Source of the DNA: an uncultured Gemmatimonadales bacterium
GTDB taxonomy: Bacteria; Gemmatimonadota; Gemmatimonadetes; Gemmatimonadales; GWC2-71-9
Assembly: GCA_963828735.1 (NCBI GenBank)
Contig: CAWHFW010000005.1
Span: 1,568,001 to 1,632,000 of the forward strand
Length of the DNA: 64,000 nucleotides
Direction: 5' to 3'
Shown here: positions 1 to 64,000 of the stretch, piece by piece
Layout: each line of letters opens with the position of its first letter
How positions within the stretch are numbered: the first letter of the stretch is position 1
The notes under the pieces: model-generated
Database searches by the model: none
Told to the model about the DNA's origin: nothing
Seen by the model: the letters and a program-made list of their open reading frames with translations, nothing else
Program-made: the position numbers and the translations under genes

Positions 1-1
1 C

Positions 2-538
2 ACGCGACCAGCGTGGCCGGGTGGCAACGTGGAACCGACGGCGGCGATCCGCGGGCTGCACAGTGTGACTTTGCTGCTCCGTGATCGTGCTCGCACGATC
101 GAGCTCATGACGACCCTCCTCGGCTTCTCGGTGGTGGATGAGATCTCGGATCGGACACGACTGGCCGTGGGTGGGAACGCACCTGGGCACCTCGTCGATC
201 TCGTGACATCCGAAGCCGCGCCCCCCGCGCGCAACGGCCTGGGAACGGTCCACCACGTGGCCTTCGCGATCGACGGCGCCGAGGAGCAGCGTCGGTTGCG
301 CGAGGAGCTCCTCGGGCTCGGGTACGATGTCACCCCCGTGCGCGATCGCACGTATTTCCAGTCGATCTACTTCCGCGAGCCCGGCGGCGTGCTGTTCGAG
401 GTCGCGACGATGGCGCCGGGATTCACGGTGGACGAACCCTTGGAGGCCCTCGGAAACGGGCTCAAGCTTCCACCCTGGGAGGAGTCCAACCGACCAGCCA
501 TCGAGGCGACGCTCCCGACGCTCGACTCCGCGGTTTAG
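2..538 (+). CDS. Ring-cleaving dioxygenase / glyoxalase (VOC) family, 5'-truncated by window edge
   Basis: Frame open from position 2; motifs GLHSVTL, GTVHHVAF, DRTYFQSIYFREPGGVLFEVAT typical of MhqO-like proteins. Confidence 0.85.
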   Translation, partial: TRPAWPGGNVEPTAAIRGLHSVTLLLRDRARTIELMTTLLGFSVVDEISDRTRLAVGGNAPGHLVDLVTSEAAPPARNGLGTVHHVAFAIDGAEEQRRLREELLGLGYDVTPVRDRTYFQSIYFREPGGVLFEVATMAPGFTVDEPLEALGNGLKLPPWEESNRPAIEATLPTLDSAV

Positions 539-583
539 CTTCGACGGCACCTCCTCCGTCATCATCCCCCAGCCACGAGGCGT

Positions 584-1903
584 ATGGGTTCGCACCACGA
601 GGTCGAGCTCCCGCCAGTGTCGCGTCCCGCTCCGCCGTCGCGCCTCGCCCGCCTCGGCCGCAACCTGACGGTCCGGGTTCTGGCCGGGATCGCGCTCGGG
701 GTCTTGGTCGGTGTTCTGTGGCCTGCCGCGGGACGCGCGATGAAGCCCGTCGGCGACACGTTCGTCAACCTGGTCCGCATGGTGATCGCGCCGATCATCT
801 TCCTCACGATCACGCTGGGTGTCGCCCACGCGGGCGATCTGAAGCGTGTCGGCCGGGTGGGTCTCAAGGCCTTCGTCTACTTCGAAGTGGTCACCACCTT
901 CGCGCTGGCCATCGGCCTGGTCGTGATGAACGTGGTCCGCCCGGGCGAGGGGATCGATGCCACGCAGGTCGCGGCCGCCGACGTGTCGCGGTTCACGGCC
1001 CAGGGCGAGGCCCTCACGTTCGTGGACTTCGTCACCCACATCGTTCCGTCCAGCGTGGTCGGCGCCTTCGCGCAGGGCGAGATCCTGCAGGTGGTGTTCT
1101 TTTCCCTTCTGTTCGGGGTGGCACTCGCCTCCCTCGGCCGGGCTGGACGGCCCGTGACCCGGATGCTGGAGCGCCTGATGGAGGTGTTCTTCCGCATCGT
1201 GGCGATCGTCATGCTGGTCGCCCCGATCGGCGCGTTCGGCGCGATGGCGTACACCATCGGCACCTTCGGCGTGGCGTCGCTGCTCACGCTCGGCCGGCTC
1301 ATGGCCTGTGTCTACTTGACGATGGCGCTGTTCATCTTCGTCGTGCTGGGTCTGATCGCGCGGCTGTGGGGATTCAGGCTGCTCCGGCTGCTGGCCCACA
1401 TCAAGGAAGAGATTCTGATCGCGCTCGGGACCTCCTCCAGCGAGACCGTGCTCCCGCGCATGCTGGACAAGATGGAACAGTTCGGGTGCGAGCGGTCGGT
1501 GGTCGGGCTGGTCATTCCGGCGGGGTACTCTTTCAACCTGGACGGGACCTCGATCTATCTTTCGATGGCCACGCTCTTCATCTCACAGGCGTACGGCCTG
1601 CACCTGCCGCTCGCCCAGCAGATCGGGCTGCTGGGCGTCCTCATGATCACCTCCAAGGGCGCGGCCGGCGTCACCGGCTCCGGTTTCATCGTGCTGGCGA
1701 GCACCCTTTCGGCGCTTCGCATCGTGCCCGTAGAGGGCGTGGCGCTTGTGCTCGGCGTGGACCGCTTCATGAGCGAGGCGCGGACCGTCACCAACCTCAT
1801 CGGGAACGCGGTCGCGACGGTCGTGATCGCGAAGAGCGAGAGGGCGTTCGCGAGCCCCGATCCGGTTGTCATCCCGAGCGAAGCGGGGAATCTTGTCCGG
1901 TAG
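584..1903 (+). CDS. dctA: C4-dicarboxylate:H+ symporter (DAACS family)
   Basis: GTSSSE, GYSFNLDGTSIY, SKGAAGVTGSGF, GVDRFMSEAR motifs. Confidence 0.92.
   Translation: MGSHHEVELPPVSRPAPPSRLARLGRNLTVRVLAGIALGVLVGVLWPAAGRAMKPVGDTFVNLVRMVIAPIIFLTITLGVAHAGDLKRVGRVGLKAFVYFEVVTTFALAIGLVVMNVVRPGEGIDATQVAAADVSRFTAQGEALTFVDFVTHIVPSSVVGAFAQGEILQVVFFSLLFGVALASLGRAGRPVTRMLERLMEVFFRIVAIVMLVAPIGAFGAMAYTIGTFGVASLLTLGRLMACVYLTMALFIFVVLGLIARLWGFRLLRLLAHIKEEILIALGTSSSETVLPRMLDKMEQFGCERSVVGLVIPAGYSFNLDGTSIYLSMATLFISQAYGLHLPLAQQIGLLGVLMITSKGAAGVTGSGFIVLASTLSALRIVPVEGVALVLGVDRFMSEARTVTNLIGNAVATVVIAKSERAFASPDPVVIPSEAGNLVR
1868..1893 (+). repeat. REP-like half element GTCATCCCGAGCGAAGCGGGGAATCT inside the dctA 3' end
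   Basis: Resembles the widespread GTCATCCYGAGCGAAGCGARGRATCT short repeat; reads VIPSEAGNL on + and IPRFARDD on -. Confidence 0.55.
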
Positions 1904-1993
1904 GCGCACGACCCAGGCCGAGCATCCCGATCGGCGGGAATGCCGACGGGCCGCATCCGACGCATCGATCTCATCTCTCGCCGTCGAGACCCC

Positions 1994-3448
1994 ATGACCA
2001 GCCCGACACGCTTCGTCATCCCCGCGCTGATCGCCCTTCTTCTACCCGCCTCTCTCACGGGCCAGGCCGTGGCTCCCGAGGAGTACGCGGCGCGCCGCGA
2101 TTCGCTCGCGGCGCGCCTGGGCGACGGCGTGGTCGTGGCGTTCGGGGCGCCGTCACCCACGGGGGTAAACCGCCAGCCGCAGCTGCCCGCGTTTCGCTGG
2201 CTCACGGGCTTTCTGGAGCCGGACGCAGCGCTGGTCCTGATGCTCCGCGGTGGCCACGCGACCGGAGTCCTCTTCACCCAGCCGCGCGATCCACGGCGCG
2301 TGCTGTACGACGGTTTTCCGCCAGACTCGGCGGCCGTCACCCGCGCCACCGGCCTGGGCGCGCGATCCATCGCGGCGTTGACACCGACCCTGGATTCGCT
2401 GGCCGGAACCGGCCAGACGTTCTTTACCTTGCGCGACTATGCCGGCGACGACTATGCCGACACCGATTCGCTCACGCGTGGCGCGGTCTTCATGCGCGGG
2501 TTCGCGGAGCGGCATCGCAATCTGCAGATCCGGAATGCCCACCCCGCGACGGACAGCCTCCGCGCACGCAAGAGCCCAACCGAGCTGGCTCTTCTTCGCC
2601 GTGCGATCGCGGCCACGGTGGCCGCGCACCGCGAGGCCATGCGCACGGTGCGCCCGGGCATGTGGGAATACGAAATCGAGGCCCTGTTCACCTCCGCGTT
2701 CCGGAAGACCGGTGGAGATGGCCCGGCCTTCGGATCCATCGTGGGATCCGGTCCGAACTCGACGCAATACCACTACGGGGCGAACAACCGGCAGATGAGC
2801 GCGGGAGATGTCGTGGTGATGGACGTCGGCGCCGGATGGAGCGGCTATGCGGCGGATGTGACCCGCACGGTGCCGGTGAGTGGCCGCTTCACCCCCGAGC
2901 AACGCGCGGTCTACCAGATCGTCCGGGACGCGCAGCACGCCGCGGAGCGGGTGGCCGCGCCTGGCGCGTCCTACGAGGCGTGGCGGGATTCCGCACGGGC
3001 GGTCGTGGCGCGCGGCGTGGCCCGGCTCGGGCTCACCGAGGGCGTGGACGCGACCTTCGATCCGCCGTGGTCCGACCAGTGCCGCCAGGAGGCCGTACGC
3101 TGTACGCAGTCGTTCCTGTACATGGCTCACGGCCTCGGCCACGGCATCGGGCTGGAGGTGCACGATCCGCCCCATCCGTGGAAGGACACGGGCGTTTTCG
3201 CTCCCGGCAACGTGTTCACCATCGAGCCCGGCATCTACGTCAGCACGCGGCTGCTGGACATGCTTTCCGACACACCCAAGAACCGCGCGATGATCGCCAA
3301 GGTGCGGGACGCCGTGGCACGCTACAACAACATCGGCATCCGCATCGAGGACGACTACGCGATCACCGGGACCGGGGTGGAGTGGCTGAGTCGGGCGCCG
3401 CGGGAGATCGCCGAGATCGAAGCCGCCATGGCGAGCCGTGGCAAGTAG
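1994..3448 (+). CDS. Xaa-Pro aminopeptidase (M24B) with signal peptide
   Basis: MDVG..YAADVTRT, HGLGHGIGLEVHD, TIEPG, IRIEDD metal-ligand motifs; hydrophobic N-terminus. Confidence 0.9.
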   Translation: MTSPTRFVIPALIALLLPASLTGQAVAPEEYAARRDSLAARLGDGVVVAFGAPSPTGVNRQPQLPAFRWLTGFLEPDAALVLMLRGGHATGVLFTQPRDPRRVLYDGFPPDSAAVTRATGLGARSIAALTPTLDSLAGTGQTFFTLRDYAGDDYADTDSLTRGAVFMRGFAERHRNLQIRNAHPATDSLRARKSPTELALLRRAIAATVAAHREAMRTVRPGMWEYEIEALFTSAFRKTGGDGPAFGSIVGSGPNSTQYHYGANNRQMSAGDVVVMDVGAGWSGYAADVTRTVPVSGRFTPEQRAVYQIVRDAQHAAERVAAPGASYEAWRDSARAVVARGVARLGLTEGVDATFDPPWSDQCRQEAVRCTQSFLYMAHGLGHGIGLEVHDPPHPWKDTGVFAPGNVFTIEPGIYVSTRLLDMLSDTPKNRAMIAKVRDAVARYNNIGIRIEDDYAITGTGVEWLSRAPREIAEIEAAMASRGK

Positions 3449-4064
3449 GACCCCGAGACGGCCGGTCTGGCCGCTCGTCCTGTCGCTGCTGCTCTTCGGG
3501 CTCGCGGTGATCGTGGGACGCGGAGTGGCACGGGGGATGGCCCCGTTACGCCGCCTGACCGGGGGCCAGACGAGCGTCAGTCAGTCGGTCGTGGTCGAGC
3601 AGACCCGCGCCGTCGCCCGGCTGGTCACGAGCGAGACGATGCTCCGCGACGTGGTGATATACGAGAACAGCCGGCTGGGCTCGACCAAGCGCTCGCTGGT
3701 CGTGGTCACCGGGAAGGTGCTGACCGGCTTCGATCTCGATCGGGGCACCGAGGTCACCGTGGACCATCCGTCGCGTCGCATCCGCATCATCTTGCCGCCT
3801 CCAGCGGTCATGGGCGTGGAGATCACCGAGCTCAAGACCTACGACGAGGAGCGGGGGCTGTGGAATCCGTTTCGCCCCGCCGATCGCGACACGATCTTCG
3901 CCCTCGCACGCCGCCAGCTGGTCCGAACCGCGGGTGAAGTGGAGCTGGCCAGACACGCCGAGGAGAGCGCGAGACGCCTGTTGGAGGCCACCGTGCACGC
4001 GGACGGGTACACCACCGAGGTCGAATTCGGCGCCCCGCGGGCGCCCGCCGACAGCGAGCGCTGA
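3438..4064 (+). CDS. DUF4230-like membrane-anchored protein
   Basis: N-terminal TM helix; G-K-V-x-x-G-F-D-L and I-x-L-P-P-P pattern; overlaps upstream stop. Confidence 0.7.
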   Translation: MASRTPRRPVWPLVLSLLLFGLAVIVGRGVARGMAPLRRLTGGQTSVSQSVVVEQTRAVARLVTSETMLRDVVIYENSRLGSTKRSLVVVTGKVLTGFDLDRGTEVTVDHPSRRIRIILPPPAVMGVEITELKTYDEERGLWNPFRPADRDTIFALARRQLVRTAGEVELARHAEESARRLLEATVHADGYTTEVEFGAPRAPADSER

Positions 4065-4075
4065 AGGGGAGAGCC

Positions 4076-4633
4076 ATGCTGGCGTACGTCTTCTGGCACT
4101 GGCCCGGCGCCGGGATCGCGGCCACGGCCTATGAGCAGGCACAGCGCGGCTTCCACGCGGCGCTCGGGGCGGCACCTCCGCCGGCGTTCCTGCGCTCGTG
4201 CTCGTTCGCGGTACGCGGCGCGCCGTGGGCGGCGAATGGAGCCGAGGCCTACGAGGACTGGTACCTCGTCGAAGGATCCGCCGCGCTCGATCCGCTCAAC
4301 GACGCGGCCATCACCGCCTCACGCCAGGCCCCACACGACGCCGCCGCCGCCCTCGCCGCAGGCGGCACCGCCGGACTCTATTCGCTCCGTTTGGGCGCGC
4401 CGGGGGCGCCGCCGGGAACGGCCACCTGGTTCGCCAAGCCCGCCGGCATGTCCTACGCCGACTTGTTCGGGACGTTCGAGCCCGTGGTTCGAGAGCAGAA
4501 GGGCGCGCTCTGGTGCCGGCACATGACGCTGGGCCCCGCACCGGAGTTTTGCCTGCACACCTCCCGTCCGACGCGGCTTCCGGCCGGCTTCGCGCCGCTC
4601 GCCCTCGAGTGTCGCGCGGTGTGGCCGGGGTGA
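4076..4633 (+). CDS. Hypothetical protein (MLAYVFWHWP...YEDWYLV)
   Basis: RBS GGGGAG, operonic spacing, protein-like composition. Confidence 0.7.
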   Translation: MLAYVFWHWPGAGIAATAYEQAQRGFHAALGAAPPPAFLRSCSFAVRGAPWAANGAEAYEDWYLVEGSAALDPLNDAAITASRQAPHDAAAALAAGGTAGLYSLRLGAPGAPPGTATWFAKPAGMSYADLFGTFEPVVREQKGALWCRHMTLGPAPEFCLHTSRPTRLPAGFAPLALECRAVWPG

Positions 4634-4651
4634 GCGGTAATGACATCCGAT

Positions 4652-4694
4652 AAAAAAGACGAAGGGGGCATGCCCGTTCGGCATGCCCCCTTCG
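4652..4694 (-). terminator. Intrinsic terminator, hairpin family copy 1
   Basis: Perfect 15-bp stem CGAAGGGGGCATGCC/GGCATGCCCCCTTCG (4660-4694), A6 at 4652-4657 (U-tract on -), between convergent genes. Confidence 0.85.
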
Positions 4695-4714
4695 CGTTGT
4701 ACGGCCCGGGCGAG

Positions 4715-5695
4715 CTACGGGGTGACGTTCATCTGCAGCGTCACGAGGGAACAGCCGATGGCCGTGTTGCATGCGACGACCTCGACGCCGGGACCCGTCA
4801 TCTCCCCGATCAGGTCGCCATTCTCCAGCCCGCTCGTGTAGTTGAGCGCCGGCTGCCCGAAGTACACGGTCCAGACGTTGGCCGGGAATGCGTTGTCGGT
4901 GCCGACGAGAATGCCCGCGCCGGTCGTCGTGTTGCTGCCACCATCGTAGATGAGCTGCGCCACCGGTGAACCGTTCGAGTAAAAGTTCATGACGCGGTTG
5001 CCGGTACCGTCGTTGGCCGTGAACAGCTGCGCCTGGGGCGCGAAGCTGAGCGAAAGCGACGTAGTGGTCGGACCGGTGCGCGCGCACTTGGTGTGAAACG
5101 GATGCGTGTCCTGGCCGCCCGGATTGATCCAGAGTCCCGGCTCCCCGGTCGCGGAGCTCTCGCAGGTGCCCTTGCCGTCGTTGCCCGGGGTGCCGCCGGT
5201 CCCGTAGTCCAGACAGTTCGGGTTGTTCGGGCCGAAGACGTTCCCGTCGGGATCGGTCCAGAAGCCCTTGGGCCCGCAGGTACCGACGCCGTAGAGGCCG
5301 GCCCCCGAGGTCTTGAAGACGAGCGCCGTGCTGCTGCCCGTCGTTCCGGCGGTGCCGCTGCCCGAGGTGTCGTACGCCGCCGGATCAACCGGCTCGATCG
5401 TCGGTGGCGTGCTGTCCCCCGGCGAAGTCCACGTCCCGTTGTTCACGGGATCGCCGGCGCCGGTCGTGTCGGATGTGAAGGTGGTATCGCCCGGGTTGGT
5501 CGAGGTGGTGTCGCCGGGATTGGTGGTCGTGGTGTCGCCGCCGCTCGTGCCGGGGAGGCCGCTGTCGCGCGGACCGCCGGGAACGGGGTTGTCGCGGGTG
5601 CCCGAGCCTGAAGGGGCCGTGAGGTTGTCGCTGTTGGAACAGGCCGTGATGGCCAGGACCGCCACGAGCCCGGCGGCGAGACGCATGCGGAGCAT
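4715..5695 (-). CDS. Uncharacterised secreted lipoprotein with G/T/D-rich linker and Cys-paired repeats
   Basis: SD AAGGAGA before ATG 5695; lipobox ITAC; GDTT repeats; six further Cys. Confidence 0.8.
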   Translation of the reverse strand: MLRMRLAAGLVAVLAITACSNSDNLTAPSGSGTRDNPVPGGPRDSGLPGTSGGDTTTTNPGDTTSTNPGDTTFTSDTTGAGDPVNNGTWTSPGDSTPPTIEPVDPAAYDTSGSGTAGTTGSSTALVFKTSGAGLYGVGTCGPKGFWTDPDGNVFGPNNPNCLDYGTGGTPGNDGKGTCESSATGEPGLWINPGGQDTHPFHTKCARTGPTTTSLSLSFAPQAQLFTANDGTGNRVMNFYSNGSPVAQLIYDGGSNTTTGAGILVGTDNAFPANVWTVYFGQPALNYTSGLENGDLIGEMTGPGVEVVACNTAIGCSLVTLQMNVTP

Positions 5696-5748
5696 GTGAT
5701 TCTCCTTCGACTTCACGAGGGTGACCCGGCACAGGTTGCCGGCATCGC

Positions 5749-5828
5749 CCCTTCGACAGCCAGGCTGTCTCAAAGAGACCCTTGGCTTTGCGGACCGGCC
5801 TCGCGGCCGGGGTGCCCTAGTCGAAGGG
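5749..5828 (-). ncRNA. c-di-GMP-I (GEMM-I)-fold riboswitch aptamer, U92 variant
   Basis: Minus strand CCCUUCG-ACUAGG-GCACC-CCGGCC-GCGA-GGCCGG-UCCGC-AAAGCCA-AGGGUCUC-UUU-GAGACAGCC-UGGCU-G-U-CGAAGGG: P1, GNRA-capped P2, CGCAAAGCC core and P3, with junction and P2 spacing matching the Vc2 aptamer. Confidence 0.85.
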
Positions 5829-5857
5829 TACGGACACAGGACTTCGGCACGATCTAA

Positions 5858-5873
5858 AGCAACCGCGGTGCCA
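5858..5873 (-). promoter_or_regulatory. Sigma-54 (-24/-12) promoter
   Basis: Minus strand TGGCAC-CGCGG-TTGCT, exact match to TGGCAC-N5-TTGCW; predicted +1 near 5847, just before the aptamer; AT-rich tract 5894-5917 upstream. Confidence 0.85.
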
Positions 5874-5991
5874 AATCCCTAAGCGCATACGGCGTAATTA
5901 GATAGACTTGATACAATGAGCTGACGGCGGGGACTTGTGCCGCGAGATGCGAGGACCGTCGAGAATTCAGCCAGCGCTCCGAAGCCCGGCT

Positions 5992-7446
5992 TCAGGCCTG
6001 GCCGATCGTCGGGCGCGAGTGGCTCACCAGCACGCCGCAAAGCCCGCCATGCTGCGCCACGTTCACCACCTGCTTTTGCGAGGCGCGGGCGAGGATCGCG
6101 ACCCCATCGTCCCCCGCCGCGAAGCCCATCACCGTATAGAACGGCTCGACGTGCACGTCACCGTCGGGACCGACGACCGGAAACTCGCGGACGGGAATCG
6201 TTGCGACCTGCTGCACGACCCAGCGGTCGTCGGTGTCTGCGAGTGCGGATCCGAGCGCGCCGTCCCATTGCTCCCGCGTGACCGCAGGCCCGATCACGAT
6301 CCCGTCGCCGCCATAGGCGCGGTTCGGTTTGAGCACCAGCGACTCGTGGTGGCCGCGCGCGTAGTCGAGCAGGTGACCGAGGCGGCCGTCTGGCAGCACG
6401 GTACGCCGGTCGCCGAGCACGCGAGTCCAGAGAATGTGCCGCTGAAACACCTGTCGCTCGGCAGGGGTGAAGTACTGCTGGCAGAGCCGCTGATCGGTGA
6501 GGACCTCCCAGCATGCCTTCTGGTCGAGGTCAGCGGTGATGGAGGAGATCATCCGGTTCTCGCGCAACAGCACCCGCATCGGCTCGATGTCCACCCCCTC
6601 AGCCTCGAGCTCGAGCAGGTCCACGACGCCGTAGTCCCGGTAGGCGACGTCGACGCGCTGGTCCCGATACCATACCGCTCCCTCGCGCAGCGAGAGCTCG
6701 GACGGATCGGCGTGCATCACGGTGAGTCCGTGGCGCTCATGCAGATAGTCAGCGATCTGCGCCTGCTCGTCCGGCCCGTTGCCGGCGTACTTGGGCTCCA
6801 CGAAGCACACGCCCGGCCCGCTCGAGATCGCCGTCATGTGCTCGATCAGCGCGGCGGCGAGCAACTCCCGGATGTCCTTCCCCACGGCGAGATCCAGCGC
6901 GACGTCCCCGTTCCTGAGTGCCGGCACCACGATGTCCTGGATCAGCCGCTCGCAGGTGGGCACGATGTGGAGTCCGCCGATGCCCATGAGGTTCGGCTCC
7001 ACGAACCGAAGCGACTCCTTCCACATGGGACTGGTGAAGTCCACCAGCGCGTCGAGCCGCCCAAACACGGGATTGGCCTCGTCATGACTCGCGGTCCAGC
7101 ACTGCCGGAGCCACGCCTCCTCCTCGTCCGGCAGGCGGAGAATCTCGCGGACGCTGAAGTCGCCGAGGTAGAGCGAGGGCAGCCGCTTGAGAGCGTTCTG
7201 CACCGTGAGCGTCACGTGGTGCACGTAGGCCAGCTGGTCGGGCAGGATGGTGATCGGTGCCGGCAGGATCCGGATGGGCTCGACTTCGCCCTCGTGCAGG
7301 TACACGACGTGGTGGGCAAGCGCGCCCGCGCGCAGGCGCTCGATGATCCCGGCCAGCTCGGCGGGCGCCAGGCGGGAGAGGGCATGCTGCACTCGGCTGG
7401 CGAGGGCCAGCCCGGCGAGGCCACGCTCCTCGGCGGGGGTCAGCAT
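5992..7446 (-). CDS. Circularly permuted ATP-grasp / glutathionylspermidine-synthase-like peptide ligase
   Basis: FGRLD, FVEPN, VDVAYR, DQKA, ILWTR, LVLKPNRAYGGDGIVIG, WVVQQ, ARAS...VVNVAQHGG motifs. Confidence 0.8.
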   Translation of the reverse strand: MLTPAEERGLAGLALASRVQHALSRLAPAELAGIIERLRAGALAHHVVYLHEGEVEPIRILPAPITILPDQLAYVHHVTLTVQNALKRLPSLYLGDFSVREILRLPDEEEAWLRQCWTASHDEANPVFGRLDALVDFTSPMWKESLRFVEPNLMGIGGLHIVPTCERLIQDIVVPALRNGDVALDLAVGKDIRELLAAALIEHMTAISSGPGVCFVEPKYAGNGPDEQAQIADYLHERHGLTVMHADPSELSLREGAVWYRDQRVDVAYRDYGVVDLLELEAEGVDIEPMRVLLRENRMISSITADLDQKACWEVLTDQRLCQQYFTPAERQVFQRHILWTRVLGDRRTVLPDGRLGHLLDYARGHHESLVLKPNRAYGGDGIVIGPAVTREQWDGALGSALADTDDRWVVQQVATIPVREFPVVGPDGDVHVEPFYTVMGFAAGDDGVAILARASQKQVVNVAQHGGLCGVLVSHSRPTIGQA

Positions 7447-7537
7447 GGTGCGCTCCGTCCGGCGGCGGGTTCACGTGTATGTTACTCCCGGACCCTTCCG
7501 GCGCAACGACGGCCCCGCACACCTCACCCAAGGACTC

Positions 7538-9049
7538 ATGCACGCGGACAAGGCCTACGACGAGCTCATGCGGCGCGTTCGGGAGGAGACGCTCCTCACC
7601 GGCATCGAGGCGCTGCTCGAGTGGGACGAGGAGACGTACATGCCGTCGGGCGGCGTCGAGAACCGGAGCGAGCAGCTCGCGCTGGTGGCCGGCCTGCTGC
7701 ACGAACGGGGCACCGACCCGCGCCTCGGTGAGCTCCTCGCCGCCGTGGAAGGGTCGTCCTTGCTCACGGATCCGGCGGCGCCCGCCGCCGTCAACGTGCG
7801 CGCCGTCCGGCGGGAGTACGACCGGTTCGTTCGGCTGCCACGCACGCTGGTCGAGGATGTCGCCCGCACGACCGCGCTCGCGCAGAAAGCCTGGGCCGAC
7901 GCCAGGTCGGCCTCCGACTTCGCGCGCTTTCGGCCATGGCTCGAGCGGATCGTGGCGCTCAAGCGCCGCGAGGCCGAGTGCGTGGGGTATACCGGCGAGC
8001 CGTACGATGCGCTGCTCGAGGACTACGAGCCCGGCCTCAGCAGCGCCGTCGTGGGCCGGCTGTTCGCCGCGCTCAGGCGCGAGCTGGTACCGCTGGCCTC
8101 ACGGATCGCCGAGGCGCCACGGCGCCCGGACGCCGCGGTGCTGCGACGGCATTTCCCGCGCGACCGCCAGCGCCGCTTCGGTGAGCGGGTCGCCGGCGCC
8201 GTCGGCTTCGATTTTTCCCGCGGCCGCATGGACCTCGGCGTTCACCCCTCTTGCACCGGCATCGGCGCGGGCGATTGCCGCATCGCCGTGCGGTTCGACG
8301 AGCGCGACTTCGCCGGCGGCCTCTTCACCATCCTGCACGAGGTGGGACACGGGCTGTACGAGCTCGGCCTCGACCCGGCGCACTACGGGACGCCGCTCGG
8401 CGAGACTGCCTCGGTCGGCATGGACGAGGCGCAGGCCCGCTTCTGGGAGAACCGCGTCGGCCGGGATCGCGGCTTCTGGAACCACTTCTATCCCAGGGCG
8501 CGAGAGCTCTTCCCCGAGAGCCTGGGCGACGTCCCGATCGACGAATTTCACTTCGCGGTGAACCGCGTGACGCCGTCGCTGATCCGGGTCCAGGCGGACG
8601 AGGTGACGTACAACCTCCACGTGATGATCCGTTTCGACCTCGAGCGCGCGCTGATCGCCGGTACGCTCGCCGTGGCCGATGTACCCGAGGCGTGGGGCGC
8701 GGCCTGCCGCGAGAGCCTCGGTGTCGCGCCGCGCACCGACGCCGAGGGCTGTCTGCAGGACGGTCACTGGGCGGACGGGATGATCGGCTACTTCCCCACC
8801 TACACGCTCGGTGACGTGTTCGCGGCCCAGCTGTTCGACGCCGCCGAGCGCGAGCTCGGCAGCCTCGGCGAGCAGTTCGAGCGGGGAGAGTTCGAGGTGT
8901 TGTTGGGGTGGCTTGGCCGGCAGGTGTACCGTCAGGGAGGCCGCTATCCGTCCGCTCGCCTGATCGAGGTCGTGACCGGCTCTCCGCCGGATCACCGGCC
9001 GCTGGTCGGAATCCTCACGGCGAAGTACGAACAGCTCTACAGCATCTAG
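7538..9049 (+). CDS. Carboxypeptidase, M32 (Taq) family, divergent motifs
   Basis: WDEETYMP, YDALLEDYEPG, HEVGH, IRVQADE, GYFPTYTLG. Confidence 0.9.
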   Translation: MHADKAYDELMRRVREETLLTGIEALLEWDEETYMPSGGVENRSEQLALVAGLLHERGTDPRLGELLAAVEGSSLLTDPAAPAAVNVRAVRREYDRFVRLPRTLVEDVARTTALAQKAWADARSASDFARFRPWLERIVALKRREAECVGYTGEPYDALLEDYEPGLSSAVVGRLFAALRRELVPLASRIAEAPRRPDAAVLRRHFPRDRQRRFGERVAGAVGFDFSRGRMDLGVHPSCTGIGAGDCRIAVRFDERDFAGGLFTILHEVGHGLYELGLDPAHYGTPLGETASVGMDEAQARFWENRVGRDRGFWNHFYPRARELFPESLGDVPIDEFHFAVNRVTPSLIRVQADEVTYNLHVMIRFDLERALIAGTLAVADVPEAWGAACRESLGVAPRTDAEGCLQDGHWADGMIGYFPTYTLGDVFAAQLFDAAERELGSLGEQFERGEFEVLLGWLGRQVYRQGGRYPSARLIEVVTGSPPDHRPLVGILTAKYEQLYSI

Positions 9050-9114
9050 GGCTCGACTAGCGATCCTGCCAGGGTCGCGTGATTCGGTGTTGCAGGCCGC
9101 GTTACTTGCGGTCC

Positions 9115-12100
9115 CTAGACCGTCCGCACCCGCGCCGCCGCCTCCGGTTTCAGCTCCGGCGTGTGCTCCCGTTCCCGTTCCTTCACGTGCTCCTTCCGTC
9201 CGAATCGCTGCTGCAGCGCGTCGAGATACGTGTAGATCACCGGCGTGATGTAGAGCGTGACGAGCTGCGAGAACGCGAGGCCGCCGACGACCGCGATGCC
9301 CAGCGGCCGGCGAGACTCCGCGCCCGCTCCGTGACCGAGTGCGATCGGCAGGGTGCCGACCAGCGCGGCCATCGTCGTCATCATGATCGGTCGGAACCGC
9401 ACGCTCGCCGCCTCCAAAATCGACTCCCGCGCGTTCTTCCCGTGGTGCCGCTCGGCCTCGATTGCGAAGTCGATCATCATGATCGCGTTCTTCTTGACGA
9501 TACCGATCAGCATGATGATGCCGACGAACGCGTAGATGCTGAGATCCTGCTGGAAGATCACGAGCGCGAGCAGCGCTCCGAACCCCGCGAAGGGCAGGCC
9601 CGAGAGAATCGTGAGCGGGTGCACGAAGCTCTCATACAGGATGCCAAGCACCAGGTAGATCACCACGATCGCGAGGATCAGCAGCACCAGCAGCCCCTGC
9701 TGGGCGTCCTGGAACGCCGCGGCGGTGCCGGAGAAACTGGTGCTGATGGTCGAGGGCAGCACCTCGCGCGCCGCCTGCTCCACCCGGTCCACGGCCGTGC
9801 CGATGGAGACGCCCGGCAGGAGGTTGAAGGACAGCGTGACCGACGGGAGCTGTCCCGAGTGGTTGACCGTGAGCGGCCCCACCGACTCGGTCACCTTCGC
9901 CAGGCTGCCGAGCGGCACGGAGACGCCATCCCGCCCGGTGAGGTGCAGCAGGTTCATCGCGGACAGATCGCGCTGGTACTGGGGCAGCAGCTCCATCACC
10001 ACCCAGTACTGGTCGTTCGGGGTGTAGATCGTGCTGACCTGCCGCGCGCCGTACGCGTTGTAGAGCGCGCTCTCGATCTGGTTGACGTCGATGCCGAGGG
10101 CCGAGGAGCGGTCGCGATTCACGGTGACCTGCACCTGCGGGTTCTTGATCTGCAGGTCCGAGGTCACGTCGGTGAGTCCCGGCACGTCGTGCAGCCGCTG
10201 CTCGAGCTTGGCCGCGCCGTCGTACAGGGCGTCGATATCGGAGCTCTGCAAGGTGAACTGGTACAGGCTCTTGGACGACCGCCCGCCGATGTTGATCACG
10301 GGCGGGTTGGTGATGAACACGCGGAGCCCCGGCACGACCGCCAGCTTTCGCGTGAGGGATTGAGCCACCGCATCCGCGTCCAGCGGGCGCTGACCGCGCT
10401 GCTTGAGGTGGATGAAGAGCCTGCCCTGGTTCACCGAGTTGGACCGGCCGCCAGCGCCCACCGACGACATGAAGCCGTCGACGTTCGGGTCCTCCTGCAC
10501 GATGGCCGCGGCGGCGCGCTGGTGCTGTACCATCGCGTCGTAGCTGGTCCCCTCCGCGGTCTCCGTGGTGCCGTTGAGCTGGCCAGTGTCCTCGCTCGGG
10601 ATGAAGCCCTTGGGCACGATGCGCCCGAGGACGATCGTCCCGATCAGGATGCCCAGCGTAAAGAGCATCGCGAGGCCGCGGCGGTCCATCACCCAGGCGA
10701 GGCTGCGCTCGTACCAGGAGAGCGAGGCCTCCCAGGCGCTCTCGGTCGCACGATAGAACCGGCCGTGCTCCGCGTCCTTGTCCTCGCGCTTGAGCCAGCG
10801 GCTGCACAGCATGGGCGTCAGCGTGAGCGAGACGAAGCCCGAGACCAGGATTGCCACCGCGATCGTGACGGCGAATTCCTGGAACAGCCGACCGATCAGC
10901 CCGCCGAGGAGGAGGACCGGAATGAACACCGCCACCAGCGACAGCGTCATCGAGATCACGGTGAAGCTGATCTCCCGGCTGCCGTTGACTGCCGCGTCCT
11001 TCACGGACTCGCCGTGCTCGAGATGGCGCACGACATTCTCCAGCACCACGATCGCGTCATCAACCACGAACCCGACCGCGAGCGTGAGCGCCATCAGCGA
11101 GAGGTTGTCGAGGCTGTAGCCGAGCAGGTACATCACCGCGAAAGTGCCGACCAGCGACATCGGAAGCGCCAGGGCCGGGATGGTCGTGGCCCGGACGTTT
11201 CGCAGGAACAGGAAGATCACCATCACCACGAGGCAGAGCGCGAGGAACAGGGTGAACTTGACGTCGGCCACCGAGGCCTTCACGGTCTCGGACCGGTCGT
11301 ACAGCGTCGCCATGTCGACCGACGCGGGCAGCTGGGGCCGAAGCTGCTCGACATCGTCCTTGACCCGCTGCGCCACCTCCACCGTGTTCGTGCCGGGCTG
11401 CCGCTGGATGGCCAGCACGATGGCGCGCTGCCCGTTGAACCAGCTCGCCTGCTTGGTATCCTGGACGCTATCCAGCACGTTGCCCAAGTCGCCCAGCCGC
11501 ACGGGCGCCCCGTCGCGATACGCCACCACCAGGGCGGCGAAGCCCGCTGCGTTGGTGAGCTGTCCCTGGCTCTCCACGGCGTAGGCCTTGTCCGTGCCCC
11601 AGAGGATGCCCGTCGGCACGTTCACGTTCCCGTTCTGCACCGCGGTGGCCACCTCGTCGATGCCGATGCTCCGGGCGGAGAGCTGCTGCGGGTCGAGCTG
11701 GATCCGCACCGCATACTTCTGCGAGCCGTACACCTGGACCTGCGCCACACCATCCACGGTCGACAGCCGCTGCGCCAGGAAGGTCTCCGCGTACTCGTCG
11801 AGCTGCGACAGCGGCATCGTGTTCGACCGCAGCGCGTAGTACACGATCGGCGATGACGACGGGTCCACCTTCCGGAAGCTCGGCGGCAGCATGTCCTGCG
11901 GGAGCTGGCGCTGGGCCTGCGAGATCGCGGCCTGCACGTCCTGCGCGGCCGCGTCGATGTTGCGGCTGAGGGCGAACTGGAGGGAGATCTGGGTGCTGCC
12001 CTGGCCGCTGGTCGAGGTCATCGCCTCGACGCCAGGGATGGTCGAGAACTGCTTCTCGAGCGGCGTGGCCACCGCGGACGCCATCGTCTCGGGACTGGCG

Positions 12101-12258
12101 CCCGAGAGGCTCGCGCTGACCGAGATGGTGGGGTAGTCCACCGCCGGCAGATCGCTCACCGGCAGCTGGCGGTACGCCACGAGCCCGAAAATGAGGATGC
12201 CGGCCATGACCAGCGTGGTCATGACCGGTCGGCGGATGAAGAGGCCGGTGAAGTTCAT
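9115..12258 (-). CDS. RND efflux permease (HAE1, MdtB/C-like)
   Basis: FIRRPVMTT, GFVVDDAIVVLEN, GIVKKNAIMMIDFA, RFRPIMMTT. Confidence 0.95.
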   Translation of the reverse strand: MNFTGLFIRRPVMTTLVMAGILIFGLVAYRQLPVSDLPAVDYPTISVSASLSGASPETMASAVATPLEKQFSTIPGVEAMTSTSGQGSTQISLQFALSRNIDAAAQDVQAAISQAQRQLPQDMLPPSFRKVDPSSSPIVYYALRSNTMPLSQLDEYAETFLAQRLSTVDGVAQVQVYGSQKYAVRIQLDPQQLSARSIGIDEVATAVQNGNVNVPTGILWGTDKAYAVESQGQLTNAAGFAALVVAYRDGAPVRLGDLGNVLDSVQDTKQASWFNGQRAIVLAIQRQPGTNTVEVAQRVKDDVEQLRPQLPASVDMATLYDRSETVKASVADVKFTLFLALCLVVMVIFLFLRNVRATTIPALALPMSLVGTFAVMYLLGYSLDNLSLMALTLAVGFVVDDAIVVLENVVRHLEHGESVKDAAVNGSREISFTVISMTLSLVAVFIPVLLLGGLIGRLFQEFAVTIAVAILVSGFVSLTLTPMLCSRWLKREDKDAEHGRFYRATESAWEASLSWYERSLAWVMDRRGLAMLFTLGILIGTIVLGRIVPKGFIPSEDTGQLNGTTETAEGTSYDAMVQHQRAAAAIVQEDPNVDGFMSSVGAGGRSNSVNQGRLFIHLKQRGQRPLDADAVAQSLTRKLAVVPGLRVFITNPPVINIGGRSSKSLYQFTLQSSDIDALYDGAAKLEQRLHDVPGLTDVTSDLQIKNPQVQVTVNRDRSSALGIDVNQIESALYNAYGARQVSTIYTPNDQYWVVMELLPQYQRDLSAMNLLHLTGRDGVSVPLGSLAKVTESVGPLTVNHSGQLPSVTLSFNLLPGVSIGTAVDRVEQAAREVLPSTISTSFSGTAAAFQDAQQGLLVLLILAIVVIYLVLGILYESFVHPLTILSGLPFAGFGALLALVIFQQDLSIYAFVGIIMLIGIVKKNAIMMIDFAIEAERHHGKNARESILEAASVRFRPIMMTTMAALVGTLPIALGHGAGAESRRPLGIAVVGGLAFSQLVTLYITPVIYTYLDALQQRFGRKEHVKEREREHTPELKPEAAARVRTV

Positions 12259-13364
12259 GACACCCCCGCCCGGGTGCTGTCGCCCCGGACCTTGATCTGG
12301 ACCTTGGAACCCTGGCGCAGCCGGAGCTGGCCGTCGGTGACGACGCGGTCACCCGGCTTGATGTCCCCACTCACGATCGATACGTCGCCCGCGGTCCGGT
12401 CGACCTTCACCGGGCGCGTGGCCGCCGTGCTGTCGGGCTGGATGACGAAGACGAAGCTGCCCTGCTGGCCCGACACCACCGCCGCGGCCGGGACCACCAA
12501 CGCGTTCTGGTCCACGAACAGGCGGACCCGCACGTTCACGAACTCGCCGGGCCAGAGCACGCCGTCGGTGTTGGGAAAGATGCCCTTGAGGAGGATCGTT
12601 CCCGTCGTGGTGTCCACGGCGTTGTCCACGAAGGCCAGGGTGCCCTCGCCTCCGGACCCGCCTCCCGTGGGCAACGCCAGCACCGCGATCCTGGTGCTCC
12701 CGTACCGCTGGATGGCGCCGATGTTGCTCGCCGGCACCGCGAATCGGACGAGGATCGGCCGGATCTGATTGATGGTGACCAACGGCGTGTCATCCGTCGA
12801 GCGAACCAGATTGCCCTCGCGCACCCTGAGGCTGCCGGTGCGCCCCGAGATCGGCGCGCGGATGGTCGCGTACTGGAGGTTGAGGCGCGCCTGGTCCACC
12901 GCGGCCTGGCTCGCAGCCACGGTCGCGGTGGCGGCGGCCGCGCCGCTTCGCGCCGCGTCGTTCTGCTCGGCCGTGACGTACTCCTTCTCGGCCAAGGTCG
13001 AGTAGCGCTTGGCCTGCTCCGCGGCGTTGGCGGCAGTGGCATGATCACGCGCCAAGAGCCCCTCCGCCTGCTTGAGCGCCGCCTCGAACGGCCGCGGATC
13101 GAGCTCGAACAGCACCTGTCCCTTCTTCACGTCCTGGCCCTCGCGAAACGCGACCTGCACGATCGGCCCACTCACCTGGGCCTGGACCGCCACGGTCTGG
13201 ATGGGCTCGACCGTGCCGGTGGCCGCGAGCTCGTAGGGCACCGAGCGGGTCGCGACGGTGCCCACCGTCACGGGCACGGGCGGCACCTTGGGCGTGTCCT
13301 TCTTCGCGCACGAGGCAAGTAGACACGACGCGGTCAGCAGTGAGAGCAGGCGGGTCAAAGTCAT
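12255..13364 (-). CDS. RND periplasmic adaptor (MFP), lipoprotein
   Basis: LASC lipobox; IRAPISG, VDTTTGTI, LWPGEFV. Confidence 0.92.
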   Translation of the reverse strand: MTLTRLLSLLTASCLLASCAKKDTPKVPPVPVTVGTVATRSVPYELAATGTVEPIQTVAVQAQVSGPIVQVAFREGQDVKKGQVLFELDPRPFEAALKQAEGLLARDHATAANAAEQAKRYSTLAEKEYVTAEQNDAARSGAAAATATVAASQAAVDQARLNLQYATIRAPISGRTGSLRVREGNLVRSTDDTPLVTINQIRPILVRFAVPASNIGAIQRYGSTRIAVLALPTGGGSGGEGTLAFVDNAVDTTTGTILLKGIFPNTDGVLWPGEFVNVRVRLFVDQNALVVPAAAVVSGQQGSFVFVIQPDSTAATRPVKVDRTAGDVSIVSGDIKPGDRVVTDGQLRLRQGSKVQIKVRGDSTRAGVS

Positions 13365-14866
13365 CGAGATGGCACCGTCGTGGTGTCGGGTCGTACCGTG
13401 GTGGTGTCGGTCAGGCGGAGGGAGGTTCCACCCTTCGGATCGAGAACGCCGGCGTCGTGGGCCAGCTGGGCCAGCGAGACGCTCCAGCTCAGCCGGGCCT
13501 CGACATACTGGGCGCGCGCGTTGGCCAATGCCGTCTGCGCCGCGAGCAGATCCAGCACGCTGCCCACCCCCGCCTTGTACCGCGCGAGCGCCACTTCATT
13601 CGATTGCTGGGCGCTGGCGACCAGGTCTTCGGCGGTGTGCACCCGGCGCGTGGATGTCTGGAGCGCGTAGTAGGCGCTGAAGACCTCGTAGACCACCTGC
13701 TGTCGCAACACCTCCGTACGAGCCGAGGCGGCATCCGCTTCGAACTGGGCCGCACGGAGATCGTACTGGCGTGAGAAGCCGTTGAAGAGGGGGATGGACA
13801 GCCCGAGCGCCAGGTTGTAGCTGTTGGCGCCGTTGGGAATGCTGGTGGCGTAGGTCCGGCCTGTGGTCCCGTTCAAGTTGAGCGATGGTAGCAGGCTCGA
13901 GCGGGCCTCCCCGATTCCGGCGCGCGCCGCTTCCGCCTGCGAGCGCGCCGCGGCGAGGTCGGGCCGCCCCTTGAGCGCCGATGCGATGAGCGCGTCCACG
14001 CTGTCCGCCAGCGGCGCGACGGCTCGCGCGGTGATGGTGGAGTCGATGTCGTACGGCAGATTGGCCGGCAGGCCGAGCGCCAGCGCCAGGGCGCCGCGCG
14101 TCGTCTGGATGTTCCCTTCGAAGGTCTGGAGATCGAGCTGCGCCTGGCTCGCCGCAGTGCGCGCCTGGAGCACGTCGGCAATGGTCGCGAGCCCGACACG
14201 CCGGCGCTCCTCGGCCGCCTCGAGATTGGCCTGGGCCTCGGAAAGTGTCGTGCGCTGCGCCCCGACCAGTGCCCGGGTGGCGAGATACTGGAAGTAGGCC
14301 ACCTGAATCTGGAGCACCACGTCCTGGATGGCGGCGTTGTGCGTGAACGCCGCGGCCAGGAGCTGCTGGCGGGATCCCTCGATCCGGCCGCCGCGTCCGC
14401 CGAAGTCGAGCACCAGGTACGAAAGCGACAGGCTCGGCGTGATCAGCGACTGGGTGACGGCGTTACGCCCGAGACTCGCGACCGTCTTGAGGCGCGTCGC
14501 GGTCACGTCCCCGTCCACCGTCGGGAACCGCTCCCCGCGCGCGGAGCCGTACGCCGCGGCGGCGGCCTGGGCATTCGCCCACGCGAGATGCGTACTCGCG
14601 TTGTTGCGCAACCCGATGTCGACGATCTCGGGCAGTGTGAGGCGCTGGATGCGCTCGCCAAGGTCGGCGGGGATCGCCCCCATGCCCGACGTGTCCGCCG
14701 CGGCGACCCTTCGGGCGTCCTCGGCCGGCGGCTGCCAGGGCACCTGCGGCGCGGGGGACGCGCCGGGCACGCCGGACACCTTGGGCGTCCCGACGCAGCC
14801 AGCGGCCGCGAGGGCCGCGACTACGCCGAATACCGCGACAAGGCCAACCCGGTTTTCGCGGGTCAC
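13361..14866 (-). CDS. TolC-family outer membrane factor
   Basis: Two OEP repeats (LDFGGR; IPLFNGF..RYKAGVGSVLDLL); lipobox AAGC; GTG overlaps regulator stop. Confidence 0.9.
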   Translation of the reverse strand: MTRENRVGLVAVFGVVAALAAAGCVGTPKVSGVPGASPAPQVPWQPPAEDARRVAAADTSGMGAIPADLGERIQRLTLPEIVDIGLRNNASTHLAWANAQAAAAAYGSARGERFPTVDGDVTATRLKTVASLGRNAVTQSLITPSLSLSYLVLDFGGRGGRIEGSRQQLLAAAFTHNAAIQDVVLQIQVAYFQYLATRALVGAQRTTLSEAQANLEAAEERRRVGLATIADVLQARTAASQAQLDLQTFEGNIQTTRGALALALGLPANLPYDIDSTITARAVAPLADSVDALIASALKGRPDLAAARSQAEAARAGIGEARSSLLPSLNLNGTTGRTYATSIPNGANSYNLALGLSIPLFNGFSRQYDLRAAQFEADAASARTEVLRQQVVYEVFSAYYALQTSTRRVHTAEDLVASAQQSNEVALARYKAGVGSVLDLLAAQTALANARAQYVEARLSWSVSLAQLAHDAGVLDPKGGTSLRLTDTTTVRPDTTTVPSR

Positions 14867-15360
14867 CGACGGCTCCCGCCGTGCGCAAGCTTGGCAGCAG
14901 CACGTCGGTGCGTCGGGCGGTGCTCCCACCGATCGAGTGCTTCGCCGATCGCTCCCACCATATAGGCGTAGGCGGTCTCGTAGCCGCGAAGCCGGGCGCG
15001 CACGCGCTCGCTTCGGATGGGGAGCGTGCGGCGCGCGTCGCCCACGGCCTGGGTGAAGCGCTGCCACCGCCGCAGCCGGTCAGCCATCGTGCGGCTGAAC
15101 AGGTCGGGGGCGACGCGATAGTAATCGTGGCGGTCGGCGGGCCGGCAGACCCGCTCGAGCACCCCCATGTCCGCCAGTCGGCGGGCGTTGGTGCTCACGC
15201 TGGCCTTGCTCACAGTGAGCGCCTCGGCCAGCTGATCGAGGGAGCGGGGGTCGTCGCTCACCAGGAGGTAGCCGAAGATGCGGCCCGAGATCGGGGTCTG
15301 GCCCTCGGCCTCGAAAAGAAGGCCCATGCGGTCGGTAAAGCGCGTCGTAGCCGTATCCAT
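14863..15360 (-). CDS. GbsR/MarR-family transcriptional regulator
   Basis: GRIFGYLL..SLDQLAEALTVSKASVSTNARRL..DRHDYY; SD AGGAG. Confidence 0.85.
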   Translation of the reverse strand: MDTATTRFTDRMGLLFEAEGQTPISGRIFGYLLVSDDPRSLDQLAEALTVSKASVSTNARRLADMGVLERVCRPADRHDYYRVAPDLFSRTMADRLRRWQRFTQAVGDARRTLPIRSERVRARLRGYETAYAYMVGAIGEALDRWEHRPTHRRAAAKLAHGGSRR

Positions 15361-15428
15361 AGTGCTCCTGACGGTGCTGCCGGGGTTCCGCCGTGTGCCG
15401 CGATTCCAGCCCATGAACGTTTCATACA

Positions 15429-15444
15429 TTCAATACGTACTGAA
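15429..15444. promoter_or_regulatory. Probable autoregulatory operator palindrome
   Basis: TTCAATACGTACTGAA, 14/16 self-complementary, in an AT-rich tract upstream of the regulator; TGAACGTTT repeated at 15414 and 15441. Confidence 0.6.
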
Positions 15445-15545
15445 CGTTTGTCGCCTCCGTGCCGTCGCCGGAGGGGTCACTCACCGCGGGAAAGACGTCG
15501 GCGGTGGGCCAGGCGGGGAAAGCTACTGCCGAAGGGAGGCGGGGA

Positions 15546-16310
15546 TCAGAGGGCGGTGGGACGCCCGAGGAACCAGGCCAAGCTCTCGAGCACGATCGGG
15601 CGCGGGACCTCGTGCCGGCCTTCGAACTCTCGATATCGGACGTCGTAGCCTTGTCGGCGCAGCGCGGGTACGAGTTTGCGGCTGCAGGTCGCAATCGGCA
15701 GGATCTCGTCGGCCACTCCATGGGACACGAAGATCCGCGGCATGCCCCGCCGGGCGGCCGGGATCAGGAAGCCGGGCGAGAAGGCGAGGAGATGGGTGAA
15801 CCGGTCGCCGTTGGCTCGCCCGAGCGCGAGGGCATAGGTCGCGCCGTCCGAGAATCCGGCCAGCGCCACCCGGTGTGGATCGACGAGGCAGCGGGCCTGG
15901 ACCACGGCCAGCGCGCGAGACAGATAGGGCACGTCAGGGCCGAACTCGCCGGTCACGGCGTCCCACGTCGCCCCGCGCGAGTCGGGGGCAAGCACGAGAC
16001 AGCCGGCGTCGCCCGCCTCCGGATCCAGAAGGCGGGACGCGCGTCGGCCCGTGCCTCCCGAGCCGTGCAGCATGACGATGAGCGGCGACGGTCCCTCGGT
16101 GGCGGGGACCGACAACACGCCGTCCCGCTCCCCTCCCGTGCCGATGAGGTGCAGCCCCGGCGGTAGTCGGCTGCCGGGCACGGGTGCCGGCGCAGCCAGG
16201 CGTTCCGCCGGGCCCTGGTGCGTGGTGGCACACGCGGCCAGGACGGGCGCGGCGAACGCGCCGCCGGCCATCCGCATCAGCTCCCGTCGAGTCAGGCGTC
16301 GGTCCGTCAT
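15546..16310 (-). CDS. Phospholipase/carboxylesterase (alpha/beta hydrolase) with Tat signal
   Basis: TRRELM twin-arginine motif; GFSDG nucleophile; HGVADEILP; FEGRH. Confidence 0.85.
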   Translation of the reverse strand: MTDRRLTRRELMRMAGGAFAAPVLAACATTHQGPAERLAAPAPVPGSRLPPGLHLIGTGGERDGVLSVPATEGPSPLIVMLHGSGGTGRRASRLLDPEAGDAGCLVLAPDSRGATWDAVTGEFGPDVPYLSRALAVVQARCLVDPHRVALAGFSDGATYALALGRANGDRFTHLLAFSPGFLIPAARRGMPRIFVSHGVADEILPIATCSRKLVPALRRQGYDVRYREFEGRHEVPRPIVLESLAWFLGRPTAL

Positions 16311-16392
16311 GTCCAGCTAGGGACGAGCCGCGCCCCCCGCCGGACACGCGCCGTATTGCGCGCGAGGGCCGCCCCGGGGGATTTTCCGGTCA

Positions 16393-16670
16393 ATGCACCC
16401 GCAGCTGCATGCGATCGTGGACGACTTCGAGCTGGCCGAGAAGCGTCTCCTTCGGCTCGCGGCGGAAGTGTCTCCAGCCGACTGGGGGCGACGGTCGGAT
16501 CCCACGCGTTGGTCCATCGCCGAGGGCGTGCTCGGGCGTCTCTGGATCATCTCGCCGTTCGATGCCCGCATCCGCTACAACGCGTACGCCTGCCTGACAT
16601 TCTTCCGCGCCACCAGCAGCGTCACCCGTGGCAGGCGGAACAGGTGCGGGGCCGGACACCGCACCGGATG
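16393..16670 (+). pseudogene. DinB-family pseudogene (internal deletion plus frameshift)
   Basis: DinB N-terminus RWSIAE joins directly to C-terminal GRLWIISPF..RYNAY; terminal ILPRHQQRHPWQAEQV lies in another frame from ~16599. Confidence 0.7.
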
Positions 16671-16786
16671 AGACGCGAGCGGACGAGCAGCCGCTGAAGG
16701 AGATCGGCCGAACGGGCGACCTGCGCCGGCGCCCGTGACCGTGGCGAACCTGCGGCGCGACGATCGACGACCACCGGAGGCAGATC

Positions 16787-17344
16787 ATGGCATCGCGCAA
16801 GCGCTACCACCTGGATCTCGTGACGGTCATGCCGGGCGACTCGCGACCCGCTGCCTGGACGTTCGCCGGCGACGCGGTCTCGGGCACCGAACAATCCTAT
16901 CACGTGACCGACGGCAACTTCCCGACCCGCAACCTCTGGGAGTTCATGGTGCGGATCCCGAAGACGCGTGGGCAACGCCTCGAGGTGCGACCGCGCACGA
17001 CACCGAACGTCAAGGTCTGGGCCGAGCTCACCGATCGATCGCTCACCTTCGCGCGAGCCACCAAGGGTGAGGCCCGCGGCCGCTGGTACTGTCCTGTGGC
17101 CCTGGCCGATCCGACCGGCCAGCGGAGCCGCGACATCATCCGGGGCGATCAGCGCCACCAGCTTCCCGCCTGGTTCACTCCGCTGCAGGGCCGCATGCGG
17201 CTCAAGCAGAATATCCGACCCACGAAAGGCACCGACGGCGAATCCCTCGTGATCCTCGTCCAGCCGGACGACTACCCGGCGATGATCCGGCTGTTCTTCG
17301 CGACCAAGGTCTGGGTCCTGAAAGAAGGGATCACGGTCGCCTGA
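16787..17344 (+). CDS. Hypothetical basic protein
   Basis: SD GGAGG; GC3-rich codons; no recognised domain. Confidence 0.75.
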   Translation: MASRKRYHLDLVTVMPGDSRPAAWTFAGDAVSGTEQSYHVTDGNFPTRNLWEFMVRIPKTRGQRLEVRPRTTPNVKVWAELTDRSLTFARATKGEARGRWYCPVALADPTGQRSRDIIRGDQRHQLPAWFTPLQGRMRLKQNIRPTKGTDGESLVILVQPDDYPAMIRLFFATKVWVLKEGITVA

Positions 17345-17358
17345 GCGCGCGGCGCCTC

Positions 17359-18855
17359 GTGGCAGGACTGGCCGCGCTCAAACTCGGCCTGCACCTCCTG
17401 GTCAACGCCGTCTCGCCATACGGCTTTCACCGGGACGAGCTCCTCTATCTGGCCATGGGCCGCCACCTGCGGCTCTGGCACATGGACTTCCCGCCCGCCA
17501 TCGCCCTCCTCGCCGAGGGCGTCCGCGCGGCGCTCGGTGATTCGCTGGTCGCGATCCGGCTGGTTCCGGCGCTCGCGGGCACCGGAGTGCTCGTGCTGGC
17601 CGCGCTCATTGCTCGCGAGCTGGGCGGGGGTCGCTGGGCACAGGGACTCGCCGCGCTTGGCGTGCTGGCCAGTCCGCTCTTTCTTCGCTCGGCGAATCTG
17701 TTCCAACCCGTGGTGCTCGATCAGCTCTCGTGGACCGTTGCGCTATACGCGCTGATCCGTCTCTGCCAGGCGGCCGCTCCTCGGTGGTGGGGGCTGCTCG
17801 GTCTGGCGCTCGGACTCGGCCTGCTCACGAAGTTCAGCGCGGCGTTCATCGGACTCGCGCTTCTCTTGGCCCTCTTCGTCACCTCCCGTCGCGCCTGGCT
17901 TCGAACGCCGTGGCCCTGGGCCGCCGCGCTTCTGGCGCTCGCTCTCGGGAGCCCGAGCATCATCGGTCAGGTCCGCCTCGGCTATCCCGTGCTCGGCCAG
18001 ATGGCCGACCTGCGCTCGACCCAGCTGGAGCGCGTCGACCTGGTCGAATTCTTCACCGGACAGCTGCTCTGGGGCCCGGCGACGCTGCTCGGCCTGGCAG
18101 GACTCACGGCGTTGCTCGCCTCCCGGGAGATGCGTCCCTTCCGCGTCGTCGGCTGGACCTGCGTCTGGGTCCTCGTCATCCTCGGCGCGCTGCACGGCAA
18201 GTCCTACTATGCCGGCCCGATCTATCCCACCCTGCTCGCCACCGGCGGGGTAGCGCTCGAGCGGATGCGCACCCCTCGATCGGCGGCGGTGCTCCGGTGG
18301 AGCATCGTCGTCGTACTGGTCGTTTTCATGGCGATCACGCTGCCGATCGGCCTGCCGATCCTGCCGCCCGAGCGAATGGCCGCCTATGCCCAGGCGATCG
18401 GCGCGACGTCCGCCCTCCGGACGAACACAGGACAGGTGGACCGGCTGCCGCAGGACTACGCCGACATGCTGGGTTGGGAGGCTCAGGTCCGCGCGGTCGC
18501 GGACGTCGTACGCACCCTTCCCGAGGCCGACCGGGTTCGCGCCGTTCTGGTGGCCGGGAACTACGGGGAGGCGGGCGCACTCGACTTCTTCGGTCCACGC
18601 GATGGCCTGCCGCCCGTCGTGAGTCCGACCGGCAGTTTCTGGTTCTTCGGGCCGGGCACCCGGACGGGAGAAGTAGTGGTGACGATCGGCATCGCGCGCG
18701 CCGATCTCCTGCCTCTGTTCGCCTCGGTCGAAGAAGCGGGCCGGGTGAGCAGCCCATGGAGCGTGGCCGAGGAACGGCAGCTCACGATCCTGATTGCTCG
18801 CGGACCCCGGCACACGTTACAGGAGATCTGGCCTTCACTGGCAGGAAGAAATTGA
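17359..18855 (+). CDS. GT-C glycosyltransferase (family 39/ArnT-like)
   Basis: YGFHRDELLYL, DFPP, multiple TM helices, GKSYY, NYGEAGAL. Confidence 0.85.
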   Translation: MAGLAALKLGLHLLVNAVSPYGFHRDELLYLAMGRHLRLWHMDFPPAIALLAEGVRAALGDSLVAIRLVPALAGTGVLVLAALIARELGGGRWAQGLAALGVLASPLFLRSANLFQPVVLDQLSWTVALYALIRLCQAAAPRWWGLLGLALGLGLLTKFSAAFIGLALLLALFVTSRRAWLRTPWPWAAALLALALGSPSIIGQVRLGYPVLGQMADLRSTQLERVDLVEFFTGQLLWGPATLLGLAGLTALLASREMRPFRVVGWTCVWVLVILGALHGKSYYAGPIYPTLLATGGVALERMRTPRSAAVLRWSIVVVLVVFMAITLPIGLPILPPERMAAYAQAIGATSALRTNTGQVDRLPQDYADMLGWEAQVRAVADVVRTLPEADRVRAVLVAGNYGEAGALDFFGPRDGLPPVVSPTGSFWFFGPGTRTGEVVVTIGIARADLLPLFASVEEAGRVSSPWSVAEERQLTILIARGPRHTLQEIWPSLAGRN

Positions 18856-18967
18856 GGGTCGCTCCGCCCTCGGTGCACAGAACGTGTTTCAGGATGGTTC
18901 GCACATTCCGCCGCGCTCTGGCGTCTCGGCGGGCAACTCCGCAAGTTGGAGATGGTTCGGAGAACTC

Positions 18968-19435
18968 ATGCGGCACCTCCTCCTCCTCTTCTTCGCAAGC
19001 GGTGCAGCCTGTGGCGGCTCGGCGCAGGCCGTCGCGCCGACGCACATCGCGCCCTGGCTTCGCGCCGACCGACAGCGGTGCCTCATCCCGCGCGACCTGG
19101 CAGAAGGAATGGAGGACATGGCTCGACGTTGCGCGGAGACGTTCGTCCGGGAGAACGGCTATACCGATCAGGCGGCTGACGATTCGACCCGGTGGGTACG
19201 GGAGCAGGACGATGCCGATGTATGGCCTCGGCTGCTCGCGACGCGCAGCGGCAGCCTCGAACCCGTGGCGAGTGCCGTCCAATGCAGCGTGCGCGAGTGC
19301 ATCGTGCTCTTCCGGGTCCGTCGCCCAATCCTGCAGTGCGCCTACCGCGCCGTCACGATGACCCAGGTGTTCACCCGGATTCATGTCGAGCCCGGCGGAA
19401 TCACCGACGTGCGTTGCCACGAACGTCAGGTGTAG
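18968..19435 (+). CDS. Secreted Cys-rich hypothetical (lipo)protein
   Basis: SD GGAGA; signal peptide ending GAAC; six more Cys. Confidence 0.65.
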   Translation: MRHLLLLFFASGAACGGSAQAVAPTHIAPWLRADRQRCLIPRDLAEGMEDMARRCAETFVRENGYTDQAADDSTRWVREQDDADVWPRLLATRSGSLEPVASAVQCSVRECIVLFRVRRPILQCAYRAVTMTQVFTRIHVEPGGITDVRCHERQV

Positions 19436-19473
19436 CGGCCCGGGCGGCGCGCCGCGAGGGATTGCGTGGAAAT

Positions 19474-19507
19474 CGAAGGGGGCATGCCGAAGCCGGCGTG
19501 CCCCTTC
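19474..19507. repeat. Hairpin family copy 2
   Basis: CGAAGGGGGCATGCCG-AAGC-CGGCGTGCCCCTTC. Confidence 0.75.
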
Positions 19508-19722
19508 ATCGTGTGCAGCTCCGCGGTGCGGCACAGTTCGAGGCCGTGCTCCGGGTCTCCATTCATTGCGGTGGTCGACGATGACCGGGCCGCGGTGCCC
19601 GCGCCCATCTCGTTATCCCTCTTCGCGAGCCGCTGCCGGGAAACCGGCGAGGGCCCATCCCCGTCAGGCCTGCGGCCAGCCTGTCCTTTTCACGCTGCCT
19701 TACCTCCTAGAGGATGCACTGC

Positions 19723-21129
19723 ATGTCACACACCGGAGATTCCGTCACCCGTCGGATCGGCCTGGTGCTTTGCCTGCTCACGACGCTAGCTCCTCTGCGC
19801 CTTTCTGCGCAGGAGCGGGTGGACACGGCCGAGTTTGCGGCCCGCCGCGCGCGACTCATGGCCGGGATCCCGGACGGCATCGCGGTGATTTTCGGGGCCG
19901 AAGAACACAGCTATCCGGTCCGGTTCCGCCAATCGCCCGACCTGTACTACCTCACGGGCCTCGAGGAGCCGGGGCTGGTCCTGGTGCTCAACGGCGTGAC
20001 CAAGCACGCGGCGGTGTTCGCGCTCAAGCGGCTGCACTTCGGGCCGCCTGATCCGACGCCGGCTCTGCGCGACATCTCCCAGCCCGCCGAGCGCTACGGG
20101 CTTCCCGTGCAGCCGATGGAGAGTTTCTTCACCATCCTTGGCTTCGCCTCGTGGAATCCCGCGGTGCAGAAGCTCTACGTGCAGCTCACTCCGCCGGACG
20201 ACCTGCTTCACTCGCGAGGTGAGGCCCGGGCGGCAAACGCGATCGAGATGGACCACCCGGTCCTCGGCCATGTACCGCTCGTGACGCAGGCGATCGACCG
20301 GCTGCATGCGGCCGTGCCTCATCTCGCGCTGGCGGACGTGAGCCCCAAGCTCGACGAGCTACGCTGGGTGAAGACACGATACGAGATCGAGCGCCTTCGG
20401 CAAGCGGGGCGCATCGGCGCCGCGGCCGTCGCGGAGGCAATCAAGGGAACGCACCCGGGCATGTACGAATACGAGATCGCCGCCGCGGCGCAGTACGTGA
20501 ACACGCGGATGGGCGCCCGCGGCGACGCGTTTCCACCGATCGTGCCCTCGGGGCCGCTCGCGCCGATTGTCCACTACATGGACAATACGCGTCAGATGCA
20601 GGCTGGCGAGCTGGTCTACATGGACTACGGCTCCGACTGGCAGTACTACAACTCGGATATCACGCGCACCTGGCCGGTGTCCGGACGGTTCAGCGCAGAG
20701 CAGGAGAAGATGTACCGGTGCGTGCTCGACGCCCGGAACGCGATCATCGCCGCAATGAAGCCGGGCGTGACGATCGCTTCGCTGCAGGACGTGGCCGCAG
20801 CCGTCTATGCGAAGCACGGCTACGCAAAGGAGTTCGAGGCCAGCGGGCGCTACATCGGCCACTTCGTCGGGATCGCGGTGCACGACGTGATCGACATCGT
20901 CGGCTCGGCGGCCCAGAAGCCGTTCGTCGCAGGGACGGTATTCAACGTCGAGCCGATTCTCGAGTTCCCCGATCGGAAGATCCACATCCGGCTCGAGGAC
21001 ACGGTGATCGTGACCGAAACCGGCGCCGAAAACGTGACGGCCGGCGTCCCGGCAGAGGTGGAGCCGCTCTATGGGCTCATTCGCCAGCGCGGCGTCACTT
21101 CCCTGACAGTGGGCGGCGTCGGGAAATGA
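19723..21129 (+). CDS. Xaa-Pro aminopeptidase (M24B) with signal peptide, second paralogue
   Basis: FRQSPDLYYLTG, MDYG..YNSDITRT, GHFVGIAVHD, NVEP, IRLED. Confidence 0.88.
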   Translation: MSHTGDSVTRRIGLVLCLLTTLAPLRLSAQERVDTAEFAARRARLMAGIPDGIAVIFGAEEHSYPVRFRQSPDLYYLTGLEEPGLVLVLNGVTKHAAVFALKRLHFGPPDPTPALRDISQPAERYGLPVQPMESFFTILGFASWNPAVQKLYVQLTPPDDLLHSRGEARAANAIEMDHPVLGHVPLVTQAIDRLHAAVPHLALADVSPKLDELRWVKTRYEIERLRQAGRIGAAAVAEAIKGTHPGMYEYEIAAAAQYVNTRMGARGDAFPPIVPSGPLAPIVHYMDNTRQMQAGELVYMDYGSDWQYYNSDITRTWPVSGRFSAEQEKMYRCVLDARNAIIAAMKPGVTIASLQDVAAAVYAKHGYAKEFEASGRYIGHFVGIAVHDVIDIVGSAAQKPFVAGTVFNVEPILEFPDRKIHIRLEDTVIVTETGAENVTAGVPAEVEPLYGLIRQRGVTSLTVGGVGK

Positions 21130-21258
21130 GGCGAGCGATTCCTCGGCAGCCGTCACCGGTTCGGCCACGGCGCCGCCGAGTCGGACGACAGAGCGTCCCA
21201 TCGAGACACGGCGTCCCGGCCAATGCGTCGTCGGAACTCGAGGCTCGTGCACGCTCGA

Positions 21259-21320
21259 AACGCCGGAACGCCGGAACGCCGGAACGCCGGAACGCCGGAA
21301 CGCCGGAACGCCGGAACGCC
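21259..21320. repeat. Perfect 8-bp tandem repeat (AACGCCGG) x7.75
   Basis: Directly visible, intergenic. Confidence 0.97.
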
Positions 21321-21494
21321 ACACAAGGTGATCCGGTGCGAAGGAGAGGTGGCTCCCGGAGCCGTACTGCCTGGCCGCGACCCCGGGAACCGGTACTGCG
21401 GGGTACTACTGTCCTGCAAGAATTTGGATGCAAGGCGAATGAAAAGGGTTGCGCGCCTCCCGCACCCGCCGAACAGTGAAGCTAGATTTGGGCC

Positions 21495-21722
21495 ATGCGC
21501 GAAGCCCGTCTTCGGCCCGAGTTCGCCCACCTCTATCCAGGACTGACGCCCGGACGCTGGGAGCCGGCCTCGCGGATCGCCGAGGCCGTGCTGGCCAACG
21601 TGCTGCTCCACGAGATGGCCGAAGCCCCTTTCGCCGGACGGTTGGACGAAGCCCATTTCGAGTTTCGCGGCGGCGCGGAGGCAGAGCGCGCGGCCCACAC
21701 CGACCGGCGATCGGACCCGTGA
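21495..21722 (+). CDS. Small hypothetical protein (EARLRPEF..YP..W..HFEFRGG)
   Basis: 75 aa; TAGATT 6 nt upstream of ATG; 4 nt before next gene. Confidence 0.7.
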   Translation: MREARLRPEFAHLYPGLTPGRWEPASRIAEAVLANVLLHEMAEAPFAGRLDEAHFEFRGGAEAERAAHTDRRSDP

Positions 21723-21726
21723 ACCC

Positions 21727-22257
21727 GTGATCGACCTCCGCTATCCCATCGGCCCGTTCGAGTACGACGGCCGAATGTCGGACTCGCGGCGCGCCGAATG
21801 CGTCGCGCACATCGCCGCCGCTCCGCGTCGGCTTCGAGCCGCGGTGACCGGTCTGGACGACACGCAGCTCGACACGCCGTATCGGCCCGGAGGCTGGACC
21901 GTGCGGCAGCTCGTCCATCACGTGCCGGACAGTCACATCAACGCGTATACCCGGGTGAGGCTGGCGCTCACCGAGGACACCCCGACCATCAAGCCGTACG
22001 AGGAGGCGCGCTGGGCCGAGCTGCCCGACGCGCGCGCCCTTCCGGTGGAGATCTCGCTTCGGCTGCTCGAGTCGCTGCACGCGCGCTGGGTGCCCCTGCT
22101 CGAAGGCGTGGGCGCCGCCGAGGGCGCGCGCGCGCTCCGGCACCCCGAGCACGGGCGCCTCATGACGGTGGACGAGCTGATCGCCCTCTACGCCTGGCAC
22201 GGAGACCATCACACGGCGCACGTCACCGGACTGCGCGAGCGAATGGGTTGGCGCTGA
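21727..22257 (+). CDS. YfiT/BstA-like DinB metal-dependent thiol transferase
   Basis: DLRYPIG, LDTPYRPGGWTVRQLVHHVPDSH, YAWHGDHHTAH. Confidence 0.9.
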   Translation: MIDLRYPIGPFEYDGRMSDSRRAECVAHIAAAPRRLRAAVTGLDDTQLDTPYRPGGWTVRQLVHHVPDSHINAYTRVRLALTEDTPTIKPYEEARWAELPDARALPVEISLRLLESLHARWVPLLEGVGAAEGARALRHPEHGRLMTVDELIALYAWHGDHHTAHVTGLRERMGWR

Positions 22258-22321
22258 GCGTATTATCAGCAGTATTTGGGGAAGCACGGATCGAGCTGCC
22301 ATCTGCCCTGAGGTTTTCCGC

Positions 22322-23839
22322 ATGACGTCTGGCCTCGTCGCCCAAGCGGCGCCGGAGCGCGTGAGCCCGCTGGAGCTGCCCCCGACCGAGTTCCGGCAGT
22401 TGGGACACGAGCTCGTCGATCGCATCGCCGACTTCCTGAGCACGCTGCGAGACCGCCCGGTCACCGCGGGAGAAACTCCGGCCACGATCCGTGCGCTGCT
22501 CGGCACGGGGCCGCTGCCGCGGGCCGGCGCCGCGCCAGCGGCGCTGCTCCCGGATGCCGCCGCTCTTCTCTTCGACCATTCGCTCTTCAACGGGCATCCG
22601 CGTTTCATGGGGTACATCACCTCATCGGCGGCACCGATCGGCATGCTGGCCGATCTGCTTGCCGCCGCCGTGAATCCCAACGTGGGTGGGTGGGAGCTGT
22701 CGCCCGTCGCGTCCGAGATCGAGGCGCAAACGGTGCGGTGGGTCGCGGAGCTGGTCGGGTATCCTACCGACTGCGGCGGCCTGCTGGTGAGCGGCGGCAA
22801 CATGGCCAACTTCGTCTGCTTCCTCGCCGGGCGGCGCGCCATGCTGGGCGAGAGCGCGCGCAGCAACGGCCTGGGCGCGAGCCCGCCGATTCGCGTGTAC
22901 GCGTCGGCCGGCACGCACACCTGGATCCAGAAAGCCGCTGACCTGTTCGGCCTGGGCACCGAGGCCATCCGCTGGATTCCCACCGACGCCGGCCAGCGGC
23001 TCCGAACCGACGTGCTCCGGGAATGCATCCGGGAGGACCTGGCGCGCGGCGACCGGCCGCTCATGGTGGTGGGCACCGCGGGTAGCGTCAGCACGGGGGC
23101 GGTGGATCCGATCCGCGAGCTGGCGGAGATCTGCCGCGACCACGGACTCTGGTTCCACGTGGACGGCGCGTATGGCGCGCCCGCGGCGGTCCTGCCCGAC
23201 GCACCGGACGATCTCCACGCGCTCGCACTGGCCGACTCGCTGGCCGTCGATCCGCACAAGTGGCTCTACGCTCCCCTCGAGGCGGGATGTGTGCTGGTGC
23301 GCGAGCCGCAGCGCCTGAGCGAGGCCTTCGGATACTCGCCCACCTACTACCGGTTCGACACCCAGGGCGACGAGCCGCCCATCAACTACTACGAGCTCGG
23401 GTTGCAGAACAGCCGCGGCTTCCGAGCGCTCAAAGTGTGGCTCGGGATGCGCCAGGCGGGGCGGGAGGGGTACGTACGAATGATCGGCGACGATTGCCGG
23501 CTGGCCGCCTCGCTTCACCGCCACGTGGCGGCCCACCCCGAGCTCGAGGCCGCGACGCTGGGCCTCAGCATCGCCACGTTCCGCTACGTGCCGCGCGACC
23601 TCCGCGGCGCGGGGGCGGCGGAGTCGTATCTCAACGCGCTGAACGAGGCGCTGCTCGCGCGGCTCAAGACGGGCGGCGAGCTCTTCGTCACCAACGCGGT
23701 GCTCGAGGGCCGCTTTCTGCTCCGTGCCTGCATCGTGAACTTCCGCACCACCGAAGCCGACGTGGCGGCGATCCCCGAGATCGTGGCCGCGGCCGGCCGC
23801 CGGGTGGACGCGGAGCTGCGCCCCGGGGGGACCGATTAG
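22322..23839 (+). CDS. Group II PLP-dependent amino-acid decarboxylase
   Basis: HPRFMGYI, SGGNMAN, WFHVDGAYG, DPHKWL, LRACIVNFRT. Confidence 0.92.
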   Translation: MTSGLVAQAAPERVSPLELPPTEFRQLGHELVDRIADFLSTLRDRPVTAGETPATIRALLGTGPLPRAGAAPAALLPDAAALLFDHSLFNGHPRFMGYITSSAAPIGMLADLLAAAVNPNVGGWELSPVASEIEAQTVRWVAELVGYPTDCGGLLVSGGNMANFVCFLAGRRAMLGESARSNGLGASPPIRVYASAGTHTWIQKAADLFGLGTEAIRWIPTDAGQRLRTDVLRECIREDLARGDRPLMVVGTAGSVSTGAVDPIRELAEICRDHGLWFHVDGAYGAPAAVLPDAPDDLHALALADSLAVDPHKWLYAPLEAGCVLVREPQRLSEAFGYSPTYYRFDTQGDEPPINYYELGLQNSRGFRALKVWLGMRQAGREGYVRMIGDDCRLAASLHRHVAAHPELEAATLGLSIATFRYVPRDLRGAGAAESYLNALNEALLARLKTGGELFVTNAVLEGRFLLRACIVNFRTTEADVAAIPEIVAAAGRRVDAELRPGGTD

Positions 23840-24194
23840 AACCGACGTCGTCTATCAGGCCGCGCTGCTGCTGATCTGCTCGAACGTGTTCATGACGTTC
23901 GCCTGGTACGCGCACCTGCAGAACCTCGCCGATCGTCCATGGTACATCGCCGCCATCGTGAGCTGGGGCATCGCGCTGTTCGAGTACCTGCTGCAGGTGC
24001 CCGCCAACCGCATCGGGTACACGGTGCTGTCGCTGGGACAGCTCAAGATCATGCAGGAAGCGATCACGCTGGTCGTATTCGTCCCCTTCGCCGTGCTCTA
24101 CATGCGCCAGCCGCTCAAGCTCGACTATCTCTGGGCCGCGCTCTGCATCATGGGAGCGGTGTACTTCGTGTTCCGCTCGCCCGCCACGCCGTGA
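23835..24194 (+). CDS. DMT-family small membrane protein (DUF486-like); start probably ATT 23835
   Basis: SNVFMTFAWYAHL, SWGIALFEYLLQVPANRIG, QLKIMQE; first TM helix begins before the first canonical start (23886). Confidence 0.85.
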   Translation: MRTDVVYQAALLLICSNVFMTFAWYAHLQNLADRPWYIAAIVSWGIALFEYLLQVPANRIGYTVLSLGQLKIMQEAITLVVFVPFAVLYMRQPLKLDYLWAALCIMGAVYFVFRSPATP

Positions 24195-25432
24195 GCGCCG
24201 CCCGCGCCGCGGCGATGCTCTCCCTCGTCCTGCTGGCGCGCGTGGCGGCCGCGCCGGTGCTCGAGGCCCAGCGGCCCGAGCGGGCGCGGGACCTGGGTAT
24301 CCCTCTCGACGGGACACCGGGACCGCTCGACGCCATCACCGACGTGCACGGCGTGACCGTGGGCCACGCCACGATCATTCGCGGGGAGGGGCGGCTCACG
24401 CCCGGACAGGGACCCGTGCGCACCGGCGTCACCGCGATCCTGCCGCGCGGGCGGGACGACATGTCACCCGTCTTCGCCGGCTGGTTCAACATGAACGGCA
24501 ACGGCGAGATGACCGGGACCGCGTGGATCGAGGACTACGGCCTGCTGTTCTATCCGATCGGCATCACGAATACCAACAGCGTCGGCGTGGTGCGCGATGC
24601 CCTCATCGAATGGGGGGCCACGCGCCTGCCGGACGCGCTCCATTGCTGCCTGCCGGTCGTGGCCGAGACGTGGGACGGAGATCTGAACGACATCTTCGGC
24701 TTCCACGTGACGAAACGCCACACATTCGACGCGATCGCGGCCGCGAAACCGGGGCCGGTCGCCGAGGGAGACGTTGGCGGTGGGACGGGCATGCAATGCC
24801 TGGGGTTCAAGGGCGGCATCGGCACGGCGAGCCGAAGGCTCTCCGAGAACGAAGGCGGATTCACCGTGGGAGCCCTGGTCCAGTGCAACTTCGGCGCGCG
24901 CAGCGAGCTTCGTATCGCCGGGATCCCGGTGGCGCGGGAGCTGCGAGTCGAGGAACCGTGCTACGACACCCGGGAGGCGCTGGACTCGACCCTGGCGCCC
25001 GACCGCTGCGCCGCCGCCGCCGGTGACAGCGGCGCCCGGCGCAGGGCCGAGCACAGCTCCATCATCGTGGTGCTCGCAACCGACGCGCCGCTCCTGCCGC
25101 ACCAGCTCAGGAGTCTCGCACGTCGCGCCGCGCTCGGCGTGGGACGGATGGGCGGGATCGCGGGGGCCGGCTCGGGCGATCTATTCATCGCCTTCTCCAC
25201 CGCGCCCACAGGCACGCCGGACCGGCGCGGCGTCTCGTCGGTGCAGATGCTAGGCGACCAGGCGATCGACCCGGTGTACCAGGGCGCGGTGGAGGCCACC
25301 GAGGAGGCGATCATCAACGCGATGTTGGCCGCGCGGACGATGACGGGAGCCAACTGGTACCGTGTGCCAGCCCTGCCGCACGACGGGCTCCGGGAGGTGT
25401 TGCGGCGACATGGAAGGCTGCTCGAGAAATAG
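24191..25432 (+). CDS. DmpA/P1 (S58) aminopeptidase with signal peptide
   Basis: RARDLGI, AITDV, VRTGVTAILP, NGNGEMTG, PVVAETWDG, FKGGIGTASR, ATEEAIINAM. Confidence 0.9.
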   Translation: MSAARAAAMLSLVLLARVAAAPVLEAQRPERARDLGIPLDGTPGPLDAITDVHGVTVGHATIIRGEGRLTPGQGPVRTGVTAILPRGRDDMSPVFAGWFNMNGNGEMTGTAWIEDYGLLFYPIGITNTNSVGVVRDALIEWGATRLPDALHCCLPVVAETWDGDLNDIFGFHVTKRHTFDAIAAAKPGPVAEGDVGGGTGMQCLGFKGGIGTASRRLSENEGGFTVGALVQCNFGARSELRIAGIPVARELRVEEPCYDTREALDSTLAPDRCAAAAGDSGARRRAEHSSIIVVLATDAPLLPHQLRSLARRAALGVGRMGGIAGAGSGDLFIAFSTAPTGTPDRRGVSSVQMLGDQAIDPVYQGAVEATEEAIINAMLAARTMTGANWYRVPALPHDGLREVLRRHGRLLEK

Positions 25433-25545
25433 GCGGGCGGCGACGCATGCGCCGCGCGGCAGTCCGAACGCCGTCCGAGCCAGGGCGTCATCTCGACCGA
25501 ACCGATCGCGCCGAAGCGCTCGTCGTCTCACCCTCGCCGCCCCCG

Positions 25546-26469
25546 TCAGTTCCTGTCTGTGCGTCCTCTCGTCCCCGCCTCCCAGCTGCCCGCCGCGAGA
25601 GGATGGAACGTCCGCCAGATCTCGCGATAGGGCTCCATCATCAACGCCACGAACCGGTCCAGCGCGACCGGAAACGGAAACCGGCGCCGGAACTCGAGGG
25701 CCGTGAGGCCAAGCATGGCGCGCAGGTGGCGGCCGAAGCTCTGGGGCGAGCTGTATTCGAGCCGGTAGGCCACGTCGGCCACCGACAGCCCCGCGGTCTC
25801 GAACAGGAAGGCGGCGTGAATCAGCCGGATAGCCGCCAGGTAGTTCTTGGGGGACGGCAGCCCTGCCCGCGCGAAGCGGGACATCAGCGTGCTGGGCCGC
25901 ACCGAGAGCTGCTGCGCCAGCGCGGTGACGGTGGGGACATCGGGGGCAAGTCGGATCATGGCCTCGAGAAAGAGACGCGCGTCCGTCGGGGCGTCCGGGA
26001 GCGCGTCGAGGATGGGCTGCTGAATCCGGGCCACCGCCCGGGTGGCCGGCTGGCCCACCACCTGGCGCAGCCGGCTCCAACCGGCGGGCGAAGTGACGTC
26101 CACGACCTGCCGGACGCCAGAGGCGCCGAGGCGCAGGAGCATCTCGATCGCGCCCGGATCGTGCTGCGAGACCAGCGCGACGGTAGGGATCGAGGGGAAC
26201 TCCCGGACCAGGTGACCCAGCACCTCCATCTGATCGGGCCCACAGCGGTGCACGCTGACGAGGACGGCGTCTACGGGGCGTTCCCGAACCGCTCGGACCG
26301 CGTCAGGGATGGAGTCCCGATGGAGCACGGCGAACAGCCCGCTGCCCGCCGCGTCCACCCGGGGACGCTCGCCGGGCATGAGCACGGCGGCCACGGTGGT
26401 GGAGCTAGGATCGGCGACGTAGACCACACACCCCTCCGGCAGGTTGGTGCAAGAGGATAGATCTGACAC
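25546..26469 (-). CDS. AraC-family regulator with receiver-like N-terminal domain
   Basis: C-terminal double HTH (SVADVAYRLEYSSPQSFGRHLR); start uncertain. Confidence 0.8.
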   Translation of the reverse strand: MSDLSSCTNLPEGCVVYVADPSSTTVAAVLMPGERPRVDAAGSGLFAVLHRDSIPDAVRAVRERPVDAVLVSVHRCGPDQMEVLGHLVREFPSIPTVALVSQHDPGAIEMLLRLGASGVRQVVDVTSPAGWSRLRQVVGQPATRAVARIQQPILDALPDAPTDARLFLEAMIRLAPDVPTVTALAQQLSVRPSTLMSRFARAGLPSPKNYLAAIRLIHAAFLFETAGLSVADVAYRLEYSSPQSFGRHLRAMLGLTALEFRRRFPFPVALDRFVALMMEPYREIWRTFHPLAAGSWEAGTRGRTDRN

Positions 26470-26595
26470 GTCAACCTGGATTCAACCCGAAACATCTCCG
26501 TTCCGCGCGGCGAGCAACCCTTTACTCGGGTGATGCATCAAACGGGGGCCTCGCCTGGGTATATTGACGATTCCGCTCCCTTCGCTGGCTGGGCC

Positions 26596-29500
26596 ATGAC
26601 GCCTCCGACCCTCGATCTGTTCACCGCGCTCCAGGCCGTGCTGGAACCGCAGTACAGGCTCGAGCGCGAGCTCGGACGAGGCGGTATGGGCGTGGTCTTT
26701 CTCGCCACCGACACCACGCTCGACCGGCGCGTCGCGATCAAGGCGGTGCACCCCGAGCTCGCCACGCACTCGTCGATCGGCCGACGCTTCCTCGCCGAAG
26801 CCCGCACCATCGCCCGGCTCCGCCACCCCAACGTGGTCGGCGTTCACGCCGCTGGAAGCGCTGACGGGCTCCTCTACTACGTGATGGACGAGGTCCAGGG
26901 CGAGAGCCTGCGCCAACGGCTCCTGCGCGAGCGCCGCCTCGACCCGGCCACCGCGACGCGCATCGTCGCCGACATGGCCGCCGCGCTCGACGCGGCCGCG
27001 CGGGCGGGCGTCGTCCACCGCGACGTGAAGCCGGAGAACGTGCTGCTCGACGAGGCCACCGGCCGAGCGATGCTGGCAGACTTCGGCATCGCGCGCGCGA
27101 TGGCTGGAGAGCAGGGGACCAGCAGCACCGGCCAGGGCGTCGCGGTGGGAACCCCGGCGTACATGAGTCCGGAGCAGGCGGCCGGCGAGGAGGTGGACAG
27201 CCGGAGCGATCTTTACGCGCTGGGCATCGTGGCCTACGAGATGCTCGTCGGCACGCCGCCGTTCCAGGGGCCCAACCGCGTCGTCGTGTCGAAGCACATC
27301 GCCGAGCGGCCCGCGCCGATCGATCGCCTGCGTCCGGACGTGCCGCGTCCGCTCGCCGCGGCGATCATGCGCGCGCTCGAGAAGCAGCCCGCGGACCGCT
27401 GGCAAACGGGCGACGCGTTCCGCCAGGCGCTCGCGGTCGAGCAGCCCGCGCCCCGGTCGGGGCGGCGGCGGCGGGTGGCGCTGGCGGCCGCGGCCACCGC
27501 GCTGGCCGTCGTAGCGGGCATCGTCGGGCTCTCCCGGCGGGCGGCCGGCCCGCCCACCGGGATCAATCCCCGGCACTCGATCCTGGTCCTGCCGTTCGAC
27601 AACCAGCGGGACGACCGCGCGGTCGATTGGCTCCGCGAGGGCAGCGTCAGCATGCTGGGCCTCAACCTGTCGCAGTGGAACGATCTTACGGTCGTGGACC
27701 ATGAGCGGCTCCACGACTTGCTGGCCAAGCATCGGCTTCGCCCGGGCGACGACATCGGCCTCGACATGGCGCGCCGCCTCGCGCGCGACGCGGGCGTGTG
27801 GACCGTGGTATTGGGTGATTTCGCGGAGGCCGGCGACTCGCTGCACCTCACCGCGCGGGTCTACGACGTGGCGAGCGGACGCCGGGTGGACGTGGCGCGC
27901 GTGGACGACCGGCCCGGCGCGGACGTGCGGCCGCTCTTCGACAACCTGGCCGCCAAGCTGCTCGATCTCTCCGGCGCGCCGAACGAGGTGCGGATCGGGC
28001 TGGCGCGCTCGACCACGGCGTCGCTCGAGGCGTACCGCGCCTATCTCAGCGGGGTCGAGCAGCTCAACCGGTGGGACCTCGCCGGGGCCGAGCGGGATCT
28101 CCATCGCGCCATTGAGCTCGACACGACCTTCGGACTCGCCTACTACAAGCTGGCGCTCACCCGCGGATGGCTCGTCGGTACGGGTGACTCGACCGCCGAC
28201 GCCGCGATCGTGCGGGCCACCGCGCATTCGGCGAACCTTCCCACGCACGACCGTACCGTGATCAACGCGTACCGCGCCTTCCTGGGCGGGGAGTATGCGG
28301 ACGCGCGGGCGGCGTACCAGCAGCTCCTCGCGCGGGACCAGGCCGATGCCGATGCCTGGTACGGACTCGGCGAGGCCTGGTTCCACGACACCACCGGCAC
28401 CAACGAGGCGCCGCACTGGACGGAGGCCATCCGCGCGTTCCGCAGGACACTCGCCCTGGATCCCGACTACGCGCTCGCGTACGACCACGTGCAGGCAATG
28501 CTCGGCAGCGCGGCCATGCAGCATCCCCCGTTCGCGCTGGTGACGCCGGATTCGTTCGCGGTGACCCAGACGCCCGACGGTCGTCCGCTGGTGGACAGCG
28601 CCATCGTGGCGGCCGCCGTCCGGCGTGCCCGGGCCGAGGCCCTGACCACGGCCCGCAGCTGGGTCGCATCCCAGCCGACGACACTCCGCGCGCACGGCGC
28701 GATGGTGGACGCATACATCGCCTCGGGGAACTTCGGGGCGGCACTCGCTGAAGTGGATCGGTTCCGGCAGAGCACGCCGGTCCACCCGGAGCTGCCCTTT
28801 GTCGAGGCGCGCATCCACTTCGCCTCGGGTCAGATCGAGCGCGCGGCCAAAGAGCTTCGCCTGGCCCTCGACACCGTGGCGCCGCAGGACTTCCGCAGCT
28901 ACGAAGGAACCCCGACGGTCGTGAGCGACATCGCCGCGGCGGCGAACGTGTTCGCGTACCAGGGCGACCTGTCCAACGCCGCCAAGACTATCGACCTGGC
29001 CGATCAGGTGCGACGCGAGGTGATCCAGACGCCCGGGCGCGGGAGCGAAGGTGGCGAGGGATGGCGACGCATGGCGCTCGGCGAGCTCTACGGCGCGACG
29101 GGCGTTCCGACCGCGTCGCTCCGACAGGTGTGGCAGAGCGCGGCGGAAGCGGTGCGGATGGCCCCGGCCGACCAGCGCACGCACGTGGCGCATAGCGGGG
29201 CGTCCGCGGCGATCGGACTGTTCACGGGGCCGACCGCGGACAGCAGCGCGCTCAACGAATACCGGACGCTCACCGGCGAGTCGCTCACCAAAGAAGTTCG
29301 CGCCCTGCTGGCCCTGAGCCGCGGCGACTCGGCCGCGGCGCGGCGCGCGCTGGCCGAGCCCGATTCGGTGCAGTCGAAGGTCATGTACGCCACCTACCGC
29401 CGCCCGCTCGCGGCGCAGGCGTACTACCTCCTTGGCGACTACCAAGCTACGCTGCGCCAACTCCAGGACTTCGAGCCCGAGGCGCTCCGAACGGGCGGCT

Positions 29501-29694
29501 TCGACTCGCGCTGGGGCATGTTGGGCCGGGTTCGCCTCCTCAGGGCCGCGGCTTTCGAGCAGCTCGGCCGCCGCGCGGAGGCCCGCGAGGAGTATCAGGA
29601 TGTCCTGAGCCAGTGGCGCACGGCCGACCCCTCCCTGCAGCCCTTCGTGCACCAGGCGCAGCAGGGGCTCGCCCGGCTGGGAAACGCTGGGTAG
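26596..29694 (+). CDS. Hanks-type Ser/Thr protein kinase with TM and TPR region
   Basis: LGRGGMGVV, VAIK, HRDVKPEN, DFG, GTPAYMSPEQ; ILVLPFDN segment; TPR-like repeats. Confidence 0.93.
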   Translation: MTPPTLDLFTALQAVLEPQYRLERELGRGGMGVVFLATDTTLDRRVAIKAVHPELATHSSIGRRFLAEARTIARLRHPNVVGVHAAGSADGLLYYVMDEVQGESLRQRLLRERRLDPATATRIVADMAAALDAAARAGVVHRDVKPENVLLDEATGRAMLADFGIARAMAGEQGTSSTGQGVAVGTPAYMSPEQAAGEEVDSRSDLYALGIVAYEMLVGTPPFQGPNRVVVSKHIAERPAPIDRLRPDVPRPLAAAIMRALEKQPADRWQTGDAFRQALAVEQPAPRSGRRRRVALAAAATALAVVAGIVGLSRRAAGPPTGINPRHSILVLPFDNQRDDRAVDWLREGSVSMLGLNLSQWNDLTVVDHERLHDLLAKHRLRPGDDIGLDMARRLARDAGVWTVVLGDFAEAGDSLHLTARVYDVASGRRVDVARVDDRPGADVRPLFDNLAAKLLDLSGAPNEVRIGLARSTTASLEAYRAYLSGVEQLNRWDLAGAERDLHRAIELDTTFGLAYYKLALTRGWLVGTGDSTADAAIVRATAHSANLPTHDRTVINAYRAFLGGEYADARAAYQQLLARDQADADAWYGLGEAWFHDTTGTNEAPHWTEAIRAFRRTLALDPDYALAYDHVQAMLGSAAMQHPPFALVTPDSFAVTQTPDGRPLVDSAIVAAAVRRARAEALTTARSWVASQPTTLRAHGAMVDAYIASGNFGAALAEVDRFRQSTPVHPELPFVEARIHFASGQIERAAKELRLALDTVAPQDFRSYEGTPTVVSDIAAAANVFAYQGDLSNAAKTIDLADQVRREVIQTPGRGSEGGEGWRRMALGELYGATGVPTASLRQVWQSAAEAVRMAPADQRTHVAHSGASAAIGLFTGPTADSSALNEYRTLTGESLTKEVRALLALSRGDSAAARRALAEPDSVQSKVMYATYRRPLAAQAYYLLGDYQATLRQLQDFEPEALRTGGFDSRWGMLGRVRLLRAAAFEQLGRRAEAREEYQDVLSQWRTADPSLQPFVHQAQQGLARLGNAG

Positions 29695-29854
29695 CGGACG
29701 CGCAACACCGCAGGTGGCGGGATCGGACCGTCATCCCAAGCGCAGGGGAGGGGCTTCTCCCCTGCGATTCGATCCTGCCCCCACCGACGACGTCAGGTCG
29801 TCCGATCCCCCTCCCGCCTTCTCCGCCCCTTTCCGAGCGTTATATTTCGCGCGC

Positions 29855-30223
29855 TGGCCGAGCGTGATGGTCGCGAACGCCTTCGGGCGTCTCGAGGAAA
29901 GTCCGAGCTCCAACGGGTAGACTGCCAGGTAACGCCTGGGCGCCGAAAGGCGACGGACAGGGCCACAGAAAACAGACCGCCCATCGGGCAACCGGTGGGT
30001 AAGGGTGAAACGGTGGGGTAAGAGCCCACCGCGCCACCGGCAACGGCGGCGGCACGGTAACCCCCAGTCGGAGCAAGGCCAAATAAGCGGCGAGGTGTGA
30101 CCCACACCGTGCTGGACCAGCCGCGGGTAGGCTGCTCGAGGTGGCCGGCGACGGCCATCCCAGACAGATGACCATCCCAGGCGCGCGAGCGCCGGGAACA
30201 GAACTCGGCTTACGGCTCGACCA
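29855..30223 (+). ncRNA. rnpB: RNase P RNA (type A)
   Basis: GAGGAAAGTCCGAGCTC, GCCACAGAAAACAGACCGCC, GGGTGAAACGGTGGGGTAAGAGCCCACC, GGAGCAAGGCCAAA, ACAGAACTCGGCTTA; P1 TGGCCGAGC/GCTCGACCA; TATATT -10 at 29841. Confidence 0.97.
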
Positions 30224-30284
30224 GTGGCGGCCCTCCAGACCTGGTTCGGAGGGCCGTCGAGCTTCCGACCCGACGAGGCCCTAC

Positions 30285-31067
30285 ATGCTCGCTCGCCATC
30301 TCGCCTGCACGACGCTCGCCGCTCTCCTCGGCGCTGCGCCCCTCGCACGCGGTCCCGTCACCAGCCGGTTTCGGGTCGATCAGACCCTCACCCAGGAGAT
30401 CGACGCGACCGGCGCCGGCAAGGGCAAGCAGAGCCTCTCGTTCTCGACCTCGAGCTTCCTGAGCGTCACGCTCGGCGACACGTCGGGCGGCAAGTCGGTG
30501 CGCATCGTGGTCGACTCGATGCTCGGCGACAGCGCGACGCCGATTCCGGCGGCCGTGTTCGACAGTGCCAGGGGAGCCGAATTCCACGCGTTCCTGAGCG
30601 CGGCTGGCAAGTTGTCCGACCTCGAGGCCGTGAACGTGTCGCCCGCCGCCGCGCAGGTGCAGGGATTTCTGACCGACTTCTTCCCCTGGGTCAAAGCCGG
30701 GGCCAAGACCGGCGAGCAGTGGGCCGACACCACCTCTCGAACCACGACCGACGGCACTGACAGCGTGGTGGTGAAGCGCGTGATCGTCTACCGGGTCGAA
30801 GGGACGGAGAAGCGCGCGAGCCGCAAGGCGCTGCGCATCGCGAGCGAGTATGCCTCTACGGTCGCGGGCCGGCAGCCCACGGACAACGGGCCCGCACGCA
30901 TCGAGGGCACCGGCAAAGGCACCGGCACCTACTTCGTGAGCTCTGACGGCACCTACCTAGGCGGAGACTGGCAGCTCCGGTCCGCCCTGCTGGTCTCGAG
31001 CTCGCTCTCGGATCACCCGCTGCCGATCACCATCACTCAGACGACCAAGGTCACCCCTCTCCAATGA
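30285..31067 (+). CDS. Secreted beta-rich hypothetical protein
   Basis: Signal peptide; FFPW..GEQWADTT motif shared with next gene. Confidence 0.75.
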   Translation: MLARHLACTTLAALLGAAPLARGPVTSRFRVDQTLTQEIDATGAGKGKQSLSFSTSSFLSVTLGDTSGGKSVRIVVDSMLGDSATPIPAAVFDSARGAEFHAFLSAAGKLSDLEAVNVSPAAAQVQGFLTDFFPWVKAGAKTGEQWADTTSRTTTDGTDSVVVKRVIVYRVEGTEKRASRKALRIASEYASTVAGRQPTDNGPARIEGTGKGTGTYFVSSDGTYLGGDWQLRSALLVSSSLSDHPLPITITQTTKVTPLQ

Positions 31068-31960
31068 GCCGGACGCGTTTCATCCCGAGCGCCGTGCTTG
31101 CCGCCGTGCTCATCGCGGCGTGCAGCTCGGGCACGACCGCCAATCCCCCGGCCACCAGTCCCGCACCCCGACCCGGTGAGCCGGCGCCGACGCCCACAAC
31201 GTCAGGCAAGGGTCCGGCCGTCGCCTACAAGCCGGTCCGCGCCGCGGCCTATCGGCTCGAGCGGCACGACAGTCTCACGCTGCAGTACCCCGGCGGGGCC
31301 ACGCAGGAGCAGGTTCGCGATCGCATCGCCTTCGTCCACGTCACGCTCGCGGAGGCCTCGGCGCCGGGGACGTTCAACGTGACGGTGGTCCTCGACTCGC
31401 TTCAGGCACTCGAGAGCGGTCAGCCGGTGGCGCCGGATTCCCTCCTGGCGGCGCGCGGCACCCGCTGGACCGCGACCCTCAGCTCGACCGGGGGCCTCGG
31501 CCCGCTCACCACGGACAAGCAGGGCACGCTGCCGGACGAGCTGACCGGGCGACTCCGCCTCCTGTTCCCGGCGCTCCCCGCCGGCGGCGTGCGGGAAGGC
31601 ATGGAGTGGACCGATACCACCGAGTACCGGCTCACGGCCGATGCGTTTCCCGGCACGGAGCGGGCGGTGACGACCTACAAGGCCGCGCCCGCCGACGCCT
31701 CCGGAGGGAAGAAAGGCGTTACGCTCCAGAGCACCGGCTCGTACCAGCGCAGCGGAACGCGGACCCAGGCGGACCAGGAGCTGCAGATGTCCTCCACCGG
31801 CACGCGCCGCCAGTCGCAGGTGCTGGGGCTGGATGGCGTGCTCCTGTCCGCGCAGGGGGCCGAGGCCGGCGACATGACCATCACGGTGCCCACCGTGGGG
31901 CAGACCGTGCCGGTGCAGCAGCGTGGCAGCTATTCGGTGACGTCGCTCTCGGCCCGCTAG
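31064..31960 (+). CDS. Beta-rich hypothetical lipoprotein, likely paralogue of upstream gene
   Basis: IAAC lipobox; LFPALP..GMEWTDTT; ATGA overlap. Confidence 0.75.
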   Translation: MSRTRFIPSAVLAAVLIAACSSGTTANPPATSPAPRPGEPAPTPTTSGKGPAVAYKPVRAAAYRLERHDSLTLQYPGGATQEQVRDRIAFVHVTLAEASAPGTFNVTVVLDSLQALESGQPVAPDSLLAARGTRWTATLSSTGGLGPLTTDKQGTLPDELTGRLRLLFPALPAGGVREGMEWTDTTEYRLTADAFPGTERAVTTYKAAPADASGGKKGVTLQSTGSYQRSGTRTQADQELQMSSTGTRRQSQVLGLDGVLLSAQGAEAGDMTITVPTVGQTVPVQQRGSYSVTSLSAR

Positions 31961-31972
31961 CCGCCGCGCGAC

Positions 31973-32944
31973 GTGACGCGTCCGCGCCTCCGCCGCTTGC
32001 TGGTCGCCGTCCTCGTCCTTCCGGCCGCGTTCCTCACATGGCTGCTGGCGGTCTGGCCGCCTCCCATCTGGTATCGCACCCACTGGCCCGCGACGACCGC
32101 GTTCATGACGATGCGGGGCGGCGATCCCGCCCGGCGACGCTACCGTCCCGTGCCGCTCGATTCGATCGCCCGCAGCCTTCGCGACGCGACCACGACCGGT
32201 GAGGACGCGCGGTTCTGGGGCCACCCAGGGCTCGACTACGTCGAGATCCGGCACGCGCTGGGGTATCGCCGCGCGAGCTTCGCCTGGGGCTCGGAGAGGG
32301 ATCGGGAGGAGTTGTGGCGGGTGCTGGACAACGGGTGGGGGCGCCGCGAGGCGCTTCGCGGGGCCAGCACCATCACGCAGCAGGTGGCCAAGAATCTCTA
32401 CCTGTCACCGTCGCGAAACCCGCTGCGGAAGATCAAGGAAGCCCTGACCGCCTATCGGTTGGAGCGGGCGCTGGGCAAGCGGCGGATCCTCGAGCTCTAC
32501 CTCAACATCGCGGAGTTGGGTGACGGCATCTGGGGTGTCGAAGCCGCGAGCCGTCGCTACTTCAAGACCTCGGCGCGGCGACTGACCGACACCCAGGCTG
32601 CGTCGCTCGCCGCTACGCTGCCGTTCCCGCTACGCTCGAATCCCGGGTACCGTCCGAGCCGCATGCGTCGCCGCCAGGACCTCATCCTCCGGCGAATGCA
32701 CGGCGAGCCGATCGAGGTCCCGAAGGTCGAAGAGGAGCCGGTCATTCAACCCGGCGATACGATCCAGTGGACGCCGGGCATCGATTCTCTGCTCGATTCG
32801 CTTCGAGCGCCGGTCGAGACGCTGCCGCCGTCGCCCGGGTCGGCCGGGGATTCGACCGCGGGATGGCCGCCCGCGGATTCAACCCCCGCGGGTGCGGCGC
32901 AGGCGGATTCGGGAGCCATCATTCCATCCGATTCCTCGCCCTGA
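31973..32944 (+). CDS. mtgA: Monofunctional peptidoglycan glycosyltransferase (GT51)
   Basis: EDARFWGH, RGASTITQQVAKNL, RKIKE, KRRILELYLN. Confidence 0.88.
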   Translation: MTRPRLRRLLVAVLVLPAAFLTWLLAVWPPPIWYRTHWPATTAFMTMRGGDPARRRYRPVPLDSIARSLRDATTTGEDARFWGHPGLDYVEIRHALGYRRASFAWGSERDREELWRVLDNGWGRREALRGASTITQQVAKNLYLSPSRNPLRKIKEALTAYRLERALGKRRILELYLNIAELGDGIWGVEAASRRYFKTSARRLTDTQAASLAATLPFPLRSNPGYRPSRMRRRQDLILRRMHGEPIEVPKVEEEPVIQPGDTIQWTPGIDSLLDSLRAPVETLPPSPGSAGDSTAGWPPADSTPAGAAQADSGAIIPSDSSP

Positions 32945-32951
32945 GAAACAC

Positions 32952-32982
32952 GAAGGGGGCACGCGCTCGGCATGCCCCCTTC
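32952..32982. terminator. Hairpin family copy 3 between convergent genes
   Basis: GAAGGGGGCACGC-GCTCG-GCATGCCCCCTTC. Confidence 0.75.
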
Positions 32983-33002
32983 CCGCGCGGAGCGTCGCCG
33001 AC

Positions 33003-33440
33003 TCAAGCCGCGGGCTCGGGATCCGGCTGGGGTTCCCGGACGACACGATCCGCATCGGAGAAGCGCTCATCGGTCCGCCGCAGGCGCTCGGCGATCCGGC
33101 GCCGCACGTCCGGGCCGCTCTCCGGCGTGAGGAGCGCGACGAGGCCAGCGCCCACCGCCAAGCCGATCAGGGCCGAGGAGCGGCGCTGCCGCCGCCGCCG
33201 GACCACGCGCCGGCCGAGCTCGCGCCGGACGCCCTGGAACACACCCTCGGCGTCCCCCCGCAAATCCTTGATCCGCTCCCCGACGAGCCGGCGTGTCCTG
33301 GAGCCCTCCGCCGGCGCATAGAGCATGGCCGCTCCGGCCCCCAGGGCGAGTGCGAAGAGTGCAAGACCGAGAAAGCCACCGCCGCCCTCCTCCTCCTGCT
33401 CGGAGTCCTCGAGGTCGAAGTTGTCGATGTCCCTGCGCAT
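33003..33440 (-). CDS. YtxH-like protein with two YtxH motifs
   Basis: GAGAAMLYAPAEGSRTR and GAGLVALLTPESGPDVR; SD GGAGG. Confidence 0.7.
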   Translation of the reverse strand: MRRDIDNFDLEDSEQEEEGGGGFLGLALFALALGAGAAMLYAPAEGSRTRRLVGERIKDLRGDAEGVFQGVRRELGRRVVRRRRQRRSSALIGLAVGAGLVALLTPESGPDVRRRIAERLRRTDERFSDADRVVREPQPDPEPAA

Positions 33441-33510
33441 ATGACCTCCACGCTGACGTTGTCCCGCTATCAATCCCGCAGACGAACGATCCCACCTCCC
33501 TAAAGTACTA

Positions 33511-33540
33511 CGGTGCCCGCCGGCGAGGCCGGGGGCACCG
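33511..33540 (-). terminator. GC-rich hairpin after dnaN
   Basis: CGGTGCCC-GCCGGC-GAG-GCCGG-GGGCACCG followed on - by TAGTACTTT. Confidence 0.55.
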
Positions 33541-33559
33541 TCACAGCAGCCACCGGCGA

Positions 33560-34675
33560 CTAGTCGACGAGGCGCAGTGGCATCACCAGCGTCAGATAGC
33601 TCGACGGGTCGTTCCACCCCACCGGTTCGCACGTGGCGGCACGCTCGGGGGCCTTGAAGGTCATCCTGACCTCGTCGGTCGGGATGTACTTCAGGATCTC
33701 CAGCAGGTACGACGCGTTGAAGCCGATCTCGAGCGGATCGCCGTCGTAGCTGACGGTGATCTCCTCCTGGGCCTCGCCCAGATCGGGGGTCTGGACGGAG
33801 AGCTTGCACGAGCCGTTGGCGAAGGCCATGCGGATCCGGTGTGTCTGGTCGCTCGCTACGATGCTCATGCGGCGGAGCGCGGCGGAGAACGCGGCCTTGT
33901 CGGCAGTGGCCGATTTGTCGTTTTCGCGAGGGATGACCTGCTCGTAGTTCGGGTAGGGTCCCTCGATGAGCCGGGTGAACACCTGGGTCGACGCCGATCG
34001 GAACCCGAGATGGTTCTCGCTGCGGGCGATCTCGACCTCCTCCTCGGCTTTGAACAGGCGGCGGATCTGCTCGAGCGCCTTGGGCGGCACGATGAGATCG
34101 GCCTGGGCCGAGCTGCCTGCGGGCGGCGTGGGCACGTCCATCCGGGCCAGGCGGTGCCCGTTGGTGGCCACCATGCGCATGCGCTCCGGCCGGAGCTCCC
34201 AGAGCACGCCGTTGAGAATCGGCCGGCTTTCCTCGGTGCTCGCCGCGAAGGCCACGTGGGCGATGAGCTTCTGCAGGTCCTTGGACGACGTGCGCCAGCC
34301 GCCGTCGAACTTCACCGTCGGGAACGCGGGAAATTCCTCGCGCGGGAGGCCGAGGAGGCGGAACTTGGAGCGGCCGCATTCGATGCTTACCCGCTGCTCA
34401 CCCGATGCGGTGAGCCGGATGGCCGCACTCGGGAGCTCGCGCACGATCTCGACCAGCTTGCGCGCCGGGAGCGTGATGGCGCCCTCCTGATCCACCGACG
34501 CCGACACCGTGGTGCTCACCGAGATGTCGAGATCGGTCCCCGAGAGACGAATGGCGTCCTTGGTCGCCTCGAGGAGAATGTTGGACAGGATGGGAAGCGT
34601 CGTCTTGGCCGGCACGCTGGCAGCGACCGCGACGAGGCCTTCCTGGAGTTGCTCCCGCGTAATGGTGAGCTTCAT
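33560..34675 (-). CDS. dnaN: DNA polymerase III beta sliding clamp
   Basis: LPILSNILL, GTDLD, RPILNGV, ATNGHRLA, RLIEGPYPNYEQVIP, VMPLRL. Confidence 0.97.
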   Translation of the reverse strand: MKLTITREQLQEGLVAVAASVPAKTTLPILSNILLEATKDAIRLSGTDLDISVSTTVSASVDQEGAITLPARKLVEIVRELPSAAIRLTASGEQRVSIECGRSKFRLLGLPREEFPAFPTVKFDGGWRTSSKDLQKLIAHVAFAASTEESRPILNGVLWELRPERMRMVATNGHRLARMDVPTPPAGSSAQADLIVPPKALEQIRRLFKAEEEVEIARSENHLGFRSASTQVFTRLIEGPYPNYEQVIPRENDKSATADKAAFSAALRRMSIVASDQTHRIRMAFANGSCKLSVQTPDLGEAQEEITVSYDGDPLEIGFNASYLLEILKYIPTDEVRMTFKAPERAATCEPVGWNDPSSYLTLVMPLRLVD

Positions 34676-34894
34676 GCCGCTCCTTGCCGGGGAAAAAGCA
34701 GTACTACTCTACCCTTTTATAATACTTAGCAGTGGTAGTAGAGGCTCTGGAAATGTGGGCCGGTGGCGTAACGTCACCGGCCTTCCGCATTTGCTGGCTC
34801 CGCATCGTGTCGACATCCTGTGGGGCGTGGGGACGATCCGCCAGGTATACCCACGCTCGTCCAGAGTTCCCACACGACGACCGACGAGCGGGGA
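34676..34894. other. Probable oriC with DnaA-trio unwinding element
   Basis: dnaA-dnaN intergenic; AT-rich TTTTATAATACTTA; TAG-CAG-TGG-TAG-TAG trios 34727-34741; degenerate DnaA boxes. Confidence 0.8.
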
Positions 34895-36277
34895 TTATTC
34901 TGCGCACAACTCCTGACGCGCGTGGTCGACGCGCTCGCGGAAGGTGCGATCGCGCGACATCTGCCGGCTGACCTTGTCCACGCTGTGGATCACCGTGGAG
35001 TGATCGCGCCCCCCGAATGCCTGGCCGATCTCCACGAGCTGCATCTCCAGCAGCTCGCGCGCGAGGTACATCGCGATCTGCCTCGGCACCGTCAGCGTCT
35101 TGATGCGAGCCTTGGAGCGAAGCCCCTCGGGTGTCACTCCCCAGCGCCGGGCCACGACCTCCTGCACCTTGTTGATGGACGGCAGGGCCTTGGGCGAGGC
35201 CATCCCGTCCTCGCCGGGCCGGATCTTGTCGCTCAGCGCTTCGCGAGCCAGCTCGATCGACACTTCCTTGTGCTTGAGCGAGGCGAACAGCAGCAGCTTG
35301 ATGATGCAGCCCTCGAGCTCGCGCACGTTGGACCGGACGTGCTCGGCGATGAACCGCAGCACGTCGTCGGGAATGGTGAGCTCCAGGTGGTCCTGCTCCT
35401 GCTTCTTCCGCAGGATGGCGATCCGGTGCTCGAGGTCGGGCTGGCCGATGTCGGCCACCATGCCCCACTCGAACCGGCTGACCAGCCGGGCCTCGAGGCC
35501 CGGGATCTCCTTGGGCGGCCGGTCCGAGGTCAGCACGATCTGCTTGTTGCCCTCGTACAACGCGTTAAACGTATGGAAGAACTCCTCCTGCGTCATTTCC
35601 TTGCCTTCGAGGAAATGGACGTCATCCACCAGGAAGAGATCCACGTCGGCCCGGTAGCGCCGCCGGAATTCGGGCATCGTCCGGCTGTGGATGCTCTCGA
35701 TGACCTCGTTGATGAACTGCTCGGCGCCCACATACAGTACCCGCGTCTCGGGCTGGCGCTGGCAGACGCCGTGCGCGATGGCCTGCATGAGGTGGGTCTT
35801 CCCCAGGCCGGTCGCACCGTAGATGAAGAGTGGGTTGTAGGTCTTGCCGGGAGACTCCGCCGCCGCGTGGGCGGCCGCGGCCGCGAGCTCGTTGGACTTG
35901 CCGATAACGAAGGTATCGAAGGTGTAGCGCTCGTTGAGTGGCTGCGTGCTGGGATTGACCGGAACGACCGCGGCGGCTGGCACCGTGGGCGCGACGAAGA
36001 AATCCATCTGCGGCCGCTTCTGACGATCCTCGTGGACGCGAAACACCACCGACGTCGGGTGTCCAATGACCGGTTCGGCCAGCTTGGACAGCAACGTCGC
36101 GTGCTTGGTCTCGTTCCACTCGACGGCGAACTGATCAGGCGCTCCGACGATCAGCCGGCCCTCATCGAGGGCAATCGCCTCGGTGGGCTCCAGCCAAGTC
36201 CGGATCGTGTGATCAGGAAGTTCGCGATGCGCCTCGTCGAGGATGCGCTTCCATGCGTCTTTAGCGGACAGCTGCAT
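34895..36277 (-). CDS. dnaA: Chromosomal replication initiator
   Basis: YNPLFIYGATGLGKTHL, QEEFFHTFN, SDRPP, NVRELEG, GGRDHSTVIH. Confidence 0.98.
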   Translation of the reverse strand: MQLSAKDAWKRILDEAHRELPDHTIRTWLEPTEAIALDEGRLIVGAPDQFAVEWNETKHATLLSKLAEPVIGHPTSVVFRVHEDRQKRPQMDFFVAPTVPAAAVVPVNPSTQPLNERYTFDTFVIGKSNELAAAAAHAAAESPGKTYNPLFIYGATGLGKTHLMQAIAHGVCQRQPETRVLYVGAEQFINEVIESIHSRTMPEFRRRYRADVDLFLVDDVHFLEGKEMTQEEFFHTFNALYEGNKQIVLTSDRPPKEIPGLEARLVSRFEWGMVADIGQPDLEHRIAILRKKQEQDHLELTIPDDVLRFIAEHVRSNVRELEGCIIKLLLFASLKHKEVSIELAREALSDKIRPGEDGMASPKALPSINKVQEVVARRWGVTPEGLRSKARIKTLTVPRQIAMYLARELLEMQLVEIGQAFGGRDHSTVIHSVDKVSRQMSRDRTFRERVDHARQELCAE

Positions 36278-36332
36278 CGGGACTCGAAAACGGTGGGAGA
36301 TTGATCAAGGGCGAGAGATGTTACGGAACGGT

Positions 36333-36341
36333 TGTGGAAAA
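36333..36341 (-). promoter_or_regulatory. DnaA box upstream of dnaA
   Basis: TTTTCCACA on -, 8/9 match to TTATCCACA. Confidence 0.6.
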
Positions 36342-36552
36342 GTCAACCGTGCTTCAAATCGCACTGCGGCGCACTTGACAGCGCGAAAAATTTGCGCACG
36401 CCCAGATGAAAGCATGCTGTCGCGATGGTGAGCGAGAGATCTGCGGATGCAGCGACGATGGCGCGGCGCGAGTTCCGGCAGCTGTGCCGCCAGCTTGACC
36501 GAAGGCCGATCTCTAACTAGGTTCCCCGGCTCACTTTGGAGGAACGCCCGCA

Positions 36553-36714
36553 ATGAAGCCATCGTATCGGCCGCGCAACAAGCGCCGGATCAACAAGCAC
36601 GGATTCCGCGCGCGCATGGCCACGCGCTGGGGACGGGCAGTCCTCTCCCGCCGCCGCAAGAAGGGCCGCAAGCGGCTCACGGTCTCGTTGCCGTCGAAGC
36701 ACGGGGGCTCCTGA
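36553..36714 (+). CDS. rpmH: 50S ribosomal protein L34 (absent from the ORF track)
   Basis: [60 protein letters not shown]. Confidence 0.97.
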
Positions 36715-37064
36715 CGCCCTCGGCGCGCCTCCCGCGAGCCCACCGGCTCGCGCGCGCGTCGGACATTCGGCGGTGCCTCGGGCAAGGACGGCGGCGCCGC
36801 TTCGAGCATCTGGACATGATCTGGATGGACAACACGACGGGCCACCCGCGAATGGGACTGATCGTACCGAAGTTCCAGTCGACCGCGGTGGCCCGCAATC
36901 GTCTGCGGCGCCGCCTTCGCGAGATCTGGCGCCAGGATCTCCAGCCACACCAGCCTGCGTGGGACCTGGTCATTCGCGCGCGGCGCGAGGCCTACGGCGC
37001 GGCATTCGACAAGCTTCGGGCCGATCTGCTCGCGTGGCGCCAAGCGGTGCTGCGCCCCGAATGA
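36711..37064 (+). CDS. rnpA: RNase P protein; start non-canonical or uncertain
   Basis: [30 protein letters not shown] (RNR motif), DLVIRAR. Confidence 0.9.
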
Positions 37065-37306
37065 CCGGCATGACGGTGGCGCCGCTCGTTCTCGCACCGC
37101 GCCGAGCGCTCGCCGCGCTCATCCGGGCCTACCAGCGCCTGGTCTCCCCGGCGTTGCCGTCCAGCTGCCGGTTTCATCCGTCCTGCTCCCAGTACGCACT
37201 CGAGGCGGTCACTAGGCACGGCGCCCTCCGGGGCTCGTGGCTGGCCGCCCGTCGCCTCGCCCGGTGTCATCCGTTCCACCCGGGCGGGTTCGATCCCGTC
37301 CCCTGA
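37061..37306 (+). CDS. yidD: Membrane protein insertion efficiency factor
   Basis: [38 protein letters not shown]. Confidence 0.95.
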
Positions 37307-37323
37307 TCCCGTGACCTGAGCTC

Positions 37324-39021
37324 ATGGACCGACGTACCGTCTGGGCCATCCTTCTGATGATGGTGATCGCCATCGTGCCCGCCATCCTCATCAAGCGCCC
37401 GCCTGCCGCCAAGGCCGGTGCGGCGACCGCTCGTGACACCGCCACGACTGCGGCGCGAGCGCCGGCCGCGGCGCCGGGCCCGAGCGCCGGCGAGGATACG
37501 CTGCGCGCCAGCGCGGACACCTCGGCCCCGTCCGCGTCGGCCGAACCGGCCGTATCCACCGTCTCGGTCACGTCACCGCTCTATACCTACGGCGTGAGCA
37601 CGCAGGGTGGCCGGCTCGTGACCGCCCGGCTCACCCGCTATCGCTCCATAGCTCCCGAGGACGGCGGCAACACCGCCCAGATCCTGCCCAGGGACAGCCG
37701 GCTGCTCGGGCTCACCCTCGTGACGGGGCGCGACACCATCCCGCTCGAGAGCCTGCGATTCACGCCTTCGACCGATTCCCTCGATGCGACCCGCGGCGAG
37801 CCTCTTCGGCTCACAACCACCCGGGGACCGGTCCAGGTGGAGCTCGCCTACACGTTCGCGCCGGACGATTATCGCCTTCAGGTGCAGGGCCGGGTCACGG
37901 GCATCGGTCCCAATGGCGGCACCCTGTTCGTCGGGATGGGACCGACGCTGGCCAACACCGAGGCGAACATCCAGGAGAACCATCGGGCGTTGGCGGTGGT
38001 CACACGGCGGAACGACGCGGAACGGACCGACCTGAGCGGACTCACGCCGGGGCAGCCTAAGACGGTGAGCGGGCCGCTCGACTGGGTGGCCATGAAGTCC
38101 AAGTACTTCGTGACGGGTGTGTTCGCGTACGACAGCACGGGCGGTCACATCAGCGGGGCGAGCGTGACTGCCCGGCCGACGACCGAGAAGCATCCGGTCG
38201 AGGCCGATGTCCGACTCACCATCCCGGTCCCCGCGAATGGCGAGTTCGGCTATACGGCCTACGTCGGCCCGTTGGAGTACGACCGACTCGGCCGCATGGG
38301 CCGGGGCTTCGACGACGTGAACCCGTATGGCTGGCCCGGCTTCCGCACGCTCATCCGTCCCGTGGCGGTCGGCGTCCGCTGGCTGCTGGTCTGGATGCAC
38401 GAGCATCTGAGCCTCGCGTACGGGCTCGTGCTGGTCTTCTTCGGCATCCTCGTCCGGCTGCTGCTGTGGCCGCTCAACCAGAAGGCCATGCGCGCCAACA
38501 TGCAGCTTCAGGCGGTCCAGCCGTTGATGAAGGACATCCAGGAGCGCTACAAGAACGATCCGCAGAAGCTGCAACAGGAGATGTTCAAGCTGTACAAGGA
38601 GTACAACGTCAACCCGCTGGGCGGCTGCTGGCCGATGCTGCTGCCGATGCCGGTGCTGTTCGCGCTGTTCTTCGTCTTCCAGAACACGATCGAGCTGCGC
38701 GGGGCGTCGTTTCTGTGGCTCCCGGACCTCTCGCGGCCGGATCCGCTCTACATCATCCCGGTCATCATGGGACTGTCGATGTATGGGCTCAGCAAGGTGG
38801 GTCAGGTCGGGATGGAGCCGAACCCGCAGATGAAGATGATGCTGTACGTCATGCCCGTCATGATGACCTTCCTGTTCCTCAACTTCGCCTCCGGCCTCAA
38901 CCTGTACTACGCCGTGAGCAACATCGCGAGCATCCCGCAGCAGTGGATGCTCGCGCGCGAGCGCCTGAAGCGTGGGGCGGTAGGCACCGTCCGTCCGCCG
39001 GCCAAGGCCGGCAAAACCTAG
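37324..39021 (+). CDS. yidC: Membrane protein insertase
   Basis: LLWPLNQK, LYKEYNVNPLGGCWPML, LWLPDLSRPDP, ASGLNLYYAVSN. Confidence 0.96.
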   Translation: MDRRTVWAILLMMVIAIVPAILIKRPPAAKAGAATARDTATTAARAPAAAPGPSAGEDTLRASADTSAPSASAEPAVSTVSVTSPLYTYGVSTQGGRLVTARLTRYRSIAPEDGGNTAQILPRDSRLLGLTLVTGRDTIPLESLRFTPSTDSLDATRGEPLRLTTTRGPVQVELAYTFAPDDYRLQVQGRVTGIGPNGGTLFVGMGPTLANTEANIQENHRALAVVTRRNDAERTDLSGLTPGQPKTVSGPLDWVAMKSKYFVTGVFAYDSTGGHISGASVTARPTTEKHPVEADVRLTIPVPANGEFGYTAYVGPLEYDRLGRMGRGFDDVNPYGWPGFRTLIRPVAVGVRWLLVWMHEHLSLAYGLVLVFFGILVRLLLWPLNQKAMRANMQLQAVQPLMKDIQERYKNDPQKLQQEMFKLYKEYNVNPLGGCWPMLLPMPVLFALFFVFQNTIELRGASFLWLPDLSRPDPLYIIPVIMGLSMYGLSKVGQVGMEPNPQMKMMLYVMPVMMTFLFLNFASGLNLYYAVSNIASIPQQWMLARERLKRGAVGTVRPPAKAGKT

Positions 39022-39861
39022 CTATTCGACGATCGCCGTGGTGTCGGGGCGTGACAGGCGCACCCGCATCGAGCGCTGATCGATCGTGAGACGAAAGTGT
39101 CGAAGGGCCCGCGTGCCGATCGTCATCTGCGACGGGATGTCCGGCGGCAACGGGTGCACCGCAATCCTCGGCTGCCGAAACACGTGCCGCCCGAGCTTGA
39201 GGTCACCGGCCAGGCGCGCCTCCTTGATGTCCACCGGCGAGGTCCCGCCGACGATGGCACGGCCCACGACCCGAGGCGTGCCGGCGAAGGCCAGGTGATC
39301 AGCCACCGCTGGCACGGCTTGGAACAGCATCCCGCCCTGCGTATCCACCACCCCGACCTCTCTCACACCGCCAACATCGACCGGTAGGCCGATGAACGGG
39401 CCCACCCGGACCGCCTGGAGAATCTCCAGGCCGTCGGATGGCGGCAGGCTTCCCCTGGACAGGCTCAGTCGCCCGGCGGGATAGTCGACCGTGAGCAGCA
39501 AATCCGCGTACGCCTCGAGGCCCAGAACACCATCCACACCGAGGCGAGCGAACCCGTCGTCCCGCCCGACCCTGAGCCCGCCGATCACCATGTCACCGAT
39601 GCGAAGTGAGTCGAGATGGAACACGGAGTCGGAGCCGTTCACGCCCGCCGATGGGAGCCTCAGCTCGCCGACGATGCGCGTCGCCAGCAGGACGTCGGGC
39701 GAGCCGGTCTCGACCGCCAGGCGGTATGGACCCTTGCCGTTGAGCCTTGCGAGGACCACCGCGCGGTCACCGTCGACCAGCTCGATCGGCACCGCCGTCG
39801 AGTCCGGGCCGCCGAGCGTCAGGGTCGGGCCGAGACCGAGCAGACACACCAGGGCCATCAT
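39022..39861 (-). CDS. Secreted two-domain retropepsin-like protein with altered catalytic motifs
   Basis: NGKGPYRLAVETGS, DGVLG, LTVDY; VVDTQGG, TIG, LTIDQ. Confidence 0.7.
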   Translation of the reverse strand: MMALVCLLGLGPTLTLGGPDSTAVPIELVDGDRAVVLARLNGKGPYRLAVETGSPDVLLATRIVGELRLPSAGVNGSDSVFHLDSLRIGDMVIGGLRVGRDDGFARLGVDGVLGLEAYADLLLTVDYPAGRLSLSRGSLPPSDGLEILQAVRVGPFIGLPVDVGGVREVGVVDTQGGMLFQAVPAVADHLAFAGTPRVVGRAIVGGTSPVDIKEARLAGDLKLGRHVFRQPRIAVHPLPPDIPSQMTIGTRALRHFRLTIDQRSMRVRLSRPDTTAIVE

Positions 39862-39949
39862 GGAAGCCTCGGCAGAAAGGGTTTGCGGCGGATGACGCTA
39901 GCAGGGTGCGTCGGCGCCGAGGACGGTCGCGCGTGATAAGTTCTGTGCG

Positions 39950-41278
39950 ATGCTCACCGATCCCATTGCCGCGCTGGCGACGCCGCCGGGCCGCTCCGCC
40001 CTGGCGGTAATCCGGCTGAGCGGCTCCGGCGCCCTGGAGGTCGCGGCACGGGTCATCGAGCACTTCACGGCCAGCCCGGAACGAACCGCGACCCTCGCCG
40101 CCTTTCATGATGCAGCCGGCGAGACGCTCGACCGCGGCGTCTACACGGTCTTCCGGGGTCCTCGCAGCTATACCGGCGAGGATCTGGTCGAGCTCTCGTG
40201 CCATGGGGGACTCCTGGCGCCAACCCGCGTGCTCTCCGCGCTCTACGAGGCCGGAGCCCGGCCGGCCGCGCCGGGCGAGTTCACCCGGCGCGCGGTACTG
40301 AACGGCAAGCTCGATCTGGTCCAGGCGGAGGCGGTCGGTGATCTGATCGACGCAACCGCGCCCGCCCAGGCCCGCGCCGCGCTCCGGCAGCTCGACGGCG
40401 GCCTCTCGGGGCGCCTCGCCGACCTTCGGCACGCCCTCGTCGAGACCGAAGGATTGCTGGCGTACGACATCGATTTTCCCGGCGAGGACGACGGCCCGGT
40501 GCCTCCGGCTCGTATCGAGGCGGAGATCGCGTCGGTCACGACGCGGATCGAGCGCCTGCTGGACGGGGCGCCCGCCGCGGAGCGGCTGCGCGAGGGCGCG
40601 CTGCTGGTGCTCGCCGGGCGGCCCAACGCCGGCAAGTCGTCGCTGTTCAATGCGCTCCTCGGCAGCGACCGCGCGCTGGTCACCGAAATTCCCGGCACGA
40701 CGCGCGATGCCGTCGAGGCCCACACCGATTTCCTCGGCTGGCCGGTCCGGCTTGTGGATACCGCCGGCCTGTGGGATGCTCCCGACCCGATCGACCGGCT
40801 CGGTGTGGGCGTGAGCCGTCGCTATCTCGCGTCGGCGGACCTGGTGCTGCTCTGCGTCGAGACCGGCCGTGCGCCGGGGCCCGACGAATCCGCGGTTGGC
40901 GCCGACCGGCCGACGCTGCTCGTGCGCACCAAGGCCGATCTCGCGGCCGACGCGCCGGGCGGCGGTGTCCCCGTCTCGGTCATGTCGGGCACCGGCCTGG
41001 GCGACGTGCGACGCGCCGCGGCGGAGCAGGTGTTCGGTGAGCGGATGGCCCTCGTCGACCTCGAGCCGGCCCTCGGCCGGGCGAGGCAGCGGACGGCGCT
41101 CGCCCGGGCGCGCGAGGCGCTCGCCGCCGCGCTCGAGCAGCTCCGGGGCTCAGGCGACTCGGTACTCGTCGCCCACCACGTACGCGAGGCCACCGCTGCA
41201 CTGGACGAGCTGGTCGGGGCGGTGGACATCGAGGACGTGCTGAACCGGGTGTTCGCGAGCTTCTGCGTGGGGAAGTAG
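39950..41278 (+). CDS. mnmE: tRNA modification GTPase
   Basis: IAALATPPG, SYTGEDLVE, GEFTRRA, GRPNAGKSS, GTTRD, DTAG, FCVGK. Confidence 0.97.
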   Translation: MLTDPIAALATPPGRSALAVIRLSGSGALEVAARVIEHFTASPERTATLAAFHDAAGETLDRGVYTVFRGPRSYTGEDLVELSCHGGLLAPTRVLSALYEAGARPAAPGEFTRRAVLNGKLDLVQAEAVGDLIDATAPAQARAALRQLDGGLSGRLADLRHALVETEGLLAYDIDFPGEDDGPVPPARIEAEIASVTTRIERLLDGAPAAERLREGALLVLAGRPNAGKSSLFNALLGSDRALVTEIPGTTRDAVEAHTDFLGWPVRLVDTAGLWDAPDPIDRLGVGVSRRYLASADLVLLCVETGRAPGPDESAVGADRPTLLVRTKADLAADAPGGGVPVSVMSGTGLGDVRRAAAEQVFGERMALVDLEPALGRARQRTALARAREALAAALEQLRGSGDSVLVAHHVREATAALDELVGAVDIEDVLNRVFASFCVGK

Positions 41279-41294
41279 CGCGGAGCGTCGGCGG

Positions 41295-42239
41295 TTACGC
41301 GGTCTGGATGCCTCTCGCCGCATCCTCCGCCGACTGGAAGTCCGACGCCGGTGCCCGCAGCGCGTCGGGAAGCCCTCGCTCGGCGACGAGCGCCTCGGTC
41401 ATCCGATAGCCGAGGTAGTAGCCGGCCCGTTCGGGAAGCACCCGCCCGCCCACGAGACGTGCCGACGGACTCATCCCACCCGAGAGATAGCGCAGCCGGA
41501 GCCCGAGCCCGCTCTGCTCGAGGTCGGGATCCACGACGCGCCGCAGGAAGGCCTCCATCTCCCGCAGCCGGTGATACTGGCGTCGGGGATATCCGAAGTA
41601 GTCGGCCGCATCGAACCCGGGCGCGACCGCCTGCGCGGCGTGGACGGCGAGCCCTTCATTGACGAGGAGCTCCCGCAGCGTCGCGCGACTCCCGGTGGAC
41701 CAGTAGTCGTAGTACCCGCCGGCGTCGGTCACGAGCCGGCGCATGTGGCTCCCGCTGGTGGGCGACGTGTAGCGCACGGTGTGCGCCAGCTCGTGTCCGA
41801 TCCAGAGCGGGATGAGGTCCGGCGGCAAGCCCATCCCATACGTCTCGGGGTTCACGCGTCCGGTGAAGTGCTCCAGGCAGACGAACGCGACGCCCCGGCC
41901 ACCAACGACGAGCTCGCCGGCGTTCGCGCCGCCGAGGCCCACCATGAGGTAGGTGTCCGTCGGGCGGTCCACCTGCAGGATGTCCTCCGCGCGCTCGATG
42001 GCCTCCTCGGCGAGCTGCACGATGTTGACCGAGTCGGCGAGCGTGAGCAGGTCACCGCGATCAGCCCGCAGCGCGGCGGTGATGATCTCGCCGGCGTGCG
42101 GGCTGTCGGGGTCGAGTACGTAGTTGCGCCAGTAGGCGTCGAGGATCGGTCGGTGAGATTCGCGGTACTGCCGATACGCCGCCTCCCGGTCACCGGCGCC
42201 GAGCACCGCGAGAAAATCGGGAAGGAGATTGATCAGCAC
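41295..42239 (-). CDS. Putative Zn-dependent protease (DUF2268-like)
   Basis: HELAH, NEGLA, GYYLGY. Confidence 0.75.
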   Translation of the reverse strand: MLINLLPDFLAVLGAGDREAAYRQYRESHRPILDAYWRNYVLDPDSPHAGEIITAALRADRGDLLTLADSVNIVQLAEEAIERAEDILQVDRPTDTYLMVGLGGANAGELVVGGRGVAFVCLEHFTGRVNPETYGMGLPPDLIPLWIGHELAHTVRYTSPTSGSHMRRLVTDAGGYYDYWSTGSRATLRELLVNEGLAVHAAQAVAPGFDAADYFGYPRRQYHRLREMEAFLRRVVDPDLEQSGLGLRLRYLSGGMSPSARLVGGRVLPERAGYYLGYRMTEALVAERGLPDALRAPASDFQSAEDAARGIQTA

Positions 42240-42298
42240 GGCGCACAATACGAAAGCGGTAGGGAAGACGCAAGAGTCGGCCGACGACGTTGAAGCAC

Positions 42299-42333
42299 GA
42301 AGGGCGGACGGTCCGTGCGACCGCCCGCCCTTC
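42299..42333 (-). terminator. Hairpin after rhomboid gene
   Basis: GAAGGGCGGACGGTC-CGTGC-GACCGCCCGCCCTTC. Confidence 0.65.
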
Positions 42334-42357
42334 CGTATCTTCGCCGTCGTCGACTGT

Positions 42358-43200
42358 CTAGGGATCCTGCTTCTTCTTCCGCGCGACTTCGTCCAAGAAG
42401 TGACGCTCGGCGGCCGTGAGACTGTTCATGCCCTGCTCGCTGATCTTGTCGAGCACCCGGTCCACTTCGGCGGCGACGGGATCGGCCTCCGAGCGGCGGC
42501 GCGGGCGGAGCGGGGCAGGCGGCGTGCGGTGCTCCGGCTCCGCGGCCCCCGACTGCACCATCACGACGCGCTCGACGGCACGGGGCGGCTGACGAGGGCT
42601 GCGGCGGGAAAGTGCCTGGAGGCGAAAGAAGAGATAGCCGAACCCTGCGCCGCCGATGTGGGCGAGGTGTGCGATTCCGTCGTTCGGCGCGACCTGCGAC
42701 AGCACGATGTCGAGACCCACGAGCACCAGAATGAAGGTCCGCGCCTTCACCGGCATCGGCAGCGGGAACACGAGCAGCTCGGCATCGGGCCAGAGCATCG
42801 CGAAGGCGACGCCCACACCGAGCACGGCGCCGGACGCGCCCATGACCGGGACCGCGGCCGACGACATGATGCCGGACAGGAGCAGGCTGAAGACTGCCGC
42901 ACCGATGCCGCAATACAGGTAGAAGAGGAGAAAGGCCCGTCCGCCAAGCCGGTGCTCCACTGCCGGGCCGAACACGAACAGCATCAGCATGTTGGCCAGC
43001 AGGTGCAGAAGCCCCGCGTGCACGAACATGTAGGTGACGAAGGTCCACGGGCGGTGCAGCGCCTCGCCGGGGGCGAACAGCAGCGCGGCCTGGAGCGACG
43101 GAGACGTAAACACCGTCAAGAGCAGGAGCAGCACCACCGCGTTGGCGATGATGAGGCGCCCCACCCATGGGGTCAGTCGGTTGGAGGGAGACAGATTCAT
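42358..43200 (-). CDS. Rhomboid intramembrane serine protease with C-terminal helical domain
   Basis: HLLANM, GASG, AHLAHIGG; VDRVLDKISEQGMNSLT. Confidence 0.92.
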   Translation of the reverse strand: MNLSPSNRLTPWVGRLIIANAVVLLLLLTVFTSPSLQAALLFAPGEALHRPWTFVTYMFVHAGLLHLLANMLMLFVFGPAVEHRLGGRAFLLFYLYCGIGAAVFSLLLSGIMSSAAVPVMGASGAVLGVGVAFAMLWPDAELLVFPLPMPVKARTFILVLVGLDIVLSQVAPNDGIAHLAHIGGAGFGYLFFRLQALSRRSPRQPPRAVERVVMVQSGAAEPEHRTPPAPLRPRRRSEADPVAAEVDRVLDKISEQGMNSLTAAERHFLDEVARKKKQDP

Positions 43201-43235
43201 CGAACCACGCCTTCTACGCTGAGACACCACGACGG

Positions 43236-44285
<1,050 letters not shown>

Positions 44286-44360
44286 CTACGGCTTTCGGAC
44301 CACGGCTTCGGGTTGCGCCGACCTGGGCCGGCTGATCGTCGGGTCCTCCGACGGGCCGAG

Positions 44361-45749
44361 CTACCTCGTCCCGATCAACTGCTGCAGCACGTCGTACCGG
44401 CTCACGATGCCGACGAGCTTCCCGTCCTTGCGCACGAGCGCCGCGGGGCTCTCGCGCGTGAGCATCGCGCCGACCCGGTCCACCGCCGTCCCGGAATCGA
44501 CCTCGGGAAACGGCGGCTCCATCACCTCGCTCACGGGGCGCTCGAGGAGCGCGGGCTGCGCAAGCGCGCGCGTCATGAGCGTGCCCTCGATGAGTCCGCC
44601 GACGGACTGGCCGTTGTCGAGCACCGGAATCTGACTCACGCCCCACGTCGCCATCAGGTTGAGCGCCTGCCGGACGGCCGCCGCCGGAGCCACGCTCACG
44701 ACCGCCGGGGCCCCCTGCGGCCGCCGCTCGAGCAGCTCCTGGACGGTGCTCCGCGGGGTGTCGAGCATCTGATTTTCCTGCATCCAGGCATCATTGAACT
44801 GCTTGGACAGGTAGCGCTCGCCGGTGTCGCACAGGATGGTGACGATGAGAGCGTCGGGGTCAGCCACCTCGCGTGCGAGGTCGAGCGCAAGTGCGACGTT
44901 GAGCCCAGCGGATCCCCCCAGGAGGAGACCTTCCTCCCGGGCGAGCCGGCGAGCCATGAGGAAAGAGGTCTTGTCGGACATCTGGCGGAACTCGTCGATC
45001 CAGTCGAACCACACCGTGGTCGGGATCTTGTCGCCGCCGATGCCCTCGACCTTGTACGGATGGCCCTCCCCCATCGTCCGGGTGCGGTGATAATGGGTGT
45101 AAAGCGAGCCGACCGGATCCCCCGCGATGACCCGGATCTTGGGGTTCTTCTCCTTCAGGTACTTTCCCGCGCCGCTCACCGTGCCGCCCGTCCCGGCGCC
45201 GGCCACGAAGTGTGTGACCCGGCCCTCGGTCTGCTGCCAGATCTCGGGACCAGTCGTGGCGTAGTGGGCGTCGGGGTTCACCTGATTGTAAAACTGGTTG
45301 GCCAGGATCGCGTTGGGGGTATCGTGCACGATCTGCTTGGCCTTCATCACGTAGTGCTCGGGATGGTCGGGCGGGACCGCCGTCGGGGTCACCACCACTT
45401 CGGCGCCGTAGGCCTTGAGCAGGCGCACCTTCTCCATGGACATCTTGTCGGGCATGGTGAAGATGCAGCGGTAGCCCCGGATCGCCGCCGCGATCGCGAG
45501 GCCCACACCGGTGTTGCCGCTCGTGCCCTCGACGATCGTGCCGCCCGGCCGAAGCTCGCCGCGGCGCTCCGCATCTTCGATGATGGCGAGGCCAATCCGA
45601 TCCTTGACCGAGCCGCCGGGGTTGGCGTATTCCGCCTTGCCGTAGATCGGGGTCCGGACGCTGGCGCCGATCCGACCGAGGCGGATGAGCGGCGTCCAGC
45701 CCATGGTCTCGAGCACCGAGTCATACGGGCGGAGGTGTGGAGGCGTCAT
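44361..45749 (-). CDS. Cystathionine beta-synthase (PLP domain plus CBS pair)
   Basis: NPGGSVKDRI, TSGNTG, GAGTGGT, YKVEGIG, C-terminal CBS domains. Confidence 0.92.
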   Translation of the reverse strand: MTPPHLRPYDSVLETMGWTPLIRLGRIGASVRTPIYGKAEYANPGGSVKDRIGLAIIEDAERRGELRPGGTIVEGTSGNTGVGLAIAAAIRGYRCIFTMPDKMSMEKVRLLKAYGAEVVVTPTAVPPDHPEHYVMKAKQIVHDTPNAILANQFYNQVNPDAHYATTGPEIWQQTEGRVTHFVAGAGTGGTVSGAGKYLKEKNPKIRVIAGDPVGSLYTHYHRTRTMGEGHPYKVEGIGGDKIPTTVWFDWIDEFRQMSDKTSFLMARRLAREEGLLLGGSAGLNVALALDLAREVADPDALIVTILCDTGERYLSKQFNDAWMQENQMLDTPRSTVQELLERRPQGAPAVVSVAPAAAVRQALNLMATWGVSQIPVLDNGQSVGGLIEGTLMTRALAQPALLERPVSEVMEPPFPEVDSGTAVDRVGAMLTRESPAALVRKDGKLVGIVSRYDVLQQLIGTR

Positions 45750-46168
45750 GGCGCGCTCGGCGTCCGCGAGTTCCGGAAGTGGATGGGCTGCAGGAACACC
45801 CCGCCTACGGGCCGGCCGTGCCGCAGGGCCGGGGAGAAGCGAAGCCCTGCCGCCCCGCGCACCGCCGCGGAGTCGAGGGCCGGATAGCCGCTCGACTCGG
45901 AGACCCGAGTGGAATCGGGCACGAGGGTGCCGAGGGAGTCGGTGTAGAGCCGAAGGAGGACGCGGCCCTCGATGCCCTGCTCGAGCAGCGGGACCGGATA
46001 TTCCACAGGGCTCACCGGATTGATGGCCACCGGTGGCTGGTCGGCATCGCTCGTCACGGCTACGGGGGCGCTGGTCGAGATCCGGAAGGCTCCGTCGTCC
46101 TCCCGCTTGCAGGCGACGGCCAGCACAACGCCCAATGCGAGCGCGAGGGCCCGCCGGCCGCGCGTCAC
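45746..46168 (-). CDS. Short TonB C-terminal domain lipoprotein
   Basis: AVAC lipobox; YP..GIEGRV..SSGYPALDSAA..FSPA. Confidence 0.8.
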   Translation of the reverse strand: MTRGRRALALALGVVLAVACKREDDGAFRISTSAPVAVTSDADQPPVAINPVSPVEYPVPLLEQGIEGRVLLRLYTDSLGTLVPDSTRVSESSGYPALDSAAVRGAAGLRFSPALRHGRPVGGVFLQPIHFRNSRTPSAP

Positions 46169-48771
46169 CGCCGGTCCTCCGCACGCCGCTTGAAATCCGC
46201 CAGGCGGTTGAGCGCCTCCAACGGCGTGAGCGCATTGACGTCGATCCGCCGCAGCTCCTCGACCATCGGGTCCGGCGGCGGCGCTTCGACGAACAAGGCG
46301 AGCTGCCCCGGATCGCGCGGCGCCTCGGGCGCGCCGGGCACCATCCGGTGCTCGCCCTCGAGCGTGCCGAGAATCTCCCGTGCGCGCCGCACGACCCCGT
46401 CCGGCAGCCCGGCGAGCTGGGCGACGTGGATGCCGTAGGACCGATCGGTCCCGCCCGGCTCGAGGCGGTGCAGGAACATCACGGTGTCGCCGGTCTCGCG
46501 CACGGCGACATTGTAGTTCCGCGCGTGCTGCAGACGCTCGGGCAGCTGCATGAGCTCGTGATAGTGGGTGGCGAACATCGTCTTGCAGCCGACCCGGTCG
46601 TGCAGGTGCTCGGTCACCGCCCAGGCGATGGCCACGCCATCGTAGGTGGAGGTGCCGCGGCCGATCTCGTCGAGCAGGACCAGGCTCCGCGGACCAGCGT
46701 TGTGAAGGATCGCGCTGGTCTCGCTCATCTCCACCATGAAGGTGGATTGCCCGCGCGCGAGGTTGTCGCTCGCGCCGACGCGAGTGAACAAGCGATCCAC
46801 CGCGCCCACCGATGCCTCCGCCGCCGGGACGAACGAGCCCATCTGTGCGAGCACGACGCAGAGGCCGATCTGTCGCAGGATGGTCGACTTGCCGGCCATG
46901 TTGGGGCCGGTGACGAGCGCCACCCGCTCGGACTCGGTGAAGTGCGCGTCGTTCGGGATGAACGCCTCGCGCGCCATGAGCCGCTCGATGACCGGGTGGC
47001 GGCTCTCCCGCAGGACGAGGTCGTACCCATCGTGGACGGTGGGCCGGACGTAGCGTCCGGTCACGGCCCGCTCCGCGAGCGCCGTCCAGACGTCGAGTCG
47101 CGCAAGCACCCGGGCGCTTCGCTGCACCCGTGCGATGGCCCGGGCCACCGACGCGCGGAGCGCGCCGAACAGCTCCGCTTCGCGCGCCCCCATCCGCTCC
47201 TCGGCGCCGAGGACCCGCGACTCGTACTCCTTGAGCTCCGGCGTCACGTAGCGCTCGGCGGAGGCCAGGGTCTGCCGCCGCTCGTAGTCGGCGGGGACCT
47301 TGGCCGCGTGCGCGTTGGTGATCTCCAGGTAGTAGCCGAACACCTTGTTGAAGCCGACCTTGAGCGAGGGAATGCCGGTGCGCTCGCGCTCGCGCTGCTG
47401 GAGCGAGGCGATGTACTGCCGGCCGCCGTCGCGGAGCGAGCGCAGGTCGTCGAGCTCGCGGTCGAAGCCAGCGCGGATCACGCCACCATCGCCGAGGGCG
47501 GCCGGCGGACGATCCTCGAGGCCGCGCCCGAGCTCGGAGGCGAGATCGGCGAGCAGATCGAGCTCGTCCACCGCATCGGCTAAGGCGGCCGACGGACCGC
47601 TGTCTGCCAACGGCGACGCGGCGAGCGCGCTGAGCCCTTCTGCCACGTCGGGCAGGCGAAGAAAGGAGTCGCGCAGCGCGCCGAGCTCGCGGGGAGTGGC
47701 CCGCCCGGCCGCGGCGCGACCCGCCAGCCGCTCGACGTCCCGCACGCCATCGAGCGCCTCTCGCAGACGGCCGCGTCCCCGACCGTCGCGCACCGCCACC
47801 TCCACGGCGTCGAGTCGGTACGCGATAGCGGCCGGGTCGCGGAGCGGCGACAGCAGCCACTGCCTGAGGAGCCGGCCGCCCATGGGCGTCACCGTCGCGT
47901 CCATCGTCTCCAGCAGGGTGCAACCGCGCGCGCCGGCGCGCAGCGGCTCGATCAGCTCGAGATTGCGGCGGGTCATCTCGTCGAGCCAGAGAAAGGCCTC
48001 GCTCCGGCGGATGAAGGGGCGGCCCAGGTGGGGCAGGCCGGCGGGCTGGAGCTCGATCAGATAGCGGAGCAGGGCTCCCGCCGCGCCAACCGCCGGCGCG
48101 TCGTTAGGTCCCACGCCGAGTCCGTCGAGCGTCGCGAGCGCGAACCGGCGGGCGAGCTCTTCGCGTGCGAGATCCGGATCGAACTCCCAGCGCTCGCGGG
48201 TGGTCCGGAGGACGCCGTCCTCGAGGACGAGCGTGCTGTCGGAGGGAACGACGACTTCCGCCGGTCCCAGACGGCCGAGCGCCTCGGCCACCCCCGCCGC
48301 GTCGAGGGTCTCGAGCACGAATTCGCCGGTGCTGAGATCGATCGCCGCCAGCCCCGCGCGCCCCGTCTCGCCGCCGATCGCGACCAGGAAGTTGTTCCTG
48401 GCGCCGGAGAGCCAGCCCTCCTGAAGCTGCGCGCCCGGCGTGACGGTCTCGACGACCTCGCGACGCACGAGGCCGCGCGCGAGCTTCGGGTCCTCCACCT
48501 GCTCGCACACGGCAACGCGGTACCCGGCGCCGACGAGCTGACGGAGGTAGTCCGCCGCGGCCTTCACCGGCACGCCGGCCAGGGGAACACCATCGCCGCG
48601 CGAGGTGAGCGTGATCTCGAGAACGCGTGCCGCGAGCTCGGCGTCCTCGTGGAACATCTCGTAGAAGTCGCCGACCCGATAGAAGAGGATGGTTGCGGGA
48701 TGCTGCGCCTTCACCTCCCGCCAGTGCTTGAGCATGGGCGGGGTAGGCGCGTCAGCGGACTCGCGGCTCAC
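46165..48771 (-). CDS. mutS: DNA mismatch repair protein MutS
   Basis: GDFYEMF, TGPNMAGKS, STFMVEM, DEIGRGTST, FATHYHEL, SYGIHVA. Confidence 0.97.
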   Translation of the reverse strand: MSRESADAPTPPMLKHWREVKAQHPATILFYRVGDFYEMFHEDAELAARVLEITLTSRGDGVPLAGVPVKAAADYLRQLVGAGYRVAVCEQVEDPKLARGLVRREVVETVTPGAQLQEGWLSGARNNFLVAIGGETGRAGLAAIDLSTGEFVLETLDAAGVAEALGRLGPAEVVVPSDSTLVLEDGVLRTTRERWEFDPDLAREELARRFALATLDGLGVGPNDAPAVGAAGALLRYLIELQPAGLPHLGRPFIRRSEAFLWLDEMTRRNLELIEPLRAGARGCTLLETMDATVTPMGGRLLRQWLLSPLRDPAAIAYRLDAVEVAVRDGRGRGRLREALDGVRDVERLAGRAAAGRATPRELGALRDSFLRLPDVAEGLSALAASPLADSGPSAALADAVDELDLLADLASELGRGLEDRPPAALGDGGVIRAGFDRELDDLRSLRDGGRQYIASLQQRERERTGIPSLKVGFNKVFGYYLEITNAHAAKVPADYERRQTLASAERYVTPELKEYESRVLGAEERMGAREAELFGALRASVARAIARVQRSARVLARLDVWTALAERAVTGRYVRPTVHDGYDLVLRESRHPVIERLMAREAFIPNDAHFTESERVALVTGPNMAGKSTILRQIGLCVVLAQMGSFVPAAEASVGAVDRLFTRVGASDNLARGQSTFMVEMSETSAILHNAGPRSLVLLDEIGRGTSTYDGVAIAWAVTEHLHDRVGCKTMFATHYHELMQLPERLQHARNYNVAVRETGDTVMFLHRLEPGGTDRSYGIHVAQLAGLPDGVVRRAREILGTLEGEHRMVPGAPEAPRDPGQLALFVEAPPPDPMVEELRRIDVNALTPLEALNRLADFKRRAEDRR

Positions 48772-48918
48772 GGGGGCCACGGTAGGGTTCGGGAAGGCAG
48801 GTGGGGCATACGCTCGGGAATATAACGTCGGGCGCGCTCCCGATATCCGTGGCGCGCGGGGCTTCCGTCGCGGGGCGTCGCCAGGGCAAGTTCTCTGGTC
48901 CTCACCCGCGAGCGTTCC

Positions 48919-49335
48919 GTGTCCCAGCCGTTCCACTTCGCGTTCTTCGTCCGCGATCTCGCTTCCACACGCCGGTTCTACGCCGAGATCCTCGGTTGCC
49001 GCGAGGGTCGGAGCACCGACACCTGGGTGGACTTCGACTTCTTCGGCAATCAGATCTCCGTCCACACGACGGGCCCCGTGACCCCCACGCAGAAGACCGG
49101 GCAGGTCGAGGACCTCCTCGTTCCCATGCCCCATTTCGGCGCACTGCTCGGCTGGGACCAGTTCCAGGCGCTGGCCGCCCGGATCCGCGGCGCGGGAATC
49201 ACCTTCATCCTCGAGCCGCGCATCCGATATGCCGGCGAGCCGGGCGAACAGGTCACGATGTTCCTGCTCGATCCGAGCGGAAACGCGCTCGAGTTCAAGA
49301 GCTTCAGACACCCCGAGCACGTCTTTACCGCATGA
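48919..49335 (+). CDS. Glyoxalase/VOC family protein
   Basis: PFHFAF, LGCREGRS, WVDFDFFGNQ, PHFG, DPSGNALEFKSF. Confidence 0.88.
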   Translation: MSQPFHFAFFVRDLASTRRFYAEILGCREGRSTDTWVDFDFFGNQISVHTTGPVTPTQKTGQVEDLLVPMPHFGALLGWDQFQALAARIRGAGITFILEPRIRYAGEPGEQVTMFLLDPSGNALEFKSFRHPEHVFTA

Positions 49336-50495
49336 AGCCGGCGGCCGTGGCCGTGATCGGTGGCGGCGTGATGGGTGCGAGCGCGGGGTATCACCTCGCG
49401 GCTCGTGGACGCCGGGACATCGTCATCCTCGATCGCGCCGACGGGCCGGGCGCCGGGAGCACGGGCCGGGCTACCGGCGGGTATCGCGCGCAGTATGGGA
49501 CGCCCATCAACGTCCGGTTGTCGCTCCTCGCCCGTGACAAGCTGCTTCGATTCGAGGAAGAGACCGGGGTGGACCCGGGCTACCTCCAGGCGGGCTATCT
49601 CTGGCTCGCGGTGAACCAAGCGGAGCTGGCGGCGCTCGACGCCGGCCGTCGGGTCCAGCACGCGGAGGGCCTGCTCGAGGCGGCGTCGGTCACACCCGGG
49701 GAGGTCGCGCGGCTCAACCCGGCGATCCGACTCGAGGGAATCGTCGGCGGTGCGTACTGTCCGACCGACGGATTCATTCGGCCGCTCCGGATCCTCGAAG
49801 GCTACCTCGCGTCGGCCGCCCGACTCGGCGCGCGGATCGAGTGGGGCGTCGAGGTGACGGGATTGCGGCGCGCCGACGACGGTCGGATCACCGAAGTCGG
49901 CACGTCGCGCGGGCCGATCGCGGTCGAGGCGGTCGTGAATGCGGCGGGCCCGTGGGCCGCGGCGGTGGGCGAGATGGCGGCCATCGCGCTTCCGGTGACG
50001 CCGCTCCGCCGCCAGATCGCGGCCACCGCGCCCTGCGATCTCCTGCCTGCCGACATGCCGATGACCATCTGGGCCGGCGACGGATTTCATCTCCGGGTGC
50101 GGGATGGACGGGTGCTCCTGCTCTGGCCCACGCCCGGCGCGCCGGGCCGTCCGTTCGACGCGTCGGTGGATCCAGCGTGGATCGATGCCGTGACCGCCAT
50201 GGCGCACGCCCGCGTGCCCGTGCTCCGCGAGGCCGTGGTCGATCGCGCCTCGTGCTGGGCCGGTCTGTACGAGATGTCGCCGGACAAGCACGCGATTCTC
50301 GGCGCAGCGCCCGAGTGCTCGAACCTTTACTTCATCAACGGCGCTTCCGGGCACGGGGTCATGCACGCCCCGGCGCTCGGCCATCTTCTGGCTGAGATCA
50401 TATGCGACGGCCGCGCAACGACGCTGGATGTCCGCTGCCTCGACCCCGGGCGGTTCGCGCGCGGGCAGCTGAATGTGGCGGGAGAGGTGCTTTAG
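49332..50495 (+). CDS. FAD-dependent amine/amino-acid oxidase (DAO/SoxB-like)
   Basis: VIGGGVMG, VVNAAGPW, WAGLYEMSPD, GHGVMHAPA. Confidence 0.9.
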   Translation: MKPAAVAVIGGGVMGASAGYHLAARGRRDIVILDRADGPGAGSTGRATGGYRAQYGTPINVRLSLLARDKLLRFEEETGVDPGYLQAGYLWLAVNQAELAALDAGRRVQHAEGLLEAASVTPGEVARLNPAIRLEGIVGGAYCPTDGFIRPLRILEGYLASAARLGARIEWGVEVTGLRRADDGRITEVGTSRGPIAVEAVVNAAGPWAAAVGEMAAIALPVTPLRRQIAATAPCDLLPADMPMTIWAGDGFHLRVRDGRVLLLWPTPGAPGRPFDASVDPAWIDAVTAMAHARVPVLREAVVDRASCWAGLYEMSPDKHAILGAAPECSNLYFINGASGHGVMHAPALGHLLAEIICDGRATTLDVRCLDPGRFARGQLNVAGEVL

Positions 50496-50539
50496 GGGAC
50501 GGTCGGGGTCGGGCGAGCGGGAGGGAGGCCCGCAAACGA

Positions 50540-50570
50540 AAGGGGGCATGCGTGTCGCATGCCCCCTTCG
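50540..50570. terminator. Hairpin family copy 4 between convergent genes
   Basis: AAGGGGGCATGCG-TGT-CGCATGCCCCCTT, 13-bp perfect stem. Confidence 0.8.
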
Positions 50571-50589
50571 CTCAGCTAGTGATCGAGCT

Positions 50590-51603
50590 CTACTGTCCCG
50601 AATCGCGCACCATCTCGGCGGAAGGCGTAGTCGTCGAGTCCGTCTGCGTGGAATCCGCGGTCACGGTGCGTTCCCGCCACTGCGCGATCTCCGCCTGAAA
50701 TTCCCGCGACAGCGCGGCGATGTCCACCGTCGTGCTGTCCGACTCGGCGCCGTGGGCGTTGACCCGCTCGAGTCCGATCGCGGCCTTGGCGTAGGTGCTG
50801 TCGGCCGTGAGCGCCGCCTGGTACGCGTCACGGGCGGAGACGAAGTGCCCCGCGCGCTCGAGCGCCGTCGCGAAGTTGTTCTGGAACACGGGCACGTTGC
50901 CCCGCAGCTCCACCGCGCGCGCCAACGGAAGCAACGCCGCGTCGCTCCGGCCCTGCTGGATGTAGACGTAGCCGAGATTGTTCATCGCCCACACGTCGCG
51001 GTCGTCGATCGCGAGGGCGCGCTGGTAGGCGTCGATCGCCTCGTCGATCTGGCCGAGCTCGTAATGCGCCCGCCCCTCCAGCCTGAGGCCCTCGGCCGAG
51101 AGCGGTTCGATCGCGAGCGCGCGCTCCACCCGATCGAGCGCGTCCTGCGGGCGGCTCGTCTCGAGCAGCACCCGGGCGGAGTTCAGGAGGCTCTTCCGGT
51201 GCGCGGGCTCGAGCCGGAGCGCCGCGTCGAACGCCTCGAGCGCCCGGGTATGATCCCCGGTCTTCCACGCCGACAGGCCCAGCATGTAGTGGCCCCACGC
51301 GTTGTCGGGATTGCTCTCGGAGAACGCTTCGAACATGCTGGCCGCCTCTTCGTAGCGGCCACGATGGAACGCCCGCTCCGCGTCGGTGTAGGTCGGCGCC
51401 ACCGAACCGACCACGACCTTGTCGGCTGCGGTCCCCGATTCGGTAGTTGCCGAGGGCGTGGCGCCGGTCGATACGGTCGCGGTCGAGCCACTCGTCGGAG
51501 TGTCGGAGGTCGACGCAGCACTGGTGCGATCGGACTCCCAGCAGGCGGCGAGCAGCGGGATGAGAACGGATGCGATGGCGGTGTGGCGGATGGCGCGGGG
51601 CAT
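50590..51603 (-). CDS. TPR-repeat lipoprotein
   Basis: LAAC lipobox, S/T-rich linker, consecutive TPR units; SD GGAGG. Confidence 0.88.
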   Translation of the reverse strand: MPRAIRHTAIASVLIPLLAACWESDRTSAASTSDTPTSGSTATVSTGATPSATTESGTAADKVVVGSVAPTYTDAERAFHRGRYEEAASMFEAFSESNPDNAWGHYMLGLSAWKTGDHTRALEAFDAALRLEPAHRKSLLNSARVLLETSRPQDALDRVERALAIEPLSAEGLRLEGRAHYELGQIDEAIDAYQRALAIDDRDVWAMNNLGYVYIQQGRSDAALLPLARAVELRGNVPVFQNNFATALERAGHFVSARDAYQAALTADSTYAKAAIGLERVNAHGAESDSTTVDIAALSREFQAEIAQWRERTVTADSTQTDSTTTPSAEMVRDSGQ

Positions 51604-51974
51604 GGCTTCCTCCTGGGTTTGGCGCCGGAGCGCGGTGACCTTCGAGGAGGAGGAAAGGCAAGGCTATGGCCAACGGAATGCGACCAGTGCATCCAGGTCA
51701 AAGTATTGATGGATAATGGCTTGCAAGACTGTACCTGGCCCTGATCGCAACCCGCGTGTCCCGTCGGCCACACGCGATGAGTGTGCTATGTGTCCACTAG
51801 GACACGATCATGCTGCGCCTCATCAGGAAAGGACGATCGATGCTAGACGACCGATACTACCTGAACGGCTACTATCTCTCGGGTCGCTCGTCCCCCAACG
51901 TCGATCGTGGTGTGTTGCACCCTTTGCTGTCCCGGCCACGCGGTGCGAAGTCAAACAATCCGGAGGTGCGATCC

Positions 51975-52388
51975 ATGCGATACATGCCGGCGCGACTGAG
52001 CGTGTTCCTCATCTTGACAGCCTGCGCGGGGTCCAGCTCGTCGTCCGAGGGCGCCGCGCCCGCTCCGGCTGCCGACACCAGCGGTGCTGGAGCCTCGAGC
52101 GGGATGCAAGTGGTGATCGACAATCAGAACATCAACGACGTGAACGTCTATCTGATCGGGAGCAGCGGCGGGCGCGTGCTGGTCGGCAAGGCGCTCTCGG
52201 GCAAGAAGACGACCCTGACGATCCCGGAGTCGGTCACTCCGGCGAGCGCGCGGGTGACCCTGGTCGCAGATCCCGGGGCCGGGAGTCAACCGATCAGCAC
52301 CCCGCCCACCGTCGTGCCCGGTGGCCAGCGTCTGTACTGGAAGATCGGATCCGACCAGTCGATGTCGACGTCGTCGACCGGGGAGTAG
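51975..52388 (+). CDS. Small beta-rich hypothetical lipoprotein
   Basis: SD GGAGG; LTAC lipobox; V.IDNQN..DVNVY. Confidence 0.75.
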   Translation: MRYMPARLSVFLILTACAGSSSSSEGAAPAPAADTSGAGASSGMQVVIDNQNINDVNVYLIGSSGGRVLVGKALSGKKTTLTIPESVTPASARVTLVADPGAGSQPISTPPTVVPGGQRLYWKIGSDQSMSTSSTGE

Positions 52389-52499
52389 GGTCGCGCTCGT
52401 GCGCGGTGGTCCTGCCGCCGCCGCGCACCTGAAAGGTCGAAAACGATGTGGGCGGACGCGTCATGCCGTCCGCCGACGCCTGCCCGGAGCGCAGTCTGC

Positions 52500-53852
52500 C
52501 TACGGCCGCTTGATGTTGTGCCTCCGCATGATCTTGAGGAGGCTCGCATGATCGGAGAGCCCAAGGGCCTCCGCGGTGCGCGTCACGTGCCACTCGTTCC
52601 GCTCCAGCGCGGTGATCACGATCCGCCGCTCCGCCTCGGCCTTGAGCGCAGCGAACGTCCCCCCGCCTTCCAATGAACCCCTTGCCTCACCCCGAATGTC
52701 GGCCGGTACCTGCTCCGGCCCGATCACCTCGCCATCCGTCGCGATGATCATCCGCTCCACCACGTTCCGAAGCTCGCGCACGTTGTTCCGGGCCCAGTCG
52801 TACCCCATCAGCAGATCGAGGGCGTCCGCCGCCAGCCGCTTGCGGCGCATTCCGAACCGCTCGCAGATCGCAGCGGCGAACCGCTCGGCGATCTCGGGCA
52901 CGTCGCTCCGCCGCTCGCGAAGCGGCGGCACTTCGATCTGGTGGACGTTGATCCGGTAGAACAGGTCCTCGCGAAACCGTCCGGACCCGACCTCCGCCGC
53001 CAGGTCCCGGTTGGTGGCCGCGACGACGCGCGCCTCGACCGGCAGCGACCGCGTGCCCCCGACCCGCGTTACCCGCCGCTCCTCCAGCACGCGGAGGAAC
53101 TTGGCCTGGGCGAGAAGGGGGAGCTCGCCGATCTCGTCGAGAAAAAGCGTCCCCCGCTCCGCGGATTCGAAGGCGCCTTTCCGCGTGACACTGGCGCCGG
53201 TGAACGCTCCCCGCTCATGGCCGAACAGCTCGCTCTCGATCAGGTGCTCCGGCAAGGCGGCGCAGTTGATGGCCACGAGCGGCGCGGCGGGATGCGAGCC
53301 GAGTCGATGGAGCTCGCGGGCGACCAGCTCCTTGCCCGTTCCGCTCTCGCCCACCACGAGCACTGTGCTCGGCACCGGCGCGATCCGGGCAATCTGCTCG
53401 CGAAGGCGGAGCATGGCGGCGCTGTCCCCGATCAGGGCGGACTCGCCGTCCATCCGGTGACGAAGGGAACGGACCTCGGCCAGCAACCGGCGGCGCTCGA
53501 CGGCGAGCTCGATCTCCCGCACGACCCGCTCGACCGGTTCGGCCTTGTCGATGAAGCCGTGCGCGCCGAGCCGGACCGCCTGGATGCAGCGGTCGAAATT
53601 CCCCGTGCCGGTGTAGACGATGACCGGCACCTCCGATCCGCGCCGCTCCAGCGCGCGCAGCACCTCGAAGCCATCCATGCCCGGCATCTCCAGATCGAGC
53701 AGGACGCAGTCCACCGGATCGCCCCCCATCCGCTCCAGGGCGTGCCGGCCGTCATGCGCCACCTGGACCTCGTAGTCTCCCAGGCGCTTGAGGTCGTACG
53801 CGTACTGCTCGGCCATCGCCGGCACGTCATCCACAACCAGCACGACGGTCAT
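52500..53852 (-). CDS. Sigma-54-dependent response regulator (NtrC/NtrX-like)
   Basis: Receiver (DD, LLD, K); GESGTGKE, ESELFGHERGAFTGA, FLDEIG, NVRELRN; C-terminal HTH. Confidence 0.95.
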   Translation of the reverse strand: MTVVLVVDDVPAMAEQYAYDLKRLGDYEVQVAHDGRHALERMGGDPVDCVLLDLEMPGMDGFEVLRALERRGSEVPVIVYTGTGNFDRCIQAVRLGAHGFIDKAEPVERVVREIELAVERRRLLAEVRSLRHRMDGESALIGDSAAMLRLREQIARIAPVPSTVLVVGESGTGKELVARELHRLGSHPAAPLVAINCAALPEHLIESELFGHERGAFTGASVTRKGAFESAERGTLFLDEIGELPLLAQAKFLRVLEERRVTRVGGTRSLPVEARVVAATNRDLAAEVGSGRFREDLFYRINVHQIEVPPLRERRSDVPEIAERFAAAICERFGMRRKRLAADALDLLMGYDWARNNVRELRNVVERMIIATDGEVIGPEQVPADIRGEARGSLEGGGTFAALKAEAERRIVITALERNEWHVTRTAEALGLSDHASLLKIMRRHNIKRP

Positions 53853-55564
53853 GCTCCCCTCCCATCGCCATCGATCCGCCCCGGATTCACCGGCAGCTCG
53901 AGGACAGCGCGCGTCCCGGCGCCGGGCTCGGTCTCGATCCTGAGCGAGGCGCCGAGGTCGGCGGCCAGCCGGCGAACGATCGATAACCCCAGGCCCGTCC
54001 CGCCGGTTTTGGTGGTGTGGAAGTCGTCGAACGCGCGCTCGAGATCCGCACCAGTCATGCCCGGCCCATTGTCGCTCACCGAGAGCCTGACCACCGGCCC
54101 CTCCGCCGGACCTGCGGATTCGGTGGCCACGGTGACGACGCCGTCGTCCCGGGCGGCCAGGCTGTCCAGCGCATTGCTCACGAGATTCTCGAGGATGCGG
54201 CGCAGGGCGAGCGGGTCGGCCGGCACGCGAGGGATCGCCGGGCCGGTAGCGGCCCGCAACGTCACGCCGCCAGGGCTGGTGCCGCGCACGACCTCGTCGA
54301 CCACGGCGTTCACGTCGCACGGCTCGCGCTGCATGGCTGGAGACAGCTTGGCGTAATTGCGCGCCAACGTATCCAGGTATTCGAGGCTCGACTCCAGCGT
54401 TCCGCGCCGCTCCTTGAACACCGCCGGCAGCGACCCGGGTGACTCGTGAGCCACCTGCGACAGGTGCCGCAGCACGTTCCGAATGGGGACCAGGCCGTTC
54501 TTCACGTCGTGATTCACCTGTCGCGCCAGGTCGCCCGTGGCGGCGCGGCGTTCGACCTCTCGGAGCCGCACGGCGCCGAGCCGGAGCCGTTCGGTCATCG
54601 CCGCGAGCACGCCGGTGAGGGTGCCGATCTCGTCGGTCCGGTCCGTCGCGAACATCTGGTCGAGGCGATCGAAGTCGATCGCCGCAGTCTGCTCGGCCAA
54701 CGCCGTGAGCGGACGGCTGATCCGCGCGGCGAGCCAGGCGGCGGCTAGCAGCGCCAGCGGCACCGCCGCCGCCAGCGCGGCGAAAAACCAGCGATCGAGG
54801 CTGTGCCGCAGCGCGATCAGCGTCGAGGCTGACTGGGTGACCCGGAGGCGGGCGGTCCCGGCCACCGTGGCTCCCGCGGCGGAGGCGAGATCGAGGAACG
54901 GCAGTGATAGCTCGGCGACGGTCCGCACGCTGTCGTCGTGAGGCGTCGCCGGCGATGCGGGGTAGGCGATCTCCAGTCGCAGGTCGGGGTCTCGCGCCAG
55001 ATCGGTGCGAAGGCGGGCCTCGAACGCGGCCCCACCGGCCACGGTGAGCGGCTCGCCGGCCACGCGCATCGAATCGAGCCGCGCGAGCACGACGATCGCG
55101 CTGTCCGCCGTGCGGGCCCGAACGAGGACCGGCGCACTGCCGGCCGCCGCCAACGCTCGCGGCAGCGCCGGGTCGACGCGATCGAACTCGTTGCGGAAGT
55201 GCCCGGAGCTCACGATCCGGCCCGCGCTGTCCTGCACCTGGAGCAGGTCGAGTCCCGCGGCCCGCATGGCCGGGCCGGCGAGATCGAGGAGGCCTCGCCG
55301 GGCGCCTGCCCCCGCCTGCACGACCGCGAGCCGAAGGCGATTGTCCCGTTCGAGATCAGCCCGGATCGTCCCCAGTCGAGCGGCAATCCCCTCGCTCTCG
55401 CGACGGAGGTCATCCCGCAGCGCGACAGCCGCGGCATCGGCGCGCCGCGCGTTCTCTTCGGTCAGCCGGCGCGTCATCTCGTGCCGAACGCCATAGGCGA
55501 GCACGCCGAGCGGCACGAGCGCCGCGAGCGTGAGGCCGAGGAACAGGCGCGACCGGAAGGTCAC
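53849..55564 (-). CDS. HAMP sensor histidine kinase (NtrY-like)
   Basis: Two TM helices, HAMP (DEIG), H-box HDVKNGL, NLVSNA, DNGPG, GTGLGL. Confidence 0.9.
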   Translation of the reverse strand: MTFRSRLFLGLTLAALVPLGVLAYGVRHEMTRRLTEENARRADAAAVALRDDLRRESEGIAARLGTIRADLERDNRLRLAVVQAGAGARRGLLDLAGPAMRAAGLDLLQVQDSAGRIVSSGHFRNEFDRVDPALPRALAAAGSAPVLVRARTADSAIVVLARLDSMRVAGEPLTVAGGAAFEARLRTDLARDPDLRLEIAYPASPATPHDDSVRTVAELSLPFLDLASAAGATVAGTARLRVTQSASTLIALRHSLDRWFFAALAAAVPLALLAAAWLAARISRPLTALAEQTAAIDFDRLDQMFATDRTDEIGTLTGVLAAMTERLRLGAVRLREVERRAATGDLARQVNHDVKNGLVPIRNVLRHLSQVAHESPGSLPAVFKERRGTLESSLEYLDTLARNYAKLSPAMQREPCDVNAVVDEVVRGTSPGGVTLRAATGPAIPRVPADPLALRRILENLVSNALDSLAARDDGVVTVATESAGPAEGPVVRLSVSDNGPGMTGADLERAFDDFHTTKTGGTGLGLSIVRRLAADLGASLRIETEPGAGTRAVLELPVNPGRIDGDGRGA

Positions 55565-56778
55565 TCGGTCGCTCCGGCCGTATCGCGCGACTCGGCGACC
55601 CGGACCGCGCCGTCCCACTCGGCCACCAGCGGTGGCGTGCCACGGCGGACGATGGCGTGCCGGCGAGTCTCGATGAGTGGAAGGATCGCGGCTCCCGCGG
55701 GATAGGTCGTCCAATCCGCGCAGGGTCCGGCGGAGCGCGGGCCCCCGGGGACGATGAATGCGCGCGCCTCACCGCGATCGAGGGCCGCCGCCATGCTCTC
55801 GGGCGCCTGCCCCCGCGACGAGAATCGCGCAAGCGCGGCGAGCGCCACGATGCGCTCCGCCAGTTCGCGAGCTGTCGGGTCGGCGAGCGGATAGAGGATC
55901 ACATCCGTCGGAGCCGGCCGCGCGGAGCCCGCGGAGGACCGACAGCGATCTGCTGCGTCGGCGGCCATGGTCGTGTCGACCGGCCGGGCATCCGTCCGTA
56001 CGGCATCGCGTGCGAGCGCGGCTCGAAAGGCCGCCGTGTCCGAGGGGATGGCGGTGCCGAGTGAGGAGGAGCCGCCGAGGATCACCAGGTAGTACGTTCG
56101 GCTCCACGGCAGCGGGATGACGGCGAGTCCTTGCCGGTGCACGGCGTAGTCGAGGAGATCGGGGTCCCCCGTGACGACGACGTCGGCACGACCGTCCACC
56201 GCGTCCCTGAGGTCGCCGGAGGAAGGCTGGGCTTCGCGAAGCATCCCGCTGTCCCCTCGCGCCACCGCGAGGGCGCGATCGGCAAAGACCGCGGGCAGGT
56301 CGGGGTGTGATTCGACGAACCCCACGACGAGGCGCTGGTCGTCGAGCGGGGAAGCCGACCTCGCACCGGCACCTCGCAGCGTCGCCGAGGCGTCGGGGTC
56401 AGCGGCCCAGGTGGCCGCGAGGGAGCCGGCAGTCCAGCGGGGCGTCGCCGGCGTCGGCGGGCCTGCCGGCGGTGGCAGCTCGAGCGTCCAGAACTTCCCC
56501 GAGGTATCCCGCGACCAGCGGGTCGCGAGCCCCGGCGTCGCGCGTCCCTCGCAATCGAGGCGAACGGGCGCCACTCGCGTCGCGGCCAGGCGTGAGTGCG
56601 CCGCATTCGATGAATCGTCGAACGCCGCGAGGATCGGGCGCAACGGGCCGGCGCTGTCGGTCGTGATCACGCAGGCGCTGGGGTGGGGCGCGGCCACAGG
56701 CGTCGGGGTCGGACGAGGGCCCGACGCACAGGCCGCCGTCAGAAGGCCGAGCGCGAACCGCAGCGCGCGCGGCGACAC
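55561..56778 (-). CDS. Lipoprotein resembling a degenerate family-5 solute-binding protein
   Basis: TAAC lipobox; PGLATRWS..GKFWTLEL; LDDQRLVV. Confidence 0.6.
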   Translation of the reverse strand: MSPRALRFALGLLTAACASGPRPTPTPVAAPHPSACVITTDSAGPLRPILAAFDDSSNAAHSRLAATRVAPVRLDCEGRATPGLATRWSRDTSGKFWTLELPPPAGPPTPATPRWTAGSLAATWAADPDASATLRGAGARSASPLDDQRLVVGFVESHPDLPAVFADRALAVARGDSGMLREAQPSSGDLRDAVDGRADVVVTGDPDLLDYAVHRQGLAVIPLPWSRTYYLVILGGSSSLGTAIPSDTAAFRAALARDAVRTDARPVDTTMAADAADRCRSSAGSARPAPTDVILYPLADPTARELAERIVALAALARFSSRGQAPESMAAALDRGEARAFIVPGGPRSAGPCADWTTYPAGAAILPLIETRRHAIVRRGTPPLVAEWDGAVRVAESRDTAGATE

Positions 56779-56787
56779 GGGGCTCGT

Positions 56788-57744
56788 TCAGGGCTCCGAG
56801 ACGACGAACGGACTGCCACCGAGCTTGGCCTTGAGGCTCGCCGCCGCGGTCTGGGCGGCCTCGCGCGTCGGGTACTCACCCACCCGCACCTTGTAGAGAC
56901 CGCCCTGCTGGACCGTCACGACCGTGAGGCCGAGCGAGCGAGCTTTGCGTCCCGCTTCGTCGGCCGACTTCTGCGACCCGACGGCCGCGACCTGGATGCG
57001 ATACACGGTCCGCGCGGGAGCGGACGGCGCCGGTGCGGACGACGGCGAGGCGGGGGTCGGTGTCGGCGCGCCTCCCGCAGGCGGCGTGGGGGAGGTCGGT
57101 GCCCGCGATGGCGAAGGTGCGCCGGCACCCGCCCCGGTCGAGTCCCGCCGCGTGCTGTCCGTCGAGGCGTGCGCGGTCGCCGCGGAATCCGGACCCAGAT
57201 CGCACCGTTGATAGAGGTAGCCGAGCTGGTTCTGCAACTCGACGTCGCTTCGGGCCTGCGCCATGCCATCGGCGAGCCACCGGCAGGCCGCTTGTGGATT
57301 CTTGTTGTCGAAGTACGTGCGTCCCGCCCAATAGGCGGCCTGGGCCATCAATGGCGACGCGGGAAAATCGGTGTGGAGACGCTCGAGGTTGCGAGCGGCC
57401 CCGTCGAAGTTCCGGGTCGCGTAGTCCATCTGTACCAGCCGAAGCAGCGCGTCGTCGGCCCAGTCGGACGTGGAATACTCGACCGTCACTCGCTGGAGCT
57501 GGCGGCGCATCTCGCCGGCGGACGTCGCCACCATCGCCTGGGTGTAGAGGATCTGCGGATACAGCGTATCGCTCGGCGGCGTGGCATCCAGGAGCCGCTG
57601 GACGGCCGCCCGCGCCGAGTCACCCTGGCCCTCCTGCGCGGCTCGCACCGCGTCCACCAGGCGCGGATCGGTCTGGGCCTGCAGAGCGTTCGCGCCGAGC
57701 GCCATGGAAGCCACGAGGATCCATCCCGCGATCGCTGGTCTCAT
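56788..57744 (-). CDS. TPR-like plus SPOR domain periplasmic protein
   Basis: Signal peptide; WADDALLRL..FPASP; YRIQVAA..YKVRVGEYPTR. Confidence 0.85.
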   Translation of the reverse strand: MRPAIAGWILVASMALGANALQAQTDPRLVDAVRAAQEGQGDSARAAVQRLLDATPPSDTLYPQILYTQAMVATSAGEMRRQLQRVTVEYSTSDWADDALLRLVQMDYATRNFDGAARNLERLHTDFPASPLMAQAAYWAGRTYFDNKNPQAACRWLADGMAQARSDVELQNQLGYLYQRCDLGPDSAATAHASTDSTRRDSTGAGAGAPSPSRAPTSPTPPAGGAPTPTPASPSSAPAPSAPARTVYRIQVAAVGSQKSADEAGRKARSLGLTVVTVQQGGLYKVRVGEYPTREAAQTAAASLKAKLGGSPFVVSEP

Positions 57745-58796
57745 GCAGCCTCGCTTCGCTGGACGGCCAGCCGCAGCACCAGATCGGTCAGAATCCCGCG
57801 CTCGTCGGAGATGGTGGTGTTCTTGAGCGCCTGATCGGCGTCCCGCGCGGCACGCAGCCCGTCGCGCACTCGTGGAAGGGGCCACGCGGCGGCCCACGCC
57901 GCCCACTTCGCGCTCTCGTCCTTCCAGTCGGGCAGGCCGAAGATGCGAAGCTGCCGGAGCCGCTCGAGCACCAGGCGCTCCAGGCTGCCCGCGCGCACGC
58001 GTCGATCGTAGTGGCTCCGCGCCAGTCCGACGCCCACCAGGCTCGTGCCCAGGAGCGAGACCAGTCGCACGCCGGTGACGCCGGATTGGTCAAGCAACGG
58101 GCCGAGCATTCGGGCCGCCTTGCCTGCCGCCCCCTCCAGCGCGGCGTCGCGCCAGTCGTACACCGTCTCGCCGTGGCGAACGCCGACGAGCGCGCCGACC
58201 TGCTCGGCCGTCAGGGGCGGCTCCGAAGGCAGCGCCCGCAGCTTCTCGAGCTCTGCGGCCACCCCGCCCAGCTCGCCGCCCGTCGCGGCGAGCAGGTGAT
58301 CGGCCGCCGCATCCTCGAGCGCGACGCCCAGTCGCGCCGCCCGGCGCAGCAGCCAGCGGCGGGCCCGCTCGGGCGGCAGCGGCTCACACTCGACGGCGAA
58401 GGCGCGGCGCACGAGGTCCTTGTCGGCCTCTTCCTCGGCGGCGCCCTGCACCAGGATCACGACCGTCTCGGCGGCCGGGCGCTCGAGGTACGTGAGGAAG
58501 GCGGCGCGAGCCTTGGGCTTCCGCTTCCACCCCTCCACGTCGCGGAGGACGACCGCGCGTCGGTCGGCCATCATCGGCAGTGTGGTGCACAGGGTGAAAA
58601 TGGCCTCGGGATCGAGCTGGCCGGCCGACCGCTGGTCGAGGTTGAAGTCGCGCAGGCCCGGATCGAGCGCGCGATCGAGGATCGCCTGGACCGCCTCGTC
58701 CTTCAGGATGTCCTCGGGACCATGCAGGTAGTAGACCGGCGCCAGCTCGCCCTTGGGCAAGGAGCGCAGCAGCGTGTCGTATGTCTGTGCGGGCAT
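57741..58796 (-). CDS. holA: DNA polymerase III delta subunit
   Basis: PVYYLHGPEDILKD, DFNLD, TLPMMADRRAVV, ELEKL, ADQALK. Confidence 0.9.
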   Translation of the reverse strand: MPAQTYDTLLRSLPKGELAPVYYLHGPEDILKDEAVQAILDRALDPGLRDFNLDQRSAGQLDPEAIFTLCTTLPMMADRRAVVLRDVEGWKRKPKARAAFLTYLERPAAETVVILVQGAAEEEADKDLVRRAFAVECEPLPPERARRWLLRRAARLGVALEDAAADHLLAATGGELGGVAAELEKLRALPSEPPLTAEQVGALVGVRHGETVYDWRDAALEGAAGKAARMLGPLLDQSGVTGVRLVSLLGTSLVGVGLARSHYDRRVRAGSLERLVLERLRQLRIFGLPDWKDESAKWAAWAAAWPLPRVRDGLRAARDADQALKNTTISDERGILTDLVLRLAVQRSEAA

Positions 58797-58854
58797 GCCG
58801 AATTGTAGAAGGGGTGACGCGGAAGGGCCAAGTGATGCGTCAGTCGCCTCATGT

Positions 58855-59397
58855 TTACCGATTTCGCACAAAACACTGAACAAACATCAGGCTTGTCGAA
58901 GTCTTGGCATCCTGGATAGTGCCGGAGCGCAGCATGCCCATCACCTCGGACCAGGGCAGCGGGTGCAGCTCCATGAACTCGTCCACCTCACGGCGCGCCG
59001 TTCCCTCGGTGAGCCCACGCGCCATGAACAGGTGGATTATCTCGTCGGTGAACCCCGGGGTGGTGTAGATCGTCGTCAGGCGCTCGATCGCCGCCGCCCG
59101 CATCCCGGTTTCCTCCTCCAACTCTCGGCGCGCGCAGGTCTCGGGACTCTCACCCGAGTCGAGCCGTCCGGCCGGCACCTCCCAGATGAAGCCATCGGCC
59201 GCGTGGCGAAACTGCCGAATGAGCAGCACTCGCGGGTCGGCGTCGAGCGGATCGTCCAGGAAGGGCACGACCGCGGACGCGCCGGGATGCCGCAGCATCT
59301 CGAGCTGGCCGGTGGACCCGTCGGGAAAGCGGACCGTGTCGCTGTCGAGGTTGACGATGCGGCCGGTGTACAGCCGCTCGGTGGAGATCAGGGTCAT
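58855..59397 (-). CDS. NUDIX hydrolase (ADP-ribose pyrophosphatase-like)
   Basis: HPGA, EVPAGRLDSGESPETCARRELEEETG, TPGFTDE. Confidence 0.92.
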   Translation of the reverse strand: MTLISTERLYTGRIVNLDSDTVRFPDGSTGQLEMLRHPGASAVVPFLDDPLDADPRVLLIRQFRHAADGFIWEVPAGRLDSGESPETCARRELEEETGMRAAAIERLTTIYTTPGFTDEIIHLFMARGLTEGTARREVDEFMELHPLPWSEVMGMLRSGTIQDAKTSTSLMFVQCFVRNR

Positions 59398-59401
59398 GGG
59401 A

Positions 59402-60001
59402 TCACCAGCTCCGGACCCAGGCGACGGGGATCTTGAATCCCTCGGCGAGGAGGTAGCGGAGCTCGAGCACGGGGTTATTGGAGATGGGGCTGCTCTCGGT
59501 CGGCGAGGTGTAGGCCTCGAGCTCCGTTCGCCGTGCCTCGAGTCGCAGGCGGAACATGTGAAAGGGATCGCTCACGAGGAGCACGCGCCGGAGGCCGCGC
59601 ACATGGAGCCACTCGGTCACCGCCGTCATCGATTCGTGGGTGGTGCGGCCCTCGCTCTGCGCGACGACGGCCTCCTCGGGCACGCCGTGCGCGATCAGGT
59701 AGCGGCGGCCGACCATCGCTTCGCTGGTCGTGTCGCCGCGCCCCACGCCCCCGGTGACCAGGATGAGCGGCGCGGTCTGGTCGCGGTAGAGGCCCAGCGC
59801 ATGGTCGAGCCGGGCCCGCAGCACGGGCGACGGGCGCCCGTTGTACTGCGCGGCCCCGAGTACGACGAGCGCGTCCACCGGCTGCCGCTGGTCCTCCTGG
59901 CTCGCCACCAGCACCATGGCGAGCGACACGGTGTAGACGACGGCCGCGGTGAGCAGCAGCAGCCCGAGCGCCTGGTGCAGCGGACGGGGCGGGGCGGGCA
60001 C
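59402..60001 (-). CDS. YdcF/ElyC (DUF218) family protein
   Basis: DALVVLGAA, RLDHA, VTGG, SEA, VSDPFH. Confidence 0.88.
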   Translation of the reverse strand: MPAPPRPLHQALGLLLLTAAVVYTVSLAMVLVASQEDQRQPVDALVVLGAAQYNGRPSPVLRARLDHALGLYRDQTAPLILVTGGVGRGDTTSEAMVGRRYLIAHGVPEEAVVAQSEGRTTHESMTAVTEWLHVRGLRRVLLVSDPFHMFRLRLEARRTELEAYTSPTESSPISNNPVLELRYLLAEGFKIPVAWVRSW

Positions 60002-60015
60002 GGGCGGATGATCCG

Positions 60016-61407
60016 TTAGAGGTCGAACGCTTCGCCGTGCTTCGGCAGGACGACGTCGCGCACACCTTCCTCGCGCAGAATCGTCGCCATGGCGCCGAGG
60101 GCGTTGGGCTCTCCGTGCACCACGAACGCGCGGCGGATGGGTCCGCCGAGCCGACGGATCCAGGCGCGCAGCTCGTTCCGGTCCGCGTGGGCCGAGTAGC
60201 CGCCGATGGTCTCCACCTCGGCGCGCCGGGGGTACTCCTGGCCGAGGATCTTGACCAGCTCCTCGCCGCCCTGGATCCGGCGGCCGAGGGTGTTCTCCGC
60301 CTGAAAGCCGACGAAGAGCACCAGATTCCGGTGGTCGCTGATGCCGTTGGCGAGGTGATGCAGGATCCGCCCCGATTCGGCCATGCCGCTCGCCGCCACG
60401 ATGATGGCCGGGCCCGCGAGCTGGTTGAGCGCCTTGGAGCCGGCGACGTCCCGGACGTAGCGCACCAGTGAAAAGTCGAACAGCGGAATCTGGTCCGCGA
60501 TCAGGGCCTCGCGCTGGTCGAACACCTCGGGGTGCATCCGGAACACCGTCGTCGTGTCCACCGCGAGCGGACTGTCGATGTAGATCGGGACGTTCGGAAT
60601 GCGTTGCGCCCGATGCAGGCGGTGCAGGCTGTAGACGATCTCCTGGATTCGTCCGAGCGCGAAGGCAGGAATGAGCACCTTGCCGCCGCGGGCGGCCGTG
60701 CGCCGGATGGCCTCACCCAGGCGCTCCTCCGCGCCCGCCACGGACTCGTGGTCACGGTCAGCGTAGGTGGACTCGACGATGAGCGTGTCGATCGGGCCGG
60801 ACGGCGGCTCAGGGTCGCGGACGATCGGCAGTCCCGTGCGCCCGATGTCGCCCGAGTAGACGAGCCGATGGCTGCCGCCCTCGGTGATGCGCAGGTCCAC
60901 AGACGCGGAGCCGAGGATGTGTCCGGCCTCGACCAGCTCGACGGCGAGATGCTTCCGGAGGTGGGTGATGCGGCGATAGGGAACGCCGATCATCAGGTCC
61001 TGCACGGCGATGGCATCGGCCAGATTGTAGAGTGGCTCGCTTTCGGGCCCCGCCTTGTTCCGCCGCACCAGGTATTCGTGGTCCTTCTCCTGGATGTGCG
61101 CGGCGTCGGGCAGCATGACCGCGCAGAGATCGCGCGTCGCCGGGGTGGCGTGTATGGGGCCGTGGAACCCGTGCCGCACGAGGAGCGGCAGGCGTCCCGA
61201 GTGGTCGATGTGGGCGTGGCTCAGCACGACGCCGTCGAGGCGTCGCGGATCAAACGGCAGCCGCGCGTTCAACTCATGGGTCTGGGCGCGGTGCCCCTGG
61301 AACAGCCCTGCGTCGAGCAGGAATCGGCCACCCGCGGCCTCGAGCAGATGCATCGAGCCGGTGACCTGTCCCGCGGCGCCCCAAAAGGTGAGACGGATAC
61401 CGCTCAC
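60016..61407 (-). CDS. MBL-fold beta-CASP ribonuclease
   Basis: GAAGQVTGS, SHAHIDHSG, AGHILGS, ESTY, YSAHAD, VHGE. Confidence 0.92.
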   Translation of the reverse strand: MSGIRLTFWGAAGQVTGSMHLLEAAGGRFLLDAGLFQGHRAQTHELNARLPFDPRRLDGVVLSHAHIDHSGRLPLLVRHGFHGPIHATPATRDLCAVMLPDAAHIQEKDHEYLVRRNKAGPESEPLYNLADAIAVQDLMIGVPYRRITHLRKHLAVELVEAGHILGSASVDLRITEGGSHRLVYSGDIGRTGLPIVRDPEPPSGPIDTLIVESTYADRDHESVAGAEERLGEAIRRTAARGGKVLIPAFALGRIQEIVYSLHRLHRAQRIPNVPIYIDSPLAVDTTTVFRMHPEVFDQREALIADQIPLFDFSLVRYVRDVAGSKALNQLAGPAIIVAASGMAESGRILHHLANGISDHRNLVLFVGFQAENTLGRRIQGGEELVKILGQEYPRRAEVETIGGYSAHADRNELRAWIRRLGGPIRRAFVVHGEPNALGAMATILREEGVRDVVLPKHGEAFDL

Positions 61408-61434
61408 GTGTCGATCCAGGATCAGGGTGAAGGC

Positions 61435-62085
61435 TCAGAGGTGACGAGTGCCGAACAGTCGGTCGCCGGCGTCGCCGAGGCCGGGCAGAATGTAACCCTG
61501 CTCGTTGAGCTGGCGGTCGAGCGCCGCGGTGAAGATCGGCACGTCGGGATGCGCGGCGAGCATCCGCCCGACGCCTTCGGGCGCCGCCACGATGGAGAGG
61601 AACCGGATTCGGCGCGCCCCTGCCTCCTTGAGCGCCGACACCGCCGCCACGGCGGAGCCGCCGGTCGCGAGCATCGGGTCGAGCAGGTAGAAGTCGCGCG
61701 CCACCTCGTCCGCCGGAATCTTGAAGTAGTAGTCCACCGGCTTGAGCGTGTCGTGATCCCGGTAGAGGCCGATGTGCCCCACACGGGCCGACGGAATGAG
61801 CTGCGCGATGCCCTCCACCATGCCGAGCCCTGCCCGGAGAATCGGCACCAGCGTCAGCTTCTTGCCCGAGACCTGGCGGCCGGTCATCCGTTCGAGCGGT
61901 GTGTCGATCTCGACCGGCTCGGTCGCCAGGTCCTTGGTCGCCTCGTACGCCATCAGCGTCGCGATCTCGCCGACCAGCTGCTTGAAGTCGCGTGTGCTGG
62001 TCTCGCGATCGCGGAGGATCGAGAGCTTGTGCTGAATGAGCGGATGATCGAGGACGGTGAGGTTCGCGAATGGGGCGGCAGCCAT
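61435..62085 (-). CDS. upp: Uracil phosphoribosyltransferase
   Basis: [35 protein letters not shown]. Confidence 0.97.
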
Positions 62086-62201
62086 GCGACCAATATGCGG
62101 GCGGGATCGGGGGATCGGGAGGGCGATCGCCTGTGCCCGATGAGAGAACGGCCACCGTTTCCCGGTGGCCGTTCGAGTTGACGCGTTCAGTGGGTGTTCG
62201 T

Positions 62202-62555
62202 CTACTTGGCCGTGGTCGTGTCCTTGCTCGTCGAGCCACGCGCCTTCTTCGCGGCCGCGGTGGCCACGGAGTCGACGCCGCCGTGCGCGCCACAGGCGCC
62301 CTGGCCCGTCGGGGCATTCGAGCCGTCCTTACACACGACCAGGTCGCCCTTGAGCATGGTGTCGGTGGCGGCCCCGGCCTTGGAGACCGAGCTGTCGTTC
62401 TGATAGCCCTTGTAGCCCGACGTGTCCGGGCGCATGGCGCTCGTGTCTTTGGCGGGAGCGTTCGTAGGCTGCTGCGCCCACGCCGCGGATGCGCTGCCGA
62501 GCGCCAGCACGCCGACCAGGGCCAGCGTCCGCATGTAGCGAGAGTGAATAGCCAT
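62202..62555 (-). CDS. Small secreted protein with a CKDG..GAC..HGGV motif (DUF3761-like)
   Basis: Signal peptide (AWA); [17 protein letters not shown]. Confidence 0.7.
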
Positions 62556-62828
62556 CTGCCTCGTCCTTCCTCCAATGTTGCCGAGCTGGACAGCCATGGG
62601 CTGCCCGGAGACCTGCGCCGCGCAGCTTAGAGGGCTGTACCGGCCGAGTCTGTGATTCGGATCATGTGCCGGGACGTGTCGCGTTCCCTTATTACGCGGC
62701 TCGTATTACGCGGCTCGCGTGCTTGCGGAGCCGCCAAACCGATTTATTATTTGGCCCCTCAAATAGTAACGTCGGCGTATTGGTCCGGCTTCCGGCCGAA
62801 AGGTGTCCAGTTCAATGGCGGTAAGCAA

Positions 62829-63505
62829 TTGACAGTAAATAAGATAGAACCGGATACCAAATCCCCGCGGTGGCAACGACGCCCCGACACGCGCCGAGCG
62901 GAAATTCTCGACGGCGCCGTTTTGGCCTTCGGGCAGAACGGCTACAAACGAGCCACCCTGGCCGATGTCGCCGAGTATGCGGGCGTCTCCGCGGGAACCG
63001 TGTCGCACTACTTCGGATCCAAAGCCAGGCTGTTCGAGGAGGTCATCGCCGAGCGGCTGATGCCGTATGTCGAGGCGGAGGAAGCGAGCCTCGCGAGCCA
63101 CCGGGGCCCGATGCGCGACCTGCTCGATCAGCTGCTCCGTCGGCTTTGGGATCGGTCCTGGGAGCCGGGCATCCTGGACCTCATGCGGGTCGTGAAGGTG
63201 GAAAGCGGAGAATTCCCCGACTCGGGGCGCTTGCTTTGCCGGCAGCTCGGCGAGCGCTGGCGCTCGATCTTCAGCCAGATCCTGCGGGTGGGGATGAGGA
63301 ATGGGGAGTTTCGCTGTAGTGATGTGGACGTCGCCGCGCGCGTGATCAGCTTCGCGCTGGTCGGCGTGGCGGAGAAGGTGTCGGTGTTCCAGTCCTACGA
63401 TCCCGAGATGCCGGCACGTGAGGCGATGTGGCAGGCGGTGCGCGAGATGGTCGAACGGTTCGTGCTCGTGGATGCGTCCCGAGCCACCACACAAGGAGAC
63501 CCGGG

Positions 63506-63509
<4 letters not shown>
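62829..63509 (+). CDS. TetR/AcrR-family regulator (start uncertain)
   Basis: EILDGA..F..GY..TLADVA..AGVSAGTVSHYFGSK. Confidence 0.88.

Positions 63510-64000
<491 letters not shown>

Follow-up and report, generated by a model that had tools for sequence, protein, structure and literature searches.

In the canonical c-di-GMP-I class, G20 is reported to read one guanine of the ligand while C92 pairs with the other (PMC6140456), and an A at position 20 has been described as the mark of the cGAMP type of the family (PMC6140456; PMC5888326). According to excerpts of the respective papers, the C92U mutation lets the Vc2 aptamer bind 3',3'-cGAMP (a review, PMC12032345) and lowers a Vc2-dependent sRNA 30-fold in vivo with partial recovery at high c-di-GMP (bioRxiv 10.1101/617340); Vc1 tolerates changes at position 92 (PMC4744006). 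Translational control by this class appears unsettled even in Vc1 and Vc2, as far as the excerpts go (bioRxiv 10.1101/617340; PMC4744006). The literature titles and abstract openings that were searched held no natural G20/U92 subclass (the primary papers may hold a mention), no study of c-di-GMP riboswitches in Gemmatimonadota and no P1-mimic ribosome-binding site (RBS) in the c-di-GMP-I class.

Here we describe a leader RNA from an uncultured Gemmatimonadales bacterium (GCA_963828735.1, contig CAWHFW010000005.1). The window, which is the whole stretch of DNA that was analysed, covers 64,000 nt (positions 1,568,001 to 1,632,000). The c-di-GMP-I fold is known; what would be new, judged from the sequence, is a natural G20/A47/U92 variant with a P1-mimic RBS. 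We propose, at a probability of about 0.55, that in the window this variant switches translation of a lipoprotein gene ON by strand exchange. C92U is a standard change in laboratory work on the c-di-GMP aptamer that has been studied most; here it occurs naturally and is fixed, the platform is intact, and the ligand is therefore directly testable.

Table 1. Positions of the leader elements and associated features (window coordinates unless a contig is given; aptamer residues in Vc2 numbering).
Feature	Position	Strand	Details or basis
Sigma-54-type promoter motif TGGCAC-N5-TTGC (-24/-12)	5859..5873	-	sequence
Degenerate 5' copy of the GUCGAAGG repeat	5841..5848	-	reads GCCGAAGU in the window
Strand a CCUUCGAC, P1 5' strand = anti-RBS	5820..5827	-	G14=5822, A15=5821, C16=5820
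c-di-GMP-I (RF01051) aptamer	5752..5826	-	Rfam
Aptamer residues			G20=5816, C44=5792, A47=5789, G83=5765, U92=5756, C93=5755
GCGA tetraloop of the aptamer	5804-5801	-	
Copy 2 GUCGAAGG, P1 3' strand	5750..5757	-	includes G91 and U92
Platform hairpin, 6 bp, variable loop	5726..5743	-	98.5% of cells paired
Strand b UCACCCUCG	5716..5724	-	conservation and MFE
Copy 3 GUCGAAGG fused to SD AAGGAGA	5701..5711	-	copy 3 itself 5711-5704
Predicted lipoprotein gene, 326 aa	4715..5695	-	AUG 5695-5693
Intrinsic-terminator-like hairpin 3' of the lipoprotein gene	4659..4695	-	
Asn/GGDEF enzyme (Asn at Hypr signature position, GGDEF motif)	G000:C5:1083629-1084099	-	relatives L220-L230

The leader and its aptamer

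Among 82 loci of relatives, 36 share with the window a U92 aptamer and a copy of its P1 strand at the Shine-Dalgarno sequence (SD), giving 35 distinct leaders; 33 were aligned after one truncated and one near-identical leader had been left out. The TGGCA and TTGC elements of the promoter motif are invariant in 33/33, and in every aligned leader the aptamer sits between this motif and the AUG, followed by an expression platform, as expected of an RF01051 riboswitch. The usual spacing between sigma-54 promoters and their starts would put the +1 near 5848. No intrinsic terminator was found inside the leader of the window, and a transcriptional terminator platform was rejected on this ground. RNA data yielded relatives' contigs only, with small word shares; in run X1, a 596-nt contig covers 5816-5219, and being unstranded and possibly DNA it carries no evidential weight.

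The encoded protein is predicted to have a lipobox Cys19, a disordered Gly/Thr linker and a beta-rich, Cys-containing domain. Searches of Pfam, Atlas and, with Foldseek at E 0.001, PDB folds returned no known domain. It belongs to a Gemmatimonadales family: of 148 homologues, the four that carry names are Gemmatimonadales hypothetical proteins. Elsewhere in the window lie an ORF with a weak, below-cut-off match to circularly permuted ATP-grasp (5992-7446, minus strand), an M32 carboxypeptidase gene (7544-9049, plus as translated) and a class A RNase P RNA (29854-30228, plus).

The RF01051 covariance model of Rfam matched the leader with 52.5 bits against a cut-off of 35 (E 2.1e-7), and the aptamers of four out of four relatives exceeded this cut-off as well, so that all five loci, the window included, are assigned to RF01051. 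The P1-P2-P3 three-way junction is present, with helices 92-100% paired and C44 and G83 invariant, and G20 and A47 occupy the pocket in 33/33. At position 92, where the class has C as the Watson-Crick partner of G-beta, all 33 leaders have U, and the triad of the window is thus G20/A47/U92 (GAU). Because C92 is replaced, we file this RNA as a variant of the c-di-GMP-I fold in which c-di-GMP sensing is putative. GEMM-Ib, with A20 and C92, does not fit the G20/U92 pocket, nor do c-di-GMP-I-UAU and c-di-GMP-I-GGC, whose names we take to be their pocket triads. The GCGA loop opposite a plain helix presumably marks the GYRA subtype, and we infer the tertiary contacts of the aptamer (GNRA loop/receptor) from its sequence.

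In folding calculations U92 can pair with A15, and C16 with G91, at near probability 1 whenever P1 forms; opening both pairs costs about 4.3 kcal/mol. The A15-U92 pair would therefore close the pocket. The first-pass annotation, which had the ligand stabilise P1, overlooked that both pairs must open and what this costs. We regard it as quite unlikely that, with U92-A15 closing the pocket, the RNA is a ligand-independent translational or stability element governed by temperature, a protein or a small RNA. Such a reading would agree with the closed pairs, with the 30-fold loss reported in vivo for Vc2 C92U, and with five orthologues that keep the RBS copy after losing the aptamer. It leaves unexplained why A18, G20, A47, A48, C44 and G83, which have no helix role, are invariant in 33/33, and the excerpts describe Vc2 C92U as still responsive to raised c-di-GMP and Vc1 as tolerant of changes at position 92 (PMC4744006).

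Repeats at the ribosome-binding site and their conservation

On the minus strand, CCUUCGACU (5827-5819) is exactly complementary to AGUCGAAGG (5712-5704), and the rival partner GUCGAAGGG lies at 5757-5749, as the first-pass annotation had read them; its hairpin CCGGCA (5742-5737)/UGCCGG (5731-5726) and the SD AAGGAGA (5707-5701) ahead of the lipoprotein AUG were also found in place. Of the 9-bp anti-RBS helix proposed there, eight base pairs are conserved (5827-5820 with 5711-5704) and the outer U5819-A5712 is not, position 5712 being A in 16/33. The proposed overlap with the SD holds for AAGG, which is covered, and not for the last AGA, which falls outside the helix. The number of such 9-mer complements expected in 60 nt of the source genome is 3e-4. 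Of 112 AAGGAG-ATG starts that lead into 100 open codons, only two follow a GTCG, and the lipoprotein gene has one of these. These figures indicate that the anti-RBS match is not due to chance, and the second of them also rejects GTCG as a generic SD context.

Strand a, complementary to both copy 2 and copy 3, is invariant in 33/33, and the P1 3' strand is so apart from one gap. In the GUCG upstream of the SD, both G's and the U are kept in 33/33 and the C in 32/33 (one U, with G.U kept), compared with 36-61% in the adjoining spacer columns; in 30 of the same genes, 1/66 four-fold codon sites was invariant. A18, G20, C44, A47, A48, G83 and U92 are invariant in 33/33, leaving the Y of the tetraloop as the sole variable among the core aptamer positions listed. 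The A49.C90 mismatch (29/33 orthologues) was considered as decay or a register shift and rejected, C90 occurring in 48/114 family aptamers. Strand b is invariant at 5/9 positions and at least 91% conserved at the remainder; its pairing with copy 2 holds at 98%, with three one-sided changes, the C-to-U changes keeping G.U. The platform hairpin shows one-sided G.U changes only, and P2 has one compensatory pair, G-C to A-U, in 5/33 leaders. P1 and the anti-SD helix (8 bp each) are 100% paired with zero two-sided changes. The invariance of the anti-SD helix could thus serve another constraint.

The loss of anti-SD pairing in homologues had been named as refuting the switch; instead, 33/33 leaders are fully paired. 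The claim that the aptamer is functional rather than decayed is borne out by U92, the core and the anti-RBS helix being kept in 33/33 against the 1/66 four-fold sites. The leader element is real and conserved, and it is probably functional.

The same design could be followed beyond the alignment. A duplex of the P1 5' strand with the SD at or below -10.5 kcal/mol was found in 36/36 scored aptamers of the U92 subtype, in 3/40 other family aptamers with an SD found (99 examined) and in 0/9 C92 sisters of the same subtype. The regex surveys, one source of the 36/36, overlooked many aptamers and listed some rows that were false; the control counts (other family aptamers, C92 sisters, C90 and pocket tallies) come from coordinate-based surveys, and the U92, family and sister sets are kin and hence non-independent samples. 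Three A92 sisters have UCCUGC as strand a and GCAGGAG twice, once in the P1 3' strand and once at the SD, which is the SD-copy design in other letters. They (L211:1492-1567, plus strand; L213; L214) have G20/A47/A92 with a displaced P1, lie between a sigma-54-like site and the gene of another lipoprotein, rich in Gly/Thr, and are possibly a further pocket variant.

That the repeats are left-overs of duplication and the anti-RBS pairing has no role is very unlikely. There are three direct copies, and the leader of L098 resembles a deletion between two of them, as such an origin would predict; their invariance relative to the 1/66 neutral sites, the 36/36 against 3/40 and 0/9 duplexes, and the same design in other letters in the A92 sisters all argue against it. 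A quick protein tree, from which losses were read directly, places five orthologues that lost the aptamer and keep GTCGAAGGAG among aptamer carriers, on end branches of 0.06-0.28; six truncated rows had been dropped, and rows L109 and L114 are apparently mistranslated through frameshifts. In these five (L098, L067, L107, L049 and L122) the aptamer is missing upstream of the lipoprotein and platform pieces remain, the deletion in L098 apparently lying between the 5' copy and the P1 3' copy. Both aptamer and RBS copy are absent from L108 and L110, which are in the tree, and from L104, outside it.

Predicted strand exchange and the direction of switching

The first-pass annotation described a two-way competition for the P1 5' strand. 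It had overlooked strand b, and we propose a four-strand exchange instead. During transcription P1 is predicted to form first. Once the SD has been made and ligand is lacking, strand b would capture the P1 3' strand, so that the small hairpin grows into copy 2. The P1 5' strand, now free, would pair instead with copy 3, its other perfect complement, across the SD while P2 and P3 stay folded. A ligand at the junction, proposed to be a cyclic dinucleotide, would hold P1 and leave the SD weakly paired; with P1 formed, strand b is predicted to pair only weakly with the SD or with itself.

Folding of the leader, which had been suggested as a check, gave an RBS-masked state without ligand and a more open one with P1 held. 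The MFE structure of the window combines a:copy 3 and b:copy 2, keeps P2 and P3, and is more stable than the P1 state by 2-4 kcal/mol; the anti-SD state is predicted to be more stable than P1 in 28/34 leaders. At equilibrium for each transcript length, P1 prevails until the SD is made, after which a:copy 3 forms at 0.84-0.99. Opening the SD at 37 C costs 3.0 kcal/mol in the P1 state, where it is still partly masked, vs 5.3 kcal/mol; the predicted ON effect in the window is 1.1-2.3 kcal/mol across all four settings, by nearest-neighbour calculations that contain no tertiary contacts and whose errors at 65-70% GC match the effect size. Relative to the ensemble, the P1 fold that is open at the pocket and competent to bind costs 6.6 kcal/mol, which is much to ask of a weakened pocket. 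Stabilisation by at least 8 kcal/mol is predicted to raise SD opening about 40-fold, from 0.00017 to 0.007.

The predicted direction varied with the 5' copy at the predicted +1. Leaders without a full 5' copy were predicted to be ON in 15/20 cases and OFF in 1/20, whereas the 13 with the full 8-mer gave 2 ON, 3 OFF and 8 neutral (mean effect 0.2 kcal/mol). Sequestration without ligand and release with it, as first proposed, are thus predicted for the window and for 15/20 leaders without a full 5' copy, but for only 2/13 with one. Among more distant homologues (n=7), one is predicted to lean OFF and one to be neutral; the HYR-gene leaders (n=3) all come out neutral, and the A92 sisters show predicted effects of mixed sign.

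It is unlikely that ligand controls translation in an OFF or lineage-dependent direction, in the manner of Vc2. Without ligand, the 5' copy would then hold strand a and the P1 3' strand would hold strand b, leaving the SD free; with ligand, P1 would form and release strand b onto the SD. Since copy 3 repeats copy 2, strand b is also able to pair with the SD; the leaders with the full 5' 8-mer (13/33) include the three that lean OFF, and a similar anti-RBS model has been proposed for Vc2, according to the excerpt available (bioRxiv 10.1101/617340). However, the pairing of b with the SD is bulged and weak, and the GU of copy 3 pairs solely with strand a yet is invariant. The 5' copy pairs with the P1 5' strand in 80% of alignment cells and with probability 0.0 in the window, where it is degenerate; with the copy decayed, an OFF switch may there have flipped or weakened.

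Ligand, relatives and known systems

If the window RNA acts as the proposed ON switch, two ligands compare evenly. The U92 variant may bind 3',3'-cGAMP, whose G would be recognised by G20 and whose A by U92; equally possible is c-di-GMP bound at reduced affinity. The source genome holds ten GGDEF matches and one DAC. One GGDEF enzyme has Ser at the base-reading position together with a GGDEF motif, a combination given in an excerpt as the Hypr signature (PMC6456294). A search of 13 other U92 genomes at E 1e-40 did not recover this Ser/GGDEF enzyme. An Asn/GGDEF enzyme (Table 1) occurs in 10 of those 13 and in the source genome, that is, in 11/14 searched.

We also surveyed the wider family. 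A DNA search matched 49/401 family genomes, and 23 of the 30 loci among the matches listed were parsed; the U92 pattern matched 4/401 phylum genomes. Among 114 family aptamers, which are a high-score-biased part of more than 340 matches, 57 were G20/C92, 48 A20/C92 and five G20/U92, one of these being the window. Seven further U92 aptamers precede distant lipoprotein homologues (45-54% identity among those measured, two ORFs being truncated); P1 varies in these aptamers, and GUCGAAGGAG is kept. Another four precede other lipoproteins, one of which was checked and contains HYR; the HYR-gene leaders were considered as independent covariation and found weak, since P1 also accommodates the pyrimidines of strand a and their SD has a local hairpin next to it. 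G20/U92 also occurs in other subtypes (L036, a tandem pair; L041, ahead of a gene that by resemblance is PilX-like; L188), so that U92 probably arose more than once in the family.

The source genome has 12 RF01051 matches, nine above the cut-off, and its pockets include G20/C92 and A20/C92. Five matches (L012, L008, L005, L009 and L006) cluster within 9 kb (G000:C5:1048203-1056704), each ahead of a different predicted lipoprotein or secreted protein. L003 (G000:C5:459397) and L007 (2524696) have C20/C92 and U20/C92 pockets, respectively. In L004 (G000:C5:1204069-1204152, minus strand; A20/C92) the P1 3' strand runs into the SD of a gene that is STAS-like by resemblance, an arrangement suggestive of direct OFF switching. 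The family often has A20/C92 aptamers in triple arrays, or A20/C92 and G20/C92 mixed in tandem (L142, L147, L130, L132 and L134), which suggests two-signal logic.

It is doubtful, though worth stating, that the G20/U92 aptamers form a mirror cGAMP subclass, separate in origin from GEMM-Ib and binding cGAMP in reverse orientation, with a P1-mimic RBS on sigma-54 lipoproteins and a polarity or gain reset by the 5' copy. If so, cGAMP signalling would operate in Gemmatimonadota, perhaps via the conserved Asn/GGDEF cyclase. With cGAMP as the ligand, a second, convergent route of cGAMP sensing would reach a major, mostly uncultured soil phylum; with weak c-di-GMP binding only, the RNA would belong to a known class, tuned in its affinity, and its interest would be modest. 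The compact leader offers about 45 natural variants for such work, with C92 and A92 sisters as controls.

Vc2 of Vibrio cholerae shares with the window RNA the P1-P2-P3 junction, G20, A47, the C44-G83 pair and the GNRA loop; in both, P1 is the switching helix and translational control is proposed. However, Vc2 switches OFF, and the anti-RBS proposed for it is a separate element, whereas here the P1 5' strand itself would be the anti-RBS, and Vc2 lacks U92, the possible A15-U92 pair, an SD that copies the P1 3' strand and a sigma-54-type leader. V. cholerae Vc1 (gbpA) follows the ON logic predicted for the window, and position 92 is not decisive there; by the same excerpt it has C at 92 and no apparent terminator or anti-SD (PMC4744006), unlike the explicit, conserved platform of the window. 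GEMM-Ib of Geobacter (A20/C92) has the same fold with one pocket base changed and likewise precedes surface or lipoprotein genes. The change lies at position 20 there and at 92 here, so that cGAMP would sit in the opposite orientation, and the pgcA switch of Geobacter uses a terminator, which the window leader lacks. The natural pocket variants c-di-GMP-I-GGC and c-di-GMP-I-UAU, which are compared by name only, belong to the same Rfam clan according to an excerpt (PMC12452182). The engineered Vc2 C92U carries the identical G20/A47/U92 triad, with reported 3',3'-cGAMP binding and a reduced c-di-GMP response; it is a laboratory mutant, whereas the variant in the window is natural, fixed in its clade and equipped with a platform of its own.

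What the first reader, a model, noticed from the sequence alone, without database searches (positions are those of the whole stretch)
5749..5828. c-di-GMP-I-fold riboswitch with natural U at the ligand-pairing C92 position
Seen: the minus strand aligns without gaps to the Vc2 GEMM-I aptamer through the junctions and P2. P1 is CCCUUCG/CGAAGGG, J1/2 ACUAGG, P2 has a GCGA tetraloop, C44 and A47 (5789) are kept, and the P3 base is AGCCA/UGGCU. Position 20 is G (5816) but position 92 is U (5756). Established: C92 Watson-Crick pairs with one guanine of c-di-GMP; natural G20A variants in Geobacter sense 3',3'-cGAMP; engineered G20A/C92U shifts preference towards c-di-AMP. Inference: a G20/U92 aptamer could read an A-containing dinucleotide (cGAMP in the opposite register) or another ligand, a possible new specificity class. 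Caveat: U92 and G91 can also pair with A15 and C16, extending P1 to 9 bp and possibly closing the pocket.
Basis: partly seen in the sequence, partly recalled or inferred. Interest (0 to 1): 0.9.

Follow-up and report, generated by a model that had tools for sequence, protein, structure and literature searches.

The report
GEMM-I riboswitch with conserved U92
A real cyclic-dinucleotide riboswitch ahead of a lipoprotein gene in a soil Gemmatimonadales bacterium carries U instead of the usual C at one ligand-reading base; relatives keep this change, so it probably retunes the switch, though a change of ligand is not excluded.

Summary
Rfam's c-di-GMP-I model hits window 5826-5752 (-) at 52.5 bits (cut-off 35). 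The G20 column is G (5816), A47 is A (5789), and the C92 column is U (5756).

U92 is neither an error nor a singleton. All 14 related leaders from two families of one order keep it, and so does an independent DNA contig. In 92-neutral samples U92 is rare: 4 of 71 genome aptamers (all this lineage) and 1 weak hit of 126 readable metagenome aptamers.

The unit reads: sigma-54-like promoter, aptamer, Shine-Dalgarno-overlapping alternative pairings, a monocistronic lipoprotein gene, terminator. Control is therefore translational. The direction is probably ON with ligand, but this is not settled.

The ligand cannot be computed. Five other genomes with the variant hold only Asp- or Asn-type GGDEF cyclases and no SMODS cyclase. 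I therefore favour c-di-GMP read through a G-U pair, at an affinity lowered further by A15-U92/C16-G91 closure of P1. A flipped-register 3',3'-cGAMP sensor remains possible at about 0.2.

This is a new pocket variant (G20/A47/U92) of a known fold. Earlier unchecked notes of this scan report U92 variants on other DNA.

The parts
5859..5873 (-). sigma-54-type promoter-like site TGGCAC-N5-TTGC, about 30 nt upstream of P1
   Evidence: It is the only exact match in the 64-kb window, against 0.03 expected. Its core letters are invariant in 7 of 7 same-genus leaders. The genome has one Sigma54_DBD gene. The consensus motif is recalled, not taken from a call.
5749..5829 (-). GEMM-I-fold aptamer (P1-P2-P3), pocket genotype G20/A47/U92
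   Evidence: RF01051 scores 52.5 bits against a gathering score of 35. My model R1 scores it at 92.5 bits. It is almost invariant in 14 leaders while the flanks diverge.
5822..5828 (-). P1 5' strand CCCUUCG; with A15 and C16 (5821-5820) it can also pair with the Shine-Dalgarno segment
5816..5821 (-). J1/2 ACUAGG: A15 at 5821, C16 at 5820, G20 at 5816
   Evidence: Alignment to the model; A18-G19-G20 invariant in 14 of 14 leaders.
5790..5815 (-). P2 with GNRA tetraloop GCGA (5804-5801) and C44 (5792)
   Evidence: all 8 P2 pairs form in 14 of 14 leaders.
5789..5789 (-). A47, the adenine that intercalates between the two ligand bases in Vc2
   Evidence: invariant. The role comes from passages of PMC3764141.
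5758..5787 (-). P3 with the bulged AG (5766-5765; the G is the G83 equivalent)
5756..5757 (-). J3/1: G91 (5757) and U92 (5756). U replaces the C that Watson-Crick pairs with G-beta of c-di-GMP
   Evidence: T in 14 of 14 leaders and in 5 of 5 hits of the 92-neutral pattern. Unchanged in the X5 contig.
5749..5755 (-). P1 3' strand CGAAGGG; its G run can instead pair with 5723-5716
   Evidence: One compensatory G-C to A-U change between the two families.
5726..5742 (-). Small GC hairpin CCGGCA/UGCCGG in the expression platform
   Evidence: Predicted in the 10 of 10 own-genus-type leaders folded. The stem is kept with changed loops.
5716..5723 (-). CACCCUCG, the competitor of the P1 5' strand for the P1 3' strand
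   Evidence: Minimum-free-energy folds. In the second family the matching segment is CCUUUUACGAU, which fits its own P1 3' strand GUCGAAAAGG.
5702..5711 (-). GUCGAAGGAG: the Shine-Dalgarno sequence inside a near-copy of the P1 3' strand (GUCGAAGG shared)
   Evidence: Invariant in the 11 own-genus-type leaders. Paired with CCCUUCGAC in the minimum-free-energy fold of 8 of 10 such leaders.
4715..5695 (-). Lipoprotein gene (326 aa, signal peptide plus lipobox ...LAITAC), no Pfam family
   Evidence: Orthologues are 67-75% identical in 7 of 8 complete same-genus genes; the eighth (G031) matches only over its N-terminal 160 residues at 43%.
4659..4695 (-). Intrinsic terminator (16-bp stem plus U run) just after the lipoprotein stop, so the gene is monocistronic

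Best explanation
This is a working GEMM-I-fold cyclic-dinucleotide riboswitch in the leader of a monocistronic lipoprotein gene of a Gemmatimonadales bacterium. It is transcribed from a sigma-54-type promoter and acts on translation.

Its pocket keeps G20 and A47 but has U at position 92. This state is fixed in a small lineage of aptamers (G20/A47/U92) that spans two families and at least two or three different lipoprotein genes.

Most likely it still senses c-di-GMP. G-alpha would be read by G20 as usual, and G-beta by a G-U pair with U92. In the free RNA, A15-U92 and C16-G91 can extend P1 from 7 to 9 bp and occupy the G-beta site. The ligand would then have to displace this lid.

Together these two features would lower the affinity, so the gene would respond only to high c-di-GMP. 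Forming P1 takes the strand CCCUUCGAC away from the Shine-Dalgarno copy GUCGAAGGAG, so ligand probably turns translation on.

What is shown: the fold match, the pocket letters, their conservation, the alternative pairings, and the cyclase content of the genomes. What is inferred: the ligand, the lowered affinity, the lid, and the ON direction.
For: Fold and pocket.

Conservation of U92:
- 14 of 14 leaders.
- 5 of 5 hits of a pattern with N at position 92 among 401 genomes of the order.
- A second U92 copy 1.1 kb downstream in G244.
- The base is unchanged in an independent DNA contig.

Purifying selection on the whole aptamer: it is nearly invariant, while the leaders, hairpin loops and coding sequences differ. 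The lipoproteins downstream in the two families are not detectably homologous.

Ligand availability:
- Of 34 GGDEF hits in five other carrier genomes, 32 were readable: 29 Asp, 3 Asn, 0 Ser/Thr.
- No SMODS cyclase in those genomes or in the own genome.
- G053 and G244 have Asp-type GGDEFs only.

Precedent: Vc2 C92U is weakened but still recovers when a diguanylate cyclase is over-expressed (bioRxiv 10.1101/617340, passages).

Lid: 9-bp P1 is 4.3 to 4.5 kcal/mol more stable than 7-bp P1 in 8 of 8 leaders computed.

Expression platform:
- No terminator-like site in the leader on the minus strand.
- The minimum-free-energy fold pairs the P1 5' strand with the Shine-Dalgarno segment in 8 of 10 own-genus-type leaders.
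- It pairs the P1 3' strand with a downstream competitor in 3 of 3 leaders of the second family.
- One compensatory change supports that competitor helix.
Against: - No binding data exist for this RNA.
- A U at the Watson-Crick-reading position is what turns a guanine sensor into an adenine sensor in purine riboswitches (PMC11352751, passage). By the same logic U92 would favour an A.
- The own genome holds a Ser-type (Hypr-like) GGDEF with a GGDEF motif, and four A20 aptamers. cGAMP may therefore exist there.
- A20 aptamers also occur in G025, G031 and G173, which have no Ser/Thr GGDEF. Absence of known synthases is therefore a weak guide in this clade.
- The direction of control is not settled. 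With the top of P1 forced, the computed unpaired probability of GGAG rises in 9 of 11 own-genus-type leaders but falls in 3 of 3 leaders of the second family.
- In 2 of 10 own-genus-type leaders the 9-bp P1 form is itself the minimum-free-energy fold. The switch could therefore be leaky or ligand-independent.
- Covariation inside the aptamer is almost nil (observed no better than shuffles), because the sequences are so alike.
Confidence: 0.55

Rival explanations
1. The G20/U92 pocket reads an A-containing cyclic dinucleotide, most simply 3',3'-cGAMP bound in the register opposite to GEMM-Ib. G would sit at the alpha site on G20, and A at the beta site would Watson-Crick pair with U92. The lineage would then be a second, independent route to cGAMP sensing.
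For: - Base-pairing logic: C92 pairs with G-beta, and in GEMM-Ib only position 20 is changed (PMC6140456).
- The double mutant G20A/C92U binds c-di-AMP (PMC7288161).
- C-to-U retargeting from guanine to adenine is known in purine riboswitches (PMC11352751).
- U92 is conserved across two families.
- The own genome has one Ser-type GGDEF with a GGDEF motif, the Hypr signature described in PMC6456294, and four A20/C92 aptamers.
Against: - In five other carrier genomes, 0 of 32 readable GGDEF domains (34 hits) have Ser or Thr at the specificity residue, and none has SMODS.
- The own Ser-type protein has no close orthologue in 60 relatives at E <= 1e-30.
- The two genomes of the second family also lack A20 aptamers and Asn-type GGDEFs. 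No sign of a second guanine/adenine signal is seen where the variant lives.
Confidence: 0.2
2. The pocket is closed. A15-U92 and C16-G91 make a 9-bp P1 that no longer admits a ligand. The leader is then a ligand-independent structure (constitutive, or responding to temperature or a protein), a riboswitch fossil kept for its helices.
For: - CCCUUCGAC/GUCGAAGGG is perfectly complementary.
- The two extra pairs add about -4.4 kcal/mol.
- In L018 and L167 the 9-bp P1 form is the minimum-free-energy fold.
- U92 also pairs with an A in the competitor helix of the second family.
Against: - Letters whose only known roles are ligand contact or tertiary docking are invariant in 14 of 14 leaders across two families, while neighbouring leader sequence changes. 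These letters are G20, A47-A49, C44, the bulged G, and the GNRA loop.
- The second G244 copy has G at position 16, so the 16-91 pair is not kept there.
- A at 15 and C or U at 16 are equally common in ordinary C92 aptamers. They were therefore not selected to pair with 92 and 91.
Confidence: 0.13
3. The aptamer binds some other, not yet considered ligand, for example a linear dinucleotide such as pGpG or pApG, or c-di-AMP.
For: - The genome has one DAC domain gene.
- High-affinity GEMM-I sensors respond weakly to pGpG (PMC5041473, passage).
- Rfam already lists two pocket variants of unknown ligand in the same clan, RF03167 and RF03168.
Against: G20 is kept. It reads the Hoogsteen edge of a guanine (PMC6140456), which argues against c-di-AMP. 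Nothing in the gene context points to another ligand.
Confidence: 0.08

Closest known systems
c-di-GMP-I (GEMM-I) riboswitch, Rfam RF01051; type example Vibrio cholerae Vc2
   Same: - Same three-helix fold by covariance model (52.5 bits).
- G20, A47-A49, C44 and the bulged G, and a GNRA tetraloop on P2.
- Sits in a 5' leader in the sense orientation.
   Different: - Position 92 is U, not the C that pairs with G-beta.
- In my 92-neutral metagenome sample, C stands there in 124 of 126 readable aptamers.
- P1 can extend by two pairs over the G-beta site.
Engineered Vc2 C92U and G20A/C92U mutants (PDB 3MUR, 3MUT, 3MUV as named in PMC9049102 and PMC7288161)
   Same: The same single change at the same pocket position. 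C92U still answers c-di-GMP, more weakly (bioRxiv 10.1101/617340).
   Different: - Those are laboratory mutants of a picomolar aptamer. This one is a natural, conserved state in another sequence background.
- Here A15 and C16 are able to pair with U92 and G91.
- I could not read the primary paper (Smith 2010), so I give no Kd for C92U.
c-AMP-GMP (GEMM-Ib) riboswitches of Geobacter
   Same: Same fold with one pocket base changed. This is the precedent that a single pocket change retargets GEMM-I (PMC6140456, PMC6456294).
   Different: There the change is G20A with C92 kept. Here G20 is kept and 92 is changed.
Rfam RF03168 c-di-GMP-I-UAU candidate variant (same clan, CL00126)
   Same: Its consensus also reads G-U-C at positions 91-93, so a natural U92 is already on record in a curated family.
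   Different: - That family has U at position 20, whereas this RNA has G.
- The best clan match of this RNA is RF01051, not RF03168.
- That the three letters in the family name stand for positions 20, 47 and 92 is my reading of the two consensus lines plus recall of Weinberg et al. 2017, which I could not read.
Guanine to adenine riboswitches (C74U)
   Same: A C-to-U change at the ligand's Watson-Crick partner (PMC11352751, passage).
   Different: Different fold. There the change is proven to switch ligand; here that is untested.

Membership tests
GEMM-I fold / Rfam clan CL00126 (c-di-GMP-I and variants) | Covariance-model score above the curated cut-off | tested here: met
   RF01051 scores 52.5 bits against 35, over the full model length. 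In the whole genome: E 3.7e-9.
GEMM-I fold / Rfam clan CL00126 | P1-P2-P3 junction with a GNRA tetraloop on P2, and the C44/bulged-G contact letters | tested here: met
   GCGA loop at 5804-5801, C at 5792, AG bulge at 5766-5765. All are kept in 14 of 14 leaders. Docking itself cannot be tested here.
c-di-GMP-I riboswitch in the strict sense (c-di-GMP pocket) | G20 reading G-alpha and A47 intercalating | tested here: met
   G at 5816 and A at 5789.
c-di-GMP-I riboswitch in the strict sense (c-di-GMP pocket) | C92 Watson-Crick pairing with G-beta | tested here: not met
   U at 5756, conserved.
c-di-GMP-I riboswitch in the strict sense (c-di-GMP pocket) | Selective binding of c-di-GMP | not testable with these tools
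   Needs in-line probing or ITC.
c-AMP-GMP (GEMM-Ib) riboswitch | A at position 20 | tested here: not met
   G at 5816.
Rfam RF03168 c-di-GMP-I-UAU | U at 20 together with U at 92; score over 65.9 bits | tested here: not met
   Position 20 is G. RF01051 is the best match of the clan. The score against RF03168 itself is not shown by the tool.
Translational riboswitch | Aptamer strand able to pair alternatively with the ribosome-binding site; no terminator in the leader | tested here: met
   The direction of control is inconclusive.

The most novel reading that the evidence does not exclude
G20/A47/U92 aptamers are a distinct natural specificity class of the GEMM-I fold. They would read a guanine at the alpha site and an adenine at the beta site, that is 3',3'-cGAMP in the register opposite to GEMM-Ib, or a related G/A dinucleotide made by an unrecognised cyclase of Gemmatimonadales. 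The Asn-type Fe-S GGDEF seen in the own genus is one candidate.

A second novel element could hold whatever the ligand is. A cis lid, A15-U92/C16-G91, would mimic the bound base and set the threshold.
Probability: 0.2. Interest if true: 0.8.

Novelty: new variant of a known kind. Interest (0 to 1): 0.5.

Why it matters
Position 92 is one of only two bases that read the ligand's bases in GEMM-I. The one natural change at the other base (G20A) uncovered cGAMP signalling.

A natural U92 state held fixed across two bacterial families has two possible meanings. It may show how riboswitches tune their threshold by weakening one contact and adding a self-pairing lid. Or it may mark a second sensor type and a signalling molecule not yet known in Gemmatimonadota. 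This is a common but little-studied soil phylum whose genomes, as seen here, carry many GEMM-I switches ahead of lipoprotein genes.

The RNA is short (81 nt) and the test is simple. I found no paper on natural G20/U92 aptamers in the searchable library. The key subscription papers were not held, and they may bear on this.

Tried and rejected
- **Sequencing error or singleton:** rejected.
- **Chance match:** rejected (E 2e-7 in the window).
- **Transcription termination as the mechanism:** no terminator-like site on the minus strand of the leader.
- **One orthologous locus only:** rejected.
  - The downstream lipoproteins of the two families are not detectably homologous (E 1.4).
  - G244 has two copies.
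  - The closest C92 aptamers of the genus (L022, L023) precede yet another lipoprotein with no match to P0001.
- **Co-occurrence with the Ser-type GGDEF:** the own protein has no match at E <= 1e-30 in 7 of 7 other carriers of that draw.
- **Function of the lipoprotein:** no Pfam family. The protein atlas gave only scores of 0.76 or less, below its own lead threshold.
- **Covariation inside the aptamer:** uninformative, since the observed value is no better than shuffles.
- **Shine-Dalgarno accessibility by partition function:** equivocal.
- **Papers:**
  - Not held: Weinberg 2017, Kellenberger 2015 and Smith 2010.
  - PMC5888326, PMC8835794, PMC5041473, PMC9481103 and PMC4759541 were searched for passages on position 92 and say nothing about natural U92.
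- **Rows set aside:**
  - G031 L358 (J3/1 'CT', and its P1 does not pair).
  - G053 L344 (35 bits, the G21-C46 pair is lost).
  - L223 and L271 of the metagenome sample are weak hits whose column 92 may be misaligned.

Full report
**What is there**

Scanning the window against Rfam gives two matches over their cut-offs. One is c-di-GMP-I (RF01051) at 5826-5752 on the minus strand: 52.5 bits against a gathering score of 35, E 2.1e-7, full model length.

- P1 5828-5822 with 5755-5749.
- J1/2 ACUAGG, with G20 at 5816.
- P2 with a GCGA tetraloop.
- C44 at 5792 and A47 at 5789.
- P3 with the bulged AG.
- J3/1 reading G-U (5757, 5756), where the model consensus reads g-C.

**Is U92 real and kept?**

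Six other genomes of the same genus hold the same leader at 76-86% identity, and all read G-T-CGAAGG.

A pattern for this aptamer type with N at position 92 was run over 401 genomes of the order (own genome included). It hit 5 genomes in two genera of two families, and all 5 have T.

With loci from a public genome scan, the set grows to 14 leaders, all with U92. One genome (G244) has a second G20/U92 aptamer 1.1 kb downstream, ahead of another lipoprotein gene. G053 has a decayed copy of that one.

In public runs, an independent DNA contig (X5, 5400-5786, one other letter at 5670) keeps the base. So does a 596-nt contig from RNA libraries X15/X16, which is about 97% alike and covers 5400-5816. 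X15 and X16 give identical figures and may be one data set. X7 does not cover the place. The RNA-library contig spans the coding start, the leader and most of the aptamer. That is a weak hint of co-transcription, no more.

**How unusual is it?**

I built a covariance model (R1) from 20 aptamers of this clade and used it to align two samples drawn with patterns that do not include position 92.

- **Genome scan.** R1 matched 71 of them, and U stands at 92 in 4. All 4 are titled Gemmatimonadales and all are of this lineage. L074 is probably the same contig as L018.
- **Metagenome scan.** Position 92 is C in 124, U in 1 (L223, 39 bits, J3/1 'CT'), A in 1 (L271, 26 bits), and a gap in 4.

So U92 is rare overall but fixed in this lineage.

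Earlier notes of this scan report U92 aptamers in several other genomes, and one calls the variant widespread. These are unchecked AI notes. My samples support 'recurrent but rare' rather than 'common'.

Rfam's own candidate family RF03168 (c-di-GMP-I-UAU) also reads G-U-C at 91-93. A natural U92 is therefore on record, but there it comes with U at 20.

**Surroundings**

- Upstream lies the only exact TGGCAC-N5-TTGC in the window (5873-5859, minus strand; 0.03 expected). Its core is invariant in the genus, and the genome has one sigma-54 gene.
- Downstream is a 326-aa lipoprotein gene (4715-5695) with no Pfam family.
- A strong terminator follows at 4695-4659.
- The next genes are convergent, so the unit is monocistronic.
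- Same-genus orthologues of the protein are 67-75% identical. The protein behind the same aptamer in the second family is not detectably related.
- The organism is placed in Gemmatimonadales by the titles of the matching public records.

**Expression platform**

There is no terminator-like site in the leader. The P1 3' strand with G91 and U92 (GUCGAAGGG) and the Shine-Dalgarno segment (GUCGAAGGAG, 5711-5702) share eight letters. Both fit the P1 5' strand plus A15 and C16 (CCCUUCGAC).

Minimum-free-energy folds give this picture:
- In 8 of 10 own-genus-type leaders, that strand pairs with the Shine-Dalgarno segment, and the G run of the P1 3' strand pairs with CACCCUCG (5723-5716).
- In 2 of 10 (L018, L167) the 9-bp P1 form wins.
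- In 3 of 3 leaders of the second family, the P1 3' strand GUCGAAAAGG pairs with a downstream CCUUUUACGAU.

One column pair of this competitor helix changes G-C to A-U between the families. That counts as a single event.

With constraints instead of mutations, the two extra pairs A15-U92 and C16-G91 are worth 4.3-4.5 kcal/mol. The Shine-Dalgarno-sequestered fold lies 0 to 8.4 kcal/mol below the 9-bp P1 form, in 8 of 8 leaders computed before the script stopped.

I read this as a translational switch that ligand turns on. A partition-function check is equivocal, however. Shine-Dalgarno accessibility rises in 9 of 11 own-genus-type leaders but falls in 3 of 3 of the second family when the top of P1 is forced.

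**Which ligand?**

This cannot be computed, so I looked at what the cells can make.

The own genome has:
- six GGDEF domains: four with the canonical Asp at the base-reading residue, one with Asn, one with Ser plus a GGDEF motif;
- one DAC gene;
- no SMODS cyclase.

The Ser-plus-GGDEF combination is the Hypr signature described in PMC6456294.

It also holds four aptamers with A at 20 and C at 92 (L001, L004, L006, L010). The rest are three or four G20/C92 aptamers, one C20, one U20, and a sub-threshold A20/U92 (L011).

That would fit a second signal. But the Ser-type protein has no close orthologue in 60 relatives. In five other carriers of the U92 aptamer, the 34 GGDEF hits give 29 Asp, 3 Asn, 0 Ser/Thr and 2 unreadable fragments, and there is no SMODS.

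The two genomes of the second family have Asp-type GGDEFs only, and no A20 aptamers. The one cyclic dinucleotide with a guanine that all carriers can plausibly make is c-di-GMP.

Engineered C92U Vc2 keeps a weakened c-di-GMP response (bioRxiv 10.1101/617340). The double mutant G20A/C92U binds c-di-GMP at 4.9 uM against 0.011 nM for wild type, as quoted in PMC9049102.

I therefore favour c-di-GMP at reduced affinity (0.55). The alternatives are a flipped-register cGAMP sensor (0.2), a closed, ligand-independent pocket (0.13), and another ligand (0.08).

Against the closed-pocket idea: every letter known only for ligand contact or docking is invariant across two families while the rest of the leader drifts. 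The 16-91 pair is not kept in the second G244 copy. A15 with C or U at 16 is just as common in ordinary C92 aptamers.

**Comparison and verdict**

By fold this is a member of the GEMM-I clan. By pocket it fails one defining feature of c-di-GMP-I (C92). It also fails the defining features of GEMM-Ib (A20) and RF03168 (U20).

It is best called a new pocket variant, G20/A47/U92, of a known kind. It works like a c-di-GMP-I riboswitch until shown otherwise.

I found no description of natural G20/U92 aptamers in the searchable library. The papers most likely to mention them were not held: Smith 2010, Kellenberger 2013 and 2015, Nelson 2015, Weinberg 2017 and their supplements. What I say of those papers beyond the cited passages is recalled.

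Interest is moderate. The variant is real, conserved and cheap to test. The most exciting reading lacks support from the cyclase content of the carrier genomes.

Noticed in passing
window 5859-5873 (-): Exact sigma-54-type promoter motif TGGCACCGCGGTTGC about 30 nt upstream of the aptamer, conserved in the genus. A riboswitch behind an enhancer-dependent promoter would give two-layer control of the lipoprotein gene.
   Followed up: partly
G000:C5:2312863-2314716 (L293), outside the window: A membrane-anchored GGDEF protein with Ser at the base-reading residue and a GGDEF motif (the Hypr signature). It is unique to this genome among 60 relatives at E <= 1e-30. The genome also has four GEMM-I aptamers with A at position 20 (L001, L004, L006, L010). 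This hints at possible cGAMP signalling in a Gemmatimonadales.
   Followed up: partly
G000:C5:1083620-1085338 (L294) and orthologues L321, L322, L328: A GGDEF protein with N-terminal Fe-S/hydrogenase-like domains and Asn (GHEAGN) at the base-reading residue. It is present in 4 of 4 own-genus genomes examined, which also hold A20 aptamers. It is absent from the 2 genomes of the second family, which hold none. The sample is tiny and the genomes are kin, so this is a lead only.
   Followed up: partly
G000:C5:1048203-1056704 (L005, L006, L008, L009, L012): Five GEMM-I aptamers within about 8.5 kb, with long P3 insertions and mixed pocket letters (G20 and A20).
   Followed up: no
L011:1498-1618 (-) = G000:C5:574601-574714: A sub-threshold GEMM-like aptamer (30.6 bits on RF01051; its best clan match is RF03168 at 30.5 bits). 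It has A at 20 and G-U-C at 91-93, the letters of the engineered c-di-AMP-binding double mutant. Its P1 is unclear.
   Followed up: partly
L364 (G244:C24:10700-13400): Two G20/U92 aptamers 1.1 kb apart, each ahead of its own lipoprotein gene. The second has J1/2 AGUCGG. The matching copy in G053 (L365) has lost the G21-C46 pair.
   Followed up: partly
window 29854-30228 (+): Bacterial RNase P RNA class A, 279 bits. Ordinary.
   Followed up: no
L022, L023, L024 (same-genus genomes): Ordinary C92 GEMM-I aptamers of this genus also sit ahead of lipoprotein genes with lipoboxes. Lipoproteins seem to be a main riboswitch regulon here.
   Followed up: partly
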